From contig JAHRHZ010000140.1 in NCBI GenBank assembly GCA_024137785.1, positions 21,647,451-21,711,450 of the forward strand: DNA of 64,000 bases, in the 5' to 3' direction. Both the position numbers and the translations under genes were made by a program. Below the pieces are notes generated by a model. The model was not told where the DNA came from. It did no database searches and saw only the letters and a program-made list of their open reading frames with translations. The DNA is from Ginglymostoma cirratum. Lineage: Eukaryota. The stretch's first letter is position 1. Each line of letters begins with the position of its first letter. Below, piece by piece: positions 1 to 64,000 of the stretch.

Positions 1-13727: not shown

Positions 13728-14002
13728 GTGTCATAGAGCTGTACAGCATGGAAACAGACCCTTCGGTCCAACTCATCCATGCTGACCAGATATCCTAAAT
13801 AAATCTACTCCCATTTGCCAGAATTTGGTCCATATCCCTCTAAACCCTTCCTATTCATATACCCATCCAGATGCCTTTTAAATGCTGTAACTGTACCAGC
13901 CTCCACCACTTCCTCTGGCAGCTCATTCCATTCACACAGCACCCTTTGCGTGTGGAAAAAGTTGCCCCTTAGGTTCCTTTTAAATCTTTCCTCTCTCATC
14001 TT
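13728..14002 (-). mobile_element. CR1 LINE 3' end (5'-truncated, relatively young)
   Basis: ORF RGNFFHTQRVLCEWNELPEEVVEAGTVTAFKRHLDGYM is the CR1 ORF2 C-terminus, followed by the 3' UTR. Confidence 0.92.
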
Positions 14003-16924
14003 CTTGCACCATACTTCCCTTGCTCATTTTAAAAAAACTTGTACATTAAAAATTAAAACTGGACATACATATCATTTTCTAATACCAAAAATGCTTGCAA
14101 CATAATAGATTGTGTTGCACATTTGATTTTACTGCAATGATAACCAAAACATCTATAACCAATACAATGTGCAGCTTACTTGTGGAAAAAAACCATTTTT
14201 CTTAATACCAGTACTGCTTTTAACTAAAATATCACTTGACAAGTAGTAAAGAAAATAACATTTCTTCTTCCCTTTTACATACTTTCTCTTTCTGTGGTTA
14301 TCTCCTTCGATTTCCATTAGTTGGGCTCTGGTTCTTCAACATCTAATTGGGTCAACCTAAACCTTAAATAACCAACGCCACTTAACAGTTGATACTATAA
14401 CATTAATTTACTTTGCCCTGCCAGTGGATTCTGTAATATCAGCAAAATTTTCTTTCTGACTTTCACTTTGAGCTATAGAAGAAATTTTGATTATAAGAGG
14501 TTCATCATGCTTTTCCTTTTATCAGATGTCCTCTTTTAAGCAGGTGACACTGGCACTGGAGAGTCTGCGTCCAATCTTTACTAGACATGTGAATGCATCC
14601 AGCCACTTTATAAGAATCATATACTTCTCCTCATAAGTTTAGTGGTTTTTGCCCTCCAACCTTTGAACCAATCCTCAGCTTTCAGCTTCACGTATCATGA
14701 TTCATCTTCATTTTGTCTGGCTTTTCTGTAACTTTGCAACCGATTTCAGCTTAAGCAAACTAAATCTTATCCTGGGCTGTGTTTAAGCATCAAATCATAC
14801 AATCAGAAATCTGCTGTATACTAGTGGGATATTCTGTAAAATCTGTAAATACAGGGAACTAGTCTGCAAAGAAAGACATGGAAATTATTGCCTAACTAGT
14901 TATCTAGCAAAAAAAAAAAAATCCTCAAAAGTAGTACAAAGTAATATTTCAACACTGGATGATATGATGACATTAGTGTGTCTGACTCTATTCTTCTCTG
15001 AAATATTGTCAACATTCCTAACATGAACTGTATACCAATATCTCAGCAACCCACAAATTGCAAGCAAACTTCTCAAAGACTCAACAGTTTTGGCACTACA
15101 GCATTATCTACTTGCTACAGTTATTGGCCAAAACAAGGTATCCTTTCCCTTCCACCTCAAAGAAATCAACATATAATTTGTTCCCACTGTTTATTTGATG
15201 CTAGATTGAAAATAACCTTTATTGGGTAATTTCTCTGTCCACATATGGACAAAAAAATAGTTGCATGCTATTGCTTTCGTATGGACTATCCCTCTGTGCC
15301 CATGATGGAATTCCTCTCTCTCTAAACTTCTGCGGAATGAGTCAAACGTCACAGGATACAGCCTTGATCTCTATTTGCTTCATTTCTACACACAAATTAC
15401 TTCCGCAAATCATCATACATTATAGGGTAAACATTTATTATATAACTGAACATTTTATTGAGTTACAGCTCTTAGATTACATCACTAATTTATCTGCCAG
15501 GTACGGGCACATCATTTGTGCATCTAAAGTTATTTAAAGTTAGCTCAATGGCTACAAAATTAATTTGTCTTCATAGGCACTGAATTCATATGATCTGCAG
15601 AAACAAAATATTTAATAGAGCATATGGTTAAGTTTATCATTTGGTCATCCTTGTTCGAAAGACTACTTTGTCCTCTCAATAATAAATGCTTATTTGCTGA
15701 TCCCTACTGTAAAAGAACTGAGCCTAGTTTAACTGTCTTCTGCTAATTCCTTCCTATTGAGGAGGCTTGGTTCACCCCTACTACTGCCAATGATTGTTTT
15801 ATGTTTAATTCACTTTAGAGTCCAATGAATGCCCACACACCTGTTTCCCTAGCCAAAGCTGCAACGGCCATAGAAATGTTCAGAGATTATATAATGCACC
15901 ATAAAAACACTGAACTTGGCAGACGGTATCATACTCTCTGAAGATAGCACACTAAGCACAAAAGGATAACTGAGTTATTCTAAAGCTCACAGCTGTGTTT
16001 TCTTTCTGGAATTAAGCTCCTAACATTTTTGAGTATCTTTACAAGGTCAAGCCATTGTAAGATGTGAACAAGTTGAATAAAGACGTTTTCATGTATTTAC
16101 TTTTTAAAAATTGTGTTCTCACTTGGCATTTCTATGACTTAAGACCATGTTTGTAGGTAATTCAGGTCACACAGCAGCCTCTCTGGTGATGTTAAAACTC
16201 TGCTTAACACTAATTTGAAAGTGGATCACCTGGGATTGACACATAGGGATTGTGTTGTACTGACATCGCTTTGGCACATTGGGTGACAGCGCAAAAAGCC
16301 ATCTAGCCACCGATGAGAGAAACAATTAATTTATCCTATTTCATTCACTTTGAGCCAAATGTGCAATCTTTGTAACTACACCTGTCGTCTTTGTTAAGGC
16401 TGCACTCCCCTACTGTTCCCAAATGAGTGTATGGTGCTGTTTTTTCAACTGTGCTGACTTATTGGGTATTTCAATTCAATGTGTACATGGAGCAACTTTC
16501 AAATTGCTCAAACTTCTTTTAAAAAAAAAATCAGCTTTACAAATTTCACACTGTGTCATAATGTTTTCAGTCCTAAATTTCTCAAATAAAAATTTCATCC
16601 CATCTAGGTCATCAGCTTTATGTTGCATGTTGCATGTTGCATGTACTAAGATTGAGGGCAGACTCAGCTGCAGGTCACCATGACTGGACTAACTTTATCT
16701 ACACCTCCCAAAAGAGAAGGCAACAGAACAGTATGTTCGGATCTTCCAGTTTACTACAAAATTGGTTCCTAAACTATCCAAGACAAAAGAAAAACAATTA
16801 AGTGTCACTCTAAATTTAGAACATCCAATAACGCCAGATATGCCAGGTTTGGTTCTATCACTTTTCACTTCATCATGGCCATGAAAAACGTGCATGATGC
16901 TTTTCCTTTAAATTGTTCATGGGT

Positions 16925-17230
16925 AAAGTTCATGAGGTAAGATGCTGGCATTGATGAGCCCTAATTTCCCTCTAGAAAGTGGCTCTGGGTTTACGCTTTT
17001 GAACTGCTGCAGTCCATCTGGTGTAGCTACATCCATACCAGTGTTGGAGAACAAGCTGCAGGACTTTGACACAATGGCAGTGCAAGTAGGCAGGACAGCT
17101 GAGCAACTTGGTGGTGGTGCTCCTGTGCATCTGCTGCTTTAGTTGTTCCCAGGTGGCAGAGGTCACAGGTCAAAAGCAGCTGCTGAGGAAATTCGATGAC
17201 TTGCTGTACTGCATTTACTGAATGTTTATA
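16925..17230 (-). mobile_element. Degraded LINE 3' fragment, same family as 23920-24112/25520-25725
   Basis: Reverse-complement similarity to 25560-25720 (ttgaactgctgcagtcc...ggactttgac). Confidence 0.5.
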
Positions 17231-17894
17231 GTGCTGGACAATGATGAATTATGACTTGGCCAGAAATATTGTAATTGCAGCACTATTTCATCATTATTAT
17301 TTTCCACACTAATCTCACAGATGCTAGCTACTATTATCCAAACACAAAAATAATCCAATCACAACTAGTCTTGTGGTTAGTGCAAAAGGTTCTGTCAGCT
17401 GAAGGGTAACTTCCACCTGGCATTAAGTTGCTTCCATGATATTACTATTGAACTACAGTTCAGGGAAAACAGTTTTAGGTTAATTGGTAATAAGCTCACT
17501 TGAGATTGACCTCTTCAATTTAGAAACAAAGATACAGAACTGAGAACTGATTCAGTTTGGTATCCTCATCAAGAATCAAGAAGGTACATTCGACAGCCGG
17601 TGCAGAAAGGCAATGTAAATGACAAGGGTCTGTTTATGTGAAGTCAGGGCATGAAACAGATACAACTCAGCCACAATTAAACAGTATGAATGAAACACTA
17701 CGTCAGATCACCAATCGGGGTTGAGAAACACATCAGCTACGATCAAATGGTGGAGCATTCTCAGTGGGTTAAATTGCCTAATTCTGCTCCGCTATCTTCT
17801 GGTCTTATGGAGCAGTCAAATACCTGGAGACCTGAACAATGATCCTAATGAGGTACAAGTGTTAATTATTAGGAAGTCCACTAACATGAGTACA

Positions 17895-18830
17895 GTCAGA
17901 GTCAAACAGCACAGAAACTTGTCCAAATCGTCCATGCCAACCAAGTTTCCCAAACTGAACTAATCCCGCTTGCCCGCATTTGACCCGTATCCCTCTAAAC
18001 CTTTCCTATTCATGTACCTACTCAAATGTCTATTAAATGTTGTAACCGTTATCAACCTCTACCAATTCCCCTGGTTTTGCATCATCTGAAAGATTTATGA
18101 TGTTTCTCTATAGTCTAAGTTACTTAAATAGATTGAAAGAATAACAGGCCCAACACTGACCCAATCCAGTGCAGACAGTCTCCCTCTCTGAAAAATAGCC
18201 ATTTGCTATCCTGCTTTGCTTCATGTCATTGAGCCAATTTTGTATCCATACCTCTTTCCTTTTAATTCCAGGGCTTCAATCTTCTTACCAAATTTCTGTA
18301 TTGCACCCAGTAAGTCTATTTATCTTGACCAACCTTTTCTTTATCACATAAAATAAAAATTCAATCAAGTTAGATTAGCTTTAACAAATACATGCTAGCT
18401 CACCTTATTGGCCCATTTTTTCCAACTGAAAATTTATTTTGTTTTTTTGTAATTGTTTCTGATAACTTGATTGTGCTTTCTTGGTTCATATGTTTTCCTG
18501 CTTTTTGAATAATGATAAACTATTTACAACTATCCAGTACTATACCAATATCCAACGCAGTCTGAAAGATTGTGACCAATATCTAACTAGATCTACTTTT
18601 TGATATTATGTAAAATACTATCTTTCAGCAAACCAGAATGAATTCTATCAGGACCAGATGACTCAGTGATTTACAGTAGCGCTGATCTTTTACCACATCT
18701 TCTCTATCTATAATTGCTTTGTGTGTAACTTCTCTTTGGAAGCAGAAAACGAGCGGGTTTCACTAAAAGAAGAAAGAAGTACTTACTTAAACCATGTTCT
18801 CTGCTTCTACGAGAAAATTTCCCTTTGGGG
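17895..18830 (-). mobile_element. CR1 3' end (17895-18075) abutting an older CR1 RT fragment
   Basis: atccctctaaacctttcctattcatgtacc is shared with the 13728 and 24116 copies. Downstream caggcccaacactgacc and ttgagccaattttgtatcca are CR1 RT remnants. Confidence 0.7.
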
Positions 18831-19049
18831 TATTAAACAATAAAACCTGCTCCAAAGGGATATTTACTGTGCTAAATGAGTTATTTTTAGGTGCGTTCCA
18901 CTAGTCACTACCAAGATGATACCGCTTCACCTAAAAGTTAACACAATTTTTTACAAAACAGCAATTGTAACACAACCTCATTCCTTCAGACTTTGGATTC
19001 CTGCACATTAGTCCAACAGATGGAACAAATGTTGATCTCATTGCATCAA

Positions 19050-19850
19050 AGACTGGACAAAGTTTCCAGCATGATGCGATTACCAGATATCTTCCCTTTC
19101 AGCTTGCTGAAGGGATTGATCCCTCCACAAAACCCTGGTTTATTTGCAATAGAGTTGATAACAATTGCACTTTCACGCCCTCTCTTCACACCATCCAAGG
19201 CCCCAAACATTCTGAGGTGAAAGAGCAATTTACGCGTACTTCTTTTAAATTACTCTATATCTGTTGCTCAATGCAGTCTGCTCGACCTTAGGAGACTAAA
19301 TGCAAATAAGTTGAGAGCTTTGTGGGCTACCAAGTTGGCCACAAGCGTGAGCCTGAGATTTCAATCAAATTAATTCTCCAGCTTGCTCTTGAAACAGCTC
19401 AGCTTTCAGTTGACAGTTTACAACTTTCTAGGGCTAGTACAAGCTCAATAATTTCAGAGTGTAACCTTTAGACCTATGTTGTTTCCTGTTTCTTTGCAGG
19501 TTTTAATTTGTAGTGGCCAATGCACATTGAGACAGGCGAAAGAAAGCATTTTATGTTGGAGTGATAGTCACTTTAAGAGCTAGACACTAGACAGAAAAAT
19601 CCAAAGAACTGTGGATTGAAGTGAACTGTGGATTGAAGATGCAAGTGAGAAACAAAATCAGAAACTGTCGAATATGGTAGTCAGAACATTTCATCTGTTT
19701 AAATTTTGCAAACAAAAAAAATGCTTTAATAGAGATGAGAGAGATTACAAATTTATGAGTTATACCTTCCTTTTGCTGTTCCCAATTTATTTCCCTCATG
19801 TTGACCATGCTGAGTTGTGATAATTTTTGTCCTGCCTGATCCTGCACTTA
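19050..19850 (+). mobile_element. Highly degraded Penelope-like element remnant
   Basis: caatttacgcgtacttcttttaaattactcta...tgttgctcaatgcagtctgctc...ggagactaaatgcaaa resembles a decayed FTCTS-N-VY-I-C-C-YIGETKR GIY-YIG coding segment. Confidence 0.5.
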
Positions 19851-20443
19851 CCAAGCATCTACACTCATGTTTTACTAGAAGTAACCAATTAGTAATCAAG
19901 AACTGTAACAATTCTCGCTAATCCAGGAACACAGGACTTTGTAGGTGCTTCATCCAGAATAGCATGAAATAGTAAACTGATGGGGTCAATATCCACTTCT
20001 ATAAACTGGAACACTAATCTTCCACCAATGAAATTAAGATCAGCTAATTTCTTCCCATTCCGTTAGGTTGAGTTCGTTTATTGGATTTCATTATTACTGC
20101 CATTTTTTCAATCCATCAGGATTCATCTGTAGTAATATCCAAGTGGCTTTCAAGTCTCTTGAATTGTGTCACACCACTCAGCTTTGGTGAGAGTGGGAAA
20201 CTGCATAATAAGCAAAGCAGCATTTTTTACCTTTCCCTCCAATTTCCATGACATCATCAAATTTTGAAAATTCGATTTGATGTCCTAGGGCATCAGATCC
20301 TCTGTACGTATTTGTGAAATTTGAAAAGGTCAGGATTTTTCTGTGGCAATAACAACAGAACAGCCCATAGCACAGGCAAGAACCATGCGTGACTTGAAGC
20401 CATGATGGGGAGGTGCTGGTGTGAGACTGGGTTGGAGACGGTC

Positions 20444-21750
20444 AAAAGTCACACAACACCGGGTTATAGTCCAACAGGTTTATTTGAAAACACTAGCTTT
20501 CGGAGCACTGCTCCTTCCTCAGGTGTAATGGGACAGGAGGTATCAAGACACAAAATTTGTAAGTAAAAGATCAAATGGAACATAACAACTCGTGCGAATG
20601 TATTGAATAAACCTAGAATGGCTGGCTGTCTCCCTCCTGTTAAAAAGGAGATGAAGGTTTCAATTGATTAAAATATAAATCCCAGAAGTTCTTTCAAGTT
20701 ACTGCACCGAGATAACTAAAGGTTTTATCAGAGTACACAAGAGGTGACATCTCAGGTCAGGCAATGCATTTTAGGTGAGAGGCCTTGTTCAGAATCTGTG
20801 TGTTTTTTAAATCTGGAATCAGACTGGTTTTATTTCCAAAGCAGGAATTTATAAAATGCCCCTTTGACTGACTGCGTCTACAAACTGTGTTCTTTTTGAA
20901 CAAATTAGAATATATCTGCAAATTCAAATCTGTAAATGCAAATTCACGCCAAGATAGAGTGCGCGAGCCACAGCATGAGCGCACGAGCCAGAGTGTGAGA
21001 GTGAGCCAGAGAGTGCGGGAGTGGGTGTGTGCATGCACAAGAGACAGGGTCTGAGTAAGTGTTTGAGTGTATTTGTATGAGAGTGTGTGAGAGCATGTAT
21101 AGTGTGGTGGGGTCATCTGTACTGCCACATAAACCCAAGATCATGGTTGAGACCATCTTCATGGGTATCAAACTTGGCTATCCGCCTCTGCTCGGCGATT
21201 CTGCATTGTTGTGTATCCTCAAGTCCGCCTTGGAGGGCGTTTATCTGAAGGTCCGAGCCCAAATGCCCTTGTTGCTGAAGTGTTCCCCCACTGGAAGGGA
21301 ACATCGCTGTCTGATGATTGTTGCACGGTGTCCATTTATCCATTGTCGTAGAGTCTGCATGGTTTCATCAATATACCATGTCTCAGGACATCCTTGCCTG
21401 CAGCGTATGAGATAGACATTGTCGGCCAAGTCACATGGCTGTCTGCCGTCACATGGTGGGTGGCGTTCCCATGTGTGGTGGTAGTGTCCATGTCGATGAT
21501 CTGCCGTGTCTTGCAGAAGTTGCCATGCAGGGTTGTGTGGTGTTGTGGTCGATGTTGTCCTAAAGGCTGGGTAGTTTGCTTGAAACAATGGTTTGTTTAA
21601 GGTTTGCCAGTTGTTTAAAGATGAGAAGTGGAGACATAGGGAAGATCTTGGTGACGTGCTCATCGTCAATGTGTTGAAGGCTACAAAGAATGTGGTGTAG
21701 TTTCTCCGCTCCAGGGAAGTACTGGATAACAAAGGGTACTGTATCGGTTG
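20444..21750 (-). mobile_element. Penelope-like retroelement, 5'-truncated: GIY-YIG endonuclease remnant, (CA/CT)n-rich 3' region, terminal repeat with hammerhead motif
   Basis: ORF 21241..21732 contains NVYLIRCRQGCPETWYIDETMQTLRQWINGHR...LPVGEHFS. The frameshifted continuation is AEQRRIAKFDTHEDGLNHDLGF. Confidence 0.9.
20490..20526 (-). ncRNA. Minimal type I hammerhead ribozyme motif of a Penelope-like element
   Basis: acac-CTGAGGA-A-GGAGC(AGT)GCTCC-GAAA-GCTA-gtgt: intact core boxes, paired stem II, palindromic AGCT stem III, 4-bp stem I, CUA cleavage triplet. Confidence 0.8.
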
Positions 21751-21879
21751 TGACTTGAATAGTTACATTGAGGTGTTACTACATATTCCTGAAGCAAGTG
21801 AGACTTGAATTAGGTCTGCTGGTCCCAAGGTAGAGACACGACCTATGCACCTTAAGAGCCCACATCTGAACATCAAATG

Positions 21880-23915
21880 GACAAATCAAATTGGCAAACT
21901 TAGCCTGGAGAATGAGCTTGTTCTAGACAGCTTCTTACAACAAAATATTCTAGAACCCACTAGGAAACAGACTAATTTGGTTTTGGTAATTTGATAAAAC
22001 AGTATCAATTAAAGATCTAATAATAAAGGATCGTTTAGTCAAGAGTAAGCATAACATGGCAGAATTTCAGATTCAGTTTGACAGTGAGAAATGAGAATCC
22101 AATCCTCAACTTAAATAAAGACAATGACGAGTTGTTGAGAGCAGACTGGCTGTGTAGGTTACAATGAATGATGGTTGGGAAAACACTGGCAGACATTTAA
22201 AGGAGATATTTTGTAACTTCCGACTAAGACATATTCCAAATGAGGAAGAAAAATGACGAGAAGGAAGTACCAATCACGGTTAAATAAGGCAGTTAACAAA
22301 AGAAAGGGGTTATTATGACAGAAAGATTAGTCGGGGAGAACTTGTGTATGAGAGAAAATTAACAAGAAATATAAAAACCAACAGCAAAAACTTCTATAAT
22401 TGAGCATCCCTCAAAAGGTGAGATTTAGAATTAATCATGGGTTAAAAGGAAATGGAAGTCACTTTCAGCAAATGTTCTGATCACTCTTCACGATACAAAA
22501 GCCAAAAGGGATCCCAAGAAAAATGGAAAATTGCAAGGCAAAGAGGAGGAACTTAAAATAATCATTATTACTAGAGAAAAGTAATGGGACTCCTTAAGGT
22601 TGCCAAGATATCTGGACCGCATAAGCATATGAATCATAAAATCCCTAGAGTGTGGAAACAGGCCCTTAGGCCCAACAAGTCCACACCAACCATCAGAGCT
22701 TCCCACCCAGGCCCATCCCCCAATAACCCACCTAATCTACACATCCCTGAACACTACGGACAATTTAGCATGGCCAATTCACCTAGCCTGCACATCTTTG
22801 GACTGTGGGAGGAAACCAGAGCAAACCCAAGCAGCCACAGGGAAAGAATGTACAAACTCCACACAGACAGTTGCCCAAGGGTGGAATCGAACCTAGGACC
22901 CTGGTGCTATGAGGCAGCAGTGCTAACCACCGAGCCACTGTGTCTCCTAGGACTGATGCAATTGTAATCTTACAAAATCTCCAGATTCTGCAATGGTCCT
23001 GGCAGATTGGAAAACTACAAATGTAACCTTTCTGTTCAAGGGAAGAGGGGGACAGAAAATAGGGAACTATTGGCCAGTTACTCTAACGTCTGTCATTGGG
23101 AAAATACTAGATATACATAATAAAGAGGTAGTAGCAGGACATTTAGAAAGTTATGATACAGAGTCAACGTGCTTTTGTGAAGGGAATCAATGCTTGACAA
23201 ACTTATTAGACTTCTTTAAGGATGTAGCAAGCAGGGTAAATAAAGAGGAACCTGCAGGTGTTGTATATTTGGATTACCAGTAACATAAGGTGGTGTGTAA
23301 AAGGTTAATACACAATATGAGAAGTTATGGTATTGATGTGATATTCAACCAGATAATGGAAACAGATTGTTGGGATTGTTATAGTTATTATAATCAATTT
23401 ACTCAGATATGTTGTAACGTAAATCCAGAGCGAATGAGACATAAATGTGGATCTTCTGGCTCAGAATGGGTCACGTTCAGGTTGACAAACTCTAAATAGT
23501 GGAGTACCATAGGGATCCGTTCTCAGCCTCAGTTAGATTTACGATCTAGATTAATGATTTGGATGAAGGGACTATTGAATTGTATCCTAATTTGCTGATG
23601 TTGTTATGAAAGTAGGTAGAAAAGCAAGTGTGAGGAGGATATAAAGAATCTACAGAGGGATACAGATAGGTTAAATGAGAGAAAAAAATGGCAGGTGGAA
23701 TATAATGTGGAAAATCGTTATGTTGTCCACTTCAGCAGGGTGAATAGGAAAACAGATTTTTAAATAAAGGGATTGCAGCATGCTGCAGTGCATAAGTATC
23801 TGGGTGTCCTCGAATATGAATCACACAAATTCATCATTCAAGTAATTAAGGGGGCAAACAAAATGTTGGCCCTTATTGCAAGGGGGCCGAGTACAAAAAA
23901 AAATGGAAGTTTTGC
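21880..23915 (+). mobile_element. Old CR1 LINE ORF2, 5' part (continues at 25730-26215)
   Basis: ORF DWKTTNVTFLFKG...GNYWPVTLTSVIGKIL...CLTNLLDFF...VVYLDYQ, then a ggagtaccatagggatc (GVPQGS-like) motif. Confidence 0.88.
22631..22942 (-). mobile_element. HE1-like tRNA-derived V-SINE inserted into CR1
   Basis: Head with A box TGGCTCGGTGG and B box GGTTCGATTCC, central tttcctcccacagtccaaagatgtgcagg domain, CR1-like tail. Confidence 0.88.
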
Positions 23916-23919
23916 TACA

Positions 23920-25725
23920 CGTTCTGACATCTGGAGTGGCCTCTGCACCATCAACACACAGCAACACCAGGGTGCACCACCTACAAGATATACTGCAGTA
24001 ACTTAGCACTTTCTAAACTCCCTGATCTTTACAATCTGGAAGCTCAAGGCCAGCAAATGCATGGGAAAGTCATCAACTGAAAGTTCACCTCCAAGCTACT
24101 CACCACTCTGATTTACAGTCAGAGATATATAGCATGGTGACAGACCTTTCGATCTAACTCTCCCATGCTGACCAGATATCCTACATAAATCTAGTTCCAT
24201 TTGCCAGCATTTGGTCTGTATCCCTCTAAACTGTTCCTATTCATATACCCATCCAGATGTCTTTTAAATGTTGTAATCGTACCAGACTCCATCACTTACT
24301 GTGGCAGCTTATTCCATACATGTACCACTCTCTGTGTGAGGAAGCTGCCCCTTTCGGTCCTTTTTATATCTCTCCCTTTTCACCTTAAACCTATGCCCTC
24401 TAATTTTGGACTCCCCCAGCCCAGGGAAAAGTTCTTGCCTATTCACGTCACACATTATTTTATAAACCTCTATAAGGTCACCCTTTAGCTTTGACGCTCC
24501 AGGGAAAATAGCCCCAGCCAAATCAATGTCCTGTACAGTCGCAACATGACCTCCCAACTCAAAAACTCAATGCACTCACCAATAAGGGCAAACATACCAA
24601 ACACCGCCTTCACTATCCTATCTACCTACGACTCCACTTTCAAGGAACCATGAACCTGCACTCCAAGATCTCTTTGTTCAGTAACACTCCCCAGGACCTT
24701 ATCATTAAATGTATATGCCCTGCCCTGATTTGCCTGAATAAAATGCAGCATCTCACATTTATCTAAATTAAACTCCATCTGCCACTCCTCAGCCCATTGG
24801 CCAACATGATCAATATCCCATTGTACTCTGAGATAACCTTTGTCTCTGTCCACTACACCTCCAATTTTAGTGTTATCTGCAAACTTACTAACCATACCTC
24901 ATATGTTCATATCCAAAACATTTATATAATGACAAAAAGCAGTGGACCCAGCACTGACCCTTGTGGCACACCACCGGGCATAGGCCTCCAGTCTGAAAAG
25001 CAACCCTCCATGACCACCCTCTGTCCTCTACCTTTGAGCCAGTTCTACATCGAAATAGCTAGTTCCCCCAGTATTCTTTGTGACCTAACTTTGCTAGTCA
25101 GTCTACCATATGAACCTTGTCAAATGCCTAACTGAAGTCCAAATAGAGCACATCCACCGCTCTGCCATCATCCTCTTTGTTACTTCAAAAAACTCAATCA
25201 AGTTAGTGAGCCACAATTTCCCATGCATAAAGCCTTGTTGACTATCCCTAATCAGTCCGTGTCTTTTCAAGGACATGTAAATCCTGTCCCTCAGGATTCC
25301 TACCAACAACTGGCCCACCACGGATGTCAGGCTCACTGGTCTATTGTTCCCTGGCTTTTCCTTACCAGGTTTCTTAAATAGTGAGGCAACATTAGCCAAC
25401 CTCCAGTCTTCCAGCACTTCACCTTTGGCTGTTGATGATATGAATATCTCAGCAAGGGGCCCAGCAATCTCTTCCCTCGCTGATCAAGTCCCAATGATTT
25501 ATCCACCTTAGAGTTTTAAACTTGAAAGTATGTCACCATCCCTACATTTCTGCTCAGTAAAAATCCTGGAACAGCTTCTTGACAGTACCGTGGATGTTCC
25601 TATATCCCAAGCACTGCAGAAGTTTAAGAAGGTAGCTCACCCTGTTTTCTCCAGAGAACTGAAATTTGGGCAATAAATGCTGGCCTACCCAGTGACACTC
25701 ATGTCCCATAAATGAACAAAAAAAA
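23920..25725 (+). mobile_element. LINE 3' fragment split by a CR1 insertion (halves ~23920-24112 and ~25520-25725)
   Basis: The halves join into a continuous sequence ending gggcaataaatgctggcctacccagtgacactcatgtcccataaatgaac-polyA. Confidence 0.65.
24116..25510 (-). mobile_element. Younger CR1 LINE fragment (RT domain to 3' end)
   Basis: ORFs DWRLANVASLFKK...NNRPVSLTSVVG, SKFADNTKIGGVVD...EWQMEFNLDKCE and KGDLIEVYKIM. Confidence 0.93.
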
Positions 25726-25729
25726 TCCA

Positions 25730-26215
25730 CCATTCTGGTGCAAATAAGAGGGGGCAGTTTTACTGGAAGCTGTACAGAGAAGGTTCATTAAGCTAATTCT
25801 TGGTATGTGGGGCTTGTCTTATGAGGAAAGGGAAGGGCCAAACTCAACAGGAGTTTAGAAGATTGAGAGGTGATCTAATTGAAACCTAAAAGATTCTTAA
25901 ACAGCTTGATAGGCTAGATGCTGGAAGGATTTTTCTTCTCACGTACAACTGTAGAATTGAGAGCACCACTTAAACAAAAAGAGTCACCCATTGAAGAGGG
26001 AGATGAGAGGGTCGCTGATGTTTCAAACATGTCTTCCACTGCTTACAAGGAAACAGTGCCATTGAAAAGTTGAATCAGACAGATTTTTCATTAATGAGGC
26101 AGTTATGGGAAGCAGGTAGGAAAGTAGAGTTAAGGTTTCAAACAGACCAGCTAATATCATGTTGCATAGTGGCACAGGCTCAATGGGATGCTCCTGTTCC
26201 TGTTTCTTGCATTTA
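25730..26215 (+). mobile_element. Old CR1 LINE, 3' part
   Basis: gagtttagaagattgagaggtgatctaattgaaac (RLRGDLIE motif) followed by a 3' UTR-like end. Confidence 0.75.
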
Positions 26216-26679
26216 CTATCTTTCTAAAACCAACAGGAACTTCTGGAGTCTGCATAGACAGCAAAATGTGAAACTCCAGAGCATTTTGTGGGTGATTGTG
26301 TTTTTCCAGGTGGTGTACTGTAGAAATCCTGAGTGTACTACGTAAAATCACTGAACTATGAGAACATGCCTTTTAATTTACTAGTCCTGAAAAGGTTATC
26401 CCATATTGAATGAAGTGTTACTGTACGAAGCTCATAATTGCTACTGAATAACCTCTTTGGGTCCAGAACTTCCTCAGCAATGTAGTTCTTTAAGTTATGT
26501 TTTATAGCATCTATTACACACTCCAAGTCTTGTCGTGTACAGGTAAAGGTAACCATTAACACAAACTGCTCTCAAACAAGATTATTTGAGGAATGTCATG
26601 ATACTCCATTACAATGTATTAAAGAAACTTTGTAAGATGGTTTTGTAAAACGATTTATAGAAATGTTTCCAATCTGTTG

Positions 26680-27780
26680 GCTGAGGATGATGACTTCTCT
26701 CCCTTCAATCAAGTTTCCCTGCTTAGCTACATCTTCAATCACTTGCTTCTGCACTATTGCTGCGATGGTATTATGGCACTTACCAAACTTATCAAGGCCT
26801 GCCCCAATGCTCCTCTAGCAATTTCTTCACCTTTCAAGGTTGTTCCACCCATTCTCACCTCTCAAGTAAATAATATTGTCTACCCCGCTCCCAGATCTCC
26901 ATTCCCTTTAGTCCAAAGAACAGAGACTTGCGAAGAAATAATAGACAATTTGCTTAGTCATTTGTTGCCAGGTCTGGTTGGATCTAAAAGCACTAATGCT
27001 TCATCTGCTAAAACTACCACCACTCCAAGATCATCCTGGAATGCAAATGAAACTATTAGGTTCTTTCTGCTACTGCAGATCATCACCTTAATCTCCTCAC
27101 CTTCAACAGTTTGATAATTCTCTGTCCTGATGTTGTTGCTCGCTCTAACCTGCAGTCACCACCCTATTCATCAAAACCCAATTCCTGACCCATCGATTAC
27201 TATTCTATCCCTTCCAAAGTCCTTGAATTTGATATTATTCAAATCCATCAAGAATTAGAATTAATCATATGCAAACGTACATCCAATATGCTGCTGTATT
27301 GCAGTCAAATTTCAAATTAATGTACATCTTTCCTGGCATACCATGTCTGAACAATTTCAGTTAGGTTTCAACCAAAGCTACAGTAACAGAACGGTTCCTT
27401 TCAAAACAGAATTCCATTCTTAACTGTTTAATTATTGCCAGACCATCCTATGCAATGGCTTCTTTTCTTATTCTCACACACTTGCCTCTAGCATCTTCCA
27501 TGCTTCAAGTCGGAGTTCCTTTCTACTTCTCAACCACATAATGTTCTTCAGCGACAACCAAAAGCACAGCAATTGTGTTTACATCCATACCTATAATATG
27601 CAGCTCTCTGGTGCACCACCATCTCTCATCTCTTCTACTGCTTGTGAATTATCAGGCTGCTTATCCGACATTCAGTTGAGCAGAAAATTCCTCCAATTTA
27701 ATATTGGGAAGACTTTTGCCATTATTTTTGGTTCCCATTCCAAACTCTATTCTCTAGTTACAGACTCCATCCATTTCTCT
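26680..27780 (+). mobile_element. Degraded L2-like LINE RT fragment
   Basis: tttcagttaggtttcaaccaaagctacagtaacaga (QxGFR-xHSTET-like) and tgcttatccgacattcag...ttcctccaatttaatattgggaagact (CLSDI...FLQLNxxKT-like). Confidence 0.65.
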
Positions 27781-30553
27781 TTTGTATCTGCTTGCAGTGA
27801 GATAGTTGAGATTAGACCAGTCTGTTCACAGAGACTCTTTCCCTATAATGTCAATCCAGACTGTCAGATTAAGTGACCAACGATGGGAATTAAGCAGGTA
27901 AAGGACTGAAGTACCATTGACGTTTCTGCTGGAGGCGTTTCCCCAGGAAACCACGGGGCAGGCCCAAAGCATCACCACTCCAATTAGCTCTCCAACCCTT
28001 CCAGATTTGCTGTCCCCATCAAGGCACTTCAATAGTGTACAATTGCTTCAAATACTTTTCATCAAATATATGCATAATTTACATCTTTTATTGAAGAAAA
28101 TATTGACCTAGCTCTATCAAAAGCTCAAAAAGGGCCACCTATTGTTTGAGTTTTAAATTTCTAAAAGCGACCTTGTAAAATAAACATGTTGGAATTGTAA
28201 TAAACTTGTTTGATTTGCATTTACTGAAGGCCAGTTTCCTGGGCTCAAAATCAGATGTCTCCATGTATCTCAAATTTAACACTTGAATCTCCAATCTAAA
28301 CGTTGCATTCATAAAAGTTAAACCCCCTAAACACAAGAACTACAGAATCAGATATTCACAACTATATGCTACAAGTCTTTAGAGTGAGTATTCCCAATGC
28401 TAGCATCATGACCCATCTGTACACTTACAGCTGCACCCATGGCATTACCCCAGCTCCTACTTTGTGCCCACAGGAGCTTTTGACTATGAAGCTTAAGGTG
28501 CAAAACTGAATAACCAAGGAATTTGAGTTTTCACATTTAACGTTAATAACACAAATTTTTAAAAGTTTATATTGTACCACCATACATCACACATTTTTCA
28601 TTAATTTTATTTCTACAGGGAAGAAAGGCAAACTGTCTATCCACAGATTATTCGCAAGAAACATAGAGCTGACTCAACCAATAAGAAAATAGAAAGCATT
28701 GCCCTTGCACAAACAGCAAAACCTTTATATACCATCTTTAACACTGAAAACATCCCAAGGAACATCACAGAAATGTAACCAAAAATAAATGAAGGTTGAA
28801 CCAAAAGAGCTATTGTACACACACACAGAGCTTGGCTCCACATAGTGACGGTGGCCACAAACATAGCTATTTTTAATACTAAAATGTAGAAAATGCAAAG
28901 CACAAAGTTCATGTAATCAGCAATGAAAATTATAAAACATACAAGTCGTACCAGTTCCAAATAAACTGAGCTCAAATGTTCAAATTAGCTTTTAAAATTA
29001 TGTCACAGGGCAGGTTGGAGCAGGCAAGAATTTACCTGGCCAAAGGAAAGGACAAACCTTAAAGAGTTTATTAATAAAGATGAGACAGGGAAGAAATAAT
29101 GAGTCCAACTGAGGGATCAACCTTTGGATTTTCCGCACTCTGGTAGTTGCTAGTTTTGATAAGTGCCCAGAAAGAGGTTTCATATTTAAAATACAAATAC
29201 CAGCTTGTGCAAATGAAAGTAAACCTATAACTCACTACAGGGTACTGTGAAGTCTGCCAGTTAGCTATCCCCATACAGTGGATTAGCAGTGCAGATACCC
29301 TGTTTAACCCAAATAGAAATTTATTCATAGTCAAATGGCATTGTCAGCACTGCAAGTTATTTACTTTAGTCTTACAAATTTTATAGACATTTTAATAAAT
29401 ATTATAGTTAACAAATGTAGAATTAGCTTCTGCTTCCATCTTTGGTACTCCATGTTGCTTTATTCAAAACTTATTTCTGTCTGTTCCCCTTCCCAATAAT
29501 CATTTCCAGGGTAAAGTTGGCTTCTGCTTTACTGCTCCTTACCTACAGTCATGTATAGTCAAGAAAACAGCAAATCGATACATTTCAAACCCCTGTATCA
29601 AGTGACGTCTAGCAGGTTTGCCCCTTCCCAGACAGGGGCCCCGACTTTTACAGAGTAAGAGATCACAAGCAAGAGTCCATAAGCGATGGAACAAATCAGT
29701 AAACTTCTCACATGTATGTTATGGAAAAACCTATAAGCAGCATAAAACATGAATTTTGCCATGAACTGAAGGACTGAAATCATGTGTTAAATATTACACA
29801 ATGCTGCCAGGTGTGTTTTTGATCGGGGAGCACGTAATGTAGGACAGCTGGCTACCTCAACACCTTCCCACCAATCCTCCAGCTCATTCTCATAATACAG
29901 AGTGAGAGTGGGTGCTGAAATTGCAAAGTAAGTAAATAATTAAGGATCAATCAAGATTGTTTAAAACTGAATGAACTTCAATATTACACTGTTCATGCCA
30001 CAAAAATTGATAGGGACAGGCAGATGGGTGGGGAAAACTTCATTGCCTAAAAACCCACCACCTTACCTGACTGTAGAAGTCATCGGGCCTCCTTTGTGGA
30101 TTTGCCTGCATTCCCAGCAGTGTCCACTATGGAGCTCTGGTGATGGGGAGGACATTCTTGCACTGTACGGCAGAAGTGCCATTTTGCACTAATTTAGCCC
30201 ACCCATGGTGATATATGGCTGTAGGGCACGCTTGTAGATTTGCTTCTTTTTTAAAAGCTGAGTAAGCAGTTCAGATTCCAAAAGCATGGCGGTTAATTTT
30301 TTTTTACTATTTCTTAATAGGCATATAAATACTTCACAGACCTCCTTCAATTTTCACAACAAATTCTGTGCATTCCTTGATATGCAATTTAATAAAAAGA
30401 AACACAGAATATTTGCAAATACCACCAGCAAGTATCCAAATGGAAAACTTTTATGTTTGAAGCTGAACCAATAACAATTTAATATTTACAATCCACCTAA
30501 ATGTGGTAGCAGCAGGAACAATACCTGTCATAAAATGAAATCTGAAAAGTTTA

Positions 30554-30720
30554 AGATAACAAGGTGTAGAGCTGGATGAACACAGAGAATTTTCTGAAGA
30601 AGGGTCTAGGCCAGAAACGTCAGCCTTCCTGCTCCTCTGATGCTGTATGGCCTGCTGCGTTCATCCAGCTCTACGCCTTGTTATTTCAGATTCTCCAGCA
30701 TCTGCAGTTCCTGCTATCTC
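30554..30720 (+). mobile_element. Short Penelope-derived inverted-repeat element with hammerhead core and TSD
   Basis: Arms 30554-30585 and 30655-30686. CTGAAGA-A-GGGTCTAGGCCA-GAAACGTC at 30594-30621. Flanking duplication tctgaaaagttta at 30541-30553 and 30719-30731. Confidence 0.8.
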
Positions 30721-30994
30721 TGAAAAGTTTACTTGTCCACCAGAAAGTCATTCAGGCCTGGCAAAATTACATGTGCAACATTCAAGCAAAGAATGTACAA
30801 TTTGTAAATTCAATTCCACTGCTCTTGTGTATCATTGAGAAATTATACCACAAAAACAAAATGTAACACTATGTAGTTCTGATTGAGACATGGATCTTCG
30901 CTAAATGCCTTTTACGAAAAACAAAGGGCAGAAGAATTTCGAACCCTATAATCCTAGAAATGAGATCAGTGGGAAGTTTTTTTTTTCCACCTAC

Positions 30995-31127
30995 CTGTTT
31001 TGGGGTCCACATCTGCTGGTAAGTGTGGTGGAGGGTTACCTGGTGTGAAGTGTTCATTACTGTATGTTATCAGTGGTGTTAACGGGTGGACATGATGGGG
31101 ATGTTGCACAACGGGTACTTTATTAGA
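30995..31127 (-). CDS. TCF7L2: TCF7L2 internal coding exon (133 nt; [45 protein letters not shown]), phase 0 to 1
   Basis: Manual translation of the minus strand. Acceptor cttcttttgacag|TCT, donor ACAG|gtaggt. Peptide matches human TCF7L2 as recalled; TCF7L1 differs here (HHMHP, NDHFSPGSPP). Confidence 0.97.
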
Positions 31128-34100
31128 CTGTCAAAAGAAGGACAAAAAGAAAGTGAGTGAGACAACAGCAACCAACCAATGAACCATAACTTAGACTAAC
31201 AGCATTGAGCTGAAGGGGGCCTCCAACTGGGAACACATGAACATATTAAGTGTTGCCAAAAATCAGAGGCCTACATTACATGATGAATGGTTCTGGGTCA
31301 GATCTTATTTTGATACATGTCATCTCTCTTCTATCAATTTAGGTGAATTGTAACAAAGGAGATTAATTTAAATCACTCTGTATTAAAACAACCATATCTG
31401 CTGCTATTTATCAATCAGGTTTTGGGTACTTAGCAAACGTCCAAATTCCATTAAGTCAACATCCATGAGAAAACTGCATTAACTATGAACCAGCTTGGAG
31501 TAGCAGAGAAATTATGAAAAATACAAACCTAATTGGGTTGTAATGATAAACCAATGTGATCATAATGAAAGAGATGTTTTGCTTTTACCTGGTATGTTTA
31601 GTTCAACAAAAATATGACCTCGATTTTTTTTTTTGACCATTTTATCATTTTATTGCCTCTAATTCAATTCATCAATGAACCGTCAAAACCATTACGGCCC
31701 AAAAGACAATTGTAAACAGGAAAAACATTTATTTTAATAAAAGCACATTTTGATTAATACCATATCAAAAAATAAAATCAAAAGTATGATCAATTAGTTC
31801 AACACACGTTTTTACAAAAACCCTTGCGAGATGTTGCTGACAAAGATGGTATTTACGGCCCATATAAATTTGAAAATAAACTTCAGCCATGAACTTGAAG
31901 GAATATTTTCATCTAGGTCTTGTCAAATTAAAAAAAACAAGACAACTGGTTAGGTCATCAGGATAATTTTACTGAATTAAAGTGGTAAAACTTTTGTATA
32001 TTTTGACATACACATGAAACTAAGTATGTGATTTCATCTTTATTAACTATTTGATGAATGAAAAACTGAGTTTAAACAGTTGAAAGATTCACAGTAAAAT
32101 AAAAATCTGAAAGCATCCCAACGTCACAAATCATTTTAGGAAAAAGTGTTATCTATGTCCTACCATACCACCTCTAGGCATTCATGCCCACCAGGGACAT
32201 CTAGCAGCACTAAACCAGTATTGCATTTTTGCTTTAAAGGCTGACAAAAACATGTATCCTTGTAGTTTTTAAAAAAGCTTTTTGAAATGTGTGAAACCAT
32301 AACGTTAAGTCTAATTTCTGAAGCTACTTGCAAAATGTGTATTTTGAAAATCACAACTGATGTACAGAATATGCAGGGTTAATGGTTTAGATTTTTGTTA
32401 TATACAATAACCTAAAGATAATCATTAACAATGGGTGCCTCTAAGAAAAACAGATCTGCTTCCCATCGAAACAAATGAGAAGTAAAACCTTGAGTGCTAG
32501 CATGAAGATTTCATCATGATGCTACAAGGCAGTTTCAGCTGTGGAGTTGCAGCTGCTGGCTCTTTGCAAGAAGGCTCTGTTCACTAGCAGAGTAAGTCTC
32601 CTGTAAGTTCAGGCTTCGGAAAGAATTTGCTGCAGAATCTTGCGAGCAAACAGCAGGAGGCTACAGCTAGTTATTTACAGTCTACAGTGTCTCCTGTTTC
32701 TAATTGGCGCCTGCTATTGTTGTAATGAGTTTATATGAGACATGGACAATATAGAATAGATCATGATTCAGTTGCTTCCCCTTTATAAATGTTTTGAAAG
32801 TACCATCTCATCATCAACAAACTAATTTCAATTGCACTGAAACATTTATTAACAAAAAACCAATTTGGACAAATATAATCTGACTTCAATCCATCTTATT
32901 TTAGAGATTGCTTTGATTCTGCCTAAATTCTCTTCAAAACCTATTTATTACTCAAAAGTTAATATTTCCAGCCAGGATGGTCACGAGTACCATCAATTCA
33001 ACATGCATTAAAACATGGGAAATTGCAGTGAGAACATTATCTCCTCTGCAATGATCACCGGTCTAATACAGCCTCAAATAAATATTTTCTCAAAGTAGGC
33101 ACAGGAAAATAATCTCAGTCATTGAGCTTTCTCAGCCGTGTTACGGCCTGATCTGATGCAGCCTTTGAACCACACCCTTTGCTGCAATTTGGAAACTGAT
33201 GATTCAACTCTCTTTTGAATGGTTTGTCCAGGTTCAAAAATCGACTGGTCAGATCGAGAGGTACAATTTTAACCCGAGTTCAACTCATGCACCATTTTGA
33301 GCATGTAAATGATGGACCTGGTTACGTTTTTTGGCCTGCAATAGTTCTCCACATCCACCTCATCATTTACTTTCATTATTTCAAATGTTTGGATATTATC
33401 CAGTTCTATCTCTCTATTCTGGTAGAAATTAAGCTTTAGTCTCTGGTCATGGCGCTTTGACCTTAAAAATGTAAATGTACAATATTTCCCATCACACCAA
33501 CATTTCTGTTGAGTCATAGTGGCCACGTCTGTACACAACCGCACTGGCTACAGGAGTCCCCAGTGAGTTTGTACAAATCTCAATCACATTTCACTGGGCA
33601 CAAATCTACAGCAAGAGACTACCCATATGTGGCACTAAATAATCAGCCTCATCCACAGAATCCATTGGGATGGTTGACATGAAAAGTCAGAATTACATCG
33701 AAGTGGAAGTAGGGAACATTGTGAATTTTGGATTATAGATGCTTTCTAGGATGCAGAGTTATATTTGTCTTGAAATTGCCTGATATTAAGATGATACGAG
33801 TCCATAAAATTTACAGAAGATATAAATCAAATAATCTCCTGAAAGAATAATTTAAACCTAAGATAATAAAATAGTAGTCAACTTCAGAATCTTTATTTTC
33901 AGGTGATTTAACAGTGACTAAGGAGCAGGAAAATAAACCTAAGAGCACCGAAAATGAGGGAGAGGAAAATTAAGAAAGAGGGATCAAAAATAAAGGACAA
34001 AAGAACGAAGGAATTAAAGAAACGTCCCTTTCCAAATAAAGGTGTAGTTACATGATTTACATTTACTTTAAAAGAGTTTAAAACTGCTTACCAGATGACA

Positions 34101-35004
34101 GCCTAACTCATGAAACACAGCAAACAACCAGTTTACATTTTGTCCAAATGCACATTGCATCATGTGACACTGCAAGCCAGTTGACTAGTGCTCCCAAATG
34201 GATTGAGTTCAGTCACCCTTTAAAACCCATGCAGTAACAAAGCATTTAGGTGCTACAAGCAACTCGTAGAGGGCTCTGAATAATTTTTGGTGAAAGGCAG
34301 TTATCATCCACAACACAGTGCAACTCTTCAGATCAGACCATCCATTGAACAAGGTCTAGCATGAAAGATAGGATTACAATGTAGCAGTATGACCAGAAAT
34401 AAAAAATTCCTTGACAGCAAATACTGAAAAATGAGAGAATTAATTATGCTTAGAGCACATTTTATATATTCTTAACAAACCTCAAACAGCATGATTGTAT
34501 CTCAACAAAATGTACATTTATCAAATGGATATAATGGTGGGAGACTTAATTCAATCCATTAACTTCTAAACTGAAGTAACCAGATGCCAAATTAGAAAAA
34601 TTAAGGTACTTTATATGTAAATTAGTAAAATATATTTCGAACTTCAAAGCATTTTAGTGATCTTTTGTGTACTTCTACGTCTGTCAGGAAATATTTGCAT
34701 TGACTATATTTTGGTGTCAGTAAAAATTCTGAAGAGCAAGAATATGGGCAATGTTTAAAATAAATGTTTAGGTTGAATTTAGAACACAGCCAACTTCCAA
34801 CAACATGCAAAAGGAGAAAAGTGTGCTTAACCACAGAGCTTACAGCAGCTAAATATGTAGAGTTCAAATGACAATACTAACAGTTAGTAACTTCAGTTAT
34901 TTTAATTCCATTCCTTGATAGAGATTCCTAAACTGGTCATTAGCACATACACTTACGTCCTAATCACATTGCAGCAGCTGAATTCAGTAATACTACTCAA
35001 CTCA

Positions 35005-35600
35005 GAGATAAAAGGTACTGCAGATGCTGGAGAATCCGAGATAACAATGCGTGGGGCTGGATGAACACAGCAGGCCAAGCAGCAGCATAGGAGCAGGAAA
35101 GCTTGACGTTNNNNNNNNNNNNNNNNNNNNNNNNNNNNNNNNNNNNNNNNNNNNNNNNNNNNNNNNNNNNNNNNNNNNNNNNNNNNNNNNNNNNNNNNNN
35201 NNNNNNNNNNNNNNNNNNNNNNNNNNNNNNNNNNNNNNNNNNNNNNNNNNNNNNNNNNNNNNNNNNNNNNNNNNNNNNNNNNNNNNNNNNNNNNNNNNNN
35301 NNNNNNNNNNNNNNNNNNNNNNNNNNNNNNNNNNNNNNNNNNNNNNNNNNNNNNNNNNNNNNNNNNNNNNNNNNNNNNNNNNNNNNNNNNNNNNNNNNNN
35401 NNNNNNNNNNNNNNNNNNNNNNNNNNNNNNNNNNNNNNNNNNNNNNNNNNNNNNNNNNNNNNNNNNNNNNNNNNNNNNNNNNNNNNNNNNNNNNNNNNNN
35501 NNNNNNNNNNGAAGGGTCTAGGCCCGAAACGTCAAGCTTTCCTGCTCCTATGCTGCTGCTTGGCCTGCTGTGTTCATCCAGCCCCTCGCATTGTTATCTC
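35005..35600. mobile_element. Young Penelope-derived inverted-repeat element spanning the assembly gap
   Basis: 73-bp arms 35038-35110 and 35528-35600 with one mismatch. Perfect 15-bp TSD atactactcaactca at 34990-35004 and 35601-35615. Partial hammerhead gaa-GGGTCTAGGCCC-GAAACGTC. Confidence 0.85.
35111..35510. other. Assembly gap (400 N)
   Basis: Run of n characters. Confidence 1.
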
Positions 35601-38600
35601 ATACTACTCAACTCATTTGTTTTTAACCAGAAGTAACTTATGTAAATTGAAAATACTCTGCACGTGAAAAATGGCATCATGCAATTCTTAAAGCTTTCAA
35701 ATTTTTTCTTTCAGGAACACCTCAAAAGAAAATACTGAACACATTTTATTGCAAAGAAGAAGCATTGCTGCCTTATCTGTGGGATTTTTTTCTTTAAAAA
35801 GCAATGAAGTACATCAGCTTGATATGTAGTTCATTTATACAGCTTTGGTATTACAAGTTATTTTTAATATTACCTACCAACTTGTAATGTAAGTGAAAGG
35901 AACAATTGTATTCTGTTTATTTCTGTAAGTAACCCTGACTAGTTGAAGAGGGAGTTGAAGATGTAATTTTGAAACAAAAACCTTTCATACTTTATTTACC
36001 AATTTCAACTTGTATAAACCAAAGATAGTCACAATGACTTTTCATTCACTGGGCACTTGCCCTGCTCAAAACATATCTCAAAGTAGAAGCATGATAATAC
36101 CAGAGATATAGACCTACGAGAAAGACAGGACTATTTTCACTGAATGTACCAAATTCAGTTTCATTTCATTAGGCTTCTAGTGATTAGAAATCAATTTCTG
36201 CATGTGTCTGTGCTGCCAGTGGAAACCACAAGCCAATGGCCTTGTATGTAGGTCACACCTGTATGGGCACAGACACAAGCATAAAGTGCATGGCTTTGAG
36301 CCAGATTTTATAGTACTGCTCTCTAATGCTCATATAAACAGTCTTTCACTTTCCACTCCTTCCTCACTGATTTCACCAGTTTCACATACTCCCAGCCATG
36401 GAGATCATGTCTATTTTTATCCTGATGGTAGAATTTTCTTCCTTAATTATGGTGACCATGAAACTATGTTCAGTGGGAACAGATATTAAAAAATCTTGTC
36501 ACTTTTCTCTATTTAAAACTGTGTTATTTAGGATTTACATGAAGGAGAGAGGATGTTAGAATATTAAGCTGTTGCCAAGGGAGGAAACAGAGGAAATGCC
36601 TGTAGGAAGTGGGACTGTCCTTCAAACAGTGGCAGTAGGCAGGCTGTGAAGGGAAACCCCTCCTCTTGGATCACTGCACAACACTTTACCCAGGAAACTC
36701 TAGAGTCAACCTCTGACCTTTCAAGTGTACTTAAGCGTCACATTCCAAAAAAGCTGCAGTGGAGATATTTCACTAGGGTGGACCCTACACAGTATTCACA
36801 ATCAGGAATGTGGCAGTCAATGATTAATTGAACAGTCGTAGTCCTTCCCCGCTTTACTTATTAAAAAAAAAAAGAGATTGGTAACCCGAGAGAAATGAAA
36901 GCTTGCCATTCACCTCTGATGTCATTAATCAAGAGACAGGCAAAACAAACTAGAGTTGTTGTGACCATCTTTCTACCCAGTCCCTTAGATTGAATGCACC
37001 CCTATTGCGTTCATTGCATTTCTGTGCAGCTGAAGAAAGATTGGGTCTGAAATGTGCATTTGTGCTCAATGTACAATAAAACAAAAGCAGCTACACAAGG
37101 GGGCTTGTCAGGCTGCCTTCCCCAGGCTAATTCTGGCAAGTCCAATGCGTTGCTTAAAATATTAGCCCTGAGCCTGGCTGTACCCAGACATGGTTTACTG
37201 GTTCCAAAGCTACTAATCTTAATGGTTTGCAACACTACGTTCTCTTATTCTGAAGGTCTGCACTGTATTAACTCCCTAATTGCTGGTCAATTCCAAATAA
37301 CTGCAATTTTTAAGAGAAGAGGTTTTGTTTTTTTTTGAAAAGAAAGACTATTAAGAGTTAAATTTTACAACTCTTCCCCACACGATAATTCTCCGTAAAC
37401 TGAACTTTGAAGGATTTCCTAAAGGGCAAAATTTAAATCCACGCTTTCATTCAACATTTTCTTCTCATTCTCACCCACCAAAAAAAAACTTTCACACCTG
37501 AGTAAGCATTTTCTTCCAAATCTACTATCCCTATTCTTATTTATACAGTGGTCTGAGCCCTTTCACAGTATTATACAGCTCATTTCTGGCCAAGGTCTTG
37601 CCCTTTGTTAACTGGCCATTGTTTCCAAGGACAAGGCCTTCATTGACTAGTAAAACTCTCCTGTTCAGAAAGAGGCCTCTCTTCTCCAACGAACGATGAC
37701 AGGACCACTGACACAACAGCATACAAGACAATACTGCATGACCAGGCAGCACAAAACCTCTTCAGAATGCTCTCACATATTTCCATGCTGTTCCAGCTGT
37801 CAAGAAAGACAGACAACTTTCTGGCCACCCAATTGTCACAATTGTGTAAGCAAAATCAAATTAAAATCCAGCTTCAGGCCTGACTATCAATTAGTAGAGA
37901 TCTACTACTATTAAATGTATTTTTTTACATTAAACAATTAATTGTTCAGCGAGACTATGTCTCTGCATATTTTGGGAGCAGGAAGATTTTTTTGCATTTC
38001 AGTGGAACAGTCTCCTTTCTGGTGGCACCTTCAGTCAACGACAGCATTTTCTCAAAAACTTTCCCACTCAACATTCATCAAAGTGTTGTTACAATTTCAA
38101 AAGACAAATTCACAAATGTGTCAGAACTATATGTTCTAAAGTAAAGCAACCACAATTAATTATTTGCAGTATTACTGCAACTCTATGCAAGTATCTGAAA
38201 TTGGGTACTTATTCGTACAAGCCTGTAAAATAAGAAGAAAGATCACAGTTTGGATGATTTTCTCAATAATCAACTTCTGGATCTTACAGTAAAGTAAATG
38301 CACTGTGGAAGAAATAAAGAGCTCTTGTTTGGAAAGGGAGGCGATGGGGGTGGGGAAGAATGCCACTCTTAAATATTCGTCTGGGATTCAACTTGTATTG
38401 TAAAAGAATAATTAAGACTACAAGACAAAAACAGAGAACAAAAGACCACAAATGAAGAAGTAACTTACGAAAAAAATAGATTGACATGTGATCACAGCAT
38501 GTTATAGCACATTAGCTACTGCTCAAGAACACTGGAGTTTCCGCAATTGCAAAATACATTCCATTGCAAACGCAGTTACTTACTAAAAGGAGTCCTTTAT

Positions 38601-41600
38601 CCCAATAGCTTTAGTAATTCCACCTGTTTTAAGCATACTTGGGACCCTATACAAATCTTGCAGTCATAAGAAAAAAATACAGCATTTAGACGATGTTCGA
38701 GACTTATCTCTTTTTAGGAAATAACCCATAAATATAACTTAAGATTGTGGTTACTGCAGAAGGTAAAAGTGAGAGGTTAGCCTGTGTGATTCTTTTTCGT
38801 AATATATTTAATGTTTTTGACTTACCTTACTAACCCAATAATTTTTTGCCAGTAACAAATTTTTTTGCAGTTTCCTGAACAAATTAGCTATCAAATTATC
38901 CTGTTCGCTATATTAATATTTAAAATGTTTTTCAGTAAGCTAATAGGTTTTGGATACATTCTGCACTTCTATTCACACATTTTGAGTTAATATGGGACCT
39001 GGTATCAGGCGCGTGCAATGTTTTTCACTGTGATTTTATTGAAATGAGTTACTTGTTTCCATTTGATAACTCTGAACCCAAGGGCAGAAAGGTCATGCTT
39101 TACAAAGCAGTTACCGTTTCTTACAATGCACGTATGTTTATTGAGAGGTCTTAAGCATCACTCTTTTCAGCAAAAGAAATCAATTTGTACTTATAACAGT
39201 TCAGTCTAAAATAGAAGAGTTTCACAGAGTCCACAGTACAATGACTGAACTCTGTGTGGGATGCGCATGCCAGACAGGACAAGAAGTACAAGGAAAGTTA
39301 ACTGACAGGCAATGATCGATTGGTGTTTCAGGTTGACAAATTCCAGCAGTACAAGACATCTGCCAAGCATGTGACCTGATAAACAGCAGCACCAAGGCTC
39401 AAATACAAGCATTCATTTCAATGTAAACCAGAAAGCAGTCGTGTGCAAGCTAAAGAATACGAATTGCAGGAAACAAAGTTAGACAATTTTATACATTCAC
39501 AATAAAAGGTCTACTTTTTTTGAAATGATAGTATTTTCGTGGCCTTCAAAACGCAAGGAAAATGACAACAGATCCTATGTGCCTATCATTTTGCCCACAG
39601 CGCTTAGTAACATTAATGTAGCAACAGCAAAATTACCATATTAAGTGATTAAGCAACAAAATACTGTAAAGGTCTCTTAATGGGAACACCTGCATGGAGA
39701 GCAAAATGTTTCCTTTATCCAAATACTACTGAACAGGTATAAAGATCTTGAGTGGCAATCAGATGCATATTGGAGGTGTTGAAAACTGAAGTTATTAACC
39801 GATCTTTAACAGTATGTTTGCAATATCTTAGGGAATGCACAACTATTCCATTGCATGCATTAGACGTTTGTTGACCAACACAATCAAAGAGAATCCTGAT
39901 CAACCCCGATTACGAATGGTCCTAAGCACTTGACTAAACAGATTTACCGACTACATCTGTTTATCTCTCTTGACTCTATCATGGAAGTTTCAGTTTGCAA
40001 CATCAGCCAAAATATTCAACAGAAACAGTCACGTCATTACAGCACACTTGGATTAAATTAAGCCATCAAGTGAATGTAACTTCTCAATTGTCAATGGCTT
40101 CCCTCTCAGGAGGTACACTGTAAATAATAACAATAAAAATTATGTCCAGCCAACACATGGGGGATGTGGGTGAGAGAGTGAAGAAATTCTTAAAAATGTT
40201 GCCTCGAAAAGTACCTTCCAAAGGTTAAATTCAAGTTTTGGAATGATAGAACTATATTTAATGTTCTTTAAAAAAAAAAGCTCACATTCACAGTAACACA
40301 AGTTCAGATCACTACAAATTTAGTGCTTTTCTTCCTTCATGTTAAAAATGCAACTTGAAACTTTTGGGCATTATCACTTCAACACCGAGAAGTTGCATAA
40401 GGCTTCACTGTACGTTAAGCTTAATGTTTTAACCAATTCTCACAGGAATGCTTATGGTTTGCTGTAAAATACCCCGTAACACACTTTACATATTTATGTA
40501 TTTGATACTTAAATACCAGTAGATACCATGTATCTGAGTGAAATACAATCATAATATAAAAATGTCTAGTTAGTTAATTATAATGGAGGAAGGAGAAAAT
40601 CACAGGGAACATTCATTAAAAAATAATAAAACTTCAGTCTTAAAATGCTCATTTTATTCGTGCTGTTGGTATGTTCAGAACATCTGGCATTAATTTTGTT
40701 CATAGCAGGAAAAAGACAGCCCCACAGCAGTGGAATACATATACAAATGAAAACCTCAACCTACATACATACTGAAGAAAAACATTAGATTTGTTTTTAA
40801 ATCCAATCAGAATGCATAACATTAGACCTAAATCGCCATTTCGGTACATTCTAAAATATCATTGAATGGAAGGCTTTTGTTACACTACCCCACAGTGAAC
40901 GGAGACATGCCAAAACCTCAAAAGTGAGGTTTTCCTGTAAACTCAAAGACTGTTCAGAAATGCTCTGCATATTCCCTTTTAAACAGTAAATAAAATCTTC
41001 TGCTGCTTCACAAAAATCTAAATGAAAATGTGCACATTCAAAAACAGCAACTTGCTGTCTAAGATTCTACAAAGTATCTATTATATGAGATGCGCCACGC
41101 TTAAAATAATTTAAGCATTTTCAAATACACTTATAATGAGTGAACCTTCAAATATCAAATTATTGTGTGAAATCTGGAAAGTATTAATACACAATGTACA
41201 AGTTTTCAAGGGGAAAGAAATGCAAGAAAGAACGGCAACGCTGTTTTTGCACTTGAATATGTGAAGCAATTCTGTTCATGAGATAACTTTAAAGCATTTT
41301 GCTTTTCACGATCCAAATGATGACGTTGTATCAGTTAACAATAAATAGTTAATTAAGAAAAAAAATGCAACTTTACTCATTCATTGCCCTTCAAAATAAT
41401 AAGCTTTTTGTACAAAAAAAGCCTGGTTTTACACTTGGTTTTATACATCATTTGCACTCTGTTGCATTCAAAATAGCTCCAAGAACTGAGTCACATAAGC
41501 AACTCATCCGATACATCGAATATATTTCATTTAAATTCCGGAAGCAGAGTTTAACTGAATTGATGCAGGACAGTGGAACGTTGTAATGAGTCTGTTTACA

Positions 41601-41913
41601 GTTCTAAAATGTAAATTCAGAGTGTAGAATATTCCATACTAAACAGTTATCAGGTAAAAATCAGTATTGAGCTGGTTAAAACAACTTTTCTGGAGAAAAG
41701 CCAGTCATGCTGCCTGCAACTGGATTTCCCTTTTTGTTTCTTCTTCACAGAAGAGATTCTTCTGAACGTGGCAACACAAAGGTCACAGTTTCAAGTATTG
41801 GATAGAAGGTTGCTACCTTAGCTGACCACCTCTTAACCACAGTAACTGGTCTTATCTGAAGCCCATCGGTTGAAATAAAATACAAACGTGCACTGTAGCA
41901 GATAGTAACTTAC

Positions 41914-42036
41914 CCAGCTGTTTAGATTGAGATGCCAGCAACCAAACTGATGGAGAAAGGAGAGCCCAGAGGCTAGCGTTCCTCCTTTATTGTTCCCTTC
42001 TTCCATTCCCAGCAAAATCGCATCCCTCGGGTACAT
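41914..42036 (-). CDS. TCF7L2: Candidate alternative first coding exon of N-terminally truncated TCF7L2 (MYPRDAILLGMEEGNNKGGTLASGLSFLHQFGCWHLNLNSW)
   Basis: ATG with A at -3, 41 open codons, then TGG|gtaagt, a phase-0 donor compatible with the SNKV exon acceptor. Corresponds to the start of track ORF 41833..42036. Confidence 0.6.
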
Positions 42037-43172
42037 GCTGCTTTATCTTCTGTTGTCTCTTAACCTCTACAACTTTCCCCCCCTTTCTCTGTCTCCTTGG
42101 TGCCGACTGCGCTTTGTATCTTTGTGGTTTTGCGAGTGCCCCCCTTTTTTTTTAAAGGAGGTTACTAAAAAAATGTCTTAAAATATCAAGAGCTTTCCAG
42201 TTCTGTGACCTGGTGTTTTTAGAACCAACATTCTCATTCACGGTTGCCGTTAGTAGCATCTTAGTCCTGGTGTAGTCCTATATCTGCCGTACAGCAGATA
42301 CCAAAATTGAGGACACACTGAAACGATAACATAGATCACTGCACCAAAATGCTCACTTAGAAATGAGTAAGACCGCACACATGGATATAACCCCATGCGT
42401 ACTATTTATTTTCTTTTCAAAGCCTATAACTCTCCTAGGATTACCAAAATGACAATGCTGCAACTCTAAATGGAAAGGTGTCAATAAGTGCAGCAGTGAG
42501 GAGACAAGCATTGGTTAAGGGAGCATGATCAACAAACTGTAGCATGCAGTCACATCTGTGGGAATGTCAAATCCCTCACGCTGAACTTCTGGGGATGGAG
42601 CTCAGAGAATGCTCTTTTTTTGACACAGTGACATTATAATATATATCATACATATACGTAGTCATACACTCAAAAATATAAAAAATATATGTAAAAAAGA
42701 CACCTGTGAGGTCTTGCCATCAGTCGCAGCAGGCTTTTTTATTATAACAGTAAATAGGGTGGAGAAAAGGCAAAGCACTAGACCTCACTGCAGCTTCAAC
42801 TGGCTGACCTCGGCTACACACAATATACAAGAGCAGCTTTTGTATTGCAAGGATTCTCTTTCCGAGTTGCTTTTTGCATACTGCTTCCCGTCGCTAATTG
42901 CATCCCCAAACAAAACCCTCTCCATCTCCAAATTGGGGGGCAGCTCATATGTTCCAGTAAATGCCTTTCACAATAGAAGCAAAAGTAATGAAACGCTCCC
43001 ATTAACTGTGACACCCCTCCCACCCCCAAAACCATGAGTAAAGGTGGCTCACAGCCTACAATATCCTCCCATCTCCAAAAACCACTCAACTTATTAAAAA
43101 CAAACTTTATACGTATCCAGTTTTAAACTCGTTCAGCAAAATCCACAGAACCTGTCACATACCTTTCCTTAC

Positions 43173-43194
43173 CATCTTATCTGTCTATTAAAAA
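43173..43194 (-). other. TCF7L2: Candidate alternative 5' exon ending in ATG (dnTCF7L2-type); 5' boundary uncertain
   Basis: ...gataagATG|gtaagg with ATG at 43175-43173. In-frame TAG four codons upstream. A pyrimidine tract and cag acceptor lie at 43196-43195. Confidence 0.55.
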
Positions 43195-44017
43195 CTGACA
43201 AGACACGAGAACAGGGGAAACAAAACAGTATGCAGTTTTTCCCTCTTTATTTAATGCTCTGCACTAATCTGGCCTTCGCGTGCAAAGTGTCGGCCAGAAA
43301 TCTTTTAGGCCTTAATACCAAAACAAAACCTTTGAATTCCCTTTATATGGTGCAATACAGGCGCTAACAAAGGCAATGAGGCTACAGTTTGACATGTAAA
43401 AAGCCCAACAACGAAGCAGCTAATTACATTCCCTCCCTCTATTCATGGTGGCCACCACACTCCAGCAGCTTCCTTTGTCACACGTGCAATTTCTTAAGTA
43501 AACTGGGAGTTTGGTTGCTGATGATGGACAGTTACTAATCATTTAGCACAATGAATGCTAAGTACGGCAGAAAGGATGGGCAACTTCAACACAGATTTCT
43601 TTGGGATTGGAGGATGCGAGAAGAAAAAGAAGCAGGAGGAAAGCTCGCCACACAGACGACGAAAGGTGAACACTTAAAATACCAGACGCTTTCAGTCCAC
43701 ATATTTACCTTACATCTATTGAAGGAGGGGGTGGTAGTGGTGGGGGCGATGTGGAGGGGAAGGCAAAAACACACTGTGGGAAAGAGAGACTGCAAATCAA
43801 ACTTGCCAACTCAGATCAACTTCAGCCATTATAGCAAGGGGAAAGAAAAATTCTGAATACTTCCATTACTCAGTAGTTTCTTTTGCCCAGAAAAGTTTGC
43901 CTTAAATCTCAATTAAAACAAAACGCACCGTAAAAGCACAATTCATCTAGAAGTCATATTTGTAAGTGGAAATAATACTCTAAGACATTCAACCCTTCGT
44001 AAAATTTGCTAACTTAC

Positions 44018-44250
44018 CATTTACACCTGCTCAAATTACGATGCTTCACACTGCCTGAATTCAAGCATGCTGCCGTTCCCGTGCTACAGCACAAATCAGC
44101 CAGCTCTTCACGATGTGGGCAGATCCACTGGGGGGCAGCACCCTACCTGAGCCACTTACAGCCGAGATGCTGCTGAGATAGGGACACGAAGCGTTTACAT
44201 CCAACTCCAGCTCTCCGGGAAAAGATGCTCAAGTTCAGGTTTATTCAGTG
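44018..44250 (-). other. TCF7L2: Candidate alternative first exon ending in ATG (dnTCF7L2-type); 5' boundary uncertain
   Basis: ...gtgtaaATG|gtaagt with ATG at 44020-44018 and an in-frame TAA immediately before it. The body is locally richer in GC and CpG. Confidence 0.6.
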
Positions 44251-44831
44251 AATTACCTTGCTTCATGGGAAAAAGATAATGAGATGGCAACACTCATTTG
44301 ATCAGAACCAGTCCCGAATCACTAACAGTTCAGAAAGGAACAAAAGAATAAGAGTTGCTTGCCTTCTTGGCAACATGAAAACCAGTTTCAACCTCTTATA
44401 AATATAAATTGGCTCATATTTTGAAGCAAGAGACAAAAAAGAAAAGAATTTCCTTTCTCACCCCTCCCTTTCCCAAGATGTAAAGACTAACGTACCGTCT
44501 ATTTTGCCCACGTAACCAGATCAATTTAAACAGTTTCATCAGGAAAAGTAGAACTATGAAATAATTTTGATACATCAATTGCAAGTTTTAAGATAACGGC
44601 AACTTAACAAGTTATATGTCCGTGCTCTAATATTTGTCACAGCCAAACATGGCAAGCAGTTCCATAAAGCTTCACTGCCCACTTTTGAAGCCTGCGTTAC
44701 TAACACACGCAGAATGACACCACTGAGCGCCTTTAAAGGATACTAGGGGAAAAAAATGACTATTGATCTTCAAATGGTGATAATTGAAAAGATCAAAAGA
44801 TTAAACAAAATCAAAAAATGCGCTGACTTAC

Positions 44832-45240
44832 CATGTTATGCTTTTTTTTGTTACAACTTGGTTGAAATTTCAGTCAAACAAGCTTCATCGGAGGTGTCAA
44901 ATTTTTGGCGGACTGTGATCGTATTACTTCCGCAGCCTTGCCTCACAATACTTCAGAACTTTTTACCTAGCTTTGGTTTACTTTGAAAGCTGCAGCTCAG
45001 CAAACCAGCACAAATTATCTTGCCACCTTCTACAGCTCTGATGCTTTGGCCGCTAACTTTGGAAGGCCCTTTACTACTGCATCAAAATTAGCATTGTCAA
45101 AGCGGTTAATGAATATTAATACTGTATTTGTCATTGGAGCTGGCCTGATGCTGAACTCCGAGCCATCCATCAGGGACAAGATTAAGAACACAATTATTTC
45201 TGACTGACAGGGTCCAAATCTGCTAGATTTTTTTTGCAAT
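44832..45240 (-). other. TCF7L2: Candidate alternative 5' exon ending in ATG (dnTCF7L2-type); 5' boundary uncertain
   Basis: ...cataacATG|gtaagt with ATG at 44834-44832 and an in-frame TGA at 44876-44874. A strong acceptor-like gtctcttatttttttag| lies at 45242-45241. Confidence 0.6.
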
Positions 45241-46382
45241 CTAAAAAAATAAGAGACAAAAAAACATCTTATGGGTTCCCCCTGGGGACGAACAGTCAGA
45301 TTAATACACTTTTAATGAAGTGAAGGCTATTAAGTATGAAGAAAAAGCAAACAAGATGTACAAGTCGAACTTACAAATGCAGCAAGGTGGCTGATAAAAA
45401 TTAAAAGAATACAATATCTTTTTCGACAGCTGTCTGAAATTTTTCTTCAGAGCTTTCTGGGATGAAGAAAGAATCTTTCTTCCCAAATCTGCATCATTTG
45501 AATAAGGAATGTACTGTTATAACCCACTTGGGATAATTGTCTCTACCTTATGTCTTAACAACATCAACTCAAAGACAGGATCCTAAATAATTCCTACACA
45601 AATATAATAATCAACACGCTCTTAAAAACAATTGACAATCACGATTCTTCTCTCAATTGCATCTGCATAAATCATGTTGCTAAAAATACTTTTTAAAAAA
45701 TGTAAATGTTAAATAGACCTTGTGCAGCTTTTATTATACCATATTGTAAATTGTCAAAAAAACTTTGTCTTGCAATACAAAAGCGCAAGTTATACCATAC
45801 TTAGAAACAATGCCCTAACCTTTTAATGCTGACAGTTTCTGTGGGAATTTAATCATGAATATCTACAACAAAAGGCAACTTCATTTAACTATGCTTCTAT
45901 GGTTATCTTTTACTTACAGCTAAATATCACTAGAATTTCCCGCAAGTAGAGTCATGCAACTTGTTTTGATCTGAAATACAAGAACTATAGACATATAGTA
46001 AATATCATCCATCGTTATTCTCACTTACTTCCTTTCCACCTCATGCAAGCTTTGTTCTTTGCATTTTGGTAACTTTGGACTTTTTAAAAAAATATATCAG
46101 TTACAGAATACGACCATGACACCCACAATGGGAAACAGCGGAAAAGTTCAGACACAGTTTTGAATAACAAAAGGAAATTTGGAATAAAGTGATTTGAATC
46201 ACAAACCTAAAAGTGTTTCATTTCTCAGCTAACCTTCAAAAATAATACCGATGTGCCAGAAATAGGCAAGTACAGGACTGGTTTTAGCCCCGCTACAGGA
46301 CGAATTTTCCTTTCTCAGCAATGTTAAGCCTTTTAAAACTTACTTTATTTAAAAGTTGATTTAAGGCTGGGGAAGGGGTAGT

Positions 46383-46406
46383 GGAGGAGGAGGAGGAGGA
46401 GGAGGA
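46383..46406 (+). repeat. (GGA)8 microsatellite
   Basis: Seen directly. Confidence 0.95.
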
Positions 46407-49400
46407 AAGTAAAAATAAAAGCTGACAGATGCAGCAGTTAATGCCATCTGACCAGTGAAATAAGGGGGTCTGGGTCAAGCGACTATGGCTGCCAAGCTAA
46501 TCTACTGCTCTCACTGACCACCCCACTTGCTGCTCCTAATACCATTAGCAATCCTTAGATGAACATTCTAAATTGGAGTTTTGTCCTCTTATGAACCAGT
46601 CTGACCCTGATGTAACAATCCTGGAACTCCATATGCAGATGATAAATCTCCTGCAAACGTTTCTTTCAGCTTTGAGATTCTTTTTCCCTTGCACGTCTTT
46701 TGTCTCACTCAATTCTTTGAGCCCACTCCGACTTGAAATAAATACTACAAGCATGAAAATACGCCCAATACTTTCCCCACCATGTTACGCGTATCATTTA
46801 ATTTTGAAGTGCACCCTGATACATTTCCAACACATTATTTTTGGGGCTTTCCATCTTGCTTGTCTTTGTGTAAATTGCGTCTACATTGTACGGTCTTGAG
46901 AACAGGTAAGTGAGGAAAAGAGAAAATGGAGGATGTTTGTGAGAACTGTCAGATTTGAAGCTTTCTAGCCAAGTGAAGTTAGAGGCTGCTGACTCTGAAG
47001 CGGTGGGTGCAGAAAGCATTTGCCTGACAGAACATTTACGGCAGACAGCTCCCGCTACCTCTACTTACACAGCACGATCACATCAGCCCTAGTATCAAAT
47101 TAACTCACTGACTTTGAAAGTTATTGATCTGCTATTAAGACACTAGTGAACTTGATGAAATCAGTGCTGTAGGTGCATTGAAGACTTCAAAGTCTCACAC
47201 AGACACATAAAACAAGTTTCTTTGATCCTTTTTACGATCCGCAGAGAGTTTAAAACCCAATTCTCGATGTGCTGCTTTTCACACTCATCAGGTCTGATAT
47301 TTTTGCAATAGACAGCTTGATAAATTTAATACTGCATACTTTAGCAAACAACTAATTCTAAACCAATATCTTAATTTGCTTAGGCAAACAGCATCATTTA
47401 TTTAAACGTGCCAAATATAAACCAATTTTCACCTTTATTACTGTCTGCACTGCAGGAACCAGGAATTTTCAGTGCAGAAGTGTACATGGTCCTTGCCATG
47501 TCTACATCAGTATTTTATCATAAGATGATTAATTTGTACAGACTTGCTGAAATTCTTATTTGAAGGACTAACCATTAATATTTAAAGCAAAAATGCCATG
47601 AAACACCACAAACAAGTATATTCAGAACTTATTTTATGGATTTATTGAATTGATACACAGGACAGGATCTGTAGCTATTATTCAGAGATTTTTGTTAAAA
47701 AAAGCACAATAGATTTTTAAAAGTAGCTAACTGGTTAAAGAAGCATAACTGGCAGCAGTATTACTAGGCATGCAACGAAAGATATTAAGAAGTTCAAGTA
47801 AAGGGAAGAAAAGAATTTGAGCAGGAAACTGCCACTTTAAATTAGGGAATGATATTGCAATAAAGAAAACCAAATGAAATACAAACCTCGGAAAGATAAA
47901 ATAATCCAGAGATTAGGCCCTAGGTCATTCATTAGGCACCACAATCATTTCTTCTACAAAGAACACACAACATGCCAACATAAAAAATTAGTGATTGATA
48001 ATCAAGATATTTAAATTGGAACTTAAAATATTATACACTTCTGTTAAAAGGCAAAAAAGTACTACTTTTAAACAAGGATCTGCTACTTTAACCGATTCTC
48101 AATTTCATTATTAAATTTTACTTTAACCATGATAGAAAATACTAAGCATTCTAGGCTGGTTAGGAGGTAATATTTTAATTCTAAGGAATGTATTTATTGT
48201 AAAATACATTCAGCAAAAGCGACAACTTACATAGGGAAAGTACACATTGTTAATCATGAGAAATAGCATGTTACTGTAAACAAAAAAAAAATCATCTGCA
48301 CAAACCTTTACCATGATTTTACATTTAAACAGAGAAAAGGTTCATGCAAATTCGCTACAAAAAAAATTCTTCTACGTAGACAGTTCTCACCAAAACACTG
48401 TTTGCTAATGAAATCATCTACCATACAATTCAGGAACAAATTAAGTTTTTGTACTAGCTACTGGGGTCCCACTTACAATTCTAATGAAGTCAACACTCCA
48501 ATAAGATGTGTTCAGAAAGTTTCCTGGGCCACCAGCACAGAGATCCTTTTCACCAATTAGTGCAAAGAAAAAGAAGGGAAAAAAAGTGCCCGCACTCAAA
48601 GAGCTAGGCCTTACGGCAAATCTGTCATGTCGACTGAATTGATCAACGGGACTGGTATTTCTAATGGCATCTTGTCAGAAAAAGTCAGCCATAGGGAGCC
48701 ACCTGTGTTACTCTTTGCAGACAGCTAAAGAGCAAGATACCGATCTCAGGCAGCACCTTGTACTAACAATTTGGAAGAGCAGTCTGATTTCTACTGCCGT
48801 ACAACTTGTCATTCTGCAATCATCACCTGGCTACCTTTTTCAAGAATTGTTATATGCTGAACACAGCTCCTCTGTAGACAGCCAATTTACTCGATACTAA
48901 GAACATTACAAAATGGTGAAAATTATCCATTTCTAACAAACCCAATTAATTTTGCATATCATTATGCTCATGTATTCTCTTGTCTAACCCTAAACAGAGC
49001 TTAGATTTTGCAAAATAACAAGAGTACAGTTGACGTGCAGTCCTGTTTGGCCAAGGAACACCTTTCCAGGTTCAATAACACTGCCCCTGAAATCTCAGAA
49101 GTTAGACACTTTATTATCTGTAGTGCTATGAACAATTTTGCTGTGTGCTGCCATTAACATTACAGGAGACGGACAGCCAGACATTTACCAAATATATTAT
49201 TGGATTCCACAAAAAGAATTCTGAAACTGAGCTAAATTGCGCATAAACATCAGAAGATGGACATAAATTTTGGGGCTATCTAGTTTGTTAAGTGACTCAA
49301 AGCACTTGGATTGTAAATCACGTATTGTAACCTTCCTCGCTCTCATCAGTCAATGAAATTCTCAGGTTCTTTTCTCGCAGCCTGCGGCGGTGGCTTTGCC

Positions 49401-52400
49401 CAGGGACATATACCAATAGAAAAATTTTCATCATGTTAGCATTTCAAATGGCAGAAAGTGAAAGGAAGCCCTAACTGATCATAGCCTGTGGAATTAATTG
49501 GCTATTCTCTGAATAATGTCGCTCATCGCATATCCTTGGGAGACAAGCACTAGCCGAGGCCACATTTTGTGCAATGGCTTCAAAAAAAAAAAGCGCTTAG
49601 GGGGTATTGGAGGTCTTAAGACTTTAGCGCATTTCCCCAAAGACCACGCAAATACAACCAGTGAGCCTTGCCCAACTAATCCATTTGGTAATTAAATGCA
49701 CAATTCCATTAAACATTCTTTCATCACTTCAAAATTAAACAAACAATAGATTCTGATTGCTTCAAGTCTATATGTAGGATTCTATACATCAATGCAATGA
49801 GTGCAACTAGAAAACTTCGGTTTTAAGTGATGAGAGTAAGAAATATTTTCGGCTTTTTGCCAATTTTAAAACAAAGAACTCAAGTAGACGCCATGTTGCT
49901 ACTTGTTTCATTCTGTGGGATTAAAGTTTGAGCTAGCTTTCTTTCGTCAAAGGCTATGCAATGACCCTGCTTGATATGAGTATACTTCTCTTTAAGACAC
50001 ATCTTAATCTAACCTTTTGCAGGACTCTTTGCTTTCAAACTCAAAACAGCATTAAAAATAGGCATTGTTGGTCAGCCCTGGGAGACTGAGCTCCTAGCTT
50101 TCGCTGGCCAGGGCAGTTGCCTTCTGGATACACAGCTGCTTATGTACCAAGTAAGCTCTGTACAGCAAAGGAAAGCAAAGTGGGAGAAAATGAAAAGACG
50201 AGATTAAGCATCTTCGCAAATGTTCCATCTTTCGTTATCGACTTCAGCCTAGCGTGAGGTGTCAATTTTCAGCTCTAAAGAGAGGACACAAATTCGCAGC
50301 GGTCCCATTATGCGGTCTCTTCGCTCATTGTATATTCCGTCAACGAAGTCAATCTTATTAACTTCCGCTCTGGTTCACACATGACATTTTCTTCAATTTT
50401 CTTGCCAACATCAAAAACATCAATTAGCAGCTAGAAAATAGGAAGGAACAAATGACAGAGCCCGATAACGTCAACTATTTGAAACAGAGGGTAAATCTAT
50501 TCCGCAATACTGAATGCACTCATTACCAATTCATTTTCAAAGCAGGCTTCCAAATAGCAAGGAAAATTAAATTTACCATCTAGAAATGTCCAGAAATTGT
50601 TTGCTTTTTAATCCTATATCTTTAGCGCCATTTCCAAATACAAGATGATGAAATGTTACCTAGTTTTAGGTTTATACAATGCAACTTAGACAGAAGTTGG
50701 TATTACTGTAGATGGGTTCAGCAGTATTCAGAATGCACTGAAAATCACGCAGAAACATGAAATAAATGGAACCATCCAAATTTACACCAATATTTATGCA
50801 CATTTTTGCCCTACTTTCCAAAATGTAAGTTGTAAGAAAGATTTCTTTATCCATTGAAATGAGTCCAATTACAAACTTATTTGCTTTTTGCAGCTCACTT
50901 CATTTTACTGGATAACTGACATGTAGCTAAAAGTGTATCGTAGCAAACCTTGTTTTACAATACTTAAGTAAAAGCTATTTCTGCTGATGTGCCTGCTTTA
51001 TGAGAAGGCTTTCATGCTTGTATTACATCTCCGAGGGAGTGAATAAAAGCAAATTTAGTGACTGCTGAAGACGACTGCTCGGAATTAATGTGAACAGAAA
51101 AGAGCAGCTACACCAAATAAACAGATCACTTTCCTCTGGCCATTGATTTCTTGATCTTTTGACATTATTTACGAGCTTCCTATTCTCTTTCCTGTCTTTT
51201 TTTCCAATGTCACAAAGGAAAAATGTCTAAACAGCTGATGGCAGGATTATCAATTAGCTGTCAAGATGCTGCTTTCCAGTACTGAACAATACCTGCCATA
51301 ATACAGAGAATCTGTAATATAGTGAGGCACATATAATACTGTGCTTTCTGTGCATAGACTCGCATAGTGAAAAGTCTTGAATGGAACTTGTGTCCGATCA
51401 TTTCTACAAATATATTGATTTATTGGGTTGTAACTGAATACATATTGTAAATTATAATTAAGAATTTATACTTAATATCAGATAACATTGACTTGCAAAC
51501 TACACATTTTTCCTATCAAATTATGGGGTGGCAGATAGGGTGCGTGGTACCTGCTACATAACTCCCTGTAAGCACATTCTATTGAAATTGCAATCATTTT
51601 CTTTTGGTGCATTCCAAGACCTAACCTTAGAGCCTCTATTTATTCTGTTTCTAAAGTAGGGGTAATGTGGCCGGGGGGAAAAGAGATAGAAGTATCCAGA
51701 TTCAGGTGATTAAGTTGGCACTAGTACTGTAATGAGGATGGATACATTCACTTAAACAATCATTTGCACAAAAATGTATTTTGCTTCTAAAGATTGTTGC
51801 AAGTTGTGAAACTAAGAATTTGTGAATTATAATTTACTAAGCATGTTGCTAGATCAGTAACCCTTTCAGTTTAATTAAATCATTTTAAAAGCAAGACCAA
51901 CTGAAAATACCACTATCATCTGTGTTAAAAAGTTGTATAATATTGTCCAATCTTTACAAATCAAATTTCAGTTGTAAATGTATAGAAAATTACATGGTAC
52001 AAATAAAGACCATAACCACATAAATAATTACACTGTTAGGGCTCACAAAAAGAATAAGCTTAAAATGTAAATGATCTACATCTTAATTGGTATCTTTAAG
52101 TGCTTGTGTAAAACACAGTACATGTAAAACAATTTCAGTGTTTTTTTAACCAACTATCTTCATGTTACTTTCATTTTGCGAGAGAATTTGGCATCGGAAT
52201 TTCTAATACTTCCAGCCCCTTTAAGAGGTAAAACACTGAATTTGGTAACTGCAAGGTGTTGAAATAAATACTGCTCCAGTAGCTAAAGTGGATGATGTTT
52301 GGAGGTTCTGACGCATTTTTAAAAAAAAAAATCACTGCTGGGTAATTTGGTCAATGTTTTATAACCATCTTAATATTCTGAGACACCTAAAAAAATTTTA

Positions 52401-55011
52401 GCAGGTTTCAGAAATAATGCTTAAAGGAGCTATAAGTAATTTAAGTAATGATTCAGAACATCCTGGACAATACACAGTCAGAATATATTTGGGGACAGGG
52501 TGGGAAGCAGAGGCGAGCAGTGGTAAAGAAAGAATCTTCAAAGATCTTTCAATGCTTTAATATGTAGCTGTATTTGCTAAAAATTCCCCATCTGCAGTAT
52601 CTTACAGCTCACCCACTACTGCATAGAATTCTAAAATATTACTAATGATCAGAACCATGCTATGCAGTATTAATCTCCAAAATTTATGCTTTAATATGAC
52701 AAGTTTTTTTTAAAAAAATCAATGTTTTTCTAACAATTACATTTCTTTAAAAAAATACTATTCAGGAATTATTATTGGTATCACAGAAGTCAAAATTCAA
52801 TATTCTATAAAGTGTTATTGGTATTTTTCCTGACAATTTACATCCTTATTTGGAATAACAAGTTCAAATATTTTTACTGTTGTGTCAATAGCAAAATGTT
52901 CATTGACCCAAAGCAACAAACAGTAACCACAAGCTGCTGATTACCGGCATTTGCGGTTGTGGTTCTGCACCATGCTCTGTCCTTGAAACTGATGCCGCAC
53001 ACGAATCCATTAGGCGAGAGCGTTGGTGCTCTTGATCTATTATTTACAAAGAAAACCCTCCCCTTGCTTAAGTGGCCCCTATACTTCAGCCTTCATTACA
53101 TGATAATTTTTATTCTTTGTAAAAAAAAACATCCTCCGTTTAATCAGGCTGATAGCACCTACATGGTGTCCAGTCTTGCTGTGTGGGGTTTTTTTAAAAA
53201 AAACCCTAGCATTCCCACAATGGCATTGTCATTCGGAGCACTGCTATAACTTAATATCTAAAATTTAAGCATGATTTATTAGCAGAGACCCTGTGCCATT
53301 TAGCCTTTTTGAAACAAAATTGAACAATTTGCTTCCTATCATCCATAACTCCAGGTATTTCTTTGGCTACTGTAGTATATATAACTCATTCTCAGATAAT
53401 GTAACCATTTTACATACTGTTTCCATTGACACTTGTAATCTGTGCAAAGATAATTTTTAAGGAAACGGACAGGATTTAATTAATGGTTTGGATACTACTT
53501 ATAAAGAAACACTGAGTGGAATACCTTTTTACCAGTGGAAAACGTATTTAAGTGGTATTTTATGCTTCATTAAGTGCTCACATTTCAAACTTGCAGGACA
53601 ATTTAAATACACAAGCAACTACTAATTGTTCTTAATCACATTCCCTTCTCACTAAATCATACACGTAACCTATACGCCTTATAAGGAACAAGGTCAAAAC
53701 CACAGATTGATCTCTCCTCCACTGCTGTCTCCTTCACCTTCCAAAACAATTTCCAAAATATAAACCTGACAGCGATTAGTAAAAATTCTATGAATTTGTG
53801 CAGTTATGTTATTTGTTATGCAGGAAACAGAAGCAATACAATTAAAAAAAGTTTACTTGCTGATTTATTTATACCACCGTCATGTTACAAGTTATATGGA
53901 TTCAAAAGCACTCCATACCACTAGAGGAATTCAGACTACTTGCTTTAATCATTTTAACATTTAACTAGCACTTATTAATTCAATTTGTCTTTATTACAGC
54001 CACCAGACGCTGATGGATAACCATCACTAACTGTGGTATGGCACTGCATGACAGAAAACTGCAGAACAATGCAATGTTATAGATAAAGCTATGAAGCAGC
54101 TGCTTATATTGTAGAGCTGAGACTCCCTTTCAGGTGCACACTATTAACCTGGCTACAGGTGATCTAAGTATTAGCAAAAAATACTACAATGTTGTACTAC
54201 TTGGATCACAGTATTTCAAGCACAAAAAGGAAAAAAAAAATGCCAAATAAAAGAGAAGAGTCACTAACCATCCCTCAAAATGAACTATTTACCTTGCAAT
54301 GCAAGGTTTGACAGAAATCCAACTTATCTATTAACTATGGAACATCAGATTTGATACTCACCATAAACATTGACAATCTATTTTTTTTTTTTAAAATGCA
54401 TCAGTAGGGTGCACATTCACCAGTTTAAAGCAACTTTGATCGGCAGTAGCAATTCCACGCAATTTAGCGTCCAGGCATTTGATATTTTGACAATGTGGAG
54501 GTATACTCATATCATTGGCAAACACCAATGAAAAGTGGTCAAAAGTAACCAGGCTTTCAAAATCTGGAATGAAGTGACATAATTTATTCAAATAGCCTGG
54601 AATTACTGAGAGTTTAATTCTCCATTTAGTAGTCCTGAAGTACCGAACAATTTAGGGTTTTGCAGCATTAGGTTATTTATCATATCATGTCACATCTGTA
54701 ACAACTCAAATGACTTACTTTTTGCCCCTCCCAAAGTATCTAACCATTTCTTTTACCAAAAAAAGCGCTTATGGATTCCATTTACTCATCATCACTTGTA
54801 GGCAATTCTGTGATATTATAGTCCACTATACATATTTTCTAAAATCTTCCAAATTAATTTTTTTTGTCGATATTGAATGCTTTTAGTTAGGACTCAATGA
54901 TAAGTGGAAACAGTTCACCAATATTGCAGAAATGACCACATAATTTTAAATGGCTCTCGGACCTTCTCTAATTTGATCTGTTCCAGACAAAAAAGCACCC
55001 CAGTTTTTCAA

Positions 55012-55227
55012 GGGACAACTCAGTGTGGAGCTGGAGGAACACAGCAAGCCAGGCAGCATCAGAGGAACAGGAAAGCAGATGTCTTGGGTCAGGAACCATT
55101 TCTGAAGAAAGGTCTGGACCTTAAACATCAACTTTCCTGCTCCTCTGATGCTGCCTGGCCTGCTGTGTTCCTCCAGCTCCATACGGTGTTGTCTCTGACT
55201 CCAGCATTGGCAGTTCTTACTATTTCT
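55012..55227 (+). mobile_element. Older Penelope-derived palindromic element with degenerate hammerhead
   Basis: Same family as the 30554 and 35005 copies. CTGAAGA-A-AGGTCTGGACCT-tAAACaTC at 55102-55129. Confidence 0.75.
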
Positions 55228-58129
55228 GACCAAGCTCTCTAGTCTTTCCTTACAACTAAAACTTTTCACTTTGATATTATTTTCATTGTGTGTTCTGGAT
55301 CCTCTCCATGATCTTGACATTATTCCCATACTGCACACAAAACTGGAAAAAAAAACCCATTAGGCACTCATTATTGGGATTGAGCATTCCTAAATCAGTT
55401 AGAGACTGCACCCTTCTGATTCATTGGTCCTCTCCATCTCACAACAAACTGGCATTATCCCAATCCTCTGACTACGTCCACCCACCACAAGGGAATTTAA
55501 AAATAAAAAAGAGAAGTGAACCAATACTGTACTTATAATCCAAAGGTCAAAAATCCAAGCATCACAGAATTCCAGTACTTTGCTCTCTTCTTGATATGTG
55601 AATCCAAGAATGTAAAGACTGACAATCAATTTGACCACTTGGGACATTATAGTAAGCCCAGTACTGTCCCTACCAGCTATGTTTTAACACAAACATCCCA
55701 AATAAGCTACTATATTTTCAATTGGCAGAATCTGGGCAATTTTTAATCTTTTGTATCTCACAGCACTGAAACCATTTGGAGAACCAGCCTGGCTAACTTG
55801 GCATAACCAAAGACCATACTCAAAAGCTTATTTTTCAATGTTTGATCAGACAGCTGGTGGAACTAGATTTAATGTTATGATTAATTGTGAAATTTTCAAA
55901 ATTGCTTCACCAAAATCTGGCAAAAGTTATTGTTCAGTTTTATTTCAAGTGTGGTTGTTAAGTTTTCTCTCAAATGTAAAAATCAAATTTATAACTATTT
56001 AAGGGAAGTATGGTAAAAATGTGGCTCACTTCATTTCTGTGTTAACAAGTATAAAATCATGTATAAAATAACTTTATAGCAGATGTATTTGCTGTATTAT
56101 TAAATATGGTTCATGCAATGGTTTTCCCAACCAAACAAATAAATGTCTATTTTTAGCATTTAATGGAACAGAAACTAAGCACACCAGCTAATATACTGTA
56201 CTTTTAAATAGCAAAACAGCATATTGTAATCATTATGCAGAAGTGTAAGAATGAAATGGAGACTACTATTTCTTCTTTAAAAAATGAACGAGGTTTAAAT
56301 TCTTTTTAGAGACTTCAAATCAGAAAATGAAACCAAAGTATGCAGAAAGGAATATTTAACAGTGGTGAAAGAATGACATAGAATATATATATTAGAGATC
56401 ATAGAAATAACATTTGCCAAAACTGTGAAATGAAAAAAATAGAAGCATTGGAAATACATAACTGATCAATCAGCAGTTGAAAGTTAAACCTGAGTTAATA
56501 TTGCCAATAACAAGGTTGAAGCCACAATGTTAAACTTGCCTTTCTCTTTTAGATACTGATTGACCTAGTGTGCCTTTTCAGTACCTTTACACTGGCTGGA
56601 ACAAATATTAATGAGTAGCTAACAACAAATGAGGTGATCAAAGATGAAGCTTTCTGCCGAAAACAACATTTGCTTCTAACCCAGGTGAAAAACTTACTTG
56701 GTTACTAGAAATGTTTATTCACTCACTTCAAATACTGATCACCTCTTCATAGGTTTTTTTTTTAAACCTAATGGTTTAACTCTGTCCTAAACAATATTTG
56801 TACTTTACCAGCACACCACTTCTTGCCATGTACTGTGAAAGTATTTACGATTTATGAAGATTAAAGTCTTTATATCTAGAGAACAGTCTTTTACCATTTG
56901 CTGCTTAATGCAATCAAAGCAGACAAACTGTCAGGATCACTATCCGCTTGGAGTTAATCAACCATTCAGCCTAGTCTATTCATTCTGTAATATTTCATGG
57001 AATGCAACACTGCGCACTTAATACCTCGCTGCAGTTATATCGCAATTCTCAGCTTGATGATGCCCAAAGGGTGCAATTACCTTCAATTGCAGCAAGTTTT
57101 TTTTATGGAATTTTAGTTGACCATGTCACATAAGAAATTGGAATATACAACTATTTCCACCCATTTCACAAATGGTGTAAGCGTTTTTGAGACTTAAATC
57201 ATATAGGATTTAATTGCAAAGCAATGTTAGATACTTGATAAACATAAGCAAAAAGTCAACAGTGGACCAAATTAATGTACTTTGGTATAAATCTCAGCCC
57301 AGAAAAAGACAATTATAACCTACTCTTTTCTAAAACTGCGAAAAAATTTGAACAGGACCATACTATATTAGAACTGAGATTACGTGTAACCAATTAAAAG
57401 TAGTGAATAATTGTTTTGGCACTCGCCTGTAAATCATAAAATGTATTGCCAGGATGTCCTTTAATTGCCACTTTTAACGCACTGAACCAATTACTGTTTC
57501 AGCAGGAACTGATTATGTAACACTTGGGAGACAGTGAACATTGGAAAGTTGGTGGGGGGGAGGGGGGTTAGTGGGGAAAAGGTGGGAGAGAGACAGAACT
57601 CAAGTCTGCAATTTCTTCGCAACAATTGAAATTCCTTTTTTATTCTCGACAGAGAGGTCAACTCTCCTAACTCGGTGTTAGAATGCCACTGGGATTTAAT
57701 AATCACTGCTAGATCTTCTCTACAGGTTCAAGCATCTTAAAGAGATAATTCAAGTAAGTTAGCCGCAGCTTCAAGAATTTCACATCATATTTTTCTATGA
57801 GCCAACTGATCTGGAATCAATTGGTTTGCTCAGAGTTAACTGATGATTTGAGATGAATGGATAATCTACATTTACAGAATGAGAAAACCTCCATTCTTTC
57901 AGTAAATTGAATTTGAACCTATAATTGCAGCCTTCACTCTCCTGTGTCCTGAAACACTCCCCGCACCCCCCCAACCCCAACGTATACAATATGGATAATT
58001 AACACTGTAATCCAGAGTTTAGCTACCTTCACATGCAGTGAATCCTTCTCCATGCATAGTCATCTCATAAGATATCCTATGGATCAGGTTTAGTTGTCTG
58101 GAAGAAGCAAAACTACAGAAGCAAGAATG

Positions 58130-58850
58130 GACCACATCAGAAATTGTTCCCAGGTCACTATGAAGTTATCCAAAAGGGTAATGGAATGTTAGTTTTATTT
58201 CAATGGGAGTACAATTCAAACATGATGCTTTGGTCACAGTGCATCTAGAGAAAATAAAAACAGAAGCTGCTGGAGAAACTCAGCAAGTCTGGCAGCACCA
58301 GCGGAGAGAAAAACATTGAGTGTGACGTAACTCTTCTTCAGAACAATCTTTTCAAGCCCTGCGTTCAGTTTTAGACATCAGGCCTCAAAGATATTATAGC
58401 TTTTACTATCCAGAATTAAGCCTAAAAGGGTTAAGCCATGAGATCAGTTTGCATAAACTTGGTTGTTATTCTCTAGGGTTCAGAGGTTTAAGTGCAATCT
58501 AATCAAGATGTTCAAAATGATAAGAGGGACTCAATACAGAGATATTACTACATTCGCTGGGGAATCTAGACTGGACAGGATCTTGAAAATGGAGCCATCT
58601 AGTTTCGTGGTATAAATAGGAAGTATCTTTTCACACAAACGTTAGTAAAAATCTGGAACCCCTGTCTCTGAAAATGGTGTGGATATCAGATTAAATGTCT
58701 CTTTCAAGAGCACAATCAAGAGAACGAAAGACAAAGACATTGATGTATGTGGGACAATGGGAGCTGAAGTACAATGAGCCTGATCTAGTTAAATTGTGAA
58801 TGCATTCAAAAATGTGAATAACTTACTCCCGCTCCCTTTGTTTCTCTCAC
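58130..58850 (+). mobile_element. Degraded CR1 3' fragment with a small Penelope-terminus insertion (~58252-58345)
   Basis: gggtaatggaatgttagtttttatttcaatgggagtacaattcaaa and gcaatctaatcaagatgttcaaaatgataagaggg. Insert tgctggagaaactcagcaagtctggcagca...ttcttcagaac. Confidence 0.65.
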
Positions 58851-59199
58851 CTGATCGGATGACGGAGTAACCACAAGTTTTTTTTCCCCCAAAAGTGATA
58901 ATTCATAAGAACCTTCTAAATGGGTCAGCAATGATAATAAGAAGAAAACAAATGTTTATACAAGTGAATTCGCCAAGTATGAAGGAGACTTTGTTTGATT
59001 CACTTTTAAAGAGTTTCTGGCTTTCAATATTATTTCGGGAACAAATGACAACCTATGCGCTAGGGAATGTCTGGTCCAAACTCAAGCAGAGCTGGATCTA
59101 AGTTCATGCCCCTTTAAACCTCCAGTGCAGCACATACTATTGCACCACAAGGAACTATTGTTAAACGTTGTGCCAAAAAAAGTCAGAATTGTTGAAGCG

Positions 59200-59885
59200 A
59201 GGGCTGGTATTTAGTGCTCCATGCTCCAAGTGTAAAGGTGTCTCTCTTCTGGAGTCACTGACTCCCTGCCCCACTGAAAGAAAAGTTTGCCGGATCAAGC
59301 CCCAATCAGCCACTTGAATGCTGACTGGCAAGCAGTTTGGTGAACCACGAGCCTTAATAGAGATGCCCTACCCCAGACGAAGATTTTGAGCAGAGACCAG
59401 CAACGCTCATGTCCCAGCTATCGGGATTAGAAGCCCAGGATCTGGAGGAACCAAACAGCAAGAAGGCAACTCATGTATTTCAGAATCACAAGGAGAGAAG
59501 TTTGATGGAAGGGGCTTGACCTTCAGCCACCAGCCCCTCACACCCCACCCCATTACCATTCATACCCTCAATTATATTTAGATTAAAGCTTCCCCTCAAC
59601 ACAAATGCAGCAGACATATTACTCTGGCTTCCAAACAGCCACTTGTCTCTGCTTCCAGGAAGGCATATAATCAAGCCAGTGGCAAGTTGTGGCCCTTAAG
59701 TGGTCATTAATGGATCACTTAAGGGCCTTAACTGGTGGTGAGCTGAGAAGGTCCCCACTGAACCATCTTTCCTGACCTAATTGCTCAGGCAGTGAAGAGA
59801 GAGCAAGCATCTCCAGGGCCAAGTCACCCAATTGTTTATCCTTCTTGCCATTTTTGTCACAACCTCCAGGGAGAGGATAATCAGG
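59200..59885. repeat. GC-rich interspersed repeat remnant with internal palindrome
   Basis: GGCCCTTAAGTG-13 nt-CACTTAAGGGCC at 59691-59727; composition shift relative to the flanks. Confidence 0.45.
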
Positions 59886-60462
59886 TCCAAAGATACGAGG
59901 GAATAGAAATTGGAAATCTTTACTGAAGTACAGGACTCAAATTAAAAATATTATCACTAAATGTCAATATCCTGTGTCATGTTAAGACTGCTGATTCTCT
60001 TGCTACTGTGAACATTCTTATTAAAACTCCTCACAGTTTCCTGCAGGCTCTCCGTCCACAGACCAAAGCAAGTTGCCTTGATTCCTTGCAAAGTCATCAC
60101 AATCACCTCTCACTGCTGCTCATGTCTGCACTGAGTCTGAGCCTCTCAGCCCACAAAATGATGTCAGAATCACTGCTTTACTTTTCAGCATCCAGATACT
60201 ATTTTGCAGATGTAACTTTTAGAACATTTGCACGTCAAAGTCCCCAGCAACTAGCCTGACGAACAAGGGAGTTATCCCAAAGTCAACATCACAAAATACA
60301 AATTTTATCCTGTCATTATCACCTTGCTGTTTGTGGGACTTTTCTATGGATAAACTGGCTACTGTAATTCCTTCTTTCTAAGGGACTATACCTCAAAAAG
60401 TAATATATTGGCTATGAAGTATTTTGGGATGATTGGTGGTCATGAAAGGCAGTGCATAAGTC

Positions 60463-60812
60463 GGGGAGTCAATGACCTAGCGGTATCACAGGACCGTTAA
60501 TCCAGAGACCCAGGTAATATCCTGGGGATCTGGGTCCGAATCCACCAGCAGCTGGTGGAATTCAAATTCAATAAATATCTGGAATTAAGAATCTAATGAT
60601 GACCATGAATCCATTGCTCATTGTCAGAAAAACCGATCTGCTTCACCAACATGCTTTAGGGAAGGAAACTGCCATTCTTACCTGGTCTGGCCTACATGTG
60701 ACTCCAGACCCACAGTATTGTGGTTGACTCTTAACTGCCCTCTGGGCAATTAGGGATGGGCAATAAAAATGCTGCCTGGCCAGCAATGCCCTCATCCCGT
60801 GAATGAATAAAG
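60463..60812 (+). mobile_element. tRNA-derived SINE with LINE-shared tail, inserted into the tail of a Deu-type SINE (~60260-60850)
   Basis: Head tgacctagcgg...gggtccgaatcc. Tail gggcaataaaaatgctg...catcccgtgaatgaataaa matches the 25668-25720 LINE end. Confidence 0.8.
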
Positions 60813-60854
60813 GGAAATAAAAAGTGCAAGTCTCGTTTTTCCCTTTTTATTTAG

Positions 60855-61130
60855 TCAGTCATGGTTTAGATGGTAGCATGTGCCACTCTTTAATCAGAAG
60901 TTGAGAGTTCAGATCACACACAAAAAACACTAGGCTGATGCTTAAATGGAGTGCTGCACTATCAAAGTGGCTGCATTTTGGATGAGGTGGTAAATCAAAT
61001 TCCTATCAGTCCTTTTGTGTGGATGTAAAGATCATATGGAACTATTCTGTAGAGGAAGAGGGTTATCATGCGTCTTGGCCAACACTGAATCTTCAATTAT
61101 CATAAAACATTATCTGGTCGTGACCACTTT
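60855..61130 (+). mobile_element. Degraded DeuSINE (SacSINE1/AmnSINE-like core)
   Basis: ggagtgctgcactatcaaagtggctgcattttggatgaggtggtaaatc...gtggatgtaaagatcatatggaactatt resembles the Deu domain. Confidence 0.7.
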
Positions 61131-61454
61131 ACTAATTACAGGCACTACTGAAATCGAAATATTTTCTCTCCCATTGTGACTGATAACACGGAATACTTAA
61201 TACACAGTAGTCACCATTGTTTACCATCTCATGTTCTAATCTTCTGCAGAATATATACTTCTAACTATTTTCCTGACACATAAATATGAGCCTTACTTCC
61301 TCTATGCCGTAGATGTGAAAATGATCCAGACTGATGCTATGAATACCTCCCCTCTCGGCAAGCTGTATACATCACAAGTAAAATAGTGCGGTGTCGGGCT
61401 GCTTCCTAGTATAAGTCAATGGTAAAGAAAGGTGTCTGTACTTGCAACCAAAAG

Positions 61455-62840
61455 AGCTACCCAGGCAGTCCAAATCTCCAGCCCTATCTCTGAAGCCCTT
61501 TATAGTATTCACTTTCAAGTATGTATCCAGCTCTCTTTTGAAACCTTACATGGAATCTACCGCCACCACTCTCCCAAGCACCATATTCCAAATCCTAACA
61601 ACTGAGTAAAGAAGTTTCTCCATATCTCACTCCTAAGCTTTCTTGCTGACAATCTTCAAATTGTGACTACTAATTATTGACATACTAGTTAGTCTTCTTT
61701 ACTTGTCAAAATTGTTCATAGTTTTGAACACCTCAATATGGTCTCCTCTTAATCTCCGCTCCAAGGAGAATAAACCTGATTTTCGTTTAATCTAAAATCC
61801 CTCATTCCAGGTATTATTCAAGTAAACCTGCTTTACACTTTCTTCTACCAAAATGCAATACCTCACATTTCTCTGCATTGAAATTCATCTGATAGGTGAC
61901 GGCCCATTTGACCAACTTGATAATGCTCCTTTGAAGTCACTCAGCATCATCCTCACAATTTATTGTTCTCCTTAGTGTAGTATCATCTTTAAAATTAGAG
62001 ATTTTTCTCTCAATGCCCATCCCCAAATCATTTATAAAAATTAGAAAAAGCCAGGGCCCCAACATTGATTCCTGGGGACCACCACTTTTTACTCATCGCC
62101 GATGTATACCTATTCTCAGTTTCCTATCTTTTAGCCAACTTTGAATTCATGCTGCCAAGGACCCATTAATCCCAAACATTTTTAATTTGTTAACCGTCCT
62201 GTCATGTTGCACTGTATCAAATGCTTTCTGAAAGTCCAAACATACACTACCTTCATCCACTGCCTGCGCCACCTTATCAAAGAACGCAACAAATTTTGTC
62301 AGACATGACCTGCTCTTGTCAAAGCCATTGTTGATTGTCAACTATGAACTCATTTTTCTCTAACAGCATATTTACCTTACCCTATATTATGGCCTCCATC
62401 AGTTTTCCCACTATTGATATCAAAATGACAGGTCTGCAATTTCCTAGATTATCTTTTGCTTTCCTATCTTAAACAATGGTGGCACATTTGCTGCCAGTCC
62501 CCCAAGACCAAGCCTGTGTTCAGACAGCCCTGGAAAATTTCTGTCAATGGATCCGCAATTTGCTTTCTTACCTTGCTCAGCAATCTAGGATACATCCCAT
62601 CCAGGCCTGGTGAGTTCTCTACCTGGAGTCCTGCCAGCCTTTTGAGCACCTCTTCTTTATCATTTAACCACTCAGTTGCTGTATACTCTCATTTCTAACG
62701 AGGCCATTGTCACCATTTTCTGATTTAGTAAAGACTGAAGCAAAGTATTCATTTAGTATCTCTGCTACACTCTTTGCTTAGTGAGCAGCTTACCCCACTT
62801 GTGCCTTATGGGCCCTCTCTATCCCTCACTAACCTTTTAA
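61455..62840 (-). mobile_element. Degraded CR1 LINE (RT region to 3' end)
   Basis: ORFs SPGLDGMYPRLL...IADPLTEIF...DW and SRSCLTKFVAFFDKV...LDFQKAFDTV. Confidence 0.88.
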
Positions 62841-64000
62841 TATGTAAATATTCGGATCATAATTGGGCTAGAAAAGAAGGAACCTGGCTTTGTACATAAT
62901 CTATGAAGTAACTGACATCAGGATGGTCCCATTGAGTGAAAGGATTGGAAAAAATACTTCTGCTCCTTACGTTATATTCTCATTTTATACGTATCTCTTA
63001 TTTTGAAATGAATGGCCACCATAGTTAATTGCACCAACTCAGTTTCAGCACAAAGTCTGCTTTCTACTAGTCCAAGTATTTTCAACCTTTGATTTCACTG
63101 GAGTAATACCTTCGTTTCCAAACCTTGAGTAAAACTGTTCGTTTGTGTGCTTCCTTTCTTAAAGGTAGCACACAAGGTACCAGGAAGAGATTGGGTAACA
63201 TAATTTACTATAGACTTGCAAAATTAACAATGGAGGTGCTGTGAGGTATAATTTGTCCTGCAACTAAAAGGAATGATTAACCATGCCTAAGATGGGAGAT
63301 ATATGCAGTATACCATGGCTTCTGGTCATGTGGATTTAAAGCACTGAAGCCATTAAATTTAAAATTGTAATTGAAACATTATTGATGCGAGGAGTGCAAA
63401 GAAGTGCCCCTTTCAATGCGAAACTCACACCTTATACCCATTACACATTCATCCCTCAATTATAAAATTCATAAAATATGAAATTATTTTGTGAAATATA
63501 TTCAGTAGTGGTTAAAAGAAATACTTCGTGGGGCAAAAATCTCTCCTAATGGAGAGGAGCAGAGAATTTTAAAATGCTGCTGCTGGAATTAAATTATGCA
63601 ATGGCAATTTAAACAGTTATACTTTGGTTCTACGTAAAGGTTAAAGTTACAGTAATATTCATGTTAAAGGTACATTCATATTAAGGTTATACTATCTCTA
63701 TTCAAAGTTACTACATTGGCATGTACTAATATACTGATGCAAAAGCTGGATGACAATGTGGTCACTAAATACAATCCAACATGAAAAGATACTTGGTTCC
63801 TCAAGATATTCCTTACTTCATAGTCAAAGATCACCACACTCATTGAACTAACTTTGCTTTTTACAATACACTGTAGCCTGGAACAATACTACATGAGAGA
63901 AGCCAGAGATGACACCACCTCAAGAGTGCTGCCGATGGTTTATAAATCACTGCTATATTGAAGTTAACATATATTAAATGGTAGATCATGACTGGGGTTT

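Follow-up and report, generated by a model that had tools for sequence, protein, structure and literature searches.

The window analysed here, a stretch of 64,000 nucleotides, lies within TCF7L2. By exon similarity the gene is that of a shark or ray and not a paralogue, as the sequence-only reading of this DNA had held in naming TCF7L2 of a probable cartilaginous fish: the exons in the window are 92-100% identical to elasmobranch TCF7L2, the best 120 matches to the skate protein query are cartilaginous fishes throughout, where named, and TCF7, LEF1 and TCF7L1 are located on contigs other than that of TCF7L2 in the host genome assembly (4.36 Gb). The exon that opens with SNKVPVV occupies 30995..31127 on the minus strand, with 45/45 residues identical to elasmobranch TCF7L2; it is exon V in the numbering of Torres-Aguila 2022 and exon 6 in mouse. 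The next two TCF7L2 coding exons, found by tblastn with the queries P0002 and P0003, lie at 9569..10352 (minus strand, approximate limits), and the exons for the Groucho site and the HMG box follow directly past the low end of the window. Both types of C-clamp exon, CRARF and CRALF, are found 2.6-3.8 kb past that end (L004/L005), as is an extra exon known from elasmobranch isoform annotation. An assembly gap of 400 bases (35111-35510) sits between 73-base inverted arms that are 99% complementary (window 35038-35600).

The features of interest form a cluster in the intron of about 60 kb between the exon encoding YLQM...HIV and the SNKV exon, and this position matches the intron where mouse has internal first exons, as had been suggested. 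The SNKV exon lies 11-14 kb downstream of the cluster, the last exon of the full-length form before SNKV about 46 kb upstream and exon 1, with the beta-catenin site, about 127 kb upstream. The constitutive exon upstream of the intron ends in phase 0, and the acceptor at 31127 likewise opens in phase 0, reading SNKVPVV. Since none of the three ATGs of the SNKV exon is in frame and the first in-frame Met comes 105 codons after the SNKV start, a transcript starting within the intron would likely need an in-frame ATG of its own. A first exon without one would therefore lose that 105-codon stretch or start in the wrong frame, and the most economical remedy would be an exon ending in ATG|GT, whose G is shared with the donor. 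We also considered that the start codon might be needed to retain the Groucho site, and rejected the idea, given that this site lies after the next in-frame Met.

Four candidate first exons were recognised, all on the minus strand. Candidate first exon A occupies 44832..44964, its 5' end being putative, and closes with an ATG (44834-44832) followed by GTAAGT. In candidate B the ATG at 44018..44020 is followed by GTAAGT and directly preceded by an in-frame stop, the stop codon at -3..-1 making for a weak start context, and in candidate C the ATG at 43173..43175 is followed by GTAAGG. For each of the three, splicing at the ATG would make the start codon the end of the exon. A competing donor-like site lies 10 nt past the ATG of exon C. 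It equals the ATG donors in consensus score, and its use would end the exon at 43163 and shift the ATG out of the SNKV frame. Other donor-like sites on the minus strand, at 44257, 44147, 43709, 46029 and 46344, could end further first exons; mouse has ten. No outside homologue was found for exons B and C. The coding part of first exon D spans 41914..42036 and consists of 41 codons, from Met to Trp, followed by GTAAGT; the fourth donor proposed at 41914 does close an ATG-initiated open reading frame, at 42036-41914. The accompanying proposal that four phase-0 donors would join 31127 to yield M-SNKV stands as regards the phase and falls as regards the product of the fourth, which would instead place a 41-residue start before SNKV.

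The word ATGGTAAG, that is ATG|GTAAG, occurs three times on the minus strand of the whole window (ATG at 44834, 44020 and 43175) and not at all on the plus strand, so that the positions first reported for it are confirmed and are its sole copies on either strand. The three span at most 1.7 kb, on the sense strand of TCF7L2. Markov models of orders 0-4 give an expectation of one copy per 50-62 kb per strand, and the 6 matches in 179 kb of other DNA of the same genome, counted on both strands, correspond to one per 60 kb per strand, in agreement with the hand estimate of about one per 60 kb per strand that preceded them. By simulation, three copies fall inside 1.7 kb by chance with P = 0.0008-0.0013, in line with the claim that the grouping is far from chance. 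A triple as such is not rare, however, because 128 of the 65,536 eight-letter words give one somewhere on a strand; 12 of these 128 have just three copies in all. Among the 64 words of the form NNN+GTAAG, ATG is the sole triple-former, and ATG is present at 3 of the 4 G|GTAAG sites at 41.9-44.9 kb versus 0 of the 14 elsewhere on the same strand. The in-frame stop said to precede each ATG was likewise found, 42, 3 and 12 bases ahead of A, B and C respectively, yet in-frame stops are usual in non-coding DNA and therefore add little. A fourth copy of ATGGTAAG, standing alone past the high end of the window, belongs to this intron as well and is found on its sense strand about 36 kb ahead of the SNKV acceptor; there is also a single ATG|GTGAG at window position 54364.

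Upstream of exon A, at 44980..45320 on the minus strand, lies a conserved non-coding element that is likely the core of an internal promoter. A scan of a metagenome collection with a 24-base word from the element matched a sole contig, the vertebrate contig L008, with 86% identity over 351 nt for the element and 77% over 94 nt for the body of exon A. The similarity stops about 10 nt before the ATG of exon A, and L008 contains neither ATGGTAAG nor any match to exons B-D. On the reverse strand of L008, the stretches 195-730 and about 1400-2050 cover the kept element and exon A body and, after these, unrelated DNA with broken retroelement-like pieces. L008 may represent a copy that was disrupted, or else a joined contig, and a conserved ATG|GT end gets no support from it. 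No second copy of the element was found in the shark's own genome.

In the conceptual translation of the element, 42 of 48 residues match ab initio models from birds (P0066/P0084). We tried the element as a 48-codon exon (window 45027-45170) and rejected it; none of the codon differences from L008 is synonymous and all seven are non-synonymous, and the frame carries a stop in the own genome, so the element is not coding. The 48-residue TCF7L2 starts of P0066 and P0084 in two bird genomes are likely annotation artefacts. All 11 TAAT/ATTA words in the aligned stretch, which are cores of the homeodomain type, are identical in L008, although their density in the element is within the top 5% of window tiles only, which counts against claiming Vax-type control. 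The CpG signal is weak: the best 3-kb tile starts at 42001, with 0.48 observed/expected versus 0.30 overall. The CpG ratio is also raised (0.44-0.47) at 47500-52000, upstream of the cluster, where further regulatory elements could lie.

Exon D is the member of the cluster with the clearest relatives. Its translation shares 38 of 41 residues (93%) with the start of the little-skate RefSeq model XP_055502842, which runs from the 41 residues straight into SNKVPVV, and 25-30 of 41 residues with amniote and teleost relatives. Relatives of exon D joined directly to SNKV are found in 19 of the 344 proteins containing the SNKV exon, with holders including skate, chicken, quail, rhea, girdled lizard, a python, platypus, rodents, mustelids and chimpanzee. 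In an alignment of 11 sequences, including carp, 17 of the 41 columns are invariant, and the teleost relatives retain the first Met and the last Trp. A profile search gave 32 matches, 28 of them reaching the last Trp, and among those with a name are an eel, two Antarctic fishes and carp; this protein search is blind to frameshifted copies, and the named entries are mostly computer models. In the fish-type copies the length changes preserve the frame. V-S directly follows the Trp in 22 of the 28 full-span relatives, as would be expected if an unspliced GT-AG-type donor were kept and read.

Within the own genome no second copy of exon D was found (next match E = 4); against Pfam it matched no family and against the protein atlas it gave no usable match. 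The alignment run against metagenomes returned 89 pattern matches, none of them confirmed, and no vertebrate DNA besides L008 was found there. A stop 9 nt before the exon D ATG closes the upstream frame. On these alignments, exon D is a well-supported coding first exon, homologous to the amniote one and in frame with SNKV, and the comparisons taken as a whole support a promoter-like element and a 41-codon exon common to elasmobranchs and bony vertebrates.

The product expected of the ATG-only exons, a protein starting M-SNKV, is recorded in 7 of the 344 SNKV-exon-containing proteins, in birds and mammals only (marmot, chicken, king quail, sparrow, apes, jerboa and a boreoeutherian cluster). 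Paired accessions exist for the single protein of chicken and likewise for that of king quail, as might be expected of several untranslated first exons, though this is no proof of them. These bird and mammal entries do not tell the source exon. Among the matches listed, none of the 166 cartilaginous-fish-type entries (164 named and 2 unnamed) starts with M-SNKV, and one is a short isoform, that of skate with exon D, in lists that favour long proteins and give no more than 15 members for each cluster. Most of the annotated isoforms come from computer models (XP_ accessions).

Taken together, these observations make the stretch most likely the elasmobranch orthologue of the TCF7L2 internal promoter cluster, whose first exons would splice to SNKV and give rise to a short TCF7L2 without the beta-catenin-binding domain. 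Among the ATG-only donors, that of exon A is quite likely used, that of exon B likely, and that of exon C also probably, with a little less confidence. According to this model, transcription would start inside the cluster. Exons A-C would contribute the start codon only, with the G of the ATG serving at once as the final exonic base at the donor, and their product would be M-SNKV; that of exon D would carry 41 residues ahead of the same protein. In skate, the short isoform covers profile positions 138-222 of the 222 of the Pfam family CTNNB1_binding, versus 1-222 for the long one. When the short isoforms of skate and chicken were scanned against Pfam, they lacked the beta-catenin-binding N-terminus and retained the HMG box, which is intact in the skate one. 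P0002 and the own genome both contain the TCF-4 Groucho site that Arce 2009 describes. The short products are thus expected to retain both the HMG box and the Groucho site, acting without beta-catenin. By analogy with mouse, expression would most likely be in the embryonic diencephalon and midbrain, and the effect of the short form on the long one, opposing or supporting, would depend on the tissue.

A cluster of this kind has a known counterpart in mouse, where the short form is called dnTCF7L2 or S-TCF7L2. Vacik, Stubbs and Lemke are said to have reported in 2011 that mouse dnTcf7l2 arises from an internal promoter in the same intron, driven by Vax2, and that work may already show the exon ends and their conservation. 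We infer that the conserved element described above is the one of that 2011 work. An intron-5 promoter has been reported in mouse, with the short form accounting for almost 70% of transcripts in the embryonic thalamus (Nagalski 2013), and long reads have revealed at least 10 first exons, of which 8 lie in about 6 kb whose deletion abolished the short protein (Qi 2023). The mouse 'exon 5-prime' cluster and the one described here are alike in gene, intron and acceptor, in having several donors within a few kb and in a product without the beta-catenin site, and both M-SNKV and 41-residue starts occur among mammalian entries. They differ in that the mouse exons, at least 10, come from long reads, whereas the four exons here are candidates picked from the sequence, and in that exons A-C could not be paired one to one with mouse exons.

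In the same line, Torres-Aguila 2022 (PMC9303524) describes at least two TCF7L2 delta-N isoforms, from exons between IV and V in its gnathostome gene model, assigns them to the origin of the post-2R gnathostome TCF7L2 subfamily and includes four cartilaginous fishes among its species; a gnathostome origin of the short isoforms has therefore already been proposed in print, and the inference in the sequence-only reading of a design at least as old as jawed vertebrates is not new. Unlike the present analysis, its text and supplement, in their accessible parts, give long-form shark proteins only and no first-exon sequence. The delta-N forms of TCF7 and LEF1 resemble those of TCF7L2 in their internal promoter and in the loss of the beta-catenin-binding domain, but start at a Met within exon III, whereas TCF7L2 uses new exons further downstream (Torres-Aguila 2022). 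In the 20-30 kb upstream of the matching exon in the three paralogues, we found no similarity to the cluster or to exon D. No such ATG|GTAAG cluster is present in the TCF7L1 intron, in agreement with the report that TCF7L1 is without a delta-N form (Torres-Aguila 2022). Our literature search, which most subscription papers lay outside, returned nothing published about short isoforms in sharks or about the 41-residue start.

Several other explanations deserve attention. In cartilaginous fish only exon D, and perhaps A, might work, at least one of the ATG|GTAAG words being an unused look-alike within a conserved enhancer region. It would be consistent with this that an elasmobranch model exists for exon D only, that the donor of exon A is missing in L008, and that the word turns up once per 60 kb per strand anyway, with one more copy in the same intron and single copies in paralogue introns. 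Against it, three copies are concentrated in 1.7 kb (P ~0.001), each of them in sense orientation and situated between the conserved element and exon D, and M-SNKV isoforms are known in birds and mammals; we regard this reading as unlikely. Far more improbable is the notion of internal cassette exons within the long transcript, with A-C adding upstream stops that lead to message decay and D inserting residues, even though the stop 9 nt before the exon D start means that inclusion together with upstream sequence could shorten the long protein.

A different question concerns not the structure but the label of its function. The exons may be real and their products not dominant negatives; the many promoters would then simply ensure a high dose of a TCF7L2 that acts without beta-catenin and overlaps in function with the long form, and we give this an even chance. 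The term 'dominant-negative switch' in the sequence-only reading was carried over from mouse, where it is contested. The original frog and mouse work reportedly found the short form to be antagonistic. In addition, Qi 2023 found repression of a TCF reporter by the short form in cells, and impaired pup calls when this form alone was lost. By contrast, a preprint on the embryonic mouse thalamus describes the long and short forms as largely redundant, against the dominant-negative label: 172 of 326 changed genes moved in the total knockout only, and changes in the long-only and short-only knockouts went in the same direction (Gabriel 2025).

The orthologous internal promoter cluster proposed above could also offer a choice of products. 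We put forward, tentatively and as less probable than its opposite, that the 41-residue start of exon D is a working module, in which a site for another partner or a signal for stability takes the place of the beta-catenin-binding domain, so that the cluster would pick between a bare and a capped short TCF7L2, a choice as old as jawed vertebrates. In this regard, the conserved peptide of exon D is the part most worth following.

The system is most likely one already known, to which the elasmobranch cluster adds, and because the system itself is known the surprise to specialists should be modest. Should the donors prove to be in use, an internal start region with several exons would have existed in TCF7L2 before the split between sharks and bony vertebrates, and shark embryos could be probed isoform by isoform; the catshark, in this context, is a model for the Wnt-dependent asymmetry of the habenula. 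The cited literature, in the parts accessible, treats the short isoform as a single species. A conserved 41-residue variant beside the bare M-SNKV protein would provide a concrete test in the dispute on whether short TCF7L2 opposes or backs up the long form.
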